A DNA stretch of 64,000 nucleotides, from assembly GCA_963663865.1 (NCBI GenBank), contig OY760686.1, positions 3,008,001-3,072,000 on the forward strand, written 5' to 3'. Each line of letters starts with the position of its first letter. Position 1 is the stretch's first letter. The notes below the pieces were generated by a model. That model saw nothing but the letters and a program-made list of their open reading frames with translations, had not been told where the DNA came from and did not search any database. Source of the DNA: Spirochaetota bacterium. GTDB lineage: Bacteria > Spirochaetota > UBA4802 > UBA5550. The translations under genes and the position numbers were made by a program. This document shows positions 1-64,000 of the stretch, piece by piece.

Positions 1-270
1 ATCTGACATACTGTATGGATACCTCAAAAACCAGACACGGGCATTAAAACCTGCCCAGCAACTGAATCCGGTTTCCATACATGTTTCCATACATGCTTTG
101 GAACAACCTCCATTTGATCCTCGATTAGATGCAGATGATCTTCCTCCTCTTGAAGCACTGTTCGTCTCATCAGAAAATTCCTTGAGACCGGCATGGAGGG
201 AAACATCAGACAAAAGAAATAAAACGAAACCAACAAAAAGTACAGTCTTCAAATTGCATATCAATCTCAC
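1..270 (-). CDS. Partial hypothetical secreted/membrane protein (runs off the left edge)
   Basis: Hand-translated minus-strand frame from GTG at 270, preceded by AAAAAGGA: MRLICNLKTVLFVGFVLFLLSDVSLHAGLKEFSDETNSASRGGRSS...GCSKACMETCMETGFSCWAGFNARVWFLRYPYSMSD. It has a signal-peptide-like N-terminus and no stop before base 1. Not in the ORF track. Confidence 0.6.
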   Translation of the reverse strand, partial: MRLICNLKTVLFVGFVLFLLSDVSLHAGLKEFSDETNSASRGGRSSASNRGSNGGCSKACMETCMETGFSCWAGFNARVWFLRYPYSMSD

Positions 271-413
271 GGTCACATCCTTTTTAAACTGTTGTTGTTT
301 ACTGAAACAGATTTGGCGTGCAATTACGCTCAAATATTTGCCTGAACTTCATGTTAAATCCCTTTGTTTATCAACGCTGTCCCTGAAGCTCCCCCGATTT
401 ACAGGACAGATAG

Positions 414-1274
414 TTAAACAACATTTTTAAGTTTGAGCATATTTATTTCATATTCCACAGGATTTAAACAGTCAAGAAAATAATGCTGTCTTTTTCTGTT
501 ATAAAAAACAGCTATATATTCAAATATGTAAGACCTTGCTTCCTCTCTGGTTTTATATTTTCTACGATAAACTTCTTCAGTCTTTAATGTTGCAAAAAAG
601 CTTTCAGCACATGCATTGTCCCAGCAGTTACCTTTCCGGCTCATGCTTTGAATCATCTCGTATCCTTTAAGTGCTGTTCGAAAATCATCACAGGCATATT
701 GAGTTCCCCGATCAGAATGGAATATTAATCCATCATCAGGATTGCGATGAGTGACAGCCATATTTAATGAATCAATTACCAACTCTGCCCGCATATGAGA
801 CTCCATTGCCCATCCGACAATCATTCGAGAGAACAGGTCAATTATAACAGATAGATACAGCCATCCTTCCATCGTCCATATATAGGTGATATCGCTTACC
901 CAATAGGTGTTGGGTTGCTGCACATCAAACTGCCTATTGAGAAGGTTTGGTGCCACTGGATATTCTTGATCTGAATTGGTAGTAACCTTAAATTTGCGTT
1001 TTTGTGCACCTTTAAGATCGTTCCTTTGCATGAGTCGAGCTACTCGTTTCTTTGAGGTTTTGATTCCCTTCTTCTTAATATCTTTAAAGACCCTGGGGCT
1101 GCCGTATGTTTCTCTGCTTTCTTCATGACTCTTTTTGATTATAACAAGTAATTCCTGATCTCGAAGCTCACGAGAGCAAGGTTTTGAATTCAGCCATTTG
1201 TAATATTGACTTCTGGGTATTCTAAATGTTTCAGCCATCTTCTTCACCGGATAAATCGATTCATTGTTTTTCAT
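414..1274 (-). CDS. IS3-family transposase OrfB (rve/DDE integrase core)
   Basis: Motifs YGSPR, WVSDITYI, IFHSDRGTQY and SRKGNCWDNACAESFF, which carry the D-D-E triad. Confidence 0.95.
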   Translation of the reverse strand: MKNNESIYPVKKMAETFRIPRSQYYKWLNSKPCSRELRDQELLVIIKKSHEESRETYGSPRVFKDIKKKGIKTSKKRVARLMQRNDLKGAQKRKFKVTTNSDQEYPVAPNLLNRQFDVQQPNTYWVSDITYIWTMEGWLYLSVIIDLFSRMIVGWAMESHMRAELVIDSLNMAVTHRNPDDGLIFHSDRGTQYACDDFRTALKGYEMIQSMSRKGNCWDNACAESFFATLKTEEVYRRKYKTREEARSYIFEYIAVFYNRKRQHYFLDCLNPVEYEINMLKLKNVV

Positions 1275-1573
1275 GAATTCGAATTTCTCCTTTCGGGTTG
1301 TGAAAAGATGGCCATTGCTTTTTTTAATATATCACGCTCCATACGAAGATCTGCGTTCTCTTTTTTCAAACGTGTTATTTCTTCATCTCGCGGATTTCCT
1401 TTCCCTGGAAAAACTTTTTTGGTTTCATTGGCAAATTCCTTTTTCCAGCGTGACAAGAGATCAGATTTAATCCCCAGATTATCGGCGACCGCAGAAGCTG
1501 TTTTGCCGCTCTCTTTCAGTAATTTTACTGCATCAATTTTGAATTGACGATCATACGTTCTTCTGTTAGTCAT
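1271..1573 (-). CDS. IS3-family transposase OrfA (HTH + leucine zipper)
   Basis: RRTYDRQFKIDAVKL...VADNLGI...LLSRWKK HTH and EITRLKKENADLRMERDILKKAMAIF zipper. An A7G slippery run at 1318-1325 leads into the -1 frame, which is open into OrfB. Confidence 0.95.
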   Translation of the reverse strand: MTNRRTYDRQFKIDAVKLLKESGKTASAVADNLGIKSDLLSRWKKEFANETKKVFPGKGNPRDEEITRLKKENADLRMERDILKKAMAIFSQPERRNSNS

Positions 1574-1647
1574 GGGTTTCTCCGTTAAGTTTATTATCGT
1601 TAAATTCGCTTAACTTCGTGTCCACTTTTTCGGGGTAGGTTCATGGA

Positions 1648-1815
1648 GAGTAATTTCCACATAGCATTATGTCAGTTTTACATAACCGAGAGTGATTTCA
1701 ACATAGCATTATGTCAGTTTTACATAACCGTGAGTGATTTCAACATAGCATTATGTCAGTTTTACATAACCGTGAGTGATTTCAACATAGCATTATGTCA
1801 GTTTTACATAACCGC
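1648..1815. repeat. Tandem array of 4 x 42-bp units (GAGTGATTTCAACATAGCATTATGTCAGTTTTACATAACCGT)
   Basis: Units at 1648-1689, 1690-1731, 1732-1773 and 1774-1815. Units 2 and 3 are identical, unit 1 has 3 differences and unit 4 differs at its last base. There are no spacers. Confidence 0.95.
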
Positions 1816-1852
1816 GTAGAGACGCCCCAATTGGGCGTCTCTACGCGGTTAT
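1808..1852. repeat. Perfect 20-bp-arm palindrome containing a GTAG-type REP-like element
   Basis: ATAACCGCGTAGAGACGCCC-CAATT-GGGCGTCTCTACGCGGTTAT. The core GTAGAGACG...CGTCTCTAC matches the GTAG REP family pattern. Confidence 0.7.
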
Positions 1853-1927
1853 TCGTTGTCTTTACATTGCAAGCGCCGTGGACACTCAATCAGGTAATTA
1901 TCCTCCCCCACAAAAAAACAATACCTC

Positions 1928-3094
1928 TCAATCAGGTTCGATTGAAAGCAGGAGATACTTTTCAGAGTGGCCGTAACCCTTGCCCGGTTCAGGGAATGCG
2001 GCAACAAGTGATATCCAGTAGTCGTTGACCTTGACGCGGCTGAAACGGGTTGATGTATTGTAAAGTGTCACATCTTCGTGGAGGGACGGGCGTTTTATGA
2101 AGGTAAGCAGCGTTTCAACCCTTCCCTCACCAATGCACGCTTCGTCCTCATCAAGACACTCACTGATGTCAATTCTTTGACAATTCAAGGAAAAATCACC
2201 GGTATCAAGATATTCCATCTCTCTAATCCTGAAAGGAGTACCGTCGAATTTCATTGTGTCCGTTTCGGTGTCGGGCTCTATCAGAAAAACAGCTTTATCA
2301 TTATCGCCTGTGTCTGACAGAGGGTTTTTCGTCATGGAAACCAGCTTTATGGAATACCCGAAGAGATAGTTTACACTCTGTCCGTTCAGGCTGTTGTCTC
2401 CAATCAGGAACTCCCGCCTCTGCATTGAACCGAGCTTATCATAGTAATCGTTCTGAACTGGCTTTTGCCCATAATAAAAGGCGCATCTGGCCGTGTTCTC
2501 TGAAGCACTCGCCGTCAACAGCCTGAATGAAAATGTCTCGTTGCCATCCACGATATAGGCTATATCGCCGGGACTGATTTCGAACTCACGTCCCAACTGG
2601 AAGTCTGTGTATCCCGGCTTGCTCGGGTTTTCCCAGAGCAGCAGCCTCGTGTCAAATGATTCGGTCAGAGAATAGTATGTATAGGTGTCGCTGTATCCCG
2701 CAGTATCATAACTTAAGCCGTATGATTCATATAATCCCCGCCTGTAGTTCGCAATCATTAGAAGCCTGTTCCAGACTCTTTCAGGACCCATATCGAGAAA
2801 CAGAAAATCCGATCCTCCTCCAGGAAGAGAGAGCAGATGGACCTCTAAAGGCTCATGGTATTTCGGTATAGCGTCATATACGATATTTTTTACTTCGTCA
2901 GGCATCTCTTTGAACGGAAGATCGGACCTGTGAATCTCTATATCTTTATAGTCTTCTTCGTCAACCCCTGAGACACCTCCAGCCCCCACCATTACACATG
3001 AGCCCATAGTCAGAGAACAGGCAATCATACTCAGAAAAATTATTTGTATTCGATGAACAAAAGGTCGCATTACCGAACTCACAATTGATATCAT
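1928..3094 (-). CDS. Hypothetical lipoprotein/exported protein
   Basis: Long ORF (track start 3124; the ATG at 3094 follows a GGGGG RBS). Hydrophobic N-terminus with an LTMGSC lipobox-like segment and a C-terminal Cys pair (SECLDEDEACIGEG). Confidence 0.7.
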   Translation of the reverse strand: MISIVSSVMRPFVHRIQIIFLSMIACSLTMGSCVMVGAGGVSGVDEEDYKDIEIHRSDLPFKEMPDEVKNIVYDAIPKYHEPLEVHLLSLPGGGSDFLFLDMGPERVWNRLLMIANYRRGLYESYGLSYDTAGYSDTYTYYSLTESFDTRLLLWENPSKPGYTDFQLGREFEISPGDIAYIVDGNETFSFRLLTASASENTARCAFYYGQKPVQNDYYDKLGSMQRREFLIGDNSLNGQSVNYLFGYSIKLVSMTKNPLSDTGDNDKAVFLIEPDTETDTMKFDGTPFRIREMEYLDTGDFSLNCQRIDISECLDEDEACIGEGRVETLLTFIKRPSLHEDVTLYNTSTRFSRVKVNDYWISLVAAFPEPGKGYGHSEKYLLLSIEPD

Positions 3095-3313
3095 TTCCTG
3101 GTTTCCCCCTTTCTCAGTCAGCATATTATCTTACCGCTTTTTGTCCCCCCTCCAGAGACACTGCGGCGAACCCGAATTCTCATAGGTATATCAAACTAAC
3201 CACCGTTTTATATGCAGATGTTGATTGACATGTAAAGTTTTTTTTGACACATATGCCATGATTCGCTCTTGCTTTCTGCTGCAGGCGAAACAAATACAAC
3301 TCTGGAGATAATC

Positions 3314-3784
3314 ATGAAAAAGTTCTCTTTCCTCGTGCTCGTTTTGTGCTTTGCTGCTGTAAGCTGTAAAATGCTTCCCAAACCTGAAGAGATGAAGGCT
3401 GACATAGCGGGTTTCGAACTTCCAAGGCTGCCTGAAGAAGGCAAAGCGCTGGTCTATGTAGTAAGACCCAATGCTATAGGCGGTTTAATCAGGTTCAACG
3501 TCTTTATCGATGACAAGCTGGTTGACTCCGAAATGGGATTCACAAGGGGAAACCAGTACATATACTTCAACCTGCAGCCGGGCCCGCATACAATCCTCTC
3601 CAAAGCTGAAAACTGGGCGGAATATCCCGTAAACGCAGAGCCGGGAGACATCATCTTCATTGAGCAGGTCCCTGCGATGGGCTTTGTAATGGCGAGGAAC
3701 TCACTCAAGGCAATCGAGGATTACGCTGGCAAGTATCACGTCAAACACCTGGCGCCGGGCACCATCAAAAAACTCGATAAGTAA
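3314..3784 (+). CDS. DUF2846-like lipoprotein
   Basis: GGAG RBS before ATG 3314. Signal peptide MKKFSFLVLVLCFAAVSC, and PEEGKALVYVVRP...YIYFNLQPGPHTI resembles DUF2846. Confidence 0.8.
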   Translation: MKKFSFLVLVLCFAAVSCKMLPKPEEMKADIAGFELPRLPEEGKALVYVVRPNAIGGLIRFNVFIDDKLVDSEMGFTRGNQYIYFNLQPGPHTILSKAENWAEYPVNAEPGDIIFIEQVPAMGFVMARNSLKAIEDYAGKYHVKHLAPGTIKKLDK

Positions 3785-3843
3785 GGGAGGCCTGAGCCTG
3801 TCGAAGACAACGCTCATCAGTTAAACCATTATCTTTTGACGCT

Positions 3844-3880
3844 CACAGGCCCGGATTTAGGGTTTCCGGGCCTGTGCTTT
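3844..3880 (+). terminator. Probable intrinsic terminator
   Basis: CACAGGCCCGGA...TCCGGGCCTGTG 12-bp stem followed by CTTT, downstream of the DUF2846 gene. Confidence 0.55.
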
Positions 3881-4040
3881 CGCGGGAAAGTTACAAATCA
3901 TATTGATTCATATGCTCCAATCCGATTTTCCTTGACATGTTTTTCTTTCTGACACCATAAAAGATCAGCAGAGCGCCTATCTTGCGCCTGTCTCCCCGCA
4001 GCATTCAGACGTGAACAATACATTTTCCTGGAGAGTTATT

Positions 4041-4601
4041 ATGAAGAAGACTCATCGTCCGTTATATTTTATTTTTTTCGCCCTGACGGTTCTATCCCTG
4101 TTGTCCTTTACAGCCTGCGGCTCAGCAGTTAAACGTCAAATATCAGACGGCAACTACGATCAGGCTGAGACCCTGCTCAGACAGGATGGATATGAAGGAA
4201 GCCACCTTTATAAAGAGATGGGCGATAAATGCCTCAGCACCGGGAAAACAGTCATGGCGCTTGACTACTATGTAAAGTCCGGGATGTCGGAAGAAGACGC
4301 CAGCATAACAATAGCCAGTTCCATAGTAATGCCTGGCGAAAGAGACATTCAGAAATACATCAATCACTCTTCATACAGAAACTACCTCACAATGATGCAA
4401 AAGATTAACCGCACCCGCCGTCACCGGGACCTGAACGCGAGAAAACACGCTATAAATGCCTTTAAAATATACAAGGAAGGTTCCTGGCCTTCAGCAGGAC
4501 CCGCTGTTCTTGCCGAATACATGAAATCAATCGACGCAAAAATCAAGAGCAAAGCGGTAAAAATAAGATTTGAGTACAGGCAAAGCAAGAAGGGGAAGTA
4601 A
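4041..4601 (+). CDS. Hypothetical lipoprotein (TPR-like helices)
   Basis: GGAGAG RBS and signal peptide ending LSFTAC. An upstream TTGACA lies at 3932. Confidence 0.75.
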   Translation: MKKTHRPLYFIFFALTVLSLLSFTACGSAVKRQISDGNYDQAETLLRQDGYEGSHLYKEMGDKCLSTGKTVMALDYYVKSGMSEEDASITIASSIVMPGERDIQKYINHSSYRNYLTMMQKINRTRRHRDLNARKHAINAFKIYKEGSWPSAGPAVLAEYMKSIDAKIKSKAVKIRFEYRQSKKGK

Positions 4602-5005
4602 GTTTATGCCAGCCCGCGCCGTCAGACGCGGACGATGCAGTAACTCTGCCGGTTTTTAATGGTATCACCTGTCACTGCGCTCACTAATGCAGGAAAAGAG
4701 ATTGTCATTATTCTCTCATCCTGCATTAGCACCTCTCCGTATGTTAGAAATGGCTGATTTTTGGAGAATATCCGCTATAATCTGCCTCTGCCGAAATCAC
4801 ACCTGAAAGAAAAACATCCTATCTACTCTGAATTCAATTAAATCCTGCAATACAAAATAAAACAAAAAAATCCATTATGCAAAATATATTAACCATATTG
4901 CAAAGCAGCTTTTTATTAAAATACCTATATTAGCGTCGTATGCAGCATGATAAGCTCTGCGTTGAGCGGAGCAGCATTCAGTAAAACAACAAAAAGGTGA
5001 CGCAA

Positions 5006-6292
5006 ATGATTAACACGGCCGAATGCATAACTGTTAAAGAATACTTCAACAGCTCTGAATTCATAATGGACATGAAGAACAACAACCTCTCAACCGACGA
5101 AGCAAAATCCGTTTACTATCGATGTATAAACAGGGAAGAAAACAACAGGATAAGTATCATATCAAAGATATCCTCAAACATGGGGGTTGACGCCTCGACC
5201 GAGAAAAACCTTCACGATATTAAAAACAGAGAGCAGTTCAGAATAAAGCTCGAGATTTTCAGGCGCGAATCACTTATGAGCATTGAAAACACGATTCTTG
5301 ACTGCCTAAAGTTTAACAGGTTGTCACTCAGAAAATTGCAGGAAACCTCGGCCTTTATTGAAACCATATTGGAAGATCTTAAAGGAAAATCAAAGGAGCA
5401 CTTTCTTATTTTCGGCAGTACAGGCTGCGAACCAGCGGCAGCATATCACAACCTGATGAGAGACTACGCCAGAAAAGGCATTTCAGATCTCCTTTACCTT
5501 TCTGAGCTTCTGTACAGAAAATCAAAGGGCGTGCCGCTCACAAACAGCAAAAACAGCATGATCGAATTATGCGGAGCGTGGCTTGCTGTTATTAACGAGT
5601 ACAAACACTTCAATGAACAGTTTATTCCGTTCTATCAATCGAATGAAAAGTTTTTGACATCATTGTTTCATGGGAAAACATCCATACGTAATGATCATAC
5701 CGAAAAAGACAGAATAGTCAGGGAACTTATCATCAGCTGCCCCCCTGAAGAACGCGAAAAAATACTCGCTGAGCTTTCATCTCAGGCGATTCTCATGGAT
5801 TCAGCAAGAAAGATGATGAAATCCGCTCACTCATTTCTTCAGACTTATTACCACGAGATACTGAAAAAACACATAGAGGTGCACCGCTACCTTCAGGACA
5901 GCGTGTGCGATTGCGGCAGGTTCCATCCCCGGAATAACAATACCAGAATGCTCTTCGTTTCATTTGCCGTCATACTGAAGGACATCAAAGCAAGGCATGT
6001 TCAATATCAGGAGAAAAACTTGATAAACTTCGGAATAGGGGGATTGACCTACTCCGATATAACAAAAAGGCTGATTCTCACGATTGAAGTGCTTCACTCA
6101 GCCTATCTGCAGCTTGCCAATATTTCGGTTGCTCCAGCCATGTCAAAAAAATTCTGTATATCGGGCAGCAATACTATTGTAACGATCAAAGGCGAAAAAA
6201 AGGCGATTCCCTTCACAACAGCAAGGGACTTTTGCAGAAACAGGCTTAATGAACTTAAAGATGAAATTCAGTTTATCAGGAATCCGGGATGA
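5006..6292 (+). CDS. Hypothetical protein (predicted all-helical, no recognised family)
   Basis: 428-431-codon ORF after an AT-rich intergenic region. AAGGTG precedes ATG 5006 (track start GTG 4997). Confidence 0.7.
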   Translation: MINTAECITVKEYFNSSEFIMDMKNNNLSTDEAKSVYYRCINREENNRISIISKISSNMGVDASTEKNLHDIKNREQFRIKLEIFRRESLMSIENTILDCLKFNRLSLRKLQETSAFIETILEDLKGKSKEHFLIFGSTGCEPAAAYHNLMRDYARKGISDLLYLSELLYRKSKGVPLTNSKNSMIELCGAWLAVINEYKHFNEQFIPFYQSNEKFLTSLFHGKTSIRNDHTEKDRIVRELIISCPPEEREKILAELSSQAILMDSARKMMKSAHSFLQTYYHEILKKHIEVHRYLQDSVCDCGRFHPRNNNTRMLFVSFAVILKDIKARHVQYQEKNLINFGIGGLTYSDITKRLILTIEVLHSAYLQLANISVAPAMSKKFCISGSNTIVTIKGEKKAIPFTTARDFCRNRLNELKDEIQFIRNPG

Positions 6293-6645
6293 TAAGCCTG
6301 GAAAGACTTTGCATGAAGTTCCGGAAGAACAATACGCATTATATGCTGGTCACCAGGTTCCGAACGCAGGTTCAGCTCATAACGCTTTTATCCGCAGACC
6401 GCGGAGGTGTTCCCTATATTGAGCCGATCACAGACCTGCGTTCGAAACCGAGATCATACCCTGTTCCCCCGCCGAAGGCGGGGGAACATACCGATTTGTA
6501 CAATGGAACGGGAGCACATTGACCGGCCATGTCCGTGAACAAGAACTGAGTTTCTTCACATAATCTTTGTTTATAAAACTTTGATAATTGACTTTTTGAG
6601 GAGAGCATTTAAGGGTATTCATATCTATGCAATGCAAAAAATGCC

Positions 6646-8817
6646 ATGAAAAACAGAGAATACAGAGAAAGAATTAACAGAGTAATTAACCATATACAGG
6701 ACAATCTCGATACTCCGCTTGTCACAGAAGACCTGGCAAAAATCGCTTTCCTGTCGAGATCCCATTTCAAAAAAGTCTTCAAACAGATCACCGGCGAAAA
6801 CATAAGCGACTACGTAAAGCGTTCACGCCTCGAAAAGGCTCAGTTTCTGCTGCTGCATAACCAGAACAGAGCAATTACCGATATAGCCCTTGAAACAGGT
6901 TTCTCATCGTCGGCTACCTTCGCGCGTGTTTTCAAGCAGTACTTTGGAATAAGCGCCTCTGATTTCCGGAAGAGCAATGAAAACGGCTCTCTTTTGAAAT
7001 TCGGCACACCCTTTCTGAGAAATTACATTCCTGATCAATATCAGGGATATGACTCCGTCGTCAGCATAGCGGATGACGGGAATGGAACTTATTACTTCGG
7101 CTCACACCATGGAGAAATCTATATTTACCAAAATGAAAAATTCAGCAAGATAAAGTTCAATGGACTTTCGACCATTTATTCGCTTTGCTATGACAGCTCC
7201 GGAAATCTCTGGGCAGGAAGCGTTGATGACTTTGGACGTGTTGAAAAAAACTGTTATGGATACAAGTTCATTTCAATGAAGACTTATCTAAAAGAAGATG
7301 ATTGTAATTTCGGCCATATCTGGAGGATTGTAGACTCCTGCAGCGGCATATATTTTCAGGCATGGTCGGTTATTTTTCGCTGGCATCAAAATCAATTTAC
7401 CGTGATCAGAACTTCGACATCATTCGGTTCTCTTACCTTCATAAACAATAAGCTGTACAGCCTTGAGTATAAAAACGGCATTGTTTCGATTAGCGGCAGC
7501 GAAGTTCACCGGGAAAGCGGTTCCGATCAGATCAACAGCGAACACATCGCCGTAACATCCTTCCTGCCATATGATGATGAGAATATTTTCTGTGCCACAA
7601 GAAACCTGGGATTCTGGCTTTATGACGGACACAAATTCACCCGTTTTACAACCGAAGTTGACCACCTTCTTGAAGAAGCCGGTGTTCTCAGGGCTGTATA
7701 CATACCACGCCTCGGTTATGCAGTAGGGACCTGTACTATGGGAATAATAATAATAGACAAATCTGGTAAGCTTTTCTCAATTATCAACAGCAGACACGGA
7801 TTCTCGGACAACTATATCCGCTCGATACATTATTCTAAAGACGGAATGCTGCTCGTGGGAATGATGTACGGCATTGCCATGCTGATGGCCGGCCTTCCCG
7901 TCCTCATTTACAATGAGAACACCGGCGTTAAAAACATGATATCATCAATCATCCGGTTCAGAGGAAGCCTGTATCTCGCTACACAGTTCGGAATACGGAG
8001 AGAAAAGCATCGTATCCAAATCGGCGAAGAGATATTCCAACGAATGCCCGATATTCTTTCACAGACTCACTATCTCCTTGAAAGCAATGAATCCCTCTGC
8101 ATAGCCTACGCTTTCGGCCTTTACATCATAAGAGAAAACGGAAATCAGGATTTCAATTTCAACTCGACCATAAGATGGCTTTGTCAGTCAAATATTAAAC
8201 CTGACACCATCTACGGTTCATCAAACGGAATCATTTTCAGTTTCCACTACATGTCCGGACAATGGTATAAAGGTGAAACAATTGACGGACTCAAGGGGAT
8301 TTTAGGCGATATCGTCGAAGATGACTCCGGCAGACTTTTTGTAAAGAGCTCACAGGGAATTGTTTACAGAATAGCCATAAAAGACAAATGCGTTGATGAA
8401 ATAATCGAATTTGGATATGAACAGGGCGTTCCGTCTACCACTTCCGGCATATATAAAGTCAGGGGAAGTGTTTATCTCGCTACCGATGAAGGCATATTTC
8501 ACTACGATGAATCCCGGAACTGCTTCAATCAGGACTGTTCCCTTGGCAGGCTTTTTGACAACTCGATTATTCACGAAATAGTCGAGGACGGCGACCATGT
8601 CTGGGTGATAGAAGGGCGGTCCAGAAATGTATATCGTATAAACCCGGACTCACAGAAAAAATCCTCGATGAAACCGGTTTTGAGCAGCCCCGGACTCAGG
8701 GCAAAAACAGTATACCCGGAAGAAAACGGAGTAGTCTGGATTGGATGTTACAATCAGCTTATTCGTTTCAGCATGAAAGAACAGGAAAAGTTCAGCATCT
8801 CAATGAGAAGCTGCTGA
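6646..8817 (+). CDS. AraC-family regulator fused to a C-terminal two-component-sensor-type beta-propeller
   Basis: N-terminal AraC double HTH (INRVINHIQDNLDTPL...LSRSHFKKVFK...ITDIALETGFSSSATFARVFKQYFG). It is followed by repeated propeller blades (SIADDGNGTYYFG, SLCYDSSGNLWAG, DIVEDDSGRLFV, PEENGVVWIG). Confidence 0.85.
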   Translation: MKNREYRERINRVINHIQDNLDTPLVTEDLAKIAFLSRSHFKKVFKQITGENISDYVKRSRLEKAQFLLLHNQNRAITDIALETGFSSSATFARVFKQYFGISASDFRKSNENGSLLKFGTPFLRNYIPDQYQGYDSVVSIADDGNGTYYFGSHHGEIYIYQNEKFSKIKFNGLSTIYSLCYDSSGNLWAGSVDDFGRVEKNCYGYKFISMKTYLKEDDCNFGHIWRIVDSCSGIYFQAWSVIFRWHQNQFTVIRTSTSFGSLTFINNKLYSLEYKNGIVSISGSEVHRESGSDQINSEHIAVTSFLPYDDENIFCATRNLGFWLYDGHKFTRFTTEVDHLLEEAGVLRAVYIPRLGYAVGTCTMGIIIIDKSGKLFSIINSRHGFSDNYIRSIHYSKDGMLLVGMMYGIAMLMAGLPVLIYNENTGVKNMISSIIRFRGSLYLATQFGIRREKHRIQIGEEIFQRMPDILSQTHYLLESNESLCIAYAFGLYIIRENGNQDFNFNSTIRWLCQSNIKPDTIYGSSNGIIFSFHYMSGQWYKGETIDGLKGILGDIVEDDSGRLFVKSSQGIVYRIAIKDKCVDEIIEFGYEQGVPSTTSGIYKVRGSVYLATDEGIFHYDESRNCFNQDCSLGRLFDNSIIHEIVEDGDHVWVIEGRSRNVYRINPDSQKKSSMKPVLSSPGLRAKTVYPEENGVVWIGCYNQLIRFSMKEQEKFSISMRSC

Positions 8818-8909
8818 TACACGGCCTTTCGGCAAACCTGTTTACAGCTTATGCTTCAAACTTTGTTATTGCCGGCAGAGCCTTTCCGTCTTGACATTAA
8901 ACCTGCCCA

Positions 8910-8943
8910 TATATTATTGACTACCATGGTAGTCAATAATATA
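8910..8943. promoter_or_regulatory. Perfect 34-bp palindrome, candidate TrmB autoregulatory operator
   Basis: TATATTATTGACTACCATGGTAGTCAATAATATA is its own reverse complement and is centred on the ATG at 8926. TTGACA lies at 8891-8896 just upstream. Confidence 0.65.
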
Positions 8944-9738
8944 ACATCAATGCTCTCCGAGCTCGGCTTTTCCGATTATGAAGGGGCCGCCTACACCGCG
9001 CTTCTGACTAAACATCCGTCAACAGCCTATGAAACCGCAAAAGAAGCGGGCATTCCGACTTCAAAAATATACGGGGCTCTTGACCGCCTGGCGTCAAAAG
9101 GCGCTGTCTCTGTCAGTGTAGAAAACGGCAAAAAGCTGTTCATACCCAGAAAGGCTTCTGAGCTTATCGCGGAAAAGCGGCAAAATATAAACTGCACCCT
9201 GGACCTTCTGGAGGATGAGCTCTCAAAGATCAAGGCGCCGTCCGAAACCGCCCAGATGTGGGTTATCAGAGACAGAGCAGCGCTTATGGACAAAGCGGGT
9301 TCAATGATTTCGGCATCGTCAAAGTCCGTTCTCCTGTCCGCATGGGACAATGAGCTGACAGCGCTTTCTACTCAGCTTTTGGAATGCCGATCAAGAAAAG
9401 TCCGCCTGTCGACTGTTCACTTCGGAGATACCGCTGTTGAAGCCGGCCAGATGTTCAGCCATCCTATAAGCGACACAATCCACAATGAGAAGGGAGGAAG
9501 GGGCTTTACCCTTGTCCGCGACTCCAGTGAAGCCCTTGTGGCAACGATTTCTGAGGATGGAACTGCCGAAGGTCTCTGGAGCGGCAACTCCGGCTTTGTC
9601 ACTCTCGCTGAAGACTACATTAAACACGACATATACATCATGAAAATAGTAAGACGCTTTGACGCTATGCTGGAATCGAAGTTCGGTAAAAAATACAAAT
9701 TGCTGCGGAATGTTTTCGCGGACCAGGAGGTAAAATGA
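8926..9738 (+). CDS. TrmB-family transcriptional regulator
   Basis: LSELGFSDYEGAAYTALL...TAYETAKEAGIPTSKIYGALDRLASKGAV wHTH plus a C-terminal effector domain. The start is likely 8926 or 8950 rather than 8851. Confidence 0.88.
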   Translation: MVVNNITSMLSELGFSDYEGAAYTALLTKHPSTAYETAKEAGIPTSKIYGALDRLASKGAVSVSVENGKKLFIPRKASELIAEKRQNINCTLDLLEDELSKIKAPSETAQMWVIRDRAALMDKAGSMISASSKSVLLSAWDNELTALSTQLLECRSRKVRLSTVHFGDTAVEAGQMFSHPISDTIHNEKGGRGFTLVRDSSEALVATISEDGTAEGLWSGNSGFVTLAEDYIKHDIYIMKIVRRFDAMLESKFGKKYKLLRNVFADQEVK

Positions 9739-10586
9739 AAATCTACATTGACGGCAAGTACTATGAAAGGGATGAGGCAAAAATCTCTGTCTTTGATCAT
9801 GGACTTTTATACGGCGACGGAGTTTTTGAAGGAATCCGTGTTTACTCGGGTAAGATATTCAAACTGAAAGAACATGTGGAAAGGCTTTTTGAAAGCGCTA
9901 AAGCCCTCATGCTCGACATCGCCATGACCAGGGCGGAGATGAGCTCCGCCGTTGATGAGGCCGTCAGGATGAACGCCCTGAATGACGGATACGTCCGCCT
10001 GGTGGTAACCCGCGGAAAGGGCGATCTGGGCTTAAACCCATTTCTATGTCCAAAAAGCACTGTTATAATTATCGCGGACACGATTCAGCTCTATCCGAAG
10101 GAGTACTACAGCGCAGGAATTTCAATTATAACGTCCTCTCTGAGGCGCACACCCGCTGACTCCCTTGACCCGAGGATCAAGTCGCTTAACTACCTCAACA
10201 GCATTCAGGCGAAGATCGAAGCTGTTAATGCCGGATGCCTTGAAGCGGTCATGCTTAACCGCGAAGGACTTGTTACCGAATGTACCGGTGACAATATCTT
10301 CATCTTCCGGAAGGGAATACTCACAAGCCCGTCTTCCGTGTTCGGGTCTCTTGACGGCATTACGAGGCAGACCGTTCTCGAACTTGCGGCAAAAGCGGAC
10401 ATCCCCTGTGGAGAAAGCGCCATTACACTCTTTGACCTGTACAACTCGGAGGAATGCTTTCTGACCGGATCGGGCGCAGAGCTGATACCTGTAACGAAGA
10501 TTGACGGGCGTACAATTTGCGACGGGAAGCCCGGCCCTGTCTTCAGGAGGCTTTCAGAGTTATTCTCTGAGGCCGTAAGAGCATAA
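9735..10586 (+). CDS. ilvE: Branched-chain amino acid aminotransferase (class IV PLP)
   Basis: DHGLLYGDGVFEGIRVY, IKSLNYLNSI, ECTGDNIF, LDGITRQTV and ECFLTGSGAELIPV. ATGA overlap with TrmB. Confidence 0.93.
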   Translation: MKIYIDGKYYERDEAKISVFDHGLLYGDGVFEGIRVYSGKIFKLKEHVERLFESAKALMLDIAMTRAEMSSAVDEAVRMNALNDGYVRLVVTRGKGDLGLNPFLCPKSTVIIIADTIQLYPKEYYSAGISIITSSLRRTPADSLDPRIKSLNYLNSIQAKIEAVNAGCLEAVMLNREGLVTECTGDNIFIFRKGILTSPSSVFGSLDGITRQTVLELAAKADIPCGESAITLFDLYNSEECFLTGSGAELIPVTKIDGRTICDGKPGPVFRRLSELFSEAVRA

Positions 10587-10731
10587 AAGGAAGGGGCTTC
10601 CCCGCCAGGGTCAGCCCCGAAATAAATAAAACACTATTTTAGACAAGCGCCCCGTATTTGACTGATCAAAACGAGACAGTCTTAAAAATTTACGCCGCTT
10701 GAGAGCAAGTCTCAGTCAACAACTTTTCTTA

Positions 10732-12567
10732 TTATGGAAGATTGTACCCATTATCGCTTATTGAGCTGTCATCTGCCGGAAGCGTATAGGTAACGGACTC
10801 AATCGAAATCGAGCCATCGGCTTCCCTGCTGAACTGACACAGAAAGTCCCACGCGGCCCAGCTGTTGCGCGCGTAAACCTCGTGGCTCTGGTTTGAGGCG
10901 CTGGCAAGTGCCGTGTAGTAATTCCCGTCACTGCTCTCGAACAGAAGCACTGTAAGCGTGCTGTCTGTAAATGCCGCATGGTCTGTAACCTGATACACGA
11001 TATCTCCTGGCGCTGCCCATATCTCGTTGTCCCAGACTGTCTGATCTTCGAAGGTATAGCTATAGGGATTAACCACTCCGTTGACCGTGAACACAGTTTT
11101 CACCCTGTCGAATACATCTGCCGACTGTTTGGGCATTTCAGCAAGCGGAGAGGTTTCGCCGGCCACAAAAAATACAGGGAGCAGAGTATCAGAATTCGGG
11201 TTCTCTACAGTGTTACTCCAGCTGTCCGTTCCCGGAGCGAAAGAAGCATCCTGCGGAGAAACGGCGGCAAATACTTCCGGGAACTGCTCATAGATGTCCC
11301 AGCTTTTTGCTCCGCCCATTGAAAACCCTGAAGCGTATATCTTCTTCTCGTTGATTGAGTACTCTGTTTTGAGATGCTCTATAAGCTGGACAATTTCTCC
11401 AGCTGAGCAGTCCGGGTGATGATGATCAACACTGACAGCAATAAAACCATGCTCTTTCGCTATCAGAGGCCACTCGGAAGCCTGGGCCTCATAGAGAGCG
11501 GTATTGCCTCCGCCATGGAAACAGAATACAAGCGGAACATTGCCCGCTTCAATGTCGAGGTCGTCAGCATAATAGACAATGTAATTGACGGGATGCGTTT
11601 CAGTGCCTGCATATGTTTCACTGCCATTGTCATCTGTCGTGTTGACCGTAGCAGCGCCTATCTCTTCCACAATGCCCAGAGCTGCATAGTCATGCACCGG
11701 CAGGAGAACCCCGTTCTGTCTTCTATTATTGCCTATTACCGTCTCGAACTCTGCAGCATAATCAGCCTCATCCTTTATCAGCACTGATCCGCAGCTTGCC
11801 TGCAAGGCTGTGTTGACAGCGCTGCTGTTGCCTATTGAGACAACCGGCATATCATTTGCTTCAAAGGACTCTGCCACACCGTCATTGGAAATGCCCTCAA
11901 GAGTAAGTCCTGTTGGAGTCAGTGTAGTTGTCATTCCCCAGGGAGTCTGCCCTGTTATCGGCTTTACGTAATGTGAAGCGGCGAAATCTGCTCCGGCGCC
12001 TGCAGCATAGACATACAGCCTCTGCTGAGTGCCTGAAATACCCCTTTCCTCAGCCTGGGTCATAAAGTTTATTGAGACAGCTATACCGTCCTCGACAGCC
12101 GCTGTCGAGCTGTCACTCACCTTCTGAGCTACTGCTGCGTAGGCGCCTTCGTCCTCTGCCGTCCATGTTTCTCCGTTGGACGGTTTAACAAAGACAACCG
12201 AAGAACCATTCTCAGCTGCAATTTCTGCCAGGCCGCTTTCATTGGCATATTCGACTGCCTCTGAATCGGAAAGTGCTCCGTCTCCAAAGACAATAATTGC
12301 CGGAGCTGTACATGTTGTCTTCACGCCAAGTTCGTCGGCCTCGTTAGGTTCAGGGTAATAGACCAGCACCGTGTAATCACCTGCCACAAGCTGCGAGACA
12401 GTTGAGCCATAAGCTGGAACATACGGGTTATCATCATCGTCATCGCCAACGGGCGGTTTAACACTTCCATTGTCGCTGCTCTCCGAATCATCGCCGCATG
12501 CTGTAAAAAGAAAAAGCGAGGCTGCCGCGATTAGCGCCAGCATAAGGTGGAAAAATTTACTTCTCAT
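10732..12567 (-). CDS. Lipoprotein alpha/beta-hydrolase (PHB-depolymerase/esterase-like)
   Basis: Lipobox LFTAC, acidic linker, PLVFCFHGGG oxyanion motif, GFSMG nucleophile elbow and a C-terminal His (QSHEV). Confidence 0.8.
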   Translation of the reverse strand: MRSKFFHLMLALIAAASLFLFTACGDDSESSDNGSVKPPVGDDDDDNPYVPAYGSTVSQLVAGDYTVLVYYPEPNEADELGVKTTCTAPAIIVFGDGALSDSEAVEYANESGLAEIAAENGSSVVFVKPSNGETWTAEDEGAYAAVAQKVSDSSTAAVEDGIAVSINFMTQAEERGISGTQQRLYVYAAGAGADFAASHYVKPITGQTPWGMTTTLTPTGLTLEGISNDGVAESFEANDMPVVSIGNSSAVNTALQASCGSVLIKDEADYAAEFETVIGNNRRQNGVLLPVHDYAALGIVEEIGAATVNTTDDNGSETYAGTETHPVNYIVYYADDLDIEAGNVPLVFCFHGGGNTALYEAQASEWPLIAKEHGFIAVSVDHHHPDCSAGEIVQLIEHLKTEYSINEKKIYASGFSMGGAKSWDIYEQFPEVFAAVSPQDASFAPGTDSWSNTVENPNSDTLLPVFFVAGETSPLAEMPKQSADVFDRVKTVFTVNGVVNPYSYTFEDQTVWDNEIWAAPGDIVYQVTDHAAFTDSTLTVLLFESSDGNYYTALASASNQSHEVYARNSWAAWDFLCQFSREADGSISIESVTYTLPADDSSISDNGYNLP

Positions 12568-12701
12568 GAACGCGTCCTCCCAAAATAGATTTTGTGGAGG
12601 AATTATAGCTTTTTGATTTTCAAAATCGACAAAGCCTATACGATTTTCCGTATTTTTATTTTTAGCGATATATTAAGAACAGAGCAATTATTCTAACCGG
12701 A

Positions 12702-13832
12702 CTATTTCATGGCACTCTTCCTGAAAGCTGACGGGGTCATTCCAGTGTGTTTTTTAAAGGCCGTGTTGAATGTCTGCTTCGTGTTAAATCCGGACTGCAT
12801 CGCAGCGGTTATCACACTGCAGGAGTCCAGCATCAATAGACGCCTGGCCTCCTCCACCCTGTAGGAATTGACAAAGTCAAAAAACTTCATCCCCGTGTAT
12901 CTGTTAATAGCCTCTGAAAGGTGGTTCCTGGATACCCTGAGTTCTTCCGCAAGATTATCCAGCGTAAGTTCCGGTTCAAGATACGGCTTCTCATCCTCCA
13001 TGTAGGCCCTGAGCCTGTCAAGCATGCGGCCGGCAATGTCCGGAGAAAGCGACGATCTGGAGTACCTCGACTGCTGCGCCCCCCCTTCAGCCTGGATAGC
13101 AGTATACACCTGCGGATTAAACATTATCTTGAAGCTAATCCCGTAAATCAGCACTCCCGATAGAATCATTAAAATGAAAAAATTGAAAGGAAGATTAATT
13201 TGGTTAACAATCGCGATACCAACCAGCAGGTGAAGGGAATAGACAACAAGAAGGATGTTCTTGAAGAAAGACAGCCAGGAGAGGTTTATCTTTTCAATTG
13301 ATGAATACAGATTTTTAATCCTGTCTCTATAATTCCTGATGAGCCTGCTGCTGAAAAACAGATAAATAAACATCTGAGCGTTAAATGACAGCATCACTGT
13401 GTTTATACGGCAATCAATTATCCGGTGAAGATTAAAAAGATAGTCAAGCTTTGCCTCAGCTCCCTGAAAGAACCTCGGGAACAGTACCGCTATTGAAAGC
13501 ACAAACGGAATAAAGTGCAGCAGATAAAACCATCTCTTCCGATACGATTTGCCTGTCATTTTCATACAATAAAAATAAAAAAGCGGGGCAAGAAGAAACA
13601 GTATTGGAATCTCTGTCCATAGCAAATGCGGAACGATGAAAACCAGGTTTGTAAAATCCCTGATTATATTTGTCGTGGAGTAGGTATATGCCAGCACAAA
13701 GAGAGCAAGCAGCATATTGCCTCTGCTTTCCGCGCTCTTGTACTTTAGGATAACGATTCCGAGGAAAAACCCCTGTAGCGATATTATAATCGCGGTAATG
13801 GAAAAGATATTGAAATTTACATCCACAGCCAT
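12702..13832 (-). CDS. Membrane-anchored AraC-family regulator (about 7 TM + C-terminal HTH)
   Basis: Multiple hydrophobic helices, then EKPYLEPELTLDNLAEEL...FFDFVNSYRVEEA...SGFNTKQTFNTAFKKHTGMTPS. A CAGGAG RBS precedes ATG 13832. Confidence 0.88.
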   Translation of the reverse strand: MAVDVNFNIFSITAIIISLQGFFLGIVILKYKSAESRGNMLLALFVLAYTYSTTNIIRDFTNLVFIVPHLLWTEIPILFLLAPLFYFYCMKMTGKSYRKRWFYLLHFIPFVLSIAVLFPRFFQGAEAKLDYLFNLHRIIDCRINTVMLSFNAQMFIYLFFSSRLIRNYRDRIKNLYSSIEKINLSWLSFFKNILLVVYSLHLLVGIAIVNQINLPFNFFILMILSGVLIYGISFKIMFNPQVYTAIQAEGGAQQSRYSRSSLSPDIAGRMLDRLRAYMEDEKPYLEPELTLDNLAEELRVSRNHLSEAINRYTGMKFFDFVNSYRVEEARRLLMLDSCSVITAAMQSGFNTKQTFNTAFKKHTGMTPSAFRKSAMK

Positions 13833-13992
13833 ATTACTCCTGATTTCAAAGCCAGTTAGCAGCATTCAGTCAATATATTATGCCAATAGGCCATATCGAC
13901 CTGCAAAGTACTTTTTGGATAAGCGGCCATTTTTTATTCAGCTCATTATTCCCCCTTAAAAAAACCTTACTTTTTATGAGAATACTGTACCC

Positions 13993-14021
13993 TTGACTTT
14001 AAGCCATTAGTTATGTAGATT
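13993..14021 (+). promoter_or_regulatory. Putative sigma70-type promoter of clpB
   Basis: TTGACT-N17-TAGATT about 95 bp upstream of the clpB ATG. Confidence 0.45.
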
Positions 14022-14116
14022 AATATATAGATGTTTGTATTGTACCGGGCAGCCCGGCACGAAAAGAGAAAGTAGCGCCGTTCATAAGCGGCGCCGTCAC
14101 ATATGGAGAGACAGTT

Positions 14117-16690
14117 ATGAGAATGGACAAACTCACACTGAAGGCACAGGACGCTTTTGCCTCCGCGCAGGAGGCAGCGACCGTGGGAAATCACGCGGAG
14201 ATTATGCCCGCGCACATGCTCATGGCTTTGATTGAGCAGCAGGACGGAATATTTACTCCGATTGCGCAGAAGATCGGAGCTGACCCTCACGAGCTTAAGG
14301 CCGAGACAGAAGCTCTAATAGCTTCGCTGCCCAGGCAGATCGGCGGCGGGCCGGGCGGCGGTGCCCTTTCGCAATCAATGCGCGGCATTCTGAACGAAGC
14401 ATGGAATGAGGCAGTTAAACTCGGGGACTCATACCTCAGCACCGAGCACCTTGTTATCGCGCTTGCTTCTTCGGGGGGGGATAAGACCCGTCAGATACTG
14501 AATGCCTCGGGTTTTAACAGAGATAACATTCTGAAGGTGCTTAAAGACATCAGAGGCAGCAAGCGAGCCGCAAGCGAGAGCGCCGAAGACAGCTACAACT
14601 CACTTGAAAAATACAGCCGCGACCTTACACGGCTCGCGCGCATGAACAAGCTCGACCCTGTAATCGGCCGCGATGAAGAGATACGTCGCGTGATGCAGGT
14701 CCTGTCTCGCAGAACAAAGAACAATCCTGTCTTGATTGGAGAACCCGGTGTCGGTAAGACCGCCATTGTTGAAGGCCTCGCGCAGCGAATAGTCGAAGGC
14801 GATGTTCCCGAAAACCTTAAGAACAAGCGACTGGCCGGTCTCGACATGGGCGCCCTTATCGCTGGCGCTAAGTACCGGGGCGAGTTCGAAGAGAGACTCA
14901 AGTCAGTCGTTCAGGAAATCGAAGAGTCGAACGGCGAGATCATCCTGTTTATCGATGAGCTCCACACGCTTGTCGGAGCCGGGGCTTCCGAGGGCGGCAC
15001 TGACGCCTCCAACCTGCTAAAGCCCGCTCTCGCAAGAGGAGACATGAGGACAATCGGAGCCACCACGCTCAATGAGTACCAGAAGTACATTGAGAAGGAC
15101 AAGGCCCTTGAACGTCGCTTTCAGCCGGTATTCGCCAAAGAGCCTACCGTTGACGACACCATTGCCATTCTCCGCGGGCTCAAAGAGAAGTATGAGATTC
15201 ACCACGGTGTCAGAATCTCCGACTCGGCTGTTGTCGCGGCGGCAGTACTTTCAAACAGGTATATTACCGACCGTTTTCTTCCTGACAAGGCGGTAGACCT
15301 GATAGATGAATCAGCTTCGCTGATAAAGATGTCTATCGACTCAATGCCTATTGAGATAGACGAAATTGAAAGACGGATTCGTCAGCTCACGATTGAAAAG
15401 CAGGCGCTGAAAAAGGAAAAGGACAAGCCATCAAAGGAAAGACTTTCGAAAATCGAAGAGGAGCTTGCCAATCTGACTGAACAGAAATCAGCGCTTGTGG
15501 CCCAGTGGAACCGGGAGAAGGAGATGATTACCGGAATAAGCACCCTTAAAGCCGAGATAGACCACCTCAGACAGGAGGAGCAGCGGGCTGAACGCGAGGG
15601 CAACCTCAACCGTGTTGCTGAAATCCGCTACGGAAAAATAGTGGAACTCGAGAAACAGATCTCCGAGCTCAACGAAAAAATTCGCAAATCGGAGGGCCCC
15701 ACCCTTCTGAAGGAAGAGGTGACCGAACAGGAGATCGCCGCCGTTGTATCAAGATGGACGGGCATACCCGTAAACCGCATGCTTGAAGGAGAGAGAGACA
15801 AGCTGCTCAAAATGGAAGACATACTCAAAACGAGGGTTGTCGGCCAGGAGCAGGCCATCTCCGCCATATCGGACTCGGTGCGCCGTTCACGCTCAGGCAT
15901 TCAGGACCCCAACCGGCCCATGGGAACATTCATCTTTTTAGGCCCGACAGGAGTCGGCAAAACCGAGACAGCCAAGGCTGTCGCTGAATTTCTTTTCAAC
16001 GACGAACACGCCATGGTCAGAATCGACATGTCCGAGTACATGGAGAAGCATGCCGTCTCCAGGCTGATCGGGGCACCTCCCGGATACGTGGGCTACGACG
16101 AGGGCGGACAGCTGACAGAGGCCGTAAGGAGAAGGCCCTACTCGGTCATACTCTTCGATGAGATTGAGAAAGCACATCCTGACGTATTTAACATATTCCT
16201 TCAGATTCTTGATGAAGGACGGCTAACTGATTCAAAGGGCCGCAGGGTCGACTTCAGAAACACGCTGATTATTATGACTTCAAACCTGGGAACATCGTAC
16301 ATCAGCGACACCTCAATTCCTATGAAGGACAGGGAAAGAGGCGTAGAGGCCGAGCTGAAGGCGAACTTTAAGCCTGAATTCCTCAACCGCGTTGACGAGA
16401 CGATTATTTTCAATCCGCTTTCGAAGGAGCATATCGGAGGCATTGTAAAGCTGCAGCTCCGCGAGGTCGCGAAACGGCTCAGGGAAAGAGGAATCACCCT
16501 GGAGCTCTCCACAAGGGCCGTAGAGTTTCTGGTCGATGAGGGCTACGATCCGCAGTTCGGAGCAAGGCCGCTCAAGCGGGCAATTCAGAGACACCTTCTG
16601 AATCCTCTCTCAGTCAAGCTCCTCTCCGGCGAGATAGCTGATGAACAGAAGATAAAAGTGGACTTTGACGGTACTGGCTTAAAGTTCTGA
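14117..16690 (+). CDS. clpB: ATP-dependent chaperone ClpB
   Basis: Clp N-domain, two AAA+ modules ([17 protein letters not shown]), coiled-coil M-domain (RVAEIRYG) and [11 protein letters not shown]. Confidence 0.97.
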
Positions 16691-16697
16691 AAGACTC

Positions 16698-16733
16698 CCT
16701 GCCGCCGGACCGATTGAAAGGCTCGGCGGCAGG
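16698..16733 (+). terminator. Stem-loop after clpB
   Basis: CCTGCCGCCG...CGGCGGCAGG 10-bp perfect arms directly after the stop codon. Confidence 0.5.
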
Positions 16734-16852
16734 TTAAAATATCCCCCCTTTTATATTTTTTTCTTGTCAACTAACTCAAATTAGTATATATATTGACGCT
16801 TCACTGCATTTTAAATATATTCAACAGTTAAGATAACAACGGAGGACGACTT

Positions 16853-17962
16853 ATGAGAAAGATTTCCCTACTATTAGCCTCTCTCGCGCTAATAGCCGTA
16901 TCCGGCCCGCTGTTCGCAGGCAAGATTCAATACAGCGGAACGGCCCCGACTATCAGCACAGGCAACGCTGCAATCGACAGTGTTCTCAACGCTCAGCTTC
17001 AGGCGACATTCGACCAGCTGCTTGTTCAGGCGACTGATCAGCTCGACAACATCAACGACATGCCTGATTTCATGAAGTCCATGTCTACAGCAAACGCTTT
17101 CACCTCACACGCCGCGACGCAGAGAAACTTCCAGAACTACGACATCTTCGCCATCTCAATCGGTACAATGGGAAGCGCTGTTGTTCCCGGTCTGTCAACA
17201 GATAAATTAGGAAATGTAGCTGATGATCTGACGGACGAAGGTGACGCTGAAGTCGGGGCCGCGTGGCAGACATGGGCCGCCCAGATCGGCATAAACGCGG
17301 GCTTCCTCCTCGATGGGCTTTATCTCGGCGCCAAGATTGGTATGCTCAACGATCAGAAATTACCGGGGACAGACAAATTCAAGTTCGACTCGATGAACCT
17401 GGGTCTGCTTGCCAACTATGAGATAATGAAGGAGCGTTCGCTTCTGGGAGCGCTTGTCTGGAGAGGGCTCTCTTTCGGAACAGGCGTCATCTACCAGGCA
17501 AACAAAACAGATTTTCAGTTTAACGCCGGAAGCAAGTCGCTGACAAACACGGTAAGCGGCTATGACTACACAATGGAAATTGACCCTGACCTTCTCTTCA
17601 AGATGGAGTCTTCATCGGTCGTAATACCATTTGAAATATCGACCGCTGTGAGGATTCTCTGGGCTCTCAACCTATCGGTCGGAGCCGGATTTGACCTCAA
17701 CTTCGGTAAAACCGAGATCAGTATCGGAAGTAGAGCCGATGTCGACCTTGAGATGACCGGAGTAAGCGACGACATGACGACTCCGGGGCTTGTAACCGCT
17801 GATGCCAGCATAAAAAGCCAAAATGCCGAGCTTTTCACTCCAAAGCTCACCGCCGGTTTCGGCCTGGGCATGGGCCCTGTCATGATAGATATTCCAGCAA
17901 CTTTGTACTTCGGAAGCACCACCGCTTTCAGCGTTGGCCTTACTGCCGGTATTGTATTCTAA
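16853..17962 (+). CDS. Outer-membrane/surface protein, Lsa36-like (spirochaete)
   Basis: GGAGG RBS, signal peptide, alternating beta-strand pattern, VIPFEISTAVRILWALNLSVGAGFDL motif and a terminal Phe (AGIVF). Confidence 0.7.
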   Translation: MRKISLLLASLALIAVSGPLFAGKIQYSGTAPTISTGNAAIDSVLNAQLQATFDQLLVQATDQLDNINDMPDFMKSMSTANAFTSHAATQRNFQNYDIFAISIGTMGSAVVPGLSTDKLGNVADDLTDEGDAEVGAAWQTWAAQIGINAGFLLDGLYLGAKIGMLNDQKLPGTDKFKFDSMNLGLLANYEIMKERSLLGALVWRGLSFGTGVIYQANKTDFQFNAGSKSLTNTVSGYDYTMEIDPDLLFKMESSSVVIPFEISTAVRILWALNLSVGAGFDLNFGKTEISIGSRADVDLEMTGVSDDMTTPGLVTADASIKSQNAELFTPKLTAGFGLGMGPVMIDIPATLYFGSTTAFSVGLTAGIVF

Positions 17963-18001
17963 ACCCGTCTTTGATATATGAGCCGGCTAATCCGGCGCTT
18001 C

Positions 18002-18028
18002 AAACCCCGGTCATCAGGCCGGGGTTTT
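18002..18028 (+). terminator. Intrinsic terminator
   Basis: AAACCCCGG-TCATCAGG-CCGGGGTTTT. Confidence 0.65.
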
Positions 18029-18202
18029 GTTACTATGGAGCACATTTTCATCCAATGCAGCAATAAAGTTATTGATAAATCGGGGCACATGTAACATAGT
18101 GATTTGCGTTCGGGCGTCTCAGCCCTGGTATTGAATTTCAGTTCATTACTTGATATATTCACTTAATTGTCTCAAATAATATCTGAACAGCAGGAAGCGG
18201 AA

Positions 18203-18562
18203 ATGGCTAAAGCTCTGATAGTTGACGACTCAAAGTTTATGAGAAGGATAATACGGTCTGCACTCGAAGAGGCGGGCTTTGAGGTTATAGCAGAAGCTGA
18301 TAACGGCGGAGACGGCGTTAATGCGTATAAGGAACTTAAGCCGGATTTTGTCACAATGGACATAACCATGGGCGGCAAGGACGGTATGAAGGCTGCCAAA
18401 GAGATACATTCGTTCGACAATTCGGCGCGCATAATCGTCATCTCAGCGCTCAATGAGAACAGTATAAGGCTCAATGAGCCTGACATGACAGCAACAGCCT
18501 TCATAACAAAACCCTTTGATAAAACAGAGCTGATTGAAGCAATAAAAAGCCTTCTTAGCTGA
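18203..18562 (+). CDS. Single-domain CheY-like response regulator
   Basis: LIVDDSKFMR, PDFVTMDITM (phospho-Asp) and FITKPF. Confidence 0.9.
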   Translation: MAKALIVDDSKFMRRIIRSALEEAGFEVIAEADNGGDGVNAYKELKPDFVTMDITMGGKDGMKAAKEIHSFDNSARIIVISALNENSIRLNEPDMTATAFITKPFDKTELIEAIKSLLS

Positions 18563-18570
18563 CAGCAGTC

Positions 18571-19629
18571 ATGCCAGAGAATCCTGTAAAACTATACGAC
18601 ATAAACACTGAACCCTCTTCCGCTTTCTTCATTGAAAGCGGTACTGTGTTTTTTTCGCCAAACACAGTTGACTGCTATTCGGTAAACGGCCGCAACGTCA
18701 TTGTCGGTGCGACTGAGATCATCGTCGGTCTCCTTGATGGAAGGGTCCCCATGCGCATTGAATCAGCAGCCGCAGAATGCGGATCTCAAATCAAGAGAAT
18801 ATCACGGGACAGCTTCATATCAAACCTCGAAGTCCCATCCTTTTCGCTGAACATATCAATGGTAATAGCCAAGCAGGTCCTACTCACCAACAATATAATT
18901 AGCGCAAACCTCTCGGCCCTGACATGCGATACCGACCTCATGAAAAACAGCGCGATAGAGTACTACAAAATCGTGGAACGCCTGCGCGATGAATACAACA
19001 AAAGGCGTTATCCATGGCTTTCCGCGCTCGTCAAAGAACTTGAATTGAGCCTGACCTGGAAAAAGGGCGAAGCATACGCCAGGTCATCGGACCCGGTGCT
19101 CGTTAATACGGCTTCATCAGCATCAGAAAGGGTTGTTGAATATCCCCGCGGAAGCGTCATCTTCGAAGAGAACACTCCCGGTTCGGAGATGTTCATCCTT
19201 CAGAGCGGAACGCTTGAGGTCTCCATAGCCGGGCGCAAGGCTGCGGTGATAGAACAGCCCGGAACAGTAATCGGTGAAATGGCACTCCTGCTGGGAGAGA
19301 AGCGTACCGCAACCATTAAGCCTGTCAATACAGCCGTCCTGACGAGAATTACGAGAGAAGAGCTCAAGCAGAGCGCGGCCAGGGGCGGAGAGATTCTGTC
19401 TGCTGTTCTTCACTCACTGGCGAAGAGGCACTACTTCAATATAATCAGACTGCACGATATCAACGAAAAAGCCGTTGACAAAGCCCTTGAGGAAGAGGAC
19501 GCACCCTCGCGGGAAGCAGCCACAGCGCGGCGGGCGGCTTCAGAGCTGAGAAAGATGAAGGACAGAATAACTCAGGCTGTGAAAGGAAAAGACACATCTT
19601 TCCTCAAAGACCTGCTAAACAGCTTCTGA
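18571..19629 (+). CDS. Cyclic-nucleotide-binding domain protein
   Basis: YPRGSVIFEENTPGSEMFILQSGTLEV...VIGEMALLLGEKRTATI is a canonical cNMP domain. The N-terminus carries a degenerate second copy. Confidence 0.82.
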   Translation: MPENPVKLYDINTEPSSAFFIESGTVFFSPNTVDCYSVNGRNVIVGATEIIVGLLDGRVPMRIESAAAECGSQIKRISRDSFISNLEVPSFSLNISMVIAKQVLLTNNIISANLSALTCDTDLMKNSAIEYYKIVERLRDEYNKRRYPWLSALVKELELSLTWKKGEAYARSSDPVLVNTASSASERVVEYPRGSVIFEENTPGSEMFILQSGTLEVSIAGRKAAVIEQPGTVIGEMALLLGEKRTATIKPVNTAVLTRITREELKQSAARGGEILSAVLHSLAKRHYFNIIRLHDINEKAVDKALEEEDAPSREAATARRAASELRKMKDRITQAVKGKDTSFLKDLLNSF

Positions 19630-19653
19630 AGGGGCCTCGCCCCCGCAGGACTG

Positions 19654-20172
19654 TTACACATCGGGAAAGTTTTTAGCCTCATCCTTAAGCCAATCCAGTT
19701 CAGCCACAAGGTGTTTCTGAAGATATTTCAAAAGATGAACATACGAGCTGCTGCTCTCGTCGCTCCTCTTGATCTTATCTGAGATACTCTCAATTTTTTC
19801 GCTTACAAGAGTGATCCGGTCATCAAGGAAAGATTCCTTCTGCTCATCCGAAAGAGCATTATAGAACATTAGAACTATATCGATATCAAAATGTATCAGA
19901 TTGTGGTCAAAATACTGCTTCAGCATTTTTTTGTAGTGCTTTCTGCCGGCGGGAAGGATTTCATACACATACCGCTCAGGGTTACCGCTCTCTTTTTCAG
20001 TCCCTACCCTTTTAACCCATTCATTTTCAACAGCCTTTTTAATGGCGTAATAGATTGAACCAAATTTAATATCAACGTAGTCTTCAAGACGTTCAACAAT
20101 TTTCTTTTTGATTTCATAGCCGTAGAGATTCCCTTCCATCAGAAGTCCAAGAATGGTAATTTCAATCTTCAT
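19654..20172 (-). CDS. PadR-family transcriptional regulator
   Basis: ILGLLMEGNLYGYEIKK...FGSIYYAIKK...RYVYEILPAGR. Confidence 0.9.
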   Translation of the reverse strand: MKIEITILGLLMEGNLYGYEIKKKIVERLEDYVDIKFGSIYYAIKKAVENEWVKRVGTEKESGNPERYVYEILPAGRKHYKKMLKQYFDHNLIHFDIDIVLMFYNALSDEQKESFLDDRITLVSEKIESISDKIKRSDESSSSYVHLLKYLQKHLVAELDWLKDEAKNFPDV

Positions 20173-20623
20173 GCCGCCCCCTCGCTTTCATACAATATTT
20201 TTACCGCTTCCACTTCCAGTACTGAGAATGCTACTTAAAAAAGGGTTATATGGGCAATTATACAATCTGGAATATGGAAAATCAATAATAATTATTGAGT
20301 ATTTAAAAAAAATTCGTTTTTTATTTATCCTGTCGTTTTCATCTATATCATCCGTTCAGCTGTATGTAAAAATGCGATATCGGACCGATACATCGTTTCA
20401 GACTCACCAGGCGCCGCTCGGCCTTCCGCTTTTATACATTCACAGTCCCGGCAAAAAGAACTCGGGCGCATGGGGCTAAGAATATTCGGTTGAAAAATAT
20501 GGGGAGCTATAATAATGACGTTAAATATAGATGATTTCCCCCACATTCATTATATTCTATGAATCGGGACTCATAACTCAAATTCGGGCTGCGGCTTGAT
20601 ACAAAAAAAGCGGGATACTTAAG

Positions 20624-20941
20624 ATGCCTGGAGACAATAAAAGCGACTTCGGTTATGAAGCCGGTACCGACCTTGAAAACAGCGTCAGGGAGCCCCGGCT
20701 ATACCGTGTTATCATTCACAACGATCACTATACTACTATGGATTTTGTAGTGCAGGTCCTGATGGAAATTTTTAACATGCCTGCCGCTAAAGCTACTAAT
20801 ATCATGATGGACGTTCACAAAAAAGGGGCGGGAATCTGCGGCGTCTACACGAGGGACATCGCTGCTACAAAGGTGAGCCAGGTACACGAAATGGCAAAAC
20901 AGCACAGCTTCCCCCTCAAATGTTCGTTCGAGGAAGCTTAA
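20624..20941 (+). CDS. clpS: ATP-dependent Clp protease adaptor ClpS
   Basis: YRVIIHNDHYTTMDFVVQVL...MMDVHKKGAGICGVYTRDIA...FPL. Confidence 0.95.
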   Translation: MPGDNKSDFGYEAGTDLENSVREPRLYRVIIHNDHYTTMDFVVQVLMEIFNMPAAKATNIMMDVHKKGAGICGVYTRDIAATKVSQVHEMAKQHSFPLKCSFEEA

Positions 20942-20962
20942 TTATACAGGAAACGTAATCTA

Positions 20963-23221
20963 ATGGAAATAAATAATCAGCTTAACATAGTTCTTATGGC
21001 CGCCTTCAACGAGGCCCAGAACAAACATCACGAGTACCTGACACCTGAGCACCTTCTCTACGCCGCGCTTTTTAATGATGAAGGCCTTAAAATTGTAGAA
21101 CTCGCAGGAGGCAGTTCCGAACGAATTATCGGGCGGCTCGAATCATTTTTTGAAAAACACATGACCACGACAGACAACGTTGAGCCTGTACAGTCGATAT
21201 CCTTCAAGAATATTATTGAAAGGGCAATCTGGCATACAACCACGGCTCAGAAGAAGGAGCTGGATATTGGCGATGTTTTTGTCTCACTGCTTGATGAAGA
21301 GGACTGCTTCGCAGCCTTCTTTCTGAAGCAGGAGGGCATAACCAGATATGATCTTCTCAATGTAATATCGCACGGCGTATCAATTTACCAGGACGACAGT
21401 GACCTTCCGGAAACAGAACCTGCCGGCGAGGAAGGGACAGAAGAAAGCTCTCCCCGCAAGAGCAGCCGAAAAGCGCTTGAATCATTTACGATTGACCTTA
21501 CTGCCAAAGCCCTTGAGGGCGCGATAGACCCTCTTATCGGCAGGGAAGATGTTCTTGAACGGACGGCGCAGGTTCTCTGCAGACGCGTTAAAAACAATCC
21601 AATCCACGTGGGAGAACCCGGAGTCGGCAAAACAGCAATTACAGAAGGGCTTGCGCAAAGAATTGCTTCCGGTGACGTCCCAAAACCTCTCTCAGGCAGC
21701 AAAATTCTTCAGCTTGATATGGGCTCAATCGTAGCAGGCACCCGCTTTCGGGGTGATTTTGAAGACCGCATGAAGAAAATCATATCTGACCTTCAGAAGA
21801 TGGAAAACGTAATCCTCTTCATTGACGAGATACATACCATCGTTGGTGCGGGCGCTGTTTCTGGCGGTGCAATGGACGCGTCCAATCTGCTCAAGCCGCT
21901 GCTTTCATCCGGCAAGGTAAGATGCATTGGATCAACTACCTACGAGGAATACAAAAAGTATTTTGAAAAGGACAGAGCCCTATCCAGGCGCTTTCAGAAA
22001 ATCGATATACCGGAACCGAGTGAACGTGAAACCGTAGAAATACTGCAAGGCCTTCGGGAACGATATGAGGACTTTCACGGTGTGGAATACCCTGAGGAAA
22101 CACTCGAGACAATCGTATCTCTGTCGGCTAAACATATCAATGACAGGCATCTACCCGATAAGGCCATTGATGTTCTCGACGAGGCCGGCTCATATGCGAG
22201 AATGAAACGGACTGAAAACGACACAACCGTTATCAAACCGGAAGATGTGGAAAGAATTATAGCCAGGATGGCCAGAATCCCGGAGAAAAGCGTATCGTCT
22301 TCCGAAAGTGTTAAGCTTAAAAATCTCGAAAAAGAACTCAAGTCGGTTATTTTCGGGCAGGATGAAGCTATTGAAAAAGTAACAGCGGCCATTAAAAAGG
22401 CAAGGGCCGGTTTCGCAAGCCCGCTTAAACCCATTGCTTCTTTCCTTTTTGCGGGGCCGACAGGTGTCGGGAAGACCGAGCTTGCGCGGCAGCTTGCCTC
22501 GGCAATGGGAGTTCCGATTCACCGTTTTGACATGAGCGAGTACCAGGAAAAACACACTGTCGCGAGACTGATCGGGGCCCCGCCCGGATATGTCGGCTAC
22601 GAAGAAGGCGGCCTGTTGACCGAGTCAATCCGAAACACACCTCACTGTGTGCTCCTTCTTGATGAAATTGAAAAAGCGCACCAGGATATTTTCAATACAC
22701 TGCTTCAGGTAATGGATTACGCCACCCTGACTGACAACTCCGGCCGCAAAGCTGACTTCAGAAACGTTATTATCATAATGACGTCTAATGCCGGGGCCCG
22801 CGATATCGGAAGATCAAAAATGGGATTTACCGACCGTTCAATAGACTCGGAGGCCGTCGACGAGGCCGTAGAGAGGTTCTTCTCCCCTGAATTCCGTAAC
22901 AGGCTTGACGCGGTTGTCAACTTTGCCGGTCTTTCCCGTGAAAACATACTCAGGATTGTCTCGAAAGCTGTTGATGAGTTCAAAGAGCAGCTTTCCGGAA
23001 AGGGAATCAGCCTGAACGTTACAGATGCCTGCCTCCAATTTATGGCCGACAGGGGATATTCACCCAAGTTCGGCGCAAGAGAGATTGCCCGCACAGTCGA
23101 GAACGCACTCAAGTCACATTTCATAGACCTCGTTCTCTTTGAAAACGTTGAACCGGGCACTCAGGCAACAGCAGATCTCGACGGCGACAAGATTGTTATA
23201 AGAACCGAAAAAAAGGATTAA
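20963..23221 (+). CDS. clpA: ATP-dependent Clp protease ATP-binding subunit ClpA
   Basis: HEYLTPEHLL N-domain, two AAA+ modules with no M-domain, an MGF ClpP-docking loop, and position directly after clpS. Confidence 0.95.
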   Translation: MEINNQLNIVLMAAFNEAQNKHHEYLTPEHLLYAALFNDEGLKIVELAGGSSERIIGRLESFFEKHMTTTDNVEPVQSISFKNIIERAIWHTTTAQKKELDIGDVFVSLLDEEDCFAAFFLKQEGITRYDLLNVISHGVSIYQDDSDLPETEPAGEEGTEESSPRKSSRKALESFTIDLTAKALEGAIDPLIGREDVLERTAQVLCRRVKNNPIHVGEPGVGKTAITEGLAQRIASGDVPKPLSGSKILQLDMGSIVAGTRFRGDFEDRMKKIISDLQKMENVILFIDEIHTIVGAGAVSGGAMDASNLLKPLLSSGKVRCIGSTTYEEYKKYFEKDRALSRRFQKIDIPEPSERETVEILQGLRERYEDFHGVEYPEETLETIVSLSAKHINDRHLPDKAIDVLDEAGSYARMKRTENDTTVIKPEDVERIIARMARIPEKSVSSSESVKLKNLEKELKSVIFGQDEAIEKVTAAIKKARAGFASPLKPIASFLFAGPTGVGKTELARQLASAMGVPIHRFDMSEYQEKHTVARLIGAPPGYVGYEEGGLLTESIRNTPHCVLLLDEIEKAHQDIFNTLLQVMDYATLTDNSGRKADFRNVIIIMTSNAGARDIGRSKMGFTDRSIDSEAVDEAVERFFSPEFRNRLDAVVNFAGLSRENILRIVSKAVDEFKEQLSGKGISLNVTDACLQFMADRGYSPKFGAREIARTVENALKSHFIDLVLFENVEPGTQATADLDGDKIVIRTEKKD

Positions 23222-23226
23222 GGACC

Positions 23227-23955
23227 TTGTACCGAGAAGACCTTCCCTTTCTGCTTAACAGGGACCCGATTTTTCCGCCTCCGGAACTTGCCACTAAATC
23301 GGGTCTGCTCGCCGTGGGAGGCGACCTTTCAACGGAACGCCTGATTGAGGCCTACAGAAACGGCATATTCCCCTGGTTCTCCGAGGGCGCCCCCCTTCAA
23401 TGGTGGGCCCCCGACCCAAGATTTGTGCTGTTTCCAAAGCATTTGAAAGTATCAAAATCTATGAAGCAGGTACTCAACCGCCAGATCTTCACAATAACAT
23501 TTAACAGAGCCTTTGAGGCCGTAATCTCAGCCTGTGCCGGCCCCAGAAGCGGTCAGCCAGGCACATGGATTACAGAGGATATGATAAAGGCTTATACGGA
23601 GCTTCACAGGCTTGGGTCCGCCCATTCTGTAGAGGCCTGGAAGGACGGAAAACTCTGCGGCGGACTCTACGGGATCGCTCTTGGCAAATGCTTTTTCGGG
23701 GAATCGATGTTTTCACGTGAAAGCAACGCCTCCAAGGCCGCGTTAATAACTATGGTAAAATCTCTTGAAGAGTACGGACTTGAACTTGTTGACTGTCAGG
23801 TTCACACGCCGCACCTTGAAAGCCTGGGGGCCTGTTTCATAAACAGGGATGATTTCATGCGCATTGTTTTAAAAAACAGGGGCTTGGAGACAATCAGCTT
23901 TTCCATGCCGGCCCGGGAGCACAGCTCCTTCGGACCTTCACTCAACGCTCACTGA
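23227..23955 (+). CDS. aat: Leucyl/phenylalanyl-tRNA--protein transferase
   Basis: GLLAVGGDLSTERLIEAYRNGIFPWF, TWIT, AHSVEAW, FFGESMFS and DCQVHTPHLESLG. Confidence 0.95.
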   Translation: MYREDLPFLLNRDPIFPPPELATKSGLLAVGGDLSTERLIEAYRNGIFPWFSEGAPLQWWAPDPRFVLFPKHLKVSKSMKQVLNRQIFTITFNRAFEAVISACAGPRSGQPGTWITEDMIKAYTELHRLGSAHSVEAWKDGKLCGGLYGIALGKCFFGESMFSRESNASKAALITMVKSLEEYGLELVDCQVHTPHLESLGACFINRDDFMRIVLKNRGLETISFSMPAREHSSFGPSLNAH

Positions 23956-26478
23956 CTCAAGCACCTCTTTGAGCTTTTCCCGCATGAACGGATAGAGCTT
24001 TCGGCCAGCGCCGCCGTCGAGAATGACAATACATTCAGGTTTTCTTACCGTGTAGACCTCCCTTACCATCGAATCGGGGCCCTTACCCGTAACCAGATAT
24101 TGTTCACCTCCCTCTTCCCATTTGTCTCTGACAGGAACGGCTCCATGATCGGCAAGCCACTTCCTGGCCTCATCCTTAAGAGCATTCTCACTGCCCTCAA
24201 ACGCGGCTATCCTGATATCGGCTACACCGCCCGGATGAGCAAAGACAGCTCCGGCTGCTCCAAATTCGGCCATCTTCTCCAAACGCACCCATCCAGAAGG
24301 AACGGTTACAGTTATCTTCAGATCTGAACCTGATATCTCATGTCTGTCGCCCGGGATTGCACTATCTCCGGTAGACCAGGATACGCGGGATATCTTCTGC
24401 AGCAGATACTCCGCCGCCTTTCTGTCAGTCATCTTATAGTTACGCTCATTCATTATCCATTTACCTATTATTACCGAGGGCGCCTTAAGCCTGGACGACA
24501 GGCCGGCCTCAACAAGCTGCATATCGGGAGCGTTCTTTAGCGCTACTCGCCTGCTGACAAAATGGGCCTTGAGAGCGCTTATGCCTGCGAGAGTTTCCAG
24601 CGCTGATGCAGTCAGCGCCTTACGGGCTTCTCCCTCAAGTTTCATTTTTTCAGGATGGAACTGCTTCATAACGTTTATAATCGACCCTGACGACACTGCT
24701 TTCGCGCATTCAGCTGAAACTAAGCCCTTTTCAATATCTTCATTAAATTTTTTAAACAGCAGTGCATAGTCTGTAAAAAAGCCTTCCGCGTATCCAAGCT
24801 TTTTCACAACATCAGCCTTGTACAGCGCTATGTCCGCAAGGGTCTCAAGCTCAAGAACAGAGCGGCTTTCAGCGAAATGCCTGACGCGATCTGCTTCAGC
24901 GGCCCGCATCTGACTAATATCAGCTGCGAACTTTCTGTATGATTCGACCGGTTTTGATTTAAAGATGCTTACTGCCTCAGCGGCTTCATGACGCATCTCT
25001 CGCGAAAAAAGAATAAACTCCCTGCTCCGCCTCCCCGTGATTACAGCCGGATAATTAGTTATTTCAATCAGGTAGCGGCTGATTCTTTCAGCCTTCAACG
25101 CAGAGGACCCAAAGTAATCGGAAATATACGCTGAACAGAGCGGAGTCAGCCCCTGCACCTCATCGCAAAGAGAGCTTACAAAGCGTGTATACTCATCAAG
25201 CTTTGCCAGTCTTTTTTCAACACGGCCTTTGCTGATATATTCGGGCTCCAATTTGAACGCGGATACCAGCTTAAGGAACCCCCGGCACCTCCCCCAGTAC
25301 TCAGAAGCCTCGTGAACCATTGCTTCAAATCGGACGCGCGCCGATCTGTAGTCAGGGTAGTTAATAAACCTTTCCCCAGCCGGCGCCTTCCTGACCCTTT
25401 CATTTTGAGTCTCATAGACGCGCCGGCCCGCTCCGGCGGCGCTCTCAATAATCCGTTCAGCCTTCCTTTCAGCAGCACTGAAGTCGTAATGCCTGCCTGC
25501 GGATGCGTATTTTAACGCGCTCTCCCTCAGACTGTTCAGGGAAGCAACAACCTCTATGCAGGGATATTCCGAAGGTACGACCAGACATTCACTGTCTCCG
25601 CCTGACTGACACTTTCCGGATGCTTCACCCACAGAGGCAATCTTTCTTTCGGCTGTAACACCGCCTTGAAACAATACCTTCTGCAATTCAGCGGGATTTT
25701 TGTATAGACGGTACAATTCCTCAGGCGACAAAATCTTTCCCGAAGGAAGCATCTTTCTAACCTCAAGCATCCTCGCGCATTCGTTCTCGAGGTGCATTCT
25801 CAGTTCAAACGCTGAAAATGTTCCATTAAAATCCGGCGATTCGGGAAAAGAGAGAGTCATTATCCCCCCCTTCTTTAAAAACAACTCGACAGACTCAGCC
25901 TCTGAAACTCCGGAATCCACTTCTTTTGTCAGCCTGGCGGCGAGCTCAGCCGAATAAATCTCCCGATGCGACGCAAACGCATTCATAAGAAGCTCAAGGC
26001 CGACTGATGCCTTCACCCGCAACCCGGCCTCGGCCGTCAAAAGACGTTCTGCTTCAACGGCTTCATCCCCCTGAAAAAAACGGGAAGCAATTTCGCCGGG
26101 TATTTCGCCCACTGCCCATTTTTTAAAAGATGCGTCGTAGAGGTACTCGTCCCCGGCTGATAGCAGCTGAAGCATGGAAAGGGCAACTGCCGACCGGGCG
26201 GCAGCATGTGTTCCGATACGAACTTCCCGACGGCCGTTGTCTGAATCGATGAGCTTCATGACATTCAAAGCAAGCTCGGCTTCTCTCTGAAATGCCGTTC
26301 TCAAGAATGGATTATCAGAGTACTTCTTCTCATTTTTCTCAATACGGCTTATATATGACTTCCACCAGTCAACCCTGCTCTGAGTTGAAGAATATGACGC
26401 CCCGCAGAAGAGAAGCATTGACACGCACAAAAGAACTTTTTTCATTTGGCAAGGACTCCGTTTTGACTTTAGGGACAA
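23938..26478 (-). CDS. Large hypothetical exported protein with a possible C-terminal PsbP-like domain
   Basis: 846-codon ORF with a signal peptide (MKKVLLCVSMLLFCGASYS), a long helical body and a C-terminal ITVTVPSGW motif. Confidence 0.7.
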   Translation of the reverse strand: MSLKSKRSPCQMKKVLLCVSMLLFCGASYSSTQSRVDWWKSYISRIEKNEKKYSDNPFLRTAFQREAELALNVMKLIDSDNGRREVRIGTHAAARSAVALSMLQLLSAGDEYLYDASFKKWAVGEIPGEIASRFFQGDEAVEAERLLTAEAGLRVKASVGLELLMNAFASHREIYSAELAARLTKEVDSGVSEAESVELFLKKGGIMTLSFPESPDFNGTFSAFELRMHLENECARMLEVRKMLPSGKILSPEELYRLYKNPAELQKVLFQGGVTAERKIASVGEASGKCQSGGDSECLVVPSEYPCIEVVASLNSLRESALKYASAGRHYDFSAAERKAERIIESAAGAGRRVYETQNERVRKAPAGERFINYPDYRSARVRFEAMVHEASEYWGRCRGFLKLVSAFKLEPEYISKGRVEKRLAKLDEYTRFVSSLCDEVQGLTPLCSAYISDYFGSSALKAERISRYLIEITNYPAVITGRRSREFILFSREMRHEAAEAVSIFKSKPVESYRKFAADISQMRAAEADRVRHFAESRSVLELETLADIALYKADVVKKLGYAEGFFTDYALLFKKFNEDIEKGLVSAECAKAVSSGSIINVMKQFHPEKMKLEGEARKALTASALETLAGISALKAHFVSRRVALKNAPDMQLVEAGLSSRLKAPSVIIGKWIMNERNYKMTDRKAAEYLLQKISRVSWSTGDSAIPGDRHEISGSDLKITVTVPSGWVRLEKMAEFGAAGAVFAHPGGVADIRIAAFEGSENALKDEARKWLADHGAVPVRDKWEEGGEQYLVTGKGPDSMVREVYTVRKPECIVILDGGAGRKLYPFMREKLKEVLESVSVE

Positions 26479-26525
26479 CCCCTGATCAAATTATCGTATG
26501 AATGTTTTGGAGGGATAAGTATAAA

Positions 26526-27611
26526 TTAGAAACGTATAGAGAATACAGTGCCGCCAGCTGAGCCGCAGGTCAAATCACCCTTCAGCTGAGAGACCAGAGC
26601 TTCGACAAGCTGGAGACCCAGCTTCCGGGCCGAACCCGCAACGTACGGCGGATCAATCCCTGCACCGTCATCAGCGACCTGAAGCTCCCTGTATCCGGAC
26701 GCGTCCCTTCTGAAGCGGATGAATATTCGCCCTTCAGCTCTATCCACAAAAGCATATTTCAGGGAGTTTGTGACCAGCTCGTTGAGAATCTGAGTGCACG
26801 GCATGGCCTCTTCAAGCCCGAGCATTGCACCCGAACTTTCGAGTTTCAGTTCCACATGAAGCCCTCTGCGGGCGTAACACTCTACGAGCTGTCCCGCAAG
26901 CTGTCCCGCGAACACTCCGAAATCTATTTCTCCAGGCGCACCTCCTGAGAGGATATTCTCGTGAAGCATGGCTATGGAACGGACGCGATGCTCACTCTCC
27001 CGCAGCAAAGTCTGACTTTTCTCATCTGTCGCGTTCAGGGCCTCCATGCTTATCAGCCCGGATATAATCTGCATACTGTTCTTCACCCTGTGGTGAATCT
27101 CCTTCAGCATCAGCTCCTTTTCCTTCAGTGTTCTCTCTGCGCGAATTGCAGATTTTGTGCGCTCTGAAAGCTCGTGTTCAAGCTCCCTGGTCCGGGCGCT
27201 AACTATGGATTCAAGCTGCTCCCTGTACAGTTCCAGCTCCTGTTCGTACTGTTTTCTTTTTATGACGCTCTGCAGCGTAAGGGCAAGTGTTTTAAGATAC
27301 GCTCCCTGCATGTCCCTCATTATAAAGTCATAAGCTCCCAGCTTGACCGCCCTTACCGCACAATCTTCTTCACCGGGCTTAGCGGATATGACAAGCGGAA
27401 CCGAGCTGACTCTTGATATCAGGCTCTCGGCTGTTCCCCCGGGAAGGGCGTAATCCGCCACTGCAACATCGTAACCGCCTTCATCAAGAAGATGACCCGC
27501 GTCCTCGAAATTTGTTGCAACAGAGTAATCGAATGGGAAATCGGGTTCAGAAGCTATCCCTGAAAGCAGCAGCGGATCTATTGGTTCACTGACTGCGAAT
27601 AAAATTTTCAC
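26526..27611 (-). CDS. Receiver-domain/histidine kinase (HisKA_2-type) hybrid
   Basis: N-terminal REC (VAVADYALP, GAYDFIMR), then EKELMLKEIHHRVKNSMQIISGLI, ILNELVTNSLKYAF, VADDGAG and LGLQLV. Confidence 0.9.
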   Translation of the reverse strand: MKILFAVSEPIDPLLLSGIASEPDFPFDYSVATNFEDAGHLLDEGGYDVAVADYALPGGTAESLISRVSSVPLVISAKPGEEDCAVRAVKLGAYDFIMRDMQGAYLKTLALTLQSVIKRKQYEQELELYREQLESIVSARTRELEHELSERTKSAIRAERTLKEKELMLKEIHHRVKNSMQIISGLISMEALNATDEKSQTLLRESEHRVRSIAMLHENILSGGAPGEIDFGVFAGQLAGQLVECYARRGLHVELKLESSGAMLGLEEAMPCTQILNELVTNSLKYAFVDRAEGRIFIRFRRDASGYRELQVADDGAGIDPPYVAGSARKLGLQLVEALVSQLKGDLTCGSAGGTVFSIRF

Positions 27612-27955
27612 CTATAATCACTCATACCTTTTCAATTCAATTATCATGTAGTCAATTCTAACTTCAAGGCTCCTTCCAGTCAATAGGCAAAAATCCCTTT
27701 AGCCTGTCCTGCTGCCCTTATAATTAAGTAAGTGTTTTCACCTACAGCGCTGTAATGAATATAATTCATCTGGCATACTATTGCCTCAGTTCATCAGCAT
27801 GGCAGAGAATGCGCGCCAGTTGATCCATTTCACGGGTATTATCATCACCCCAATGCCAAAAAAGTGATTGAAACCAGGGCCAGTTAACTGAGAATACCCT
27901 CCAGCTTAAACAAAAGCCCTGTTCTGGCATATTCGGCGCTAAAAGGAGATAGCAT

Positions 27956-29299
27956 TTGGCTTCGTTTATTAAACGATTTGAGATTTCTCCAATTCAGAAA
28001 GTCTTCTTCAGCTTTATTCTGTTGATTCTCACCGGAGCTGCACTCCTGTCGCTGCCCGCTTCAACGCGGTCCGGCATATCATTCGTAGACGCGCTCTTTA
28101 CCTCAACCTCGGCTGTCTGTGTTACAGGGCTTACCGTAGTAAACACAGCAGAAAGCTTTACAGCCTTTGGACAGGGCATAATTGCAGTTCTCATACAGCT
28201 CGGCGGTCTGGGGATAATGACCTTTTCTCTGTCGATATTTTCCCTCATGGGAGGCAGCCTCTCACTGAAATGGCGCTTTACCTTCGAGAACATATACAGC
28301 GACAGCAAGCTCAATCCCATAAAGGGGCTTCTAAAAAGAATACTCGTCTATACAATAACGATAGAAACAGCGGCAGCCCTTCTCCTGTTCTTAGCTTTTA
28401 TTCCAAAACACAGCGCTGTTGAGGCGGCTAGACATGCCGTATTTCATTCAATTTCAGCTTTCTGCAACGCCGGTTTCTCGACATTCCAGAAAGGACTCGT
28501 CCCGTATGCCGGAGACCTTCTTGTTGTAATAACCACAGCTGTCACAATTATGTCAGGTGGATTGGGTTTCCTGGTAATAAACGAGCTGTTCAGAAAACTC
28601 AGGCACAGGAGCAAAAAGCGCCTGACCCTGCACACGAAGATGGTTCTGTGCATGACCGCGGCACTTATAATCGGCGGAACGCTATATATCGCTTTTCTTG
28701 AATGGGACAGCTCGTTCTCTTCATTTTCTCTGCAAGAAAAGATTATCAGCTCTTTTTTCCAATCGGTTACCTGCAGAACAGCCGGCTTCAACACCGTTGA
28801 CATTTCCGGATTGAGACAGGGAACTCATTGCATAATGCTTCTGCTTATGTTCATAGGCGGCAGCCCCGGGTCGATAGCAGGAGGTATTAAGACAACAACT
28901 CTTTTTGTCATTATTGCGATGATAGCCGCGAGATTTAAAGGCCATTCCCAGGTAAGAATTGGAACAAGGGCCGTATCAAAGGATGTTATAGACAGGAGTA
29001 CGACACTTGCCATACTCTCGTTTACTTATATATTCATGGCGACCGCTTTCATGCTTGGAATTCAGAACATGGACAGCTCAAATTCCTTTCTCGCTGTCCT
29101 TTTTGAAGTCGTATCGGCCTTCGCTACAGTCGGCCTCTCAATGGGAGTTACTGAACATCTCTCTGGAGGCGGCAAAATGTTTATCTGCCTGACCATGCTT
29201 CTGGGAAGACTCGGCCCTCTCACCCTGATAATGGCTCTGACGTCAAGGGCCAGGAATATTCCGGTAGAATATCCGGAAGAACAGATTATGATAGGATAG
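27956..29299 (+). CDS. ktrB: Trk/Ktr potassium uptake membrane subunit
   Basis: FTSTSAVCVTGL, FHSISAFCNAGF, FQSVTCRTAGF, FIGGSPGSIAGGIKTTT and SAFATVGLS. Confidence 0.92.
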   Translation: MASFIKRFEISPIQKVFFSFILLILTGAALLSLPASTRSGISFVDALFTSTSAVCVTGLTVVNTAESFTAFGQGIIAVLIQLGGLGIMTFSLSIFSLMGGSLSLKWRFTFENIYSDSKLNPIKGLLKRILVYTITIETAAALLLFLAFIPKHSAVEAARHAVFHSISAFCNAGFSTFQKGLVPYAGDLLVVITTAVTIMSGGLGFLVINELFRKLRHRSKKRLTLHTKMVLCMTAALIIGGTLYIAFLEWDSSFSSFSLQEKIISSFFQSVTCRTAGFNTVDISGLRQGTHCIMLLLMFIGGSPGSIAGGIKTTTLFVIIAMIAARFKGHSQVRIGTRAVSKDVIDRSTTLAILSFTYIFMATAFMLGIQNMDSSNSFLAVLFEVVSAFATVGLSMGVTEHLSGGGKMFICLTMLLGRLGPLTLIMALTSRARNIPVEYPEEQIMIG

Positions 29300-29303
29300 A
29301 AAA

Positions 29304-29993
29304 ATGAAAAAATTCGCTGCAATAGGACTTGGCAACTTTGGAATGAATATGGCAAGAGTGCTTGTGGAAAACGGCTGCGAGGTACTCGGCATAGACAAAT
29401 CCAAAACCCTGGTCAACCAGGCCAAGGAATTTCTGACTCATGTTGTCGTAGGAGACGCTTCAAACCGGGAAGTGCTTGAGACGCTTTCTCTGACAGACTT
29501 TGACGGCGCTATTGTAAGCATCGGCCAGGATATGGCTCCGAGCATTCTAATTACCCTTTACCTGAAAGAAATCGGTGTTTCAAACATCGTTGTCCGCGCA
29601 ATCTCGGAAGATCACGGAAAGATACTCTCCATGATTGGCGTTAACGACATTGTTTTCCCTGAAAAGGAAATGGCTGCCAGGCTAGCGAACAGACTCTCAC
29701 TAAAAAACGCCGTCGACTACCTGCCGCTCGGAGAAGACTACGGCATTCTTGAAGTAACACCGCCCTCATCGTTCCTCGGCAAAAACCTGAAGGAACTCGA
29801 GATCAGGCAGAGGTTTAACTGCCACGTTATCGGCATAAAGTCTTATATAACCGCGATTGAAGCAGGGCATTACCCCGGCAAGGCTGAGAATGTAATTATC
29901 GCCCCTTCAGCAGATGAGGTTATTACAGATAAAAGTGTCATGATTATTGTCGGCCGCTACCAGGACATAGAGAAGATGAGAAATATCCGTTAA
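29304..29993 (+). CDS. ktrA: Trk/Ktr potassium uptake regulatory (RCK) subunit
   Basis: IGLGNFG Rossmann motif, VFPEKEMAARLA and an RCK_C domain. Confidence 0.92.
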   Translation: MKKFAAIGLGNFGMNMARVLVENGCEVLGIDKSKTLVNQAKEFLTHVVVGDASNREVLETLSLTDFDGAIVSIGQDMAPSILITLYLKEIGVSNIVVRAISEDHGKILSMIGVNDIVFPEKEMAARLANRLSLKNAVDYLPLGEDYGILEVTPPSSFLGKNLKELEIRQRFNCHVIGIKSYITAIEAGHYPGKAENVIIAPSADEVITDKSVMIIVGRYQDIEKMRNIR

Positions 29994-29995
29994 AG

Positions 29996-30661
29996 CTACA
30001 TGCCTTCGTCAACCCGCCATTGAATGGCGTACTGGACGAGAGCGTCTGCGTTCTCAAGGTTGAGCTTTTTCTTTATGCGCTCCCGATATGTTTCAATGGT
30101 TTTGACACTGAGTAGCATGCCTGCCGCTATATGCCTGGTACTGTGGCCTTCCCCGATCATTCTGAAGACCTCAAGCTCCCGGTTGGTCAGGGCGTCAATT
30201 GGAGAACCGCCGCCCTCTGACGGACCGCCAAGCAGCTTTTCAAGAAGGCTTTCCTTGATCGACGGGCTTAAATAAATCTTACCCGACATGATCTCTCTCA
30301 GCGCGCCTATTATCATTTCAACAGATTCGCTCTTCATAATATAGCCGCGCGCTCCGGCCTTAATTGCTCTCTCCGCGTAAATTGCCTCGTCAAGCATTGA
30401 AAGAATAAGCACCGGAATACTGAACCTGTTTTTTATCGCCTTGGCAAGTTCAATCCCGTTTGTTCCCTTCAGGCCTACATCGACCACCGCTGCGTCGGGA
30501 GAGGTCCTGTCAATCGCAGTTATAGCCTCGCCCGCGTCCTCAGCCTCGGCGCAGACTATGAGATCCTGTTCGTTATTGATAAACCTTGCAAGGCCCTGCC
30601 TTACAACGGAATGGTCATCAACAACAAGAATTTTTTTTCTGTCAATATTCACTTTATCCAT
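29996..30661 (-). CDS. NarL/LuxR-family response regulator
   Basis: VVDDHSVVRQG REC domain and LTNRELEVFRMIGEG...LSVKTIETYRERIKKKL HTH. Confidence 0.93.
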   Translation of the reverse strand: MDKVNIDRKKILVVDDHSVVRQGLARFINNEQDLIVCAEAEDAGEAITAIDRTSPDAAVVDVGLKGTNGIELAKAIKNRFSIPVLILSMLDEAIYAERAIKAGARGYIMKSESVEMIIGALREIMSGKIYLSPSIKESLLEKLLGGPSEGGGSPIDALTNRELEVFRMIGEGHSTRHIAAGMLLSVKTIETYRERIKKKLNLENADALVQYAIQWRVDEGM

Positions 30662-30856
30662 AAAACAAACCGGCTGTCATATCCCAACCCTTGTTTAAGA
30701 GGGAGGGGATAATGCCTTTTCAGAAAATCAGCTTCCATATAAAGAGTCAAACACATTTCCGCTTAATGCCCTCTTTCCTGCCAATTATGCCTTAAACAGC
30801 ATTACATCACTGCCGGCGGCGGCACATGATAGGACTTAAGCTTTCAGCACATCAAT

Positions 30857-32287
30857 TTAAACAGACGAAACTGGCAGCATACATTTAACAACCGTCCCGC
30901 CCCCGGGCACAGGACCAATTTCCATTTGTGCACGAAGCAGCTTGGCCCTGTAACGCATAATATGAGATCCAAGGCCTCCGGGATTATCATCTCCTGTACT
31001 TTCATCGAGTCCGATGCCGTTGTCCCTTATCTCAACCACGATATTATTGTTATCATGGCCGATATCAACAACAATCCTGTCAGCCATTCCATGCCTTACG
31101 GCATTATTCACGGCTTCGACGATTATATAGTAGAGGTTCATGGCTCTGTCATTCCCCTCTATCATCAGATCAAATTCGCAATGCAGGGTACAGCTTATTC
31201 CATAAAGCTTCTCGACATTCACGCACAGAATCCGAAGGGTCTCAAGAATGCCTTCCTCGGCTATATTGACAGGATTGAGTCCTCTCGCGAGAACCCTTGA
31301 CTGCGCCCTTGCCTCATTTACCAGCCCGAGGAGCTCAATGGCATTCTCTGTTTCAGGCAAGCTTTTCTCTTCAAGCTTCTTGATGAGAAACTCACACATA
31401 AAGCCGATACCCGTCAACACCTGTCCCAGTCCGTCATGAATGTCCCTTCCGATCCTCTGGCGTTCCATATCTACTGCATCCATAACCTTTTTCTCGGCCT
31501 GACGCTTTGCAGTTATATCCCTGACAAAGGCCTGATATCCGCCTCTCTGTCCATTGTCGCCATACAGTGGAAGCACCGACACGCTCACAAGAATCTCTCT
31601 GCCTGTTTTGGAAACTATCCTTATTTCCACATCTCTTATCGAGCCGCTGGCCTCAATATGCTCTATCAGCTTCTGCTTCTCTGTAGGATCAAGAACCATG
31701 CTCCCCACATCAGATCCGATCAGTTCTTCGCGTCCATGTTCAAACAGGCGTATTGCGGCGAAATTGACATCGACAATCTGCCGGTTATTATCATACAGAA
31801 TTATCGGGTCTCTGGACTTTTCAAAAAGCATGCGGTACTTCATCTCGCTCAACCTGAGACGGTTGTCCATTGAGTGTTTAAATAGGGCCGTCTCAACCAC
31901 TGCGTACAGTTCGCGCACATGAACGGGCTTTATGATGAAGCCGTATGGTCCCGCAAGGCTTGCCTTTCTCAATACATCATCATCTGAATGTCCCGTAATA
32001 AAAATGACCGGAATGTCGTAACTTTCCTTTATAATGAATGCCGTGTCAATCCCGTCGGTAGGACCTTCAAGCGTTATATCCATAAGAACAAGATTTGGCG
32101 GTTCTTTTTTGATTCGTTCAAGACAGTCTGTGCATGAGGAAACGAGGTGCGTTTCAATGAACCCCCTCTGCTGCAGAACCTTCTGCATAAACAGGCCAAT
32201 TATTGCCTCGTCCTCAACAATGAGCACCCTGGTTTTTTCGGGATCAGCCGCACTGCCGATTATATTTCCGTACCCAATTGTATCCAC
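30857..32287 (-). CDS. REC-PAS-HisKA_3 hybrid sensor histidine kinase
   Basis: LIVEDE/LVLMDI REC, a PAS/PAC domain (FVRDITAKRQAE), ERQRIGRDIHDGLGQ, EAVNNAVRHG and DNGIG. Confidence 0.92.
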   Translation of the reverse strand: MDTIGYGNIIGSAADPEKTRVLIVEDEAIIGLFMQKVLQQRGFIETHLVSSCTDCLERIKKEPPNLVLMDITLEGPTDGIDTAFIIKESYDIPVIFITGHSDDDVLRKASLAGPYGFIIKPVHVRELYAVVETALFKHSMDNRLRLSEMKYRMLFEKSRDPIILYDNNRQIVDVNFAAIRLFEHGREELIGSDVGSMVLDPTEKQKLIEHIEASGSIRDVEIRIVSKTGREILVSVSVLPLYGDNGQRGGYQAFVRDITAKRQAEKKVMDAVDMERQRIGRDIHDGLGQVLTGIGFMCEFLIKKLEEKSLPETENAIELLGLVNEARAQSRVLARGLNPVNIAEEGILETLRILCVNVEKLYGISCTLHCEFDLMIEGNDRAMNLYYIIVEAVNNAVRHGMADRIVVDIGHDNNNIVVEIRDNGIGLDESTGDDNPGGLGSHIMRYRAKLLRAQMEIGPVPGGGTVVKCMLPVSSV

Positions 32288-32436
32288 GCACTACTTATTT
32301 CACCGCTTAATATAGAAATCAATCAGAAAAATTTTACCTGCCGTGTCCAGAGGCTAACGCTCTTCAATATTATTCTTGATACAAATATGTCTACAGGGTA
32401 TAATCCGTCCAGAAACGTTGATTACGGCGGGGTATT

Positions 32437-33231
32437 ATGACAAGAGCATACAATGCCGTCTCGGTTATTCTGTTAGTCATTACGGCGCTGACCTACTTTT
32501 TTTTCAGTGGAAACTCTCTCCTCGTAAAGACCATCGGCGGAATATTTCCGGCAGCTATGTCGCTCAACGCGGCAGTTGTCATTTTCGCGACATTCATGTC
32601 CTTCGGCAAATGGGGAGCCGCCCGCACCAACTGGTTCCTGTTTTTTTTGAGTGCACTCTTTTCAATGACCGCCGAACTCACCTACTTTTACCTGGAATGC
32701 TTCATTAAAGTTGAACAAACATCGCTCTCAGCATCACCCGCAGATTTTTTCTGGGTGTGCCAATATCTGCTGATAATCACAGGAATGGTCATACTCATTG
32801 CGGGATTCATGAAATCAGGCCTTCCGAGGGGCAGATGGATGATCAGCTTTTCTCTGATACTTCTATTAGGAGTCTTCTCTGCCGTAATAATGTACGAGTT
32901 TATTCTAAAACTCATAGCATCAGACACGGAAATATCCACCGCAGTAAAAATTATGTACTTTTTCTATCCTCTTGCTGATCTGATCATTATCATGATCGCG
33001 CTCATGATAATGCACATCACCACTCTGTTCGGGAAAGGGGCCCTTTCACTGCCGTGGAAGATTATTGCATGTTCGTTTATCGTAAATTCACTCGCCGATA
33101 TAGCCTACAGCTATCTCGACTGGAAGTCTCTGTACTCAACCGGTCACAGCATTGACCTTCTGTGGGGCGCGGGCTACTGGCTGCTCGGCCTGGGAGCTTT
33201 GATCCAGAAAAAGCTTATGCGGTCCATATAG
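32437..33231 (+). CDS. Polytopic membrane protein (stand-alone MASE-like sensor domain)
   Basis: About 7-8 TM helices. Motifs SPADFFW, YPLADL and DIAYSY...IDLLW resemble membrane input modules of diguanylate cyclases and kinases, but there is no output domain. Confidence 0.7.
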   Translation: MTRAYNAVSVILLVITALTYFFFSGNSLLVKTIGGIFPAAMSLNAAVVIFATFMSFGKWGAARTNWFLFFLSALFSMTAELTYFYLECFIKVEQTSLSASPADFFWVCQYLLIITGMVILIAGFMKSGLPRGRWMISFSLILLLGVFSAVIMYEFILKLIASDTEISTAVKIMYFFYPLADLIIIMIALMIMHITTLFGKGALSLPWKIIACSFIVNSLADIAYSYLDWKSLYSTGHSIDLLWGAGYWLLGLGALIQKKLMRSI

Positions 33232-33238
33232 GTGCTTT

Positions 33239-33469
33239 ATGTGCGGATTTGTAAAAGAGCTGGTCGTTAAAATTCTGACACCATACCTCGGGAAAAGCAT
33301 GACAGAAGCCTCTATTGAGCTATTCTGCAAAGAAAGAGGGATTTCGCCGCACCATCTCACGGCGGCCCATATCCCCGACCTTACAAAAAAAATTGGCCCG
33401 GGCATAGTAATATTCATAGGGCAGGATAAAGCTGATCAGGTTTTAGATAATCTTCTAAAAATTCATTAG
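33239..33469 (+). CDS. Small hypothetical protein (76 aa)
   Basis: AGGTG RBS overlapping the upstream stop, 7-nt gap and a helical amphipathic pattern (ILTPYLGKSMTEASIELFCKERGI). Confidence 0.65.
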   Translation: MCGFVKELVVKILTPYLGKSMTEASIELFCKERGISPHHLTAAHIPDLTKKIGPGIVIFIGQDKADQVLDNLLKIH

Positions 33470-33487
33470 CCCCATTTTGGCGGGAAA

Positions 33488-34480
33488 TCAAAGCCTTTTT
33501 TTAAACTCAACGAGATCCTGAGGACCGTCAATATCGTTTTCCCATCTGCCGGCGTTCTTCTTTATTCTAAAAAAAACACCCGAATAGTCGGACAAATCGA
33601 GTTTGTAGAGTCTGGACAAAATATCGAGGAAAGTCTGATACAGCTCAGTAAAAACAATGCTCTTTCTTCGGATTTGCCCTACAAGACGATATTTTTTGAG
33701 TTTGATAAGATAATACATAATTTTTGAAATTGAGCTCGGTGTAAGAGCCTTCCTTAGATTGTACAGAAGATTAAGGCTCTGTCTGGCGACAAGACCATCG
33801 ATGCTCATGTGCTTAATAAATGAAGCGCTGTTTCCAATACGCACCGGCCCGTCCGTAAAGTTTACAAAGCTTTTCAGCTTTCCCTTTTTCTGGCCTCTTT
33901 TGAAAAACTTGATCCTATGAGGAAGCCAATTATCCTTTCTCATATCATCATAGTGGACAACACCGTAAATCATTCTTACCGGCACCCCCCTGTAATCGCT
34001 TTCATTTGCGAAGATATCGGTATATGAATCAAAAATATACTCTACATCCTCGGATGTTATTCGGGGGGTATCTCCAAAATATATGTCTACCCGCTGACCG
34101 TATTCGACAAGCGGATAGAAATCCTTCATATGCCCTGCGACAGATTCAGTCATCTGCCTTATTTCAAGATTGTCATAAGCCGAAACGTCCACTGTTTTCG
34201 TAAAGCTCTTGATGTCGTTGTAGACGTAAACCTTTTCGTATATTCTCTTCCCGTTTTTTCTTGCGCCGTAGACGGCATCCAGGACATAGCTTATAATCGG
34301 CCTCCCCTTCACGGAGTAAAGAAACTTGTTCTTCCCCATGTAGAGCTCTTCACCGTCGTATGATTCCTTGATCTCGCGTTCATATTCCCTTCTTGTGGCG
34401 TGATCAACCCTGTTATACCCGGCAAGTATTAGCGCGACAGGACCCATATTACCGCCGCTTTTATCATTCGGTAATTTCAT
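33488..34480 (-). CDS. Nucleotidyltransferase-fold (MobA/NTP_transf_3-like) protein
   Basis: ALILAG, NKFLYSVKGRPIISYVLDA, FGDTPRIT and a C-terminal NDIDGPQDL motif. Confidence 0.65.
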   Translation of the reverse strand: MKLPNDKSGGNMGPVALILAGYNRVDHATRREYEREIKESYDGEELYMGKNKFLYSVKGRPIISYVLDAVYGARKNGKRIYEKVYVYNDIKSFTKTVDVSAYDNLEIRQMTESVAGHMKDFYPLVEYGQRVDIYFGDTPRITSEDVEYIFDSYTDIFANESDYRGVPVRMIYGVVHYDDMRKDNWLPHRIKFFKRGQKKGKLKSFVNFTDGPVRIGNSASFIKHMSIDGLVARQSLNLLYNLRKALTPSSISKIMYYLIKLKKYRLVGQIRRKSIVFTELYQTFLDILSRLYKLDLSDYSGVFFRIKKNAGRWENDIDGPQDLVEFKKRL

Positions 34481-34503
34481 TATTAGAATTCCAAAGTTTA
34501 GAA

Positions 34504-35202
34504 TTATATACCACGGACTTCACAAATATCAGCAAAATCCCTTACCACATCCGCGAGAGCCCTCAGAACATCAGTATGAAGAGGTTCAACAGACGAATAC
34601 TCTTCCCCCAGAAGCGTAGTGCCGGCAGCAAACTGCTGAAGGTAGTATTTTCCGACCTTTCCAACCCTGCCGCCAATTTCCCGCAAAATATTTTCATTCA
34701 CATAACCTGGCACACATGTAGTGCGCAGTTCATATTCGATACCGCTTTTTTTTAACAGATTTGCCGTCTCGGCAATCCTGTAAAAGTCCGCTTCTACCCC
34801 GGTCAGTACAGAATACAGAGAAGGCGAGGTCTTAATATCCAGGGCAGCATACTCAATTGCTTCCGAAGCAAGAAGGCTTTCAACAACTTCCGGGAGCATA
34901 CCATTTGTATCAAGCTTAACGGGAAGCCCCAGCTTACCAACGCAGAGCGCAAAATCAACAATATCCTCATTCAGAGTCGGCTCTCCGCCAGACAGAACTA
35001 CACCGTCAATAAGCCCCTTTCTGGAGGCAAGGTACTGCAGCACGTCCTCTTCCGAGTGGACAGGCAGCTCCCTGCTGTTCAGAGCCAGATCAGGATTGTG
35101 ACAAAAACCGCAGCGCATATTGCACCCTCCGGTAAAGATTACAGTTGAAATCTTCCCGGGATAGTCTACAAGCGATGTTTTATAAAGTCCTCTGATATTC
35201 AT
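34504..35202 (-). CDS. nrdG: Anaerobic ribonucleoside-triphosphate reductase activating protein (radical SAM)
   Basis: SLVDYPGKISTVIFTGGCNMRCGFCHNP (CxxxCxxC), GVVLSGGEPTL and KLDTNG. Confidence 0.93.
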   Translation of the reverse strand: MNIRGLYKTSLVDYPGKISTVIFTGGCNMRCGFCHNPDLALNSRELPVHSEEDVLQYLASRKGLIDGVVLSGGEPTLNEDIVDFALCVGKLGLPVKLDTNGMLPEVVESLLASEAIEYAALDIKTSPSLYSVLTGVEADFYRIAETANLLKKSGIEYELRTTCVPGYVNENILREIGGRVGKVGKYYLQQFAAGTTLLGEEYSSVEPLHTDVLRALADVVRDFADICEVRGI

Positions 35203-35356
35203 TGGAAAGCACTGTTTCCCTGTTTACGATATATGTTTTTCTTTCTTTAAACTCTTCCTGTTTCCCCCTGTTCCACTGATTGACCGGCCTGAAATAACCC
35301 ACAACCCTTGAATAAACCTCAACCGGTACTTTTACTGTTTTGTTCTTAACGCTCAT
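35180..35356 (-). CDS. Stand-alone NrdD C-terminal glycyl-radical domain (58 aa)
   Basis: Hand translation MSVKNKTVKVPVEVYSRVVGYFRPVNQWNRGKQEEFKERKTYIVNRETVLSNEYQRTL*. A GGGAG RBS sits 6 nt before the ATG. It contains the RVxGY glycyl-radical motif and the WNxGKxxEF tail of class III RNR, and overlaps the nrdG start by 23 nt. Confidence 0.9.
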   Translation of the reverse strand: MSVKNKTVKVPVEVYSRVVGYFRPVNQWNRGKQEEFKERKTYIVNRETVLSNEYQRTL

Positions 35357-35429
35357 TTCAATCTCCCGCCGTAATACGGCTTACTCTAAATAATAATATA
35401 TTAAACTTTTCCCATGACAGCCACTATCT

Positions 35430-37487
35430 CTACTCGTCCTCTACATCAACCTCTACGCCAAATGCCCGCAGATCTTCAGCTGAATGCTCATAGGGGCAAA
35501 ACTTGTGTTCTCCCGGAATATAGCCGTGTACAGGGCAGACACTGAATGTAGGCGTCAGTGAAAAATAAGGCAGATGATATCTGGATGAGACCTTTTTTAC
35601 GAGGGCTTTGACTACATCTATGTCGTCTATTTTCTGACCAAGAAAGAGATGCACAACCGTTCCTCCGGTAAACTTAACCTGAAGATTATCCTGATGGTCA
35701 AGAACTTCGAACATATCACTGGTGTATGAAACAGGAAGATGGACCGAGTTGGTATAATAGGGTTCATCCGAACCTGCTGTGACTATCTCGGGGAACTCCG
35801 AGCGGTCTTTCCTGGCAAGCCTGTAGCTTACACCTTCAGCCGGTGTTGCCTCAAGATTATAAAAATTGCCTGTCTCCTCCTGGAACTCCATTATGCGTTC
35901 TCTCATGAAATCAAGGACTCTCACCGCAAATTCCTTTCCTTCTATTGAAGATATGTCCGCGCCGTGCATATTCAGACAGGCTTCGTTCATTCCGACAAGT
36001 CCTATGGTTGAGAAATGGTTTCCCCAGAACTTGCCGTCCCTGAGCCTTATGTCGCTCAAATAATGCTTTGTGTAGGGATACAGATTGCTTTCAGTAAACT
36101 TCTCAAGCACCTTCCGCTTTATCTCAAGTGAATTGCGGGCGAGCCTCATCAACGACTCCAGAGAAGCGAAAAAATCCTGCTCATTGCCTGTACGGAAAGC
36201 CAGTCTGGGTAGATTTATCGTCACAACCCCGATGCTTCCGGTCAGAGGGTTGGCGCCGAAAAGCCCGCCGCCTCTCTTGCGAAGCTCTCTGTTATCAAGC
36301 CTGAGCCGGCAGCACATTGACCGGGCATCCTCAGGATCCATGTCTGAATTAACATAATTAGCAAAATACGGGATTCCGTAACGGGCCGTCATTTTCCAGA
36401 GGTTATCAAGCTTTGGATTGTTCCAGTCAAAGTCTCTCGTTATGTTGTAGGTCGGAATCGGAAATGTAAAGATTCTGCCCTTTGAATCGCCATCCATGAG
36501 ACACTCGGCAAAAGCAGCATTAAAAATATCCATCTCATCCTGAAATTCGGAGTATGTCTCATTCATGTATTCGCCGCCGATGACGGCATATTCTCCTCCG
36601 ATGTTTGAAGGTACAACAAGATCAAGAGTAACATTGGTAAACGGCGTCTGAAAGCCTACTCTGGTCGGAATGTTCATATTAAAGATGAACTCCTGCAGAC
36701 ACTGTTTCACATCCTTATAGCTAAGCCCGTCATACCTTATAAAGGGGGCAAGATAGGTATCAAAGTTTGAAAAAGCCTGAGCGCCGGCAGATTCACCCTG
36801 CAGGGTGTAAAAGAAGTTAACAATCTGCCCGAGAGCACTTCTGAAATGCCTTGCCGGTCTGCTTTCAATTTTTCCGGGGACACCGCCAAAGCCTCTGATT
36901 AAAAGGTCCTTCAGATCCCACCCGACGCAGTACGCCGAGAGCAGCCCCAGATCATGCAAATGAAAATCTCCCGCGACATGTGAATCCCTTATTTCGGGGG
37001 GATATATCCTCTCAAGCCAATACTTTGCTGTGATGTCGGCGGCAATATGATTGTTAAGGCCCTGAAGCGAATAGCTCATATTGCTGTTCTCGTTTACACG
37101 CCAGTCTGACCTGTCAAGGTACTCCTCTATCAGCTGGACGCCTTCGCCGAGAAGGTTTGCGGCGTCACGCAGATTCCTGTGCTGCTCTCTGTAGATGATG
37201 TAGGCTTTTGCCACTCTGGCATGGCCCCGCTCAATGAGCATTTTTTCGACAAGATCCTGAACATTCTCAACGGTGGGGATGCGGCCGTCTTTAAAAAGTA
37301 TGTCAAGTATTCCTGTAATTGACGCAGTAACAGACTCGGCGGTGTTCCTGTCGCTGCCTCCTACGGCCTCAACAGCCCTATATATAGCGTTAGTGATTTT
37401 ATCTGTATCAAACGGAACGACTCTCCCGTCCCGTTTTCTGATGTATCTGCCCTCCGCGTTCTGTAACATCAAAGGCTCCGTATTCAT
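35430..37487 (-). CDS. nrdD: Anaerobic (class III) ribonucleoside-triphosphate reductase large subunit, lacking the C-terminal Gly-radical loop
   Basis: N-terminal ATP-cone (IRKRDGRVVPFD), SAYCVGW, SMCCRL thiyl-radical loop, NLEATPAEG and FTGGTVVH. It ends CPVHGY...CPYEH...DVEDE* with no RxxGY. Confidence 0.95.
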   Translation of the reverse strand: MNTEPLMLQNAEGRYIRKRDGRVVPFDTDKITNAIYRAVEAVGGSDRNTAESVTASITGILDILFKDGRIPTVENVQDLVEKMLIERGHARVAKAYIIYREQHRNLRDAANLLGEGVQLIEEYLDRSDWRVNENSNMSYSLQGLNNHIAADITAKYWLERIYPPEIRDSHVAGDFHLHDLGLLSAYCVGWDLKDLLIRGFGGVPGKIESRPARHFRSALGQIVNFFYTLQGESAGAQAFSNFDTYLAPFIRYDGLSYKDVKQCLQEFIFNMNIPTRVGFQTPFTNVTLDLVVPSNIGGEYAVIGGEYMNETYSEFQDEMDIFNAAFAECLMDGDSKGRIFTFPIPTYNITRDFDWNNPKLDNLWKMTARYGIPYFANYVNSDMDPEDARSMCCRLRLDNRELRKRGGGLFGANPLTGSIGVVTINLPRLAFRTGNEQDFFASLESLMRLARNSLEIKRKVLEKFTESNLYPYTKHYLSDIRLRDGKFWGNHFSTIGLVGMNEACLNMHGADISSIEGKEFAVRVLDFMRERIMEFQEETGNFYNLEATPAEGVSYRLARKDRSEFPEIVTAGSDEPYYTNSVHLPVSYTSDMFEVLDHQDNLQVKFTGGTVVHLFLGQKIDDIDVVKALVKKVSSRYHLPYFSLTPTFSVCPVHGYIPGEHKFCPYEHSAEDLRAFGVEVDVEDE

Positions 37488-37997
37488 TATTTTGTATTTT
37501 TAATAGATATATCGACGATTATATTCAGCAAATCCCAATAACACGGTATGTACAAAAACCAGGCCGTGCCTGAGGGGGAAAACGCAAACAACGAAAAACA
37601 GCTTAACGCTGCTCAGTATCCCGATTTTTATACATTTTATCCAATTTGGATGAGGAGATTCGCCCAGGCTCACATTCTGATTACCTTAAGTGACATAATC
37701 TGAACCATCGCCATATATCAAGTTACCATTTCAAACAAAAGAGTCAAATAATTTTTGCGACATAATACCATTAATTTCAAAAAGCCCGCAAAAATTAAAA
37801 TTACCGTATTTCCCCCGGTTCAGGGCTGCCGCCTTCTCCTCAATCAGACCACAATTATCAGTAATTACTGATAAAAATAATGTTTTATGCCGATATATCT
37901 GTGAGGTAACGAAATGAGCCCGTCCGGGTTTCCGGCCATCGAGCCCTTAATATCGGGGAATTTCATTCCCCCCTCATATCGACATAGAGGTAACAAG

Positions 37998-38525
37998 ATG
38001 AAAAAGCACACTTCACTTCCAGTATTTATTCTGATTCTTTCTCTGACAGCCGCTGCTGCATCAGCTTTCAGCAGAACATCAGATGACGAGCTGATTGAAA
38101 AAATCAAAATCACCCAATCCGATATCCCTCAGGGATACATTTTCGGTAAAATACCAGGGCCGGCAAAAGCTGTCTTCAAGAACAACCCCTGGAGTTTCGA
38201 CAATAATGCCGTCAGAAAACTTACCGGGAGAATATATCCCGGCGGAGATTACTCAAAGATATCTGCCATTCACATGACAATATTGACACGGAGCGACAAG
38301 CCGTTCAGCGACGATATTGTTTGCTACCTTATGGTCTTCAACAGGGGCAAATCTTCCGCGGATGAGATCAAAAAGCTTAAGGAACACATTGACTTTAACG
38401 GCGACAGGGCACTCCTCGTAACCAGGGACAACCTGGCAATTTTCATGCATGTTGACGATACGGATGATTTCCATTACATCAGGTCATTATCTGAAAAAAT
38501 TGAACAGAGACTTTCCTCTCTATAA
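37998..38525 (+). CDS. Hypothetical exported protein
   Basis: AGAGGT RBS before ATG 37998 and signal peptide MKKHTSLPVFILILSLTAAAASA. Confidence 0.75.
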   Translation: MKKHTSLPVFILILSLTAAAASAFSRTSDDELIEKIKITQSDIPQGYIFGKIPGPAKAVFKNNPWSFDNNAVRKLTGRIYPGGDYSKISAIHMTILTRSDKPFSDDIVCYLMVFNRGKSSADEIKKLKEHIDFNGDRALLVTRDNLAIFMHVDDTDDFHYIRSLSEKIEQRLSSL

Positions 38526-38931
38526 CAGCCTGCTTCATGGAGCTCCCGGAATCATAATGCAGGGAGCTCCACGCAACCCTCCGAAGAGCATAAAAAGTCA
38601 GCAAAAGACGTTCCATTTGAAAACTGTATCAATGCAGGGATATCAGAATCAGCTTAACCGACATTTCTCCTCAAATTGTACCTTTTAACACGCGGCAATG
38701 CCTATAGTGATAATTTTTGTATCTGAAAAAATAATTTTAATTGATAAATAATGAGGACTATAGAATAATATGCGGTTGCCGTGTATTCCGCCGCATGCAA
38801 TCAGGCTGCGAACACATAACCCGCTCAGGCGGTTTATAACAGTCTGTGCTTCGGGCTGCAAGCGGGACGACACGGACCGTAATGCTTTACTGAAACAGCA
38901 GTCCTAACAATAATCTATCTGGAGGATTTCA

Positions 38932-40092
38932 ATGAAAAGAGCATCAAATGTACTTTTACTCATTTTTTCAGCGCTTATGCTTCTCTGCGTAAACGCCTTT
39001 GCCCAGGACGCAGCAACAGACGCTTCTGACCCGGCAGCCACAGAGGTCAACGAAGACGGACACAGCACCGATACTGAAGGAGAGTCATCCGCTCCGGCAG
39101 AACAGCCGGCAGAGGAAAATGAAGCAACAGTCACTGACGAGGACGCCTCTATCGATTCAGCAGCGAAGCTCTACGAAAATGAGCAGATCGTTGCCTTAAA
39201 AGGCACTCCAAAGGCCTACACTGACGGATTCAACAACTACGTAAATAACAAGGTACGATTCGAGCTTTCGACCGTAGACAACATAATAACCGGTGAGATA
39301 TTCTATAAAGTTGACGATCAGGCAGAGCAGAAATACAGCGGCCCCTTCTCAATTAAAGAAGAGGGAGCGCATGTAATATACTACTACAGCGTCGACAAAA
39401 TGGGAAACAGGGAAATGCAGAAAAGCATGAACGTTATCGTTGACGCCACATCTCCCCAGGTTGCAGTTACTATAACCGCTCCCTTCGCAAAAACCGGCGA
39501 ACAGATTTACGCCTCAGATAAGTTCAGCTACAACTACTCAATTGAATCAAAAGATGCCATGACCGGCGTTGCCTCGACTGTTTATTCGCTGGAAGGCCAG
39601 GAAGCAAGGGAGTACATGAAGCCTTTCGTCGTAAATTCACCGGCCCCGGTTAAAATCAATGTGGCTTCAGAAGACAAAGTTGGCAACCTTACACAGAAGT
39701 ACACAACAAAGATAATTGATGAAAACGGACAGCTGCTGGCCTCCAGCATTGACGACATCACAATCCTCATCGACAAAACAGCTCCAGAGGTTTCAATTAA
39801 ACCAGACAAGGAATTCGTCGACAAGGAAGGAATCAAGGTTGCTTCAAAAGACTACAAGTATACGATCAGCGCTCTTGATACCGAATCAGGCGTTAAAGCA
39901 GTATACTACAGAATCGACAGCAAGAGCGATTTCATCCTTTATACCGGTGAAATCACTTTCAATACAAACGGTAATCACAAAATTGAAGCGATCGCGAAAG
40001 ATGGAGTCGGGAATGTAAGCAAAACCGCTGAACTCGATGTTTTTGTGGATACACTTCCTGCTGAAACAGGCTTGAAGTTCATTACCGAATAG
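38932..40092 (+). CDS. Exported protein with OmpL47-type Ig/beta-sandwich repeats
   Basis: GGAGG RBS, signal peptide, acidic linker and three repeats of the type YSGPFSIKEEGAHVIYYYSVDKMGN / DTESGVKAVYYRID...YTGEITFNTNGNHKIEAIAKDGVGN. Confidence 0.8.
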   Translation: MKRASNVLLLIFSALMLLCVNAFAQDAATDASDPAATEVNEDGHSTDTEGESSAPAEQPAEENEATVTDEDASIDSAAKLYENEQIVALKGTPKAYTDGFNNYVNNKVRFELSTVDNIITGEIFYKVDDQAEQKYSGPFSIKEEGAHVIYYYSVDKMGNREMQKSMNVIVDATSPQVAVTITAPFAKTGEQIYASDKFSYNYSIESKDAMTGVASTVYSLEGQEAREYMKPFVVNSPAPVKINVASEDKVGNLTQKYTTKIIDENGQLLASSIDDITILIDKTAPEVSIKPDKEFVDKEGIKVASKDYKYTISALDTESGVKAVYYRIDSKSDFILYTGEITFNTNGNHKIEAIAKDGVGNVSKTAELDVFVDTLPAETGLKFITE

Positions 40093-40181
40093 CGCTGCGG
40101 CCCGGATTCAGCCGCACCTAAACACCCTGACTCTGGCTGTTTTATACGCCAGGCAGGGTTATTGATACGAGGAGGACTTCA

Positions 40182-40748
40182 ATGAACAACAAAGCATTTG
40201 CAGCAATATCAGCAATATCAGCTTTCTTTTTAGTGTCTTGTTCATCGGCACAGAAGGAAGATACGCCGCTCGTCAAGAACTACGGGCAGGGTACCACCTG
40301 CTCTGAAGGCAACTGCCTTGACGGAACAGGCAAGGTGAAATTCCCAAAGGGTGAGGAATATTCGGGGACTCTCGTACAAGGTAAGGTTGCGGGAACCGGA
40401 GTCATGACCTGGCCGAGCGGAGGCAAATATGAAGGAGCTTTCGCCGAAAACACCCGCACGGGGAAGGGAACATATGTCTACCCTAACGGCGACACCTATA
40501 CAGGCGATTTTTCCGACAACCTCAAAACCGGTACGGGCGAGTACAAATGGAAAGACGGCGATGTTTACAGCGGCTCCTGGAAAGACGGCAAGCCCAACGG
40601 TACAGGGACCTATACCTGGTCAAGCGGTGTTAAATATGAAGGCGAGTGGAAAGACGGGATGATGCATGGCAAAGGAACCATAACCTGGCCCGATTCATCT
40701 CAGGTTTTCGGAGTCTTCAGCGAAAACAAACTTGTAAGCGAACAGTAG
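40182..40748 (+). CDS. MORN-repeat lipoprotein
   Basis: Lipobox LVSC and tandem YxGxWxxGxxxGxGxYxWxxG repeats. Confidence 0.9.
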   Translation: MNNKAFAAISAISAFFLVSCSSAQKEDTPLVKNYGQGTTCSEGNCLDGTGKVKFPKGEEYSGTLVQGKVAGTGVMTWPSGGKYEGAFAENTRTGKGTYVYPNGDTYTGDFSDNLKTGTGEYKWKDGDVYSGSWKDGKPNGTGTYTWSSGVKYEGEWKDGMMHGKGTITWPDSSQVFGVFSENKLVSEQ

Positions 40749-40770
40749 TCTCAAAAGCTGCTGTTTATAT

Positions 40771-40803
40771 GGGGCTGTCCTAAAACAGGGACGCCCCTTT
40801 TTT
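40771..40803 (+). terminator. Intrinsic terminator
   Basis: GGGGCTGTCC...GGACGCCCC followed by TTTTTT. Confidence 0.65.
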
Positions 40804-41159
40804 ATTCATCCAAAACCATCAAAAGACCTCTTTCTCGAAGCGCAAAGGGTCTTTTAATTTTTCACCTTTCATGATATTTTTCTTTTATTCCCAAAACAGC
40901 TGCCTGAACTGGTTGAACCATATTTCAGCTCATTTTCCCTTAGAATAGGAGCAGCCGGCGCCTATATCGCTTTTTCCTCTGCCAAAACAGATATTTTCTT
41001 GTAATTATAATCACTTTAATATTATTTACACAAAAATGTACTATCTAAACAACCTGATCAGTTTCTCCCGCCGGAAGTGTATCCACTAACCGGCTGCAAA
41101 TAATCTTTATCAGGGAAACGGCTGCAAGCCGGCCATACAAAACAAATACGGAGACAGGA

Positions 41160-42008
41160 ATGCACATCATTCACGAAAACTCACCACTTGGACCGTCAAC
41201 CGGCCGCATGGTCGTTGAGGCCCCCTATATCGCCGGCCACAGAAAGGCTGGACAGTTCATAATCTTCCGAATCGACGAATATGGAGAGAGGATACCCCTC
41301 ACTATAGTCGATTCAGACTCAGACAGGGGCACAATCACTTTGATTTACCAGGTTGCCGGTAAGTCCACACGACAGCTTTTCGCGATGAAACCGGGCGATA
41401 AAATTCTGGATATCGCAGGTCCGCTCGGCCACCCCACTGAAATAGAAAACTACGGGACTGCGGTGTGTGTGGGCGGCGGAATCGGCGTAGCCCCGGTTTA
41501 CCCAATATCAAAAGCTTTAAAAGAAGCGGGTAACAGAGTAATAACTATTATCGGGGCAAGAAGTAAAGAACTCCTCATTCTTGAGGATGACCTCAAACAA
41601 GTCAGCGACGAGATAATGGTCTGCACTGACGACGGCAGCTATGGAGAAAAAGGTTTTGTAACGCAGCTTCTTCAGCGTGTTATCGACAGGGAAAAAGTAA
41701 ACTTCTGTGTTGCAGTCGGCCCCATCCCCATGATGAACGCTGTAAGCCAGGTCACCAGAGAGCCGGGCATCAAAACGCTTGTGAGCCTGAACTCAATAAT
41801 GATAGACGGCACTGGAATGTGCGGAGGCTGCCGGGTCACCGTGGGAGGCAAAATCAAATTTACCTGTGTTGACGGTCCGGAATTTGACGCTCATGAAGTA
41901 GATTTCACAGAACTATCAAACAGGCTTAATACCTACAGGGAAGAAGAACAGGCCTGTACAGACGCGCATGAATGCAAACTTGAAGGAGCACTGAAAAATG
42001 ACAAATAG
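41160..42008 (+). CDS. nfnA: NADH-dependent reduced ferredoxin:NADP+ oxidoreductase small subunit (SudB/NfnA)
   Basis: AGQFIIFRIDEYGERIPLTI, GPLGHP, GGGIGVAP and MIDGTGMCGGCRV...CVDGPEF (2Fe-2S). Confidence 0.9.
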   Translation: MHIIHENSPLGPSTGRMVVEAPYIAGHRKAGQFIIFRIDEYGERIPLTIVDSDSDRGTITLIYQVAGKSTRQLFAMKPGDKILDIAGPLGHPTEIENYGTAVCVGGGIGVAPVYPISKALKEAGNRVITIIGARSKELLILEDDLKQVSDEIMVCTDDGSYGEKGFVTQLLQRVIDREKVNFCVAVGPIPMMNAVSQVTREPGIKTLVSLNSIMIDGTGMCGGCRVTVGGKIKFTCVDGPEFDAHEVDFTELSNRLNTYREEEQACTDAHECKLEGALKNDK

Positions 42009-43395
42009 AGTACCCAGACAGCCAATGCCTGAACAGCCGCCTCAGGTCAGAAGGAATAACTTCGAGGAAGTTCCGCTTGGATATTCCGAAGAGACCGCGG
42101 TTATTGAGGCGCAGCGATGTATACAATGTAAAAATCCGGGATGCGTTAAAGGATGCCCTGTCGGTATTGACATTCCCGGCTTCATCGCAAGGATTGCCGA
42201 AAAGGATTACAAGGGGGCTTTTGATGTTCTGAAGCTTACAAACAGTCTGCCCGCTGTTTGCGGAAGGGTCTGTCCCCAGGAATCACAGTGCGAAGAACTG
42301 TGCATACTTGCTAAAAAGTTTGAACCGGTAGCCATTGGCAAACTTGAAAGATTCGCGGCCGATTACGATAGAGAGCATACATGCTCAACATGCAGCCCAG
42401 TGGCTGAGAAACGCGCAGAGAAGGTTGCTGTAATCGGCTCCGGTCCGGCCGGACTGACAGTGGCCGGTGACCTTGCAGGAATGGGATACAATGTAACCAT
42501 CTTCGAAGCTCTGCACAGCCCGGGCGGGGTACTCATATACGGGATTCCGGAATTCCGCCTTCCCAAATCAATTGTAGCCTATGAAATTGAAGCCCTTAAG
42601 CACATGGGTGTTGAAATTGTTGTAAACAGGGTAATTGGCATTTCTGAAACAATAAACGACCTGCTCGACCAGGGATTCAGCTCTGTCTTCATCGGAACCG
42701 GAGCGGGAAATCCTAAATTCCTAAACATCGCGGGCGAGAACCTCCAGGGCGTCTATTCGGCAAACGAATACCTCACTCGTGTCAACCTGATGAAATCATA
42801 CCTTTTCCCGAAATACGACACTCCGGTCATCCGGGGACGCAATGTTGCTGTATTCGGCGGGGGAAATGTTGCCATGGACGCAGCAAGAACAGCGCTAAGG
42901 CTTGGAGCCGACAATGTTTATCTCATGTACAGGCGTTCAAGGGAAGAGATGCCGGCACGTATTGAAGAGATACATCATGCCGAAGAAGAAGGTGTCCAGT
43001 TTAAATTTCTGACTAATCCGCTTTCCTTCTCCGGAACAGAAAAAGGAAGGCTGAACGCGGTTCGCTGTGAAGAGATGAAACTCGGCGCCCCTGATGATTC
43101 CGGCAGGAGAAGGCCGATTCCAGTAGAAGGGTCCGAATTTGAAACAGAAATTGACATTGCTATTGTTGCCATAGGCAACGAGCCTAATCCTATTATTCAG
43201 CGAACGACCGCTGATATGCCCACTAACAAGTGGGGCAACATCATCGCAGACGCAGAAACAATGAAAACAGGCAAGCGTGGTGTTTTCGCCGGAGGCGATA
43301 TTGTTTCCGGAGCGGCCACAGTTATTGAAGCTATGGGCGCGGGCCGAAAAGCGGCAAAGGCAATTCACGACTACATCCAGACAGGCAGCTGGTAG
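41998..43395 (+). CDS. nfnB: NADH-dependent reduced ferredoxin:NADP+ oxidoreductase large subunit (SudA/GltA-like NfnB)
   Basis: RCIQCKNPGCVKGCPV, CGRVCPQESQCE, GSGPAG, GGGNVAMD and FAGGDIVSGAATV. Overlaps nfnA. Confidence 0.9.
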   Translation: MTNRVPRQPMPEQPPQVRRNNFEEVPLGYSEETAVIEAQRCIQCKNPGCVKGCPVGIDIPGFIARIAEKDYKGAFDVLKLTNSLPAVCGRVCPQESQCEELCILAKKFEPVAIGKLERFAADYDREHTCSTCSPVAEKRAEKVAVIGSGPAGLTVAGDLAGMGYNVTIFEALHSPGGVLIYGIPEFRLPKSIVAYEIEALKHMGVEIVVNRVIGISETINDLLDQGFSSVFIGTGAGNPKFLNIAGENLQGVYSANEYLTRVNLMKSYLFPKYDTPVIRGRNVAVFGGGNVAMDAARTALRLGADNVYLMYRRSREEMPARIEEIHHAEEEGVQFKFLTNPLSFSGTEKGRLNAVRCEEMKLGAPDDSGRRRPIPVEGSEFETEIDIAIVAIGNEPNPIIQRTTADMPTNKWGNIIADAETMKTGKRGVFAGGDIVSGAATVIEAMGAGRKAAKAIHDYIQTGSW

Positions 43396-43405
43396 CATAT
43401 TATCC

Positions 43406-43436
43406 GACAGGCCGTTTTTTTTTAAAACGGCCTGTC
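43406..43436. terminator. Bidirectional terminator between convergent genes
   Basis: GACAGGCCGTTTT...AAAACGGCCTGTC inverted repeat. Confidence 0.6.
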
Positions 43437-43466
43437 TTTCAAAACCTTCCTAAAAGCTTTTAAATC

Positions 43467-44816
43467 TTAGAGCTTGCCTTCCCAATCGGTTTTTGCCGTC
43501 ATTTTCATGAGAAATACCAGCGCGGCAATTGACGCAACAGTAATCAATAAACCCGTATGCTCAGGAAAGAAAAAGGCGCCGGAAAAGAACCACTGAAATA
43601 TTACCATCCCAACACCGGTAATATAAACAAGCTCCCTGCCTTTTCCAGTAAGCCTGGCGTAATACATGCTTATTCCCGTCGATGCGGACAGGGCAAGAAT
43701 AAGAGCGCCGAAGATGTGCATATAGGAAGCCAAATATGAACCGAGCAGATAAAAGACAAAGAAACCCGAAAGAAGAAACACATGATTAACTGGATGGAGA
43801 GCTATCCCCTTTGATGAAGCAAAAATTACGATAAAGGCCATAAATATAAAAATAACAAGGGGAGCATAGAAGAATATTCGCGAGAAGAACTCGCCATAGT
43901 TTGATGATATAACAAAGTTCAATCCCAGGTCCTGGTCAAGGATGATGCTGGAAGCCTTCCAACGAAGAAGATTACCAGAGCTGTCCGAAACCTGTTCTGC
44001 CGGAGCCATTGTGCCGTCCAGAACGTCAACCTCGCTGAAATCCGTTTTCAGGGAGGCGGTAAAATCCTCCACTTCAATTCTGTTTATTTTTGTATTTTCA
44101 GTCGCGTAGTTTGAATTCATATTGCTGTGCCTCCCATATCGGAAGCTGCCTGTTCCCTGAGCCCTGTAATCTATTTCAAAGATTACGGCTTTCCCGGGAC
44201 CAAGGGATCCAGTCCAGTCGATACCGTCAGCGAAACTCTTATCGCCCCTGTATTCAGAACCATTCATTTTGACCGAAACGTCCGTAATACTTCCGGCCCT
44301 CTCTGGAAGTGTGAAGCTGAAAGTATAGTTTCCCTGAACCTTCTGCGTATTAACGCATTCATACCGGGCCTTGAAACTCAGATTATAGCCCGCGAATTCC
44401 AGAAGGCCTTTTTTTCTTATGTTTGACTTAATGTCAATTTCAACGATGTGTTTTCTGAATCCGTGCTGCAGTTCAATTTTTCGTGTCCTGAATCCGTACT
44501 GTCCTGTTTTATCATTCAGATACTGCTCTTTAATATATGATGCTGTAGTAAAAGACGGGAGAGGTTGTACTACCTCGCCACCCCATATCTTTGCAACCGA
44601 TCTAAAATTCTTGCTGACAGAAGAGCTGTTTCGTTCACTGACCCTGAAGCCGATTGCCACCGACGCGATTGAAAAACCGCCTGCGATTGCCACAATAACC
44701 ATATACCTGAATATCTTTTTTACCAGAGCAGGGTTAACCTGAAAAGCTCTGACCGAAACAATAATAAAAGCGGCCGCCACTATACAAACGGCCAAAAAAA
44801 TAAGCGCTGCTGTCAT
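43467..44816 (-). CDS. CreD-like inner-membrane protein
   Basis: N-terminal TMs, RVSER...WGG periplasmic domain and about 6 C-terminal TMs with the LHPVNH motif (compare CreD HPxQY). Confidence 0.65.
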   Translation of the reverse strand: MTAALIFLAVCIVAAAFIIVSVRAFQVNPALVKKIFRYMVIVAIAGGFSIASVAIGFRVSERNSSSVSKNFRSVAKIWGGEVVQPLPSFTTASYIKEQYLNDKTGQYGFRTRKIELQHGFRKHIVEIDIKSNIRKKGLLEFAGYNLSFKARYECVNTQKVQGNYTFSFTLPERAGSITDVSVKMNGSEYRGDKSFADGIDWTGSLGPGKAVIFEIDYRAQGTGSFRYGRHSNMNSNYATENTKINRIEVEDFTASLKTDFSEVDVLDGTMAPAEQVSDSSGNLLRWKASSIILDQDLGLNFVISSNYGEFFSRIFFYAPLVIFIFMAFIVIFASSKGIALHPVNHVFLLSGFFVFYLLGSYLASYMHIFGALILALSASTGISMYYARLTGKGRELVYITGVGMVIFQWFFSGAFFFPEHTGLLITVASIAALVFLMKMTAKTDWEGKL

Positions 44817-45223
44817 TGTATCCTCCTTTTAATTCTTCAAATCTAACTCCTGGCCTCAACATCAAAGCTAACCGGCCTGAATATTCATTTTCATCTGCAA
44901 AATGACTTTACCTGAATCAGCCAGGATAGTGCAACGATTGATATCAGTTTAACGTTATTATATCAACGAAAAAACACATCCAGTGTTTTCACTAATTGAA
45001 CCCTCCATATTTATATACTCACAATTGTTATTTTGTCAGTCCTTATTCAACTGCTCATATTTAATAGCGATTGAACAATTAAAATCCGATATAAATTATC
45101 CCTTGACTAAGATGCAGCTATGGGTCTCTTTTTATTGAGGATGGACTTCAGCTTTTATGCAGAATCAGCCTTTAAATCCCCACTTAAGCAGGCCCTATTT
45201 TTTATTTGTGTATGGAGGTCAGA

Positions 45224-45988
45224 ATGAAAATCGGAGTTATCGGCTTCGGCAAAACAGGTAAAGCCGTTTCATCAACTATATTAAGAAACTCTAATCTGAG
45301 GCTTGAATGGGTGGTTCGACGTTCAGAGCTTCTTGATCACCGCTCAATACCGGAGTTTTTAGGCGAAGATTCCGATGAGCCCGGCCTGATACTTTCAAGC
45401 AGAAAAATCAAAGCCGGGCCTCTGCTCGACAATATGCCCGTTGATATGATCATCGACTTCTCTTCTCCAACGGGGATCGAATACTACGGGGAAGAAGCGG
45501 CAGAACGCGGTATTACAATAGTAAGCGCTGTCTCTAATTACAATGAAACTACAATCCGGCATCTTAAAAAACTATCTGAGAAAACAACTGTTTTCTGGTC
45601 TCCCAATATTACGGTCGGCGTAAACTATTTAATGATTGCCGCAAAATTTCTTAAAAAAATCGCTCCCGACATAGACATGGTTATCATTGAAGAACATTTC
45701 AGGGACAAGCCGGAAATATCTGGAACAGCAAAAGTCATCGCGGATAATATAGGTATTCCTCACAGTGAAATTAAATCAATACGCGCTGGCGGCATAATTG
45801 GGAAACACGAGGTCATCTGCGGTTTCCCCTTTCAAACAGTCCGCCTGATTCATGAATCAATTACCAGAGAAGCCTTCGGTTCGGGAGTAATCTTTGTCGC
45901 TGAAAACCTTGAAGGCAAACCCGCAGGTTTTTACACCTTCGAAGATCTGTTTATGCCCTATTTCAAATTTGAAAACAGCTTCAACTGA
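45224..45988 (+). CDS. dapB: 4-hydroxy-tetrahydrodipicolinate reductase-like protein
   Basis: GFGKTG, IIDFSSP, WSPNITVGVN, EEHFRDKPEISGTA, SIRAGGIIGKHEV and HESITREAFGSG. GGAGG RBS. Confidence 0.75.
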   Translation: MKIGVIGFGKTGKAVSSTILRNSNLRLEWVVRRSELLDHRSIPEFLGEDSDEPGLILSSRKIKAGPLLDNMPVDMIIDFSSPTGIEYYGEEAAERGITIVSAVSNYNETTIRHLKKLSEKTTVFWSPNITVGVNYLMIAAKFLKKIAPDIDMVIIEEHFRDKPEISGTAKVIADNIGIPHSEIKSIRAGGIIGKHEVICGFPFQTVRLIHESITREAFGSGVIFVAENLEGKPAGFYTFEDLFMPYFKFENSFN

Positions 45989-46083
45989 TACGGCTTCCGG
46001 GCTGCGACCCCCCGGGGTCCTCAGTAAGTCAATATCCTCCCCTAAAAAAAATAAATTTTTTTGACCTGTTAACAGGCTAAGAC

Positions 46084-46124
46084 TTGACTTTATTTAGCAT
46101 TTTAGCTAATTTTAAATTGCTAAA
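46084..46124 (+). promoter_or_regulatory. Putative promoter with overlapping inverted-repeat operator
   Basis: TTGACT-N17-TAATTT overlapped by TTTAGCA(46093)...TGCTAAA(46124). Confidence 0.45.
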
Positions 46125-46209
46125 CATTGAAAAATCTTCCTCCTAAATGATTTTTCCACTTAACCACCCGCGACAAGCGGGTGAATTCTTATGTATATGA
46201 GGAGCAGAG

Positions 46210-47598
46210 ATGAAACATAAAAAAAAGCAAACTGCAGAGCAATCATTAAAAAAAATGAAGCTGATACTGTTATCATCATTAGCATTCACATTTGTCCTTA
46301 CACCTCCAGCCCTTTTCTCCCAGAATAAAAGCGGTCAGCATAACTTTTTAAATATATGGGAAGCGGCAGCCAGTAAATCCTATTCGATACAATCCGCGTC
46401 CTTGAAGACAGAATCATTAAATATCGGATCAGACCGCCTCTCAAGGCACTGGCTCCCTACTGTCAGTATAACGGGAAGGGCCGGGATATCAAATGATCCC
46501 GCTAACGCCCTCATGACGAACCTGTATCAGAGAGGTATTGTTCAGGAGGATTTTAATCCTTCCTATATGAATGAGCCCGGCGCAAACTACATGGGCTCTG
46601 CAGGCGTAAGGCTTGACCTTCCGCTGTATCAGGGCGGAGCGCCGACAGCCGCTGCATCAAGTATGCATCAACAGTCAGAAGCACAGAAACTGCTTTCCGA
46701 TTTTGAAGTACTGAACGAGTACTCCGGCCTATCCTCTGCCTTCGGCAGGCTCATGGCAAGGTTACAGGAAAGAGATGAGCTTAACAGGCTAAAATCCTCG
46801 GTTAAGAGCCTCCTTTCTTCTTACCGCCTCGCGAATAAAAGAAATCCGGTCGGCTATTCCGGTTACCTTTCTCTTGCGTCACTTGAAAACACTATTGAGG
46901 TTCTCACTGAGGAAAATGAAAGCGCCATACTATCCCTGTCCTCCTGGATTAAGTCTCGTTCAGGATTAGCCCCCTCGTTTATTCAGGAAAAAGCTGATGC
47001 CCTTTTATTCGTTAAATCATTTATGTCAATTCCGGACAAGTCACTGCCTGACAGGTCGTTGAGCGTCCTTGCGATGGAAAAACATGCCGCCGCACTGGAA
47101 AAGCAGGCTGAAATAGAAAAAGCCCGTTTTCTGCCGAATGCCGGCATCTTTTCTGAGGCAAATCTCTATTCAGGTGAAAGAAACAGCAGCACATCTTACA
47201 GCGCGGGCGCTTATGTTTCCATGAAGATTTTCTCCGCAGCCGATTATGGAGCTCTCAGGGAAGCCCGCCTAAAGGCTGAGGCGGCTAATCTATCGGCACG
47301 TGATGAATTCGTCAGACAGACCGAAGCGCGAAAATCCCTTTTATCAAGATTGGACTCCGGTATAAAAAGCCTGAATCTCATGAATGAAACATCCTCTCTT
47401 CTTGATGAACAGATTACCACCTCAGTAAGGCTGTTCAACGGAGGGAGGATAACGGCTTCACAGTTGGCAGAAGCATATTCCAAAAAAATTGAGCAGTTAA
47501 AAAACATAACGCTGACACTTGAGAACGTGATAAACACATCAGCAGAGATTATCCTTCTCTCTGAGAGCGTCCCGTCAGCAGCCAGAGGAGAATACTGA
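46210..47598 (+). CDS. TolC-family outer-membrane efflux protein
   Basis: Signal peptide and two OEP repeats (WLPTVSITG, LDLPLYQGG, ARFLPNAGIF, FNGGRIT). Confidence 0.85.
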   Translation: MKHKKKQTAEQSLKKMKLILLSSLAFTFVLTPPALFSQNKSGQHNFLNIWEAAASKSYSIQSASLKTESLNIGSDRLSRHWLPTVSITGRAGISNDPANALMTNLYQRGIVQEDFNPSYMNEPGANYMGSAGVRLDLPLYQGGAPTAAASSMHQQSEAQKLLSDFEVLNEYSGLSSAFGRLMARLQERDELNRLKSSVKSLLSSYRLANKRNPVGYSGYLSLASLENTIEVLTEENESAILSLSSWIKSRSGLAPSFIQEKADALLFVKSFMSIPDKSLPDRSLSVLAMEKHAAALEKQAEIEKARFLPNAGIFSEANLYSGERNSSTSYSAGAYVSMKIFSAADYGALREARLKAEAANLSARDEFVRQTEARKSLLSRLDSGIKSLNLMNETSSLLDEQITTSVRLFNGGRITASQLAEAYSKKIEQLKNITLTLENVINTSAEIILLSESVPSAARGEY

Positions 47599-47599
47599 T

Positions 47600-50500
47600 A
47601 TGACAAATAACAACAATGAAATAAGACCAGGCTTTGCCGGCATTCTCGGCAAGATGTTCATTAATTCAAGGCTTACACCGCTTATTGCGATAGGAAGCAT
47701 TCTTCTGGGGCTCATAGCAGTATGGCTGACTCCCAAAGAAGAGGAACCTCAAATCAGCGTTCCCATGTTCGACATTATGATATCCGCCGCGGGTTATGAG
47801 GCTGAAGAAGTCGAAAGAAAGATTACCGAGCCCGTCGAGAGAGCCGTCTGGGGTCTTGAGGGTGTTGAGTACATATACTCTGCCAGCAGTCCGCATTCAA
47901 GCCTGGTCACTGTGCGCTTTAAGGTTGGAGAACCGGTAGAGCCATCCCTTGTAAAGGTTCATCACAAGATGATGCAGATAAAGAAGCATCTTCCGCCAAC
48001 CGCGTCCGAACCTGACATATCATCATTCTCCATTGATGATGTGCCCTTTCTGACTCTGACATTCAGCTCGGCCGAACGCGACGATTACTCCCTCAGAACC
48101 AGTGTAGCACCGCTTGCCCGAAAGCTTTCGAGCACTCCGGATTTGAGCAGAATTGAACTTCTGGGGGGCAGAAAAAAAGCTATCCGCGTATCAGTGAATC
48201 CAGAACGACTCTCTGCAAACGGACTGACACTTGCCGAAGCCTCATCGGCTGTCAGGCAAAACGACGTCCTTCTTCCGTCAGGAAAAAAACGCGGCGGTTC
48301 AGTTTTTGATATAGAGACAGGCGGCCGTTTTAAAACCGCTGACGACGTTAGAAACACTCCGGTTGGTCAGCGCGGAGGAAGGGTCGTCCAATTGAAAGAT
48401 ATAGCGCATGTCAGCGAAGGGCCTGAAGAGCGCACACGGGTTTCAGTACTTCTGGACAAGTCAAAGGGTTCGTCACCGCAAAATGCCGTATCCATTGTCT
48501 TCGCCAAGCGTAAAGGAACAAACGTTGTAAATCTCTCGGAAGAGATTCTTCATCACGCCCGCACCTTTTCGAAATCTCTTCCAGATGATATATCCATGAC
48601 TGTTGTCCGTGATTATGGAGAAACAGCATCCGAAAAATCGACCGAACTTATTGAGCACCTTCTCATCGCAACTTTTTCTGTAGCTCTTCTGATCGCTATC
48701 TTCATGGGACTGCGCGCTTCTCTGGTCGTCTCAATAGCGATACCGGTTACGCTTGCGCTTACGCTCGCGATATACTACTTTATGGGCTATACCCTCAACA
48801 GGGTAACACTGTTCGCCCTCATTTTCTCCATTGGTATTCTTGTAGATGACGCCATCGTTGTTGTGGAAAATATTGAAAGGCACCTCAAGCGGAGAAATTC
48901 TGAAAGCATTCTCAAAACAACGCTCAAGGCCGTAGCCGAAGTCGGCAATCCGACTATACTGGCGACATTTACAGTTATAGCCGCTATTCTTCCTATGGCA
49001 TTTGTCACAGGAATGATGGGGCCTTACATGAAACCCATTCCAGTCGGCGCGAGCCTTGCTATGATACTCTCTCTTTTCATAGCCTTTATACTCATCCCGT
49101 TCCTCGCTGTGCGTCTTCTAAAAAAATCACATTCGGAAGAAAAGGCACAGGAGGAGCCCTCAGCCCCGAAGAGAATCGACCGACTGTATCTCAACATAAT
49201 CAACAGGCTTCTTTCCGGGAAAAAACCGGCAGCCATATTCGGTGTTTCTGCGCTTGTTCTCCTTTTTCTATCAACAGGATTGCTTTTCACAAAAACAGTT
49301 AAAGTGAAAATGCTTCCATTTGATGACAAAAATGAGTTTCAGGTGCTGCTTGACTTCCCGGTTGACACCCCGCTCAGCAAAAGCCTGGAGCTTTCGAAAG
49401 GACTTTCAGAGTCACTGCTGAAGCACCCTGAGGTAAAGAAGGTACAGATCTTCGCTGGCGAGCCGGCCCCCTATTCTTTTTCAGGCATGGTTAAGCACAC
49501 ATTCCTCAGGCAGTCTGACTACATGGCCGATTTACAGGTAGTGCTTTCAGGCAAAGGCGAGCGTTCAGAGGTCAGTCACGAAATAATTGAGTCTCTGCGT
49601 CCCGTTATATCGAGTTTCGCCGACAGGTACGGCGTTACATCCAGGATTCTTGAAATCCCGCCCGGCCCCCCTGTCATGGCTACAATGGTTGCAGAGATAT
49701 ATGGACCCGACAGAGGCGCCATAGCAGAAGCTTCGGAGAACGTATATGCGGCATTTAAAAATGAACCAAGTGTTGTGGACCTTGACTATTCATGGCGTCA
49801 GATGCGCTCAAGGCTCTATTACGGCTTCAACTATCCGGCTGGCGGGCTTGCAGGTGTTCGCGCATTCGACACCGCCGCGGCTGGAAATCTCCTTTTTTCA
49901 GAAACACCGCTGACCTCGCTCTCAAGTGTTACTGCACCGGAAGATGTTTCAGTTGACTTTGGAGTTCAGGACAGCTTCAGGACATCAAATGCCCCATTCC
50001 GCTTCCAGAACATGTCCTCGTTTGAGACCGGCATTACTCCGTTATCAGGTGTTCTCAACAGGCCTGTTATCAGGGAAACCGCTGCGCTTCACAGAAAAAA
50101 CCTGAAACCGGTTTCTTATGTAACATCAGAGCTTTCAGGCCCCGAGGAATCTCCAGTCTACGGTGTGATGAAGATTGCTCCCAAAATAGACTATCCGCAG
50201 AGTACTGCCCATGCACCCTGGAACACGGACACCCCTTCAGTTAAGTGGGATGGAGAATGGTTCATTACTTACGAGGTTTTCCGCGATCTCGGGGCGGCAT
50301 TTGCTGTCGTGCTGATACTTATCTATGTTCTGGTCGTCGGCTGGTTCAAAAGCTACAGAATCCCCCTGATTATTATGGCTCCCATACCGATAAGCCTTAT
50401 AGGAATTATTCCGGGACATGCCCTGGCGGGGACATATTTTACGGCAACCTCGATGATAGGTTTTATCGCGGGTGCGGGTATAATTGTCAGGAACTCCATC

Positions 50501-50773
50501 ATCCTTGTCGACTTTATTGAGCACCAGCTCTCGAAAGGAATGGAGTTCAAGGAAGCAGTCATCAGCGCCGGCCTGCTCCGCTTCCGGCCGATGCTTCTTA
50601 CGGCAGCATCAGTTGTAGCGGGAAGCTTTATTATGCTCTTCGATCCTATTTTCCAGGGACTCGCGATAAGCCTCATGTCAGGCGAAATTGCCGCCACGCT
50701 TCTGAGCCGATTTGCCGTACCTGTTCTTTACTACTGGGGTTCAGGAAGAGCGGTTAATAGAGCCATGCCTTGA
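47600..50773 (+). CDS. RND efflux transporter permease (AcrB/CusA superfamily)
   Basis: TPKEEEPQISVP, LNRVTLFALIFSIGILVDDAIVVVENI, AGIIVRNSIILVDFI and RFRPMLLT. Confidence 0.93.
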   Translation: MTNNNNEIRPGFAGILGKMFINSRLTPLIAIGSILLGLIAVWLTPKEEEPQISVPMFDIMISAAGYEAEEVERKITEPVERAVWGLEGVEYIYSASSPHSSLVTVRFKVGEPVEPSLVKVHHKMMQIKKHLPPTASEPDISSFSIDDVPFLTLTFSSAERDDYSLRTSVAPLARKLSSTPDLSRIELLGGRKKAIRVSVNPERLSANGLTLAEASSAVRQNDVLLPSGKKRGGSVFDIETGGRFKTADDVRNTPVGQRGGRVVQLKDIAHVSEGPEERTRVSVLLDKSKGSSPQNAVSIVFAKRKGTNVVNLSEEILHHARTFSKSLPDDISMTVVRDYGETASEKSTELIEHLLIATFSVALLIAIFMGLRASLVVSIAIPVTLALTLAIYYFMGYTLNRVTLFALIFSIGILVDDAIVVVENIERHLKRRNSESILKTTLKAVAEVGNPTILATFTVIAAILPMAFVTGMMGPYMKPIPVGASLAMILSLFIAFILIPFLAVRLLKKSHSEEKAQEEPSAPKRIDRLYLNIINRLLSGKKPAAIFGVSALVLLFLSTGLLFTKTVKVKMLPFDDKNEFQVLLDFPVDTPLSKSLELSKGLSESLLKHPEVKKVQIFAGEPAPYSFSGMVKHTFLRQSDYMADLQVVLSGKGERSEVSHEIIESLRPVISSFADRYGVTSRILEIPPGPPVMATMVAEIYGPDRGAIAEASENVYAAFKNEPSVVDLDYSWRQMRSRLYYGFNYPAGGLAGVRAFDTAAAGNLLFSETPLTSLSSVTAPEDVSVDFGVQDSFRTSNAPFRFQNMSSFETGITPLSGVLNRPVIRETAALHRKNLKPVSYVTSELSGPEESPVYGVMKIAPKIDYPQSTAHAPWNTDTPSVKWDGEWFITYEVFRDLGAAFAVVLILIYVLVVGWFKSYRIPLIIMAPIPISLIGIIPGHALAGTYFTATSMIGFIAGAGIIVRNSIILVDFIEHQLSKGMEFKEAVISAGLLRFRPMLLTAASVVAGSFIMLFDPIFQGLAISLMSGEIAATLLSRFAVPVLYYWGSGRAVNRAMP

Positions 50774-51015
50774 GAAGGCCCGGTTAGAAACCGTTTAGCT
50801 TATAGAAAATGACAGGCATTATTAGCCGGTTCTGCCCATCGCAGGCCGGCTTTTTCAATCCCGTAGCCATAAAAAATAAACTCATTTTCTATGATTTCTT
50901 GACAGCTTCAGCAGTTAGGCTATAATAATTACTTGACAGGCACTTATAAAGCACGCCTTCTTTAATGTTTGCCTCATAACTAACTTGAACAATATCTTCA
51001 TTAAGGAGAATCAAC

Positions 51016-51702
51016 ATGAAAAAAACAGCATATCTTCCCCTCGCGGCGCTGCTCCTTGCAGCAGGATGTTTCTCGTCCATGCCGCCCAGAGTCAGCCCAG
51101 AGTATATTTCCGGGAAAAGCCAGGCTGAAACAGAAAGTCTTGAAGAAATTGAACGAGAAATAATCAAAATATCCAATGATAAAGAGGAACTGCAGAAATC
51201 CCTTAAGATTTCCAAACTGCAGATTGCTGTTCTTGAAAGAGAGCTCACTCAAATAGAAGCACAGTCAAAACTTCTCGCAGACAAGCAAAAGCTCAACGCT
51301 GCCCAGAACGACCAGACTGGAATCGCTGAGGTAAAAAATGAGATCGATGCTAACAACAAAGCCAGAGAAACATCGTCACTTAAACTCGAATACTACACAG
51401 CAAAGAAGAAGCATACCGAACAGCAGATAGCGACCGCTGAAGCTCAGCAGGCAGCAAAAATTGCTGAACAGTATCTCGAAGAGGCTAAAATCGGCAGGGC
51501 TAAGCAGGACAGCATTATGGGACCGGCTGCCGAAGAGACTCCGAAAGACCGCATCAACATAAAGGAATATGAAGACTATAAACTGAAAACAGAAGAAAGA
51601 CTCGCATCCATGAAAAAAGAGGAGCAGCTGACCTCCGCAGAGCTCGCGAAGAAAGAGAAAAAGCTTAAAGCAGCGGGTATTGATGTCTCACAGCTAAAAT
51701 AA
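51016..51702 (+). CDS. Coiled-coil lipoprotein
   Basis: AAGGAG RBS, lipobox LAAGC and a heptad-rich E/K/Q body. Confidence 0.8.
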   Translation: MKKTAYLPLAALLLAAGCFSSMPPRVSPEYISGKSQAETESLEEIEREIIKISNDKEELQKSLKISKLQIAVLERELTQIEAQSKLLADKQKLNAAQNDQTGIAEVKNEIDANNKARETSSLKLEYYTAKKKHTEQQIATAEAQQAAKIAEQYLEEAKIGRAKQDSIMGPAAEETPKDRINIKEYEDYKLKTEERLASMKKEEQLTSAELAKKEKKLKAAGIDVSQLK

Positions 51703-51719
51703 AGCCGGAGGGTAATACA

Positions 51720-52799
51720 ATGATCAGGCATTCACGAATAACAACCTTTGCTGTAACTGTATTTTTTCTCGCTGCCTTTTCGGGAATATCAACCGCAGAC
51801 TTTTTCGGGCCTTCAGACCTTGAAAAATGCACAAACGAAAAGGTAGCCGTCGAGCTAAAGTACAAGTACTGCTACAGGGATAAAACCAATACCGAAAATG
51901 AGCTTGAACTGCTCAAGCGTCAGTACAGAAACGAATCAGCTAACTTCCGGACACAGATAAACTCGCTCGAAAATAAGATATCAAGTCTGCAGAAAAAACT
52001 CGACTCATCAGTTTCAGGACGTGAGCAGGACAACTCAGTATCTTCAAAAAAGATATCTGAGCTTGAAAACACCCTCGCAATTCTGAGAAATAATAGTACC
52101 GGTCGCGAGAAAGAACTGTTGAACGAGATAGAAGAGCTTCAAAAAAAACACGGCTCAGAGCTGACTCAGTTGAGAGACAGCTTTGACAAAGAACGCAACC
52201 GCCTTATGGAAGAGATTGACAGGCTGAAAAATGATCATGCTTCCAAATTGGCAGAGCTTAATTCACAGATCAGTAACCTTAACTCTGAGCTCGCCCTACT
52301 TAAAAAGCTGACTGAGTCGCAAAAGGAAGAGCTTGAGAGGATGAGCACACAGGAAAAAGAGCTTGCCCGACAGCTTGAATCAGAGATTAAAAAGGGCGAT
52401 ATCAGGCTGAAGAAGCACCACGACCGTCTTATCATTAATATTGACAACAGAATCTCCTTCGATTCCGGATCGGCTGAGCTGAAAAAGGAAGTCTTCTCTG
52501 CCCTTGACAAAATCTCAGGAATTCTGCAGAACTACCCGGAAAACAGAATTATGGTGGAAGGGCATACTGATACTGATAAAATAGTCAGGGGAAAGTACAG
52601 AGACAACTGGCACCTTTCAGCCGAACGCGCTCTTGCTGTTCTAAATCAACTCCTGAAAAACAAGAACATTGACAGGTCAAGATTTGCAGCCGCGGGGTAT
52701 GGAGAATTCAATCCCATTGTACCAAACGACACCCCGGAGAACAAGGCCCTTAACAGAAGGGTTGACATTGTTGTTATTCCTCGGGTTAGCTCAAAGTAA
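51720..52799 (+). CDS. Coiled-coil protein with a C-terminal OmpA/MotB peptidoglycan-binding domain
   Basis: Signal peptide, about 190-aa coiled coil, then FDSGSAEL, VEGHTD, NWHLSAERA, GYGEFNP and NRRVDI. Confidence 0.88.
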   Translation: MIRHSRITTFAVTVFFLAAFSGISTADFFGPSDLEKCTNEKVAVELKYKYCYRDKTNTENELELLKRQYRNESANFRTQINSLENKISSLQKKLDSSVSGREQDNSVSSKKISELENTLAILRNNSTGREKELLNEIEELQKKHGSELTQLRDSFDKERNRLMEEIDRLKNDHASKLAELNSQISNLNSELALLKKLTESQKEELERMSTQEKELARQLESEIKKGDIRLKKHHDRLIINIDNRISFDSGSAELKKEVFSALDKISGILQNYPENRIMVEGHTDTDKIVRGKYRDNWHLSAERALAVLNQLLKNKNIDRSRFAAAGYGEFNPIVPNDTPENKALNRRVDIVVIPRVSSK

Positions 52800-52808
52800 A
52801 TTATACTA

Positions 52809-52838
52809 TAAAAAAGGGTGCCGTTTTACCGGCACCCT
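52809..52838 (-). terminator. Intrinsic terminator for the ferredoxin gene (possibly bidirectional)
   Basis: AAAAAAGGGTGCCG...CGGCACCCT, with a U-tract on the minus strand. Confidence 0.6.
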
Positions 52839-52849
52839 CAATTCATTGC

Positions 52850-53026
52850 TTAAACCTCAGAAATACATTCTACGGGACAAACGTCAGCGCAAGCTCCGCA
52901 GCTTGTGCAGTCAGCCTCGTTTATTTTTCTGATTCCGCCATTTGCCTCGGAAATGCATTCAACCGGACATTCCGGTTCACATGCTCCGCATCCCGTACAT
53001 TCATCCGCGTTAATTCTGTATGCCAT
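52850..53026 (-). CDS. 2[4Fe-4S] ferredoxin
   Basis: MAYRINADECTGCGACEPECPV...CTSCGACADVCPV with two CxxCxxCxxxCP motifs. GGAGG RBS. Confidence 0.95.
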   Translation of the reverse strand: MAYRINADECTGCGACEPECPVECISEANGGIRKINEADCTSCGACADVCPVECISEV

Positions 53027-53132
53027 CAGACACACCTCCAGATGTTTTTGTGAGTTCTACCGCGGAGAACAGAGAGCCTTGTCCCCATAATCCGGGCTGC
53101 TGTCTGCCGGACAGGGCAGTACAGCATTTTCT

Positions 53133-53161
53133 ATAATACAGCGGGGTTCCCATCCGGTCAA
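53133..53161 (-). promoter_or_regulatory. Sigma70-type promoter of the ferredoxin gene
   Basis: Minus strand TTGACC-N17-TATTAT. Confidence 0.6.
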
Positions 53162-53178
53162 GCCGTAATTAGCCTGAA

Positions 53179-54834
53179 TCAGGACTTGACTCCCTGCATC
53201 TGCACAAGGTCATTTTCCACATCGGTTATACCGCCAATTCCGAAATTCTTAACCAGCACATCCACAACGTTTGGAGAAAGAAATCCCGGAAGAGTCGGCC
53301 CAAGATGAATGTTCTTTACGCCAAGATAAAGCAGAGCGAGAAGCACAATCACCGCTTTCTGCTCATACCATGCGATATTGTACGATATCGGCAGATCGTT
53401 AATATCCTTCAGGCCGAATACCTCCTGCAGCTTCATGGCTATTACCGCAAGAGAATACGAGTCGTTGCACTGACCCGCATCAAGGACCCTCGGTATTCCG
53501 CCAATATCTCCAAGCTGCAGCTTGTTGTATCTGTACTTGGCACATCCAGCCGTAAGAATTACGGTGTCATTCGGAAGCTTCGAGGCAAATTCCGTGTAAT
53601 ATTCTCTGCTTTTCATGCGGCCGTCGCAGCCTGCCATGACAAAGAACCTTCTTATCGCCCCGCTCTTGACTGCGTCAACCACCTTGTCTGCAAGTGAAAG
53701 AACTGTGCTGTGCGCAAAACCGCCTACAATCTCACCAGTTTCAATCTCGACAGGCGGACTGCATTTTTTGGCCATCTCAATAATCTTTGAAAAATCCTTT
53801 TTTTGTCCCGGTTTTCTTTCGGGTATATGTTCTACACCATCATAGCCGGCCGCTCCGGTAGTAAACATTCTGCTTTTGTACGAGTCCTTTGGCGGCACTA
53901 TACAGTTGGTAGTCATAAGGATGGGGCCGTTAAAAGAATCGAACTCCTTATCCTGTTTCCACCAGGCATTACCGTAATTGCCGGCAAAATGCGAGTACTT
54001 CTTAAAGGCTGGATAGTAGTTTGCCGGAAGCATTTCGCTGTGAGTATAAACGTCAACCCCCGTCCCCTCAGTCTGTTTGAGAAGCTCTTCCATATCCTTC
54101 AGATCGTGCCCGCTTATGAGGATACCGGGATTGTTTCGAGTGCCTATGTTTACTTTGGTAATCTCGGGATGCCCGTATGTTGTCGTGTTTGCTCTGTCGA
54201 GAAGGGACATTGCTGCGACACCAAATTTTCCGGTTTCCAGGACAAGCGCCGTCAGATCATCTGCTGTCAGGCTGTCATTTAGAGTCTCGGCAAGTGCCTT
54301 TTGCATAAAGGCGTGAATCTCAGGCTCGGTGAAACCCAGATTAGCCGCGTGTTCAGTGTATGCAGCCATTCCTTTGACACCGTAAGTAACAAGCTCACGG
54401 AGCGACCTTACATCCTCGTTCTCAGTAGCGAGAACTCCAGACTTTCCGGACTTTACCAAATAATCGCCGTCTGGTCCGGGCGTCCAGATTACAGCCTCGT
54501 GCAGGATATCTCCTGTCAGAATACCTTTACCCTCAAGAACAGCCCTCATCGAATCGCGAAGCTCAACAACCTCGCCAATAAACTCTACAAAAGCCTGCCG
54601 GTCAAAATTTGCGTTTGTTATCGTCATAAAAAGCCCGCGCATAACCAGATGGTCGGCCTCAGGGCTGCCCAGCCCCTCGTTGGCGGCTTTAATATTGACA
54701 ATGCTCAGCCCCTTGAGCAGGAAAATCAATGTATCCTGAATAGCAGCAACATCCTCTGTTTTCCCGCACACCCCTCTTATGGTGCAGCCTGTTCCCTTTG
54801 CGGTTTCCTGACACTGATAGCAAAACATACTCAT
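53179..54834 (-). CDS. hcp: Hydroxylamine reductase / hybrid cluster protein
   Basis: [51 protein letters not shown] and WYEQKA. Confidence 0.97.
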
Positions 54835-54892
54835 CGTTGTTTCCTCCTAATCTATTATATCTGCATCATAGACCATTTCTAAAAAGAACGCA

Positions 54893-54906
54893 TTGACCTG
54901 AATCAA
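54893..54906. promoter_or_regulatory. Crp/Fnr-type (HcpR) binding site upstream of hcp
   Basis: TTGACCTGAATCAA approximates TTGAT-N4-ATCAA. It lies about 60 bp upstream of the hcp start, between hcp and the divergent Crp/Fnr gene. Confidence 0.65.
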
Positions 54907-55066
54907 CTATGAGAAATAATATACATTACGCGGGGATAATAACATAAGGCAATAATCAAAATAATGAGTCTATACTTTCAATATTTTGTACTGAAGATGT
55001 TTTCTCGTATTATATCACGTGTTCCGTCTGTGTCAACAGACGTGCATAAATTATTAAGTCATCAGC

Positions 55067-55094
55067 TTGCAATTCAGCTAAACTTTGATATAAT
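55067..55094 (+). promoter_or_regulatory. Putative promoter of the Crp/Fnr regulator
   Basis: TTGCAA-N16-TATAAT with an extended -10 (TGaTATAAT). Confidence 0.55.
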
Positions 55095-55111
55095 CAATAG
55101 AAGGAGATGAG

Positions 55112-55768
55112 ATGAAACAACTGAACATTAACGAGAACAGCCTGCTGCCTTTCAACAGCAGCGACATTATTGAAAAGATAACTTCTTCCGGGAACTTCCA
55201 GGAAACCGGGCCCGGTGAAATACTGTTTATCGAAGGCGACAATGGAACCTCACTCTATATACTTCAGTCAGGTTCGGTCAAGATATTTAAAAGCGCCCCG
55301 GACGGCCGGGAAATAATACTCAGGACTATAGTTCCCGGGGAAATGTTCGCCGAGGTCATTCTTTTTGAATCTTCACGCTATCCGGCAAGCGCGGCTTCAA
55401 CGGAAAATTCCGTTCTATTCACAATAACCAGAAAGCGTTTTTTAGAGCTTTTGGATGATGCTCCTTTCCGCGACAGCTTTATTTCCGCTTTGATGAGAAA
55501 GCAGAGACACCTGACTGAACGGCTCCATTATCTGACAGCCTATGAAGTGGAAGAACGTTTTTTCAGATTCCTCGCTTCAAAATACGGCCGGAAGGACATT
55601 TACACTATCGATATGTCCAAAAAGGATATCGCCTCTTCGATAGGGACAATACCCGAGACAATGTCCAGGCTAATACGAAGACTTACCGACAGCAACCGGA
55701 TAAAATGGGAAGGCAATTTACTCAGCATTTCACCTGGTTTTTGGGACGGCTTTGACATGGAGGAGTAA
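55112..55768 (+). CDS. Crp/Fnr-family regulator (HcpR-like)
   Basis: GEILFIEGD, LQSGSVKI, GEMFAEVILF...YPASA and HTH IASSIGTIPETMSRL. Divergent from hcp. Confidence 0.9.
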   Translation: MKQLNINENSLLPFNSSDIIEKITSSGNFQETGPGEILFIEGDNGTSLYILQSGSVKIFKSAPDGREIILRTIVPGEMFAEVILFESSRYPASAASTENSVLFTITRKRFLELLDDAPFRDSFISALMRKQRHLTERLHYLTAYEVEERFFRFLASKYGRKDIYTIDMSKKDIASSIGTIPETMSRLIRRLTDSNRIKWEGNLLSISPGFWDGFDMEE

Positions 55769-56028
55769 CTACTTATAACGGGGAGGATTCCTATTGCAGC
55801 GTGTTACATTTTTGTACCCCTCATCAGTGAATCCGGTTGGTATGATAACATTATTGTCAGCTTTCAGCCGTAATTTTACACCCCTGTAACAAACAGTCTC
55901 AAATACTCGGCTTTTTTAATTGAAGCGGAAACGGCCTCTCCTTAACTATTGATTAATATTGAATTGAGTATAATTACTTTTCTTCACCCTGTCAAAACCC
56001 GCAGTCTGTGAAGAACGAGGAGTTTGAA

Positions 56029-59000
56029 ATGAAAAATAATCCAGAAAATCAGGGGCTTTACAAAAGAGAATTCGAACACGATTCCTGCGGTGTGGGTTTT
56101 GTCGCACACATTAAAGGCGACAAATCTCATGACATCGTACGACGGGGAATTGAGATTCTAGAACGAATGGAACACAGGGGTGCTGAAGGCGCGGACAATA
56201 AAACTGGAGACGGCTCCGGAATAATGATTCAGATTCCTCATGAGTTTTACTCATCAGAGGTCAGCGGACTCGGTAATCCAGGGGAATACTCAGCAGGACT
56301 TGTTTTTCTTCCCACTGACAAAGAAGCCGCTGACAGCTGTATCAAAATATTCGAGAAGTCCGCTGCAGAGGAAGGCCTTAAAGTAATAGCCTGGCGGGAT
56401 GTTCCGGTCGACAACACCGAAATTGGGACAATTGCGAAGAAATCTGAGCCGGGCATCAAACAGGTTTTCCTGACATCCTCAAAAAAAATCAAGCAAAACG
56501 AACTTGAACTCAAGTCATTCATTCTTCGTAAAAGCACAGCAAAACTTATATTAGAATCGAAGATTCAGGGATCATCCGACTTCTACATCCCGTCCCTTTC
56601 TACAAAGACTATTGTTTACAAAGGAATGCTAACGCCGGGACAGGTTAAACTCTTCTACCCGGAACTGCAGAATAAAAAGTTAACCAGCGCTATAGCCCTC
56701 GTTCACTCAAGATTCAGCACAAACACTTTCCCTTCGTGGGACCTGGCTCAACCCTTTAGAATCGTGGCTCACAATGGCGAAATCAACACAGTAAAAGGCA
56801 ACAGATTCTGGATGAAAGCCCGTGAGCCATACCTTTCTTCCCCGGTTTTCGGAGAGAACCTTTCGAAAATTCTTCCAATTATTGAACCCGGCAAAAGCGA
56901 CTCCGCTTCGTTTGACAATGCTCTCGAATTTCTTGTTGCGACAGGACGTTCTCTTCCGCACGCTTTGATGATGATGATCCCGGAGTCGTGGAACGACAAG
57001 AATCCAATTCCCGAAGATCTCAAATACTTCTACGAGTACCATTCAACCTTTATGGAACCCTGGGACGGCCCGGCTTCCATGGTGTTCTGCGACGGCCGCT
57101 TCATTGGAGGCACCCTTGACAGAAACGGACTCAGACCTTCCAGGTTTATCATCACAAAGGATGATATTATTGTGATGGCGTCCGAGGTGGGTGTTCAAGA
57201 CTTCCCCGCTGCCCAGATCGCGCAGAAGGGCCGCCTTCTGCCGGGCAAACTGCTCCTCGTCGACACGCAGGAAGGCCGCATCATCCCTGACGAAGAGATA
57301 AAGAAATGCACAGCTAATTCTAAGCCCTATAAAGAGTGGGTGGAAAACAACAGGGTTGTCATTTCCGACATTAAATCCAGGGGAACCTCTTATGAGGACT
57401 TATCAAATGAGAAGGTTCACGAGCTTCAGCTTATTCACGGTTATATTCGTGAGGATATCAACACGCATATCCACACAATGGCAACCACGGGCCAGGAACC
57501 GGTCGGATCAATGGGTACTGACACCCCGATTGCCGTTTTTTCAGATAAGCCTCAGCCGCTCTTTAACTACTTCAAGCAAAACTTTGCACAGGTAACAAAT
57601 CCAGCTATTGACCCTATCCGTGAAGATCTGGTCATGACATTGACAAGCTATATCGGGCCCGAAAAAAATCTGCTTTCAGAAACTCCCGAACACTGCAGAA
57701 TGATCAAATACTTTTCGCCCATATTCACCGACAATGAGCTTTCAATCTTCCGAAATTCAACGAATCCTGATATCAAGTCAGGAGTCATAGACATCCTGTT
57801 TAAGGTTGATGGGGGTGAAGACGCGCTCGAAAAAGCAATGGATAGAATCTGCGCTGAAGCTGAAGCCATGGCTTCAAAAGGCATTAACTATATAATACTA
57901 TCGGACAGGCACACCGACGCGGAGCATGCCCCTGTGCCTTCTCTTCTTGCTGTTGCCGGTGTACATCATCATCTTATTCGTACCGGCAAGCGAAAGTCCG
58001 CCAGCCTTCTTCTTGAAAGCGGGGAGCCAAGGGAGATAATGCATTACGCACTGCTCTTCAGCTATGGAGCTGGAGCTGTAAACCCATACGGCGTTTTCGC
58101 GTCTATTAAAACAATGCAAAATCAGGGTCTTATTGCAGACGAGAAAGAGTACTCTTCACTTGAAGAAAACTACATCAGATCCGTGAATAAAGGCCTGATG
58201 AAAATAATGTCTAAGATGGGGACATCGACCCTCAGAAGTTACCGCGGCTCCCAGATTGTCGAAGCAATAGGCCTCTCTGAAAAACTGGTTAATCTATACT
58301 TTACAGGCACAGAGTCCAGAATCGGAGGGATTGACATGAGGGATATCGCAAAAGAAACCCTCGAACGGCATCGTAAAGCATATTTTCAGAGACCACCTCT
58401 TCTTGAATCTGACGGGGTGTACGCCTACAGGAAAGGCGGTGAAAAACACGCATGGAGCCCGGAAGCCATACACATGCTTCAATGGGCGGCGCGCACCAAT
58501 GACTATCAAAAGTATAAACAGTTTTCGGAGCTTGTTAACAGGCATAACAGGAAGCCCAATGTCATAAGAGGACTTCTCGATTTCAAGAAGGGGACACCCA
58601 TTCCAATTGACGAAGTTGAACCGGAAGAGGAAATCTTAAAAAGACTCACGACCGGAGCCATGTCATACGGATCCATAAGCAAGGATGCACATGAAGCCAT
58701 TGCTGTTGCAATGAACGCGATTGGCGGCAGAAGCAATTCAGGTGAAGGCGGTGAAGATCCAATTCGCTTTATACGGAGAGAAGACGGCACGCTTGCCCGC
58801 AGCGCGATAAAGCAGGTTGCGAGCGGACGCTTTGGAGTAACCAGCAATTATCTGACCAATGCCGATGAAATTCAGATAAAAATCGCGCAGGGTGCCAAAC
58901 CCGGAGAAGGCGGTCAACTTCCGGGGCACAAGGTCGATAAGATTATTGCAAAAACAAGGTTTTCGACTCAGGGAGTTACGCTAATTTCTCCCCCGCCTCA

Positions 59001-60573
59001 CCACGACATTTACTCAATTGAGGATCTGGCCCAGCTCATCTTCGACCTTAAAAACGCCAATCCCAATGCCCGAATCAGCGTAAAGCTTGTTTCCGAAACC
59101 GGAGTTGGTACAGTTGCAGCAGGTGTAGCAAAAGCTCACGCAGACAACATTCTTATAAGCGGATACGATGGAGGAACAGGCGCAAGCCCTATCAGCTCTA
59201 TCAAGCATGCCGGTCTTCCCTGGGAACTCGGCCTTTCAGAGACACATCAAACCCTTGTCCTCAACGATCTTCGGGGAAGGGTCAGGCTTCAGACAGACGG
59301 TCAGCTTAAAAACGGAAGAGACATTGTAATTGCCGGCATGCTCGGTGCAGAGGAGTTCGGCTTTGGCACAGCGACTCTTATAGTCATGGGCTGCATAATG
59401 ATGAGAAAGTGCCATCTTAACACCTGCCCTGTCGGAGTAGCTACACAGGATCCATTGCTTCGAAGCCGCTTCAAAGGCCGTCCTGAGCATTTGATAAACT
59501 ACTTCAAGTTTATCGTACGCGAAGTCAGGGAAATTATGGCCAGTCTTGGAATCAAAAAGTTCAATGACCTTATCGGACGCTCTGATCTTTTAGTACAGAG
59601 TGGAAGCGGCCACTGGAAGGCTGACACAGTAGACCTCAGCAAGATTCTTTACAGACCCGCTGAAGCTGACAAACACAGTGTTTACTGCGTTCAGAAACAG
59701 ATTCACAAACTCGATGGTGTGCTTGATAAAAAGATTATTTCCAAGGTCAAACCGGCCATTGAAGAGAAAAAGGACTTCAATGTGTACATCGAAATGCCAA
59801 TTTCCAACACCGACCGAGCCGTCGGCGCCATGGTTTCCAATCTGGTTTCTCGTCATTATGGCGAAAATGGACTGCCGGACAATACCATTCAGTGCGTATT
59901 CAGAGGAAGCGCCGGTCAGAGTTTCGGCGCATTCCTTGCCAGAGGAATCACTATGAGACTTGAAGGCGATTCAAACGATTACCTCGGCAAGGGTCTCTCC
60001 GGCGGAAGAATCATAGTTGTGCCCCCGTCCGGATCAGCTTTTAAGGCGGAAGACAATATTATTATCGGAAACACGGTTCTTTACGGAGCCACGGGCGGAG
60101 AAGCCTATATAAGAGGCATTGCCGGAGAGAGATTCTGCGTCAGAAACAGCGGAGCCCTTGCCGTCGTAGAAGGAAGCGGAGACCACTGCGCCGAGTACAT
60201 GACAGGGGGACGCATTGTTGTTCTTGGAAGAGTCGGTAGAAACTTCGCAGCGGGAATGAGCGGCGGCATAGCTTACGTTCTTGATGAAAACGGTGACTTT
60301 GAATACTTCTGCAACAGAGGCATGGTTGAACTTTCACCGGTACAGGACTTTGAGGACCAGGACTTCCTGGTTGAGATGCTTAAAAAGCATATTGAACACA
60401 CAAATAGTACGAAAGCAAAAAACATTGTAAACAAGTGGTACGAGTACCTTCCCAAATTTGTAAAAGTAATTCCGGTTGAGTACAAACGTGCGCTAAACGA
60501 GCTCAAAATGGAGCAGATCGACAGAAAGCTTCATGAGATCAGACAGGAAGAAGATTTGGAGGATATATACTGA
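56029..60573 (+). CDS. gltB: Glutamate synthase large subunit
   Basis: EHDSCGVGF (N-terminal Cys), HSRFSTNT, MEPWDGP, QGAKPGEGGQL, CIMMRKCHLNTC and GXGXG repeats. Confidence 0.97.
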   Translation: MKNNPENQGLYKREFEHDSCGVGFVAHIKGDKSHDIVRRGIEILERMEHRGAEGADNKTGDGSGIMIQIPHEFYSSEVSGLGNPGEYSAGLVFLPTDKEAADSCIKIFEKSAAEEGLKVIAWRDVPVDNTEIGTIAKKSEPGIKQVFLTSSKKIKQNELELKSFILRKSTAKLILESKIQGSSDFYIPSLSTKTIVYKGMLTPGQVKLFYPELQNKKLTSAIALVHSRFSTNTFPSWDLAQPFRIVAHNGEINTVKGNRFWMKAREPYLSSPVFGENLSKILPIIEPGKSDSASFDNALEFLVATGRSLPHALMMMIPESWNDKNPIPEDLKYFYEYHSTFMEPWDGPASMVFCDGRFIGGTLDRNGLRPSRFIITKDDIIVMASEVGVQDFPAAQIAQKGRLLPGKLLLVDTQEGRIIPDEEIKKCTANSKPYKEWVENNRVVISDIKSRGTSYEDLSNEKVHELQLIHGYIREDINTHIHTMATTGQEPVGSMGTDTPIAVFSDKPQPLFNYFKQNFAQVTNPAIDPIREDLVMTLTSYIGPEKNLLSETPEHCRMIKYFSPIFTDNELSIFRNSTNPDIKSGVIDILFKVDGGEDALEKAMDRICAEAEAMASKGINYIILSDRHTDAEHAPVPSLLAVAGVHHHLIRTGKRKSASLLLESGEPREIMHYALLFSYGAGAVNPYGVFASIKTMQNQGLIADEKEYSSLEENYIRSVNKGLMKIMSKMGTSTLRSYRGSQIVEAIGLSEKLVNLYFTGTESRIGGIDMRDIAKETLERHRKAYFQRPPLLESDGVYAYRKGGEKHAWSPEAIHMLQWAARTNDYQKYKQFSELVNRHNRKPNVIRGLLDFKKGTPIPIDEVEPEEEILKRLTTGAMSYGSISKDAHEAIAVAMNAIGGRSNSGEGGEDPIRFIRREDGTLARSAIKQVASGRFGVTSNYLTNADEIQIKIAQGAKPGEGGQLPGHKVDKIIAKTRFSTQGVTLISPPPHHDIYSIEDLAQLIFDLKNANPNARISVKLVSETGVGTVAAGVAKAHADNILISGYDGGTGASPISSIKHAGLPWELGLSETHQTLVLNDLRGRVRLQTDGQLKNGRDIVIAGMLGAEEFGFGTATLIVMGCIMMRKCHLNTCPVGVATQDPLLRSRFKGRPEHLINYFKFIVREVREIMASLGIKKFNDLIGRSDLLVQSGSGHWKADTVDLSKILYRPAEADKHSVYCVQKQIHKLDGVLDKKIISKVKPAIEEKKDFNVYIEMPISNTDRAVGAMVSNLVSRHYGENGLPDNTIQCVFRGSAGQSFGAFLARGITMRLEGDSNDYLGKGLSGGRIIVVPPSGSAFKAEDNIIIGNTVLYGATGGEAYIRGIAGERFCVRNSGALAVVEGSGDHCAEYMTGGRIVVLGRVGRNFAAGMSGGIAYVLDENGDFEYFCNRGMVELSPVQDFEDQDFLVEMLKKHIEHTNSTKAKNIVNKWYEYLPKFVKVIPVEYKRALNELKMEQIDRKLHEIRQEEDLEDIY

Positions 60574-61994
60574 TGGGAGATCCTAAAGGTTTTTTAAAGG
60601 TTAAACGTGTTGAGTCTGGATACCGCCCGGTAGAGATTCGAATACATGACTACAGAGAAGTTGAAATGCAGCTCAGAGAGGAAGACCGCAAACTGCAAGC
60701 ATCGCGATGCATGGATTGCGGCGTACCCTTCTGCCACTGGGCATGCCCCGTGTCAAATATTATGCCTGAATGGCAGGACATGATATACAAAGGCAGATGG
60801 GCGGACGCTCATCAAATACTTCAATCTACAAATAATTTTCCGGAGTTCACTGGCCGTGTTTGCCCGGCTCCTTGCGAAGCCTCATGCGTTCTATCAATAA
60901 ACGACGACCCGGTAACAATTCGACAGAACGAACTCGCCGTTATTGAGAAAGCTTTTGCTCAAGACTGCGTAAGACCAATGCCTCCTAAAAGCCGGACCGG
61001 AAAGAAAGTTGCGGTCATCGGCGGAGGACCTTCAGGGCTTGCCTGCGCGGATCTGCTGAACAAAGCCGGTCATAGAGTAACGCTCTATGAAGCTGAAGAC
61101 AGCGTCGGAGGCTATCTACGATTTGGCATTCCCGACTTCAAACTCGACAAGAAGATTATTGACAGAAGGATAAACCTTCTCGCTGAAGAAGGTGTGAACT
61201 TTGTTACCGGAACAATCATTGGAAAAGATATTTCCACAGATGAGATCAGAAAAAACAACGACGCGATATGCATCACTATCGGAGCAAGAAAGGCACGTGA
61301 CCTCACCATAAAGGGCCGCGAGCATAAAGGTATTCATTTTGCTATGGAGTATCTTTCTCAGCAAAATCATATTGTCAGAGGAGACAGCATACCAGAAGAC
61401 AAACTGATTAATGCCTACAATAAAAATGTTATTGTTATTGGAGGGGGAGATACCGGCTCCGACTGTGTCGGCACAGCAAACAGACAGGGCGCTAAATCCA
61501 TAACTCAGATTGAACTGCTTCCTAAACCTCCACGTGAAAGAACTGAATCCGAGCCATGGCCGATTTGGCCTAAGCTCCTCAAAACTTCCAGTTCCCATGA
61601 AGAGGGCTGTGAACGGATGTGGAATGTAATGACGAAGGAATGCTTTGGAGAGAATGGCCAGATCAAAAAGATATCTGCTGTTAAAGTTGACTGGGCCAAA
61701 GACTCTGATGGAAACTGGAAGATGTCCGAGATTCCAGGTTCTTTATTTGAGCTTCAGGCAGATCTTATATTTCTCGCGATGGGATTTGAGCATGTTGTTC
61801 ACGATGGGATTGTCAACGATTTAGGTATCAAGCTCGATGGACGCGGGAATATCCTCATCGACAACGACAGCATGACAAGCGTTAAAGGTGTTTTCGCTGC
61901 AGGAGATTCTGCTCGAGGAGCTTCCCTTGTCGTCTGGGCAATCCACGACGGGAGAAAAGCAGCTGAAGCTATTGACAAATATCTCTCTAATTAG
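60573..61994 (+). CDS. gltD: Glutamate synthase small subunit
   Basis: RCMDCGVPFCHWACP, NNFPEFTGRVCPAPCE and GGGDTGSDC. Overlaps the gltB stop. Confidence 0.95.
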   Translation: MGDPKGFLKVKRVESGYRPVEIRIHDYREVEMQLREEDRKLQASRCMDCGVPFCHWACPVSNIMPEWQDMIYKGRWADAHQILQSTNNFPEFTGRVCPAPCEASCVLSINDDPVTIRQNELAVIEKAFAQDCVRPMPPKSRTGKKVAVIGGGPSGLACADLLNKAGHRVTLYEAEDSVGGYLRFGIPDFKLDKKIIDRRINLLAEEGVNFVTGTIIGKDISTDEIRKNNDAICITIGARKARDLTIKGREHKGIHFAMEYLSQQNHIVRGDSIPEDKLINAYNKNVIVIGGGDTGSDCVGTANRQGAKSITQIELLPKPPRERTESEPWPIWPKLLKTSSSHEEGCERMWNVMTKECFGENGQIKKISAVKVDWAKDSDGNWKMSEIPGSLFELQADLIFLAMGFEHVVHDGIVNDLGIKLDGRGNILIDNDSMTSVKGVFAAGDSARGASLVVWAIHDGRKAAEAIDKYLSN

Positions 61995-62080
61995 TATATT
62001 TCCGCGGGTGTAGCTGTTTATGCCCGCGGTATTTCCTCTCGCTCAGGGTAAGCGCACATATTTTTTATTGAAGGGCGCTT

Positions 62081-62716
62081 ATGTTCGACATCAGTGAGTA
62101 TTATGAAACCAGGCCGGTTCAGCCAGGATTGTATCAGGGAATCGACGATATAGAGACAGAAATAAGCTATACCATTGATTCAATCCTTTCAAATCGCTAT
62201 ACCGGGTTGTACACATCCGACAGGTTTAAGACGACTGACGGTTCATTGAATATCTACTACCCTGTTAAAAAATATCCACTCCGTAATTCAGTGTTGATGA
62301 CGCCTGACCGTCTCCGGTTTCTTCTTTCTGTATACCCTTACAGGGAGCCTCTCAGCTCCGTGAACTCAATCATAATTATCCCCAGATATATCGAAACTTC
62401 TTCTATTGAGCTCATGGCAATGTACATACCCGAAAAAAAGGCCCTTGCTCTCTATCTTCACCACAATTACTCACTGAAAGTGAATACTGCCGACGACGTT
62501 CAGTTAAGTACAAATATAAAACCTGAATCAAGCTCGCTCTTCTTCAAATCCGGTGCTCCAGATTTTGCGCCGCTGCTCTGGAGGATTTTAGCATCAATAG
62601 ACAGTTCACCATCCGGACATTCTCAAAAATTTTTTTTGAAAAAATCTCACTTTCCGGACACGGAATACAGTATTTTGAATGACATTTCTTTTTATTACTC
62701 CAGTTATGGGTACTGA
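62081..62716 (+). CDS. Hypothetical protein
   Basis: 211-codon ORF with a GAAGGG RBS, translationally coupled (TGATG) to the next gene. Confidence 0.7.
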   Translation: MFDISEYYETRPVQPGLYQGIDDIETEISYTIDSILSNRYTGLYTSDRFKTTDGSLNIYYPVKKYPLRNSVLMTPDRLRFLLSVYPYREPLSSVNSIIIIPRYIETSSIELMAMYIPEKKALALYLHHNYSLKVNTADDVQLSTNIKPESSSLFFKSGAPDFAPLLWRILASIDSSPSGHSQKFFLKKSHFPDTEYSILNDISFYYSSYGY

Positions 62717-63510
62717 TGACACTTGTAAACTATCACAATCATACGCCTTTATGCGGCCACGCTTGCGGTACTCCGGAAGATTATATTGAGGTGGCCATTG
62801 CCTCCGGAATTTCTGAAATAGGCTTTTCCGATCATGCACCTATCCCTGAACCTATTCGGGAAAACATAACTATGTCTCCTGAGCAGACTGAGGACTATAT
62901 AAAAGAAATTCTTAGTTTAAAATCTAAGTATAAAGGAATTATCAAAGTTCGGGTTGGTTTTGAAGTTGATTATCCCCTGTTTGAAACCTTTGACCGCAGT
63001 TATCTTTCAGATTCAAGAATAGACTATATTATCGGATCCTGTCATTTTCTTGATGACTGGGCATTTGACAATCCGGAATATAAATCAGAATTTAACCGCA
63101 GAGACATAGACCTGGTTTATAAAGATTACTACGAATGCATGGCCATGCTGGCTTCGTCAGGGATATTTGACATTGTCGGACACTTCGATCTTGTAAAAAA
63201 ATTCGGCCACAGGTCAAAGAAGAGCTTCGAGTCCCAAATCGAACAAATAGCCCGGATAATGTCACAAAACGGCATCGCGGCGGAACTCAATACGGCTGGA
63301 CTGCTTAAACCGGTAAATGAGATTTACCCATCTGAAGATATCCTCCGTATATTTTACAGAATGAATGTTCCAGTGACACTTGGAGCAGACGCGCACTCTC
63401 CGGAAAATGCGGCGTACTATCTCAAGGAAGCTGCGGAATTACTGAAAAAGATCGGATACCGCAAAATATCAGGATTTGAATCGAGAAAGCGATATGAGCT
63501 CGACCTCTAA
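62716..63510 (+). CDS. hisJ: Histidinol-phosphatase, PHP family (HisJ/HisK)
   Basis: YHNHTPLCGHA, GFSDHAP, GFEVDY, DYIIGSCH, GHFDLVK and LGADAHSP. Confidence 0.88.
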   Translation: MTLVNYHNHTPLCGHACGTPEDYIEVAIASGISEIGFSDHAPIPEPIRENITMSPEQTEDYIKEILSLKSKYKGIIKVRVGFEVDYPLFETFDRSYLSDSRIDYIIGSCHFLDDWAFDNPEYKSEFNRRDIDLVYKDYYECMAMLASSGIFDIVGHFDLVKKFGHRSKKSFESQIEQIARIMSQNGIAAELNTAGLLKPVNEIYPSEDILRIFYRMNVPVTLGADAHSPENAAYYLKEAAELLKKIGYRKISGFESRKRYELDL

Positions 63511-64000
63511 TAATCCCGGATTATCAAATGGCAGCGGCTTCGCTCTGGTTTCTGAACTTTCTGCCTTCTTCCCCGGGCTTATAGCCGGGGTTGCCGCTAA
63601 AGACGCCAACAGTATTAACTACGAAAATGATTTCGACACGATACGCCGACACGAGATAGAGGCAATATCGGCTTACACTGCTTGTAACCCAAAAAACATC
63701 ATTTTTCTGGATCAGGTACACAGCGACAACATTCTTACGGTTGACCGTTATCCGGAGATTGTCTGTAAAATTCACGGACAGGCCGATGCCGTAATAACCC
63801 GGCTGCCTGACATCTGCCCGGTCATACGAACAGCCGACTGCGTACCAGTAATAATCCACGACCCTGTAAAAAATGTCCTGGCAGCGGTCCACTCGGGCTG
63901 GAGAAGCACCGAACTCAATATCACAGGAAAAACAATCGAGACAATGCAAAAACACCACGGTTCCAGACCGGCTGACCTCTATGCGGCTGTTTTGCCTTCA
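63494..64000 (+). CDS. pgeF: Partial PgeF/YfiH purine nucleoside phosphorylase (runs off the right edge)
   Basis: Hand translation from ATG 63494: ...LDQVHSDNI...QADAVIT...VIRTADCVPVIIHDPVKNVLAAVHSGWRS... Not in the ORF track. Confidence 0.9.
   Translation, partial: MSSTSNNPGLSNGSGFALVSELSAFFPGLIAGVAAKDANSINYENDFDTIRRHEIEAISAYTACNPKNIIFLDQVHSDNILTVDRYPEIVCKIHGQADAVITRLPDICPVIRTADCVPVIIHDPVKNVLAAVHSGWRSTELNITGKTIETMQKHHGSRPADLYAAVLPS

Follow-up and report, generated by a model that had tools for sequence, protein, structure and literature searches.

Can a class III ribonucleotide reductase (RNR) work when the loop that carries its glycyl radical is translated from a gene of its own, and could such a separation allow the loop alone to be renewed after contact with oxygen? 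These questions are raised by a locus on contig OY760686.1 of a Spirochaetota bacterium, located within a stretch of 64,000 nucleotides (positions 3,008,001 to 3,072,000) hereafter called the window. O2 destroys glycyl-radical enzymes through backbone cleavage at the radical glycine, and the only remedy known in the available part of a 2021 study is GrcA/YfiD, which acts on pyruvate formate-lyase (PMC8683613). The accessible portion of a June 2026 review also restricts spare-part proteins to formate lyases, and our literature search found no description of a split class III RNR with a separate radical peptide. The word “split” does occur in the available text of PMC4390871, PMC11528403 and PMC11226230, where it is used in other senses.

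Reading of the sequence gave the gene order nrdD, spacer, small ORF and nrdG on the minus strand, with the following features (window coordinates):

35430..37487, minus strand: nrdD, core subunit of 685 aa (PF13597, 1.4e-176; NF006126, 1035.3 bits)
35357..35429, minus strand: intergenic spacer of 73 nt with a frame offset of 1 (from the sequence)
35363..35367, minus strand: Shine-Dalgarno-like GGGAG, 6 nt before the ATG of the small ORF (from the sequence)
35180..35356, minus strand: predicted glycyl-radical subunit of 58 aa containing EVYSRVVGYFRPVNQWNRGKQEEFKERK (NRDD positions 533-562 of 562; NF006126 positions 650-682 of 684)
34504..35202, minus strand: nrdG, radical-SAM activase of 232 aa (TIGR02495 (NrdG2), 186.7 bits; Radical_SAM, 2e-22)

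The true start of nrdD is probably at 37469, an ATG with GGAG 6 nt ahead of it, and the C-terminus reads ...CPYEHSAEDLRAFGVEVDVEDE followed by TAG AGA TAG, which places a second in-frame stop two codons on. Family-model searches located the break precisely, NrdD covering positions 4-649 of NF006126 (684 positions) and the small ORF positions 650-682, and the two covering respectively 1-526 and 533-562 of Pfam NRDD (562 positions); the cut falls at NF006126 position 649/650 and no residue is lost between the two pieces. NrdD is also above the cut-off for TIGR02487 with 499.6 bits, the curated cut-offs being 548 bits for NF006126, 326 for TIGR02487 and 131.15 for TIGR02495. It possesses an ATP-cone (4.8e-23) and a 10-stranded barrel with an MCCR finger loop (SMCCRL in the translation), one of the MGCR/MCCR motif classes treated in section 2.5 of PMC9669993. 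The four residues of this loop, M391, C392, C393 and R394, are invariant across 54 core sequences and belong to the 160 invariant columns of their alignment. Next comes a putative metal site, C651-x2-H654 ... C664-x3-H668 (C-x2-H ... C-x2-C in fused relatives), to be compared with the four Cys ligands expected at the C-terminal site of class III NrdD, and then an acidic tail of 17 aa (SAEDLRAFGVEVDVEDE). The RVxGY glycyl-radical motif is absent from the NrdD chain and sits on the 58-aa ORF, only the pair together having a complete set.

The 58-aa protein consists of a basic leader (MSVKNKTVKV), the Gly loop PVEVYSRVVG20YFRP, a helix (WNRGKQEEFKER) and a tail, the last codons of which overlap nrdG. 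Stand-alone homologues number 792 and range from 31 to 102 aa, and 13 columns, including G20, are invariant among 120 homologues. NRDD is the only Pfam family that it matches at E <= 0.01, the PFL-type Gly_radical domain giving no match, and a profile of the small family had no match among PDB sequences at the same threshold. Modelled alone with AlphaFold2, the protein reached a mean pLDDT of 68 and a pTM of 0.32 with only short helices (30-37 and 46-51), a model of too little confidence for fold comparison. A candidate C-terminal motif, (N/Y)EYQ(R/G), was rejected as a property of the small protein, as it results from the conserved beginning of nrdG, which overlaps these codons in another frame. 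The NrdG-type radical-SAM gene shares 23 nt with the small ORF, and translational coupling is likely given that it starts inside that ORF. The spacer contains a weak promoter-like CTGTCA-16-TATTAT at 35420..35393, which is a hint only. The scan for promoters and terminators returned 8 and 5 sites for 5.6 (+/- 2.5) and 4.2 expected, the promoters being not above shuffles; RNA structure of the spacer was no better than chance (z = -0.21), Rfam had no match in the entire 64-kb window, and the NrdR-box consensus (with up to 3 mismatches) had a single match, within nrdD and at chance level.

The preliminary description had read NrdD as a chain without the RxxGY motif, its missing C-terminus being the separate 58-aa ORF, and the family models confirm this; the out-of-frame 73-nt spacer, second stop, GGGAG ribosome-binding site and nrdG overlap that it reported were all found in the sequence. 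It had also considered an assembly error across 35357-35430, and the same junction was recovered in Logan contigs of three studies covering the stretch. The contig of the first study (X1 record 1) has no difference from the window and may be its own source, that of the second (X4 record 18) has none across 34606-37700, and that of the third (X8 record 25) has 46 substitutions and only two 1-nt gaps, at 37497 and 37554, upstream of nrdD. No insertion or deletion was reported for 35357-35430 in the contigs of the three studies.

The split extends far beyond the window. The core is present in 40 of 41 genomes of the same order, and the small piece is a separate frame or lies behind stops in 39 of these 40, the sole exception being a locus cut by a contig end. 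All 11 complete loci that were read display the core, a spacer of 18-118 nt, an ORF of 54-67 aa and an nrdG overlapping that ORF, with relatives' spacers occurring in all three frame offsets. The overlap measures 23-41 nt in each of the ten relatives measured, and GGAG-type sites, read by eye, stand ahead of the small ORF in most of ten relatives. Intein, intron or recoding as cause of the break are ruled out by these stop-containing spacers of 18-118 nt, by the occurrence of all frame offsets, by the ORFs' own ribosome-binding sites and by pieces up to 600 kb apart. In a scan of public genomes (80 loci), the motif lies in a small frame in all 54 loci labelled Spirochaetota (the core lies upstream in 44, a contig edge is reached in 2 and 8 are orphans), and 21 loci of other phyla are fused; identity to the nearest fused relatives is 51-63%. 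Purifying selection on the small ORF is strong, with a pN/pS of 0.04-0.08 (pairs above 80% nucleotide identity) and a diversity of 0.15/0.10/0.54 over the three codon positions among 69 unique small ORFs.

Trees were quick searches with SH-aLRT as their only support values. The first grouped 38 split cores in one clade (99), and the second separated two forms, type A and type B, in clades of their own (100 and 98), type B being a second, independently split form in the phylum, in which the Gly loop is fused to a glutaredoxin-like domain. As judged from these sequences and trees, most of the sampled Spirochaetota have the split architecture, which arose at least twice there. The architecture, which the preliminary description thought might recur, proved wider than expected, being also common in viral contigs, and close as well as distant relatives carry the truncated NrdD with its small ORF and not a fused gene.

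Separation is accompanied by changes on both sides of the cut. A C-P-x-x-H ending is common to all 53 type-A endings among the 56 unique split-core endings (49 xxxH and 4 xHxH, the other 3 being type B), and C-x-x-C is found in 20 of 22 unique fused endings; the putative fourth metal ligand passes from C-x2-C in fused chains to C-x3-H in 53/53 type-A endings. Of 53 pairs, 52 have a core tail of net negative charge and 49 a peptide leader of net positive charge.

Two of the related genomes, G032 and G038 (94 and 96% complete), bear on function, for no RNR besides the split enzyme was found in them, neither of class I/II (PF02867) nor with another NRDD core, and the function of the split enzyme is therefore required. 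Class I/II RNRs are present in 34 of 41 relatives, and the genome of the window encodes a further, single-chain NrdD (946 aa) at genome position 1.17 Mb, so that the split enzyme is not the sole RNR in most of these organisms. The small gene is also found apart from the core. Thirteen of the 41 related genomes carry 2-3 small genes, the extra copies being orphans, and all ten viral records tested, three of them rated 100% complete, contain only NRDD positions ~530-562 and no core. No NrdG was above cut-off in five viral records, and terminase, portal or Mu genes adjoin four of the six viral loci checked. A phage carrying the peptide with neither core nor activase makes sense only if the foreign peptide can load onto a resident core, and the orphan and phage-borne genes are consistent with a part that acts in trans and is supplied separately.

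We consider it probable, at roughly 0.78, that the locus encodes a working class III RNR of three gene products in which O2 damage would fall on a replaceable part of 58 residues. The core NrdD would contribute the ATP-cone, the putative metal site and a catalytic barrel whose finger loop (MCCR) bears the thiyl radical, and the separately translated protein would hold the stable radical on G20, from which NrdG would abstract a hydrogen atom while the small protein is either free or docked. The Gly loop would lie inside the barrel beside the finger-loop cysteine, as the covalent loop does in single-chain NrdD, and docking could be aided by the acidic C-terminal tail of the core and the basic leader of the peptide. 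O2 damage would hit the 58-residue part, and replacements could be drawn from a pool that one to three genes supply, with the 685-residue core retained; in other hosts phages might also feed this pool. The split design may in this way allow cells, and phages, to renew nothing but the part that O2 has destroyed. The reading of NrdD core, radical carrier and NrdG as a three-component enzyme, already put forward in the preliminary description, is supported as far as it can be computed by conservation, selection, genomes with no other RNR, and extra and viral copies; binding, the site of activation, exchange after O2 and the rationale of a cheap exchangeable part are inferred.

The enzyme could also be functional and split with no role in repair, the product of a neutral fission in which the peptide is bound tightly and for good, is not exchanged after O2 damage and leaves the enzyme behaving as single-chain NrdD does. 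A split RNR lacking a repair rationale does exist, the class II NrdJa/NrdJb (available part of PMC9669993), and the operon order with the nrdG overlap would fit stoichiometric co-production. In G059, a complete genome, the core occupies 712,268-713,863 and the Gly piece, together with NrdG, is found at 1,315,639, a distance of ~600 kb that requires action in trans. Partners of type B have matching, helix-rich ends that look more like a permanent tether than an exchangeable fit, suggesting stable tethering. The second tree moreover nests a secondary re-fusion (L178 and L188) inside the split clade, working as one chain, and separation is therefore not indispensable. An AlphaFold2 model of the L178 re-fusion (816 aa) had a mean pLDDT of 76.4, with 29-48 over the linker and Gly segment (~733-816), giving no usable placement of the Gly loop. 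Against a fission of no consequence stand at least two independent origins within one phylum, which point to an advantage, the extra orphan copies in 13 of 41 genomes and the phage records with the peptide but neither core nor activase, and we regard this explanation as unlikely, if the most serious of the alternatives.

A very improbable alternative is that the truncated core is inactive or regulatory and that the small protein serves as a GrcA-like spare part for the full-length 946-aa NrdD after its cleavage by O2. The window's genome does have this second NrdD in a complete operon of its own (NrdR-NrdD-thioredoxin-like-NrdG), and GrcA/YfiD performs such a service for PFL according to the available sections of PMC13450708 and PMC8683613. 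A second full-length NrdD is however found in only 4 of 41 related genomes, compared with core and small gene together in 39 of 40 core-bearing ones, and G032 and G038 have no other RNR to be repaired. Furthermore, the core retains its 160 invariant columns with the finger loop, and the small protein shares only 13 of 28 residues with the Gly region of the second NrdD, yet it continues exactly the family model of its neighbour. Least probable of all is an artefact or gene decay (misassembly, a sequencing error, a recently formed pseudogene, or a single protein from programmed readthrough or frameshift), of which a stop followed by an ORF continuing the protein is the usual signature, given the same junction in three independent contig sets, a split kept in at least seven families with spacers of varying length and frame, several stops and own ribosome-binding sites, the low pN/pS of the small ORF and the pieces set ~600 kb apart in one complete genome.

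The reading of a three-product enzyme with a replaceable part invites a broader proposal, which we advance tentatively and rate at slightly under even odds. NrdD-type glycyl-radical peptides could form a large unrecognised family of autonomous “radical cartridges”, charged by NrdG off the core, loaded into a retained core and discarded after O2 damage, that evolved at least twice in Spirochaetota, one form with a glutaredoxin-like reductant domain; phages would bring the cartridge alone to restart or boost the anaerobic dNTP supply of the host. If true, pyruvate formate-lyase would no longer be the only glycyl-radical enzyme with a spare-part system, and for the first time such a spare would have turned into the sole part. 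The natural split of NrdD makes the question of a replaceable part directly testable for ribonucleotide reduction, an essential reaction, and the peptide of 54-67 aa offers a minimal substrate for the study of target recognition and activation by NrdG. It also suggests how anaerobes at oxic-anoxic boundaries might economise on repair, and indicates a new type of auxiliary gene in phages. Annotation currently obscures the system, the small genes being named “anaerobic ribonucleoside-triphosphate reductase”, “thioredoxin family protein” or “hypothetical”, and the split cores resembling ordinary full-length NrdD.

Compared with the single-chain NrdD/NrdG systems of phage T4 (1H78/1H7A), T. maritima (4COI/4U3E) and P. 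copri (8P23), the present one shares the ATP-cone, barrel, finger-loop cysteine, RVxGY loop, WNxGK helix and radical-SAM activase, along with a putative metal site. It differs in that the chain stops past this site and the Gly loop is encoded by a gene of its own, that the putative fourth metal ligand is a His at +4 and not a Cys at +3, that an acidic core tail and a basic peptide leader are added, and that the residue after GY is Phe and not Leu or Tyr. The glycyl-radical domain is highly mobile in the P. copri structures, where the Zn site precedes a buried Gly loop (available text of PMC11226230). GrcA/YfiD of E. coli and Y06I of phage T4 are likewise small stand-alone proteins with a glycyl-radical loop, serving pyruvate formate-lyase as autonomous glycyl-radical cofactors. 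In both GrcA/YfiD and the 58-aa peptide the loop is a copy of the C-terminal one of a large glycyl-radical enzyme, and both have phage-borne versions. The concept that a spare-part protein replaces the O2-cleaved part comes from that system (portions of PMC13450708 and PMC8683613). The peptide described here belongs to the NRDD family and not to PFL Gly_radical, so it would be GrcA-like at most in its working, and not a member; it is 58 aa long, compared with 14.3 kDa for YfiD (same portion of PMC8683613), and with a partner core devoid of a radical domain of its own it would be obligatory and not a back-up. The class II NrdJa/NrdJb of Pseudomonas aeruginosa also distribute a catalytic RNR chain over two genes, the second bearing a C-terminal functional module (PMC9669993, in a part citing Crona 2015). 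They represent a different, B12-dependent class of RNR from the class III enzyme described here. The class Ia NrdA of Aeromonas phage Aeh1, an RNR large subunit, is encoded by genes in pieces, having been split by a homing endonuclease, and works as two polypeptides. Unlike in Aeh1, where a mobile endonuclease gene is inserted, no gene lies between the pieces here, and the cut isolates the radical loop.

On the minus strand of the window, the operon of a class III ribonucleotide reductase (RNR) revealed a catalytic chain (NrdD, the core) that lacks the glycyl-radical motif, which is encoded instead by a separate small ORF placed before the gene of the radical-SAM activase NrdG:

37487..35430, minus strand: nrdD, 685 aa, with the C-terminal end ...FSVCPVHGYIPGEHKFCPYEHSAEDLRAFGVEVDVEDE, followed by TAG AGA TAG (from the ORF list and the raw sequence)
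35429..35357, minus strand: spacer of 73 nt, with the frame shifted by one base between nrdD and the small ORF
35356..35180, minus strand: small ORF of 58 aa, with GGGAG six bases 5' of its ATG
35202..34504, minus strand: nrdG, 232 aa, overlapping the small ORF by 23 nt

ORFs, sequence and family models agree in every detail with the preliminary description of a C-terminally incomplete nrdD, an out-of-frame spacer, a second stop, a ribosome-binding site and an overlap with nrdG. Its proposal that the 58-aa ORF is the missing C-terminus is borne out by NF006126 (684 positions), of which NrdD covers 4-649 at 1035 bits (cut-off 548) and the small ORF 650-682. With the Pfam NRDD model (562 positions), NrdD covers 1-526 and the small ORF 533-562, and the cut between them is clean by these models. 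NrdD also displays an ATP-cone match (4.8e-23) and NrdG scores above the TIGR02495 cut-off. The true nrdD start is probably the ATG at 37469, giving a product of 679 aa, because it is preceded by GGAG at 6-nt spacing and the protein read from it aligns with the N-termini of relatives (…YIRKRDG); the first ATG has no ribosome-binding site (37469-37487, minus strand). Directly 3' of nrdG, a 330-aa ORF (33488-34480, minus strand) gives a weak match to MobA-like nucleotidyltransferases (NF001457 4.9e-6, PF12804 0.004).

An assembly error over 35357-35430, raised in the preliminary description, is rejected, as contigs from public runs of three different studies (all contig data) present the same junction and none of those covering it was reported with an insertion or deletion in this interval. 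The first study provides a single 45.9-kb contig identical to the window stretch and may be its source sample; in the second, identity is complete over 34606-37700. The 35.3-kb contig of the third study, from a strain that differs slightly, shows 46 substitutions; its two gaps, of one base each at 37497 and 37554, lie upstream of nrdD. Among the substitutions listed, a single one falls within the small ORF, at 35264, and it leaves Gly31 unchanged.

The same arrangement recurs across the order. A search of 41 genomes from seven families with NF006126 found the core in 40, and in 39 of these, model positions ~650-683 are encoded either by a small frame of their own or in the nrdD frame after stop codons; in the lone exception nrdD is cut by a contig end. 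Twelve loci were read and the 11 with a complete junction share one layout: a core of 672-747 aa ending in ...CP[YFH]xH[ST]xE[ED]Lxx[YF]G[IV]..., a spacer of 18-118 nt with a ribosome-binding-site-like GGAG, a small ORF of 54-67 aa and an nrdG overlap of 23-41 nt. Frame offsets 0, 1 and 2 all occur among the 10 tabulated loci, and the locus with the 118-nt spacer (L006) carries two small ORFs in tandem. In protein databases, 5.8 billion proteins yielded 792 stand-alone homologues of the small protein (31-102 aa), and an alignment of 120 of them has 13 invariant columns including the radical glycine. When a profile was run against 1.84 billion cluster representatives, 4773 matched at E <= 1e-3, full-length NrdD included, and the best 150 are all 47-109 aa long.

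The best 80 loci of a public-genome scan were classified by the frame of the motif. All 54 labelled Spirochaetota have it in a small frame (44 with a core upstream, two at a contig edge, eight orphans without a neighbouring core). The 21 fused NrdD, 51-63% identical and with the junction ...CPxC(x3-5)[PT]CEVYSRVVGY, all belong to other phyla (Paceibacterota/Parcubacteria, Saccharimonadota, Elusimicrobiota, Atribacterota, Bacillota and others), and the remaining five comprise a contig-edge fragment, a fused gene with an extra small ORF, an unlabelled split and two Planctomycetota orphans. The extra ORF (L091:4159-4449, plus strand; Paceibacterota) encodes 94 aa with a CxxC...CxxC zinc ribbon and Gly loop between a 709-aa fused NrdD and nrdG; here an intact enzyme is accompanied by a true GrcA-like spare. 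In two fused frames of 1115-1149 aa (L062 and L066, from Parcubacteria and Saccharimonadota), ~1.2 kb interrupts the match to the window NrdD between residues ~611 and ~606-665, possibly an insertion such as an intein.

Recent pseudogenisation, which fused close relatives would have implied, is ruled out because the relatives are split, their cores are monophyletic and the small ORF is under selection. In a core tree from which the columns of the trait itself were removed, 38 Spirochaetota split cores form one clade (SH-aLRT 99, in a quick search without bootstraps) and one state change suffices. Computed on 32 gap-free codons of 69 unique small ORFs, pN/pS lies at 0.04-0.08 in pairs more than 80% identical in nucleotides, and the first, second and third codon positions have diversities of 0.15, 0.10 and 0.54. 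The split is conserved, old and under selection.

A small-protein profile search of 151 genomes of the phylum, with frame sizes sorted by reading of the result table, found the motif in 73: in frames below 100 aa in all 17 of the window's order and, in the other 56, in frames below 130 aa (18), of 148-235 aa (23) or above 650 aa (15). Besides the window's form (type A), there is a second one (type B), represented by the frames of 148-235 aa, with the gene order NrdR, core (~690-705 aa), Gly-loop protein, NrdG. Its core retains CP[HK]C, then a terminal charged helix, and its radical subunit of ~160-216 aa carries, after an N-terminal helix, the Gly loop TEVY[ST]RIVGYYR together with a domain resembling glutaredoxin/thioredoxin (PF00462 down to 8e-9):

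L176:4737-5276, minus strand: type B radical subunit
L179:4694-5239, minus strand: type B radical subunit
L183:4819-5400, plus strand: type B radical subunit
L180:5004-5654, plus strand: type B radical subunit

A large protein database holds 341 type B-like proteins from Treponema and Spirochaetaceae, mostly named "hypothetical" or "thioredoxin family protein" and also "ribonucleoside-triphosphate reductase". Seven of the 15 large frames were inspected: five are ordinary fused NrdD and two are long single ORFs (L178, 2701-5151, plus strand, 816 aa; L188, 798 aa) in which a split-type tail is followed by a low-complexity linker and the Gly loop. In a second tree of 50 rows, likewise a quick search without bootstraps, type A (20 rows plus L178 and L188) and type B (6 rows) each form a clade of their own (SH-aLRT 100 and 98), type B being sister to a fused spirochete enzyme. 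L178 and L188 look like secondary re-fusions since they are nested inside type A (SH-aLRT 100). The minimum of three state changes we read as two independent splits and one re-fusion.

Gene positions and content imply that the split enzyme has to work, and in trans. In a complete 2.76-Mb Spirochaetota genome (G059), the core (712,268-713,863; locus L189, G059:C1:710000-716500) lies ~600 kb from the Gly piece, a 95-aa protein encoded with NrdG at 1,315,639 (L174, G059:C1:1310600-1320800); readthrough or frameshift joining the two is therefore rejected. Upstream, the G059 loci have genes for primase and sigma-70 on the opposite strand. In the window's own genome, a single contig of 98% completeness, a class I/II RNR is absent (PF02867, 0 candidates) and a second class III operon lies outside the window:

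G000:C1:1170918-1175370 (L173:2919-7371), ~1.17 Mb: single-chain operon of NrdR (167 aa), NrdD (946 aa, TIGR02487 370 bits, Gly motif near residue 876), a 143-aa thioredoxin-like CxxC protein and NrdG2 (269 aa, 34% identical to the window's NrdG)

Such a single-chain second NrdD is present in only four of the 41 same-order genomes. Two others, G032 (94% complete) and G038 (96% complete), have neither PF02867 nor another NRDD core, just a split core and three small genes each. De novo dNTP synthesis requires an RNR and, no other being found, the split enzyme must, judging from gene content, be active in both. The feature is real and conserved, and almost certainly functional; it is a modified form of an enzyme already known.

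Several features are tied to the split. The third metal-ligand Cys is followed by P-x-x-H in 53/53 unique type-A endings, continuing into the conserved tail [ST]xE[ED]Lxx[YF]G[IV], and by x-x-C in 20/22 fused endings. In at least 90% of the small proteins the radical Gly-Tyr is followed by Phe, against Leu or Tyr in fused NrdD. The core tail carries a net negative charge in 52 of the 53 unique pairs (mean -3.6) and the peptide leader a net positive one in 49 (mean +1.8), suggesting an electrostatic clamp between them.

PMC11226230 describes the glycyl-radical domain of P. copri NrdD as highly mobile and as made up of a Zn site and, after it, a buried loop that bears the radical Gly. A cartridge-like mechanism is proposed because the cut separates the Zn site from the Gly loop. 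NrdG would charge G20 of the 58-aa protein, the conserved nrdG overlap keeping the two together through co-translation, and the Gly loop would be inserted into the barrel beside C392/C393; upon O2 damage, fragments would leave and fresh peptide be loaded. Published work reports that O2 breaks glycyl-radical proteins at the radical glycine (PMC12288474, PMC13450708) and that free YfiD is activated by the pyruvate formate-lyase activase, then substitutes for the damaged part (PMC13450708, PMC8683613). The MCCR finger loop falls in the double-cysteine class, whose members may draw on formate or on thioredoxin (PMC9669993, section 2.5); the glutaredoxin-like domain of type B fits a thiol reductant. 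Structure prediction was uninformative: the Gly segment is unplaced in the model of a natural re-fusion, and the peptide alone is mostly disordered. Repair and exchange would be the rationale of the split.

Two or three small genes occur in 13 of the 41 same-order genomes, and one in the window's own. Around the eight Spirochaetota orphans, neither nrdD nor nrdG lies within 4 kb; neighbours include Mu Gam and GemA at one, amidase and lytic transglycosylase at another. A viral contig scan with patterns favouring the small type, hence of biased proportions, returned 80 loci, of which 71 were classified: 56 frames below 130 aa, 12 of 134-263 aa and three fused, with a split core near only four stand-alone loci. 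Ten of ten whole viral records, three rated 100% complete, contain only NRDD positions ~530-562, and none of five searched whole has NrdG above the cut-off. Terminase, portal, Mu transposition or helicase and methylase genes flank four of six loci checked; nothing was found at the other two. Neighbours in a protein atlas are NRDD clusters of 48-61 aa with few recorded taxa, mostly viruses. Orphan genes just 3' of Mu-type Gam, GemA or transposition genes (L054:2190-3157 and 4001-4120, Spirochaetota genome; L104:96-1557, viral contig) suggest Mu-like phages as carriers. In Thermoguttaceae (Planctomycetota), a probably prophage-borne orphan ORF of 93-94 aa (NRDD 502-561; L083:3836-4120, L084:3842-4123) adjoins a phage-tail-repeat protein.

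No account of a split class III RNR, nor of a spare part of NrdD type, emerged from the mostly open-access full texts searched. A 2026 review (PMC13450708) states that spare-part proteins are known only for formate lyases; the split NrdD bears directly on an openly stated question. By its family models, finger loop and NrdG the window system is a class III RNR, except that the radical motif here lies on a second chain. The split class II NrdJa/NrdJb is an analogy only. The peptide may be likened in its working to GrcA/YfiD, but it belongs to the NRDD rather than the Gly_radical family and would be an obligatory part of the enzyme, not a back-up.
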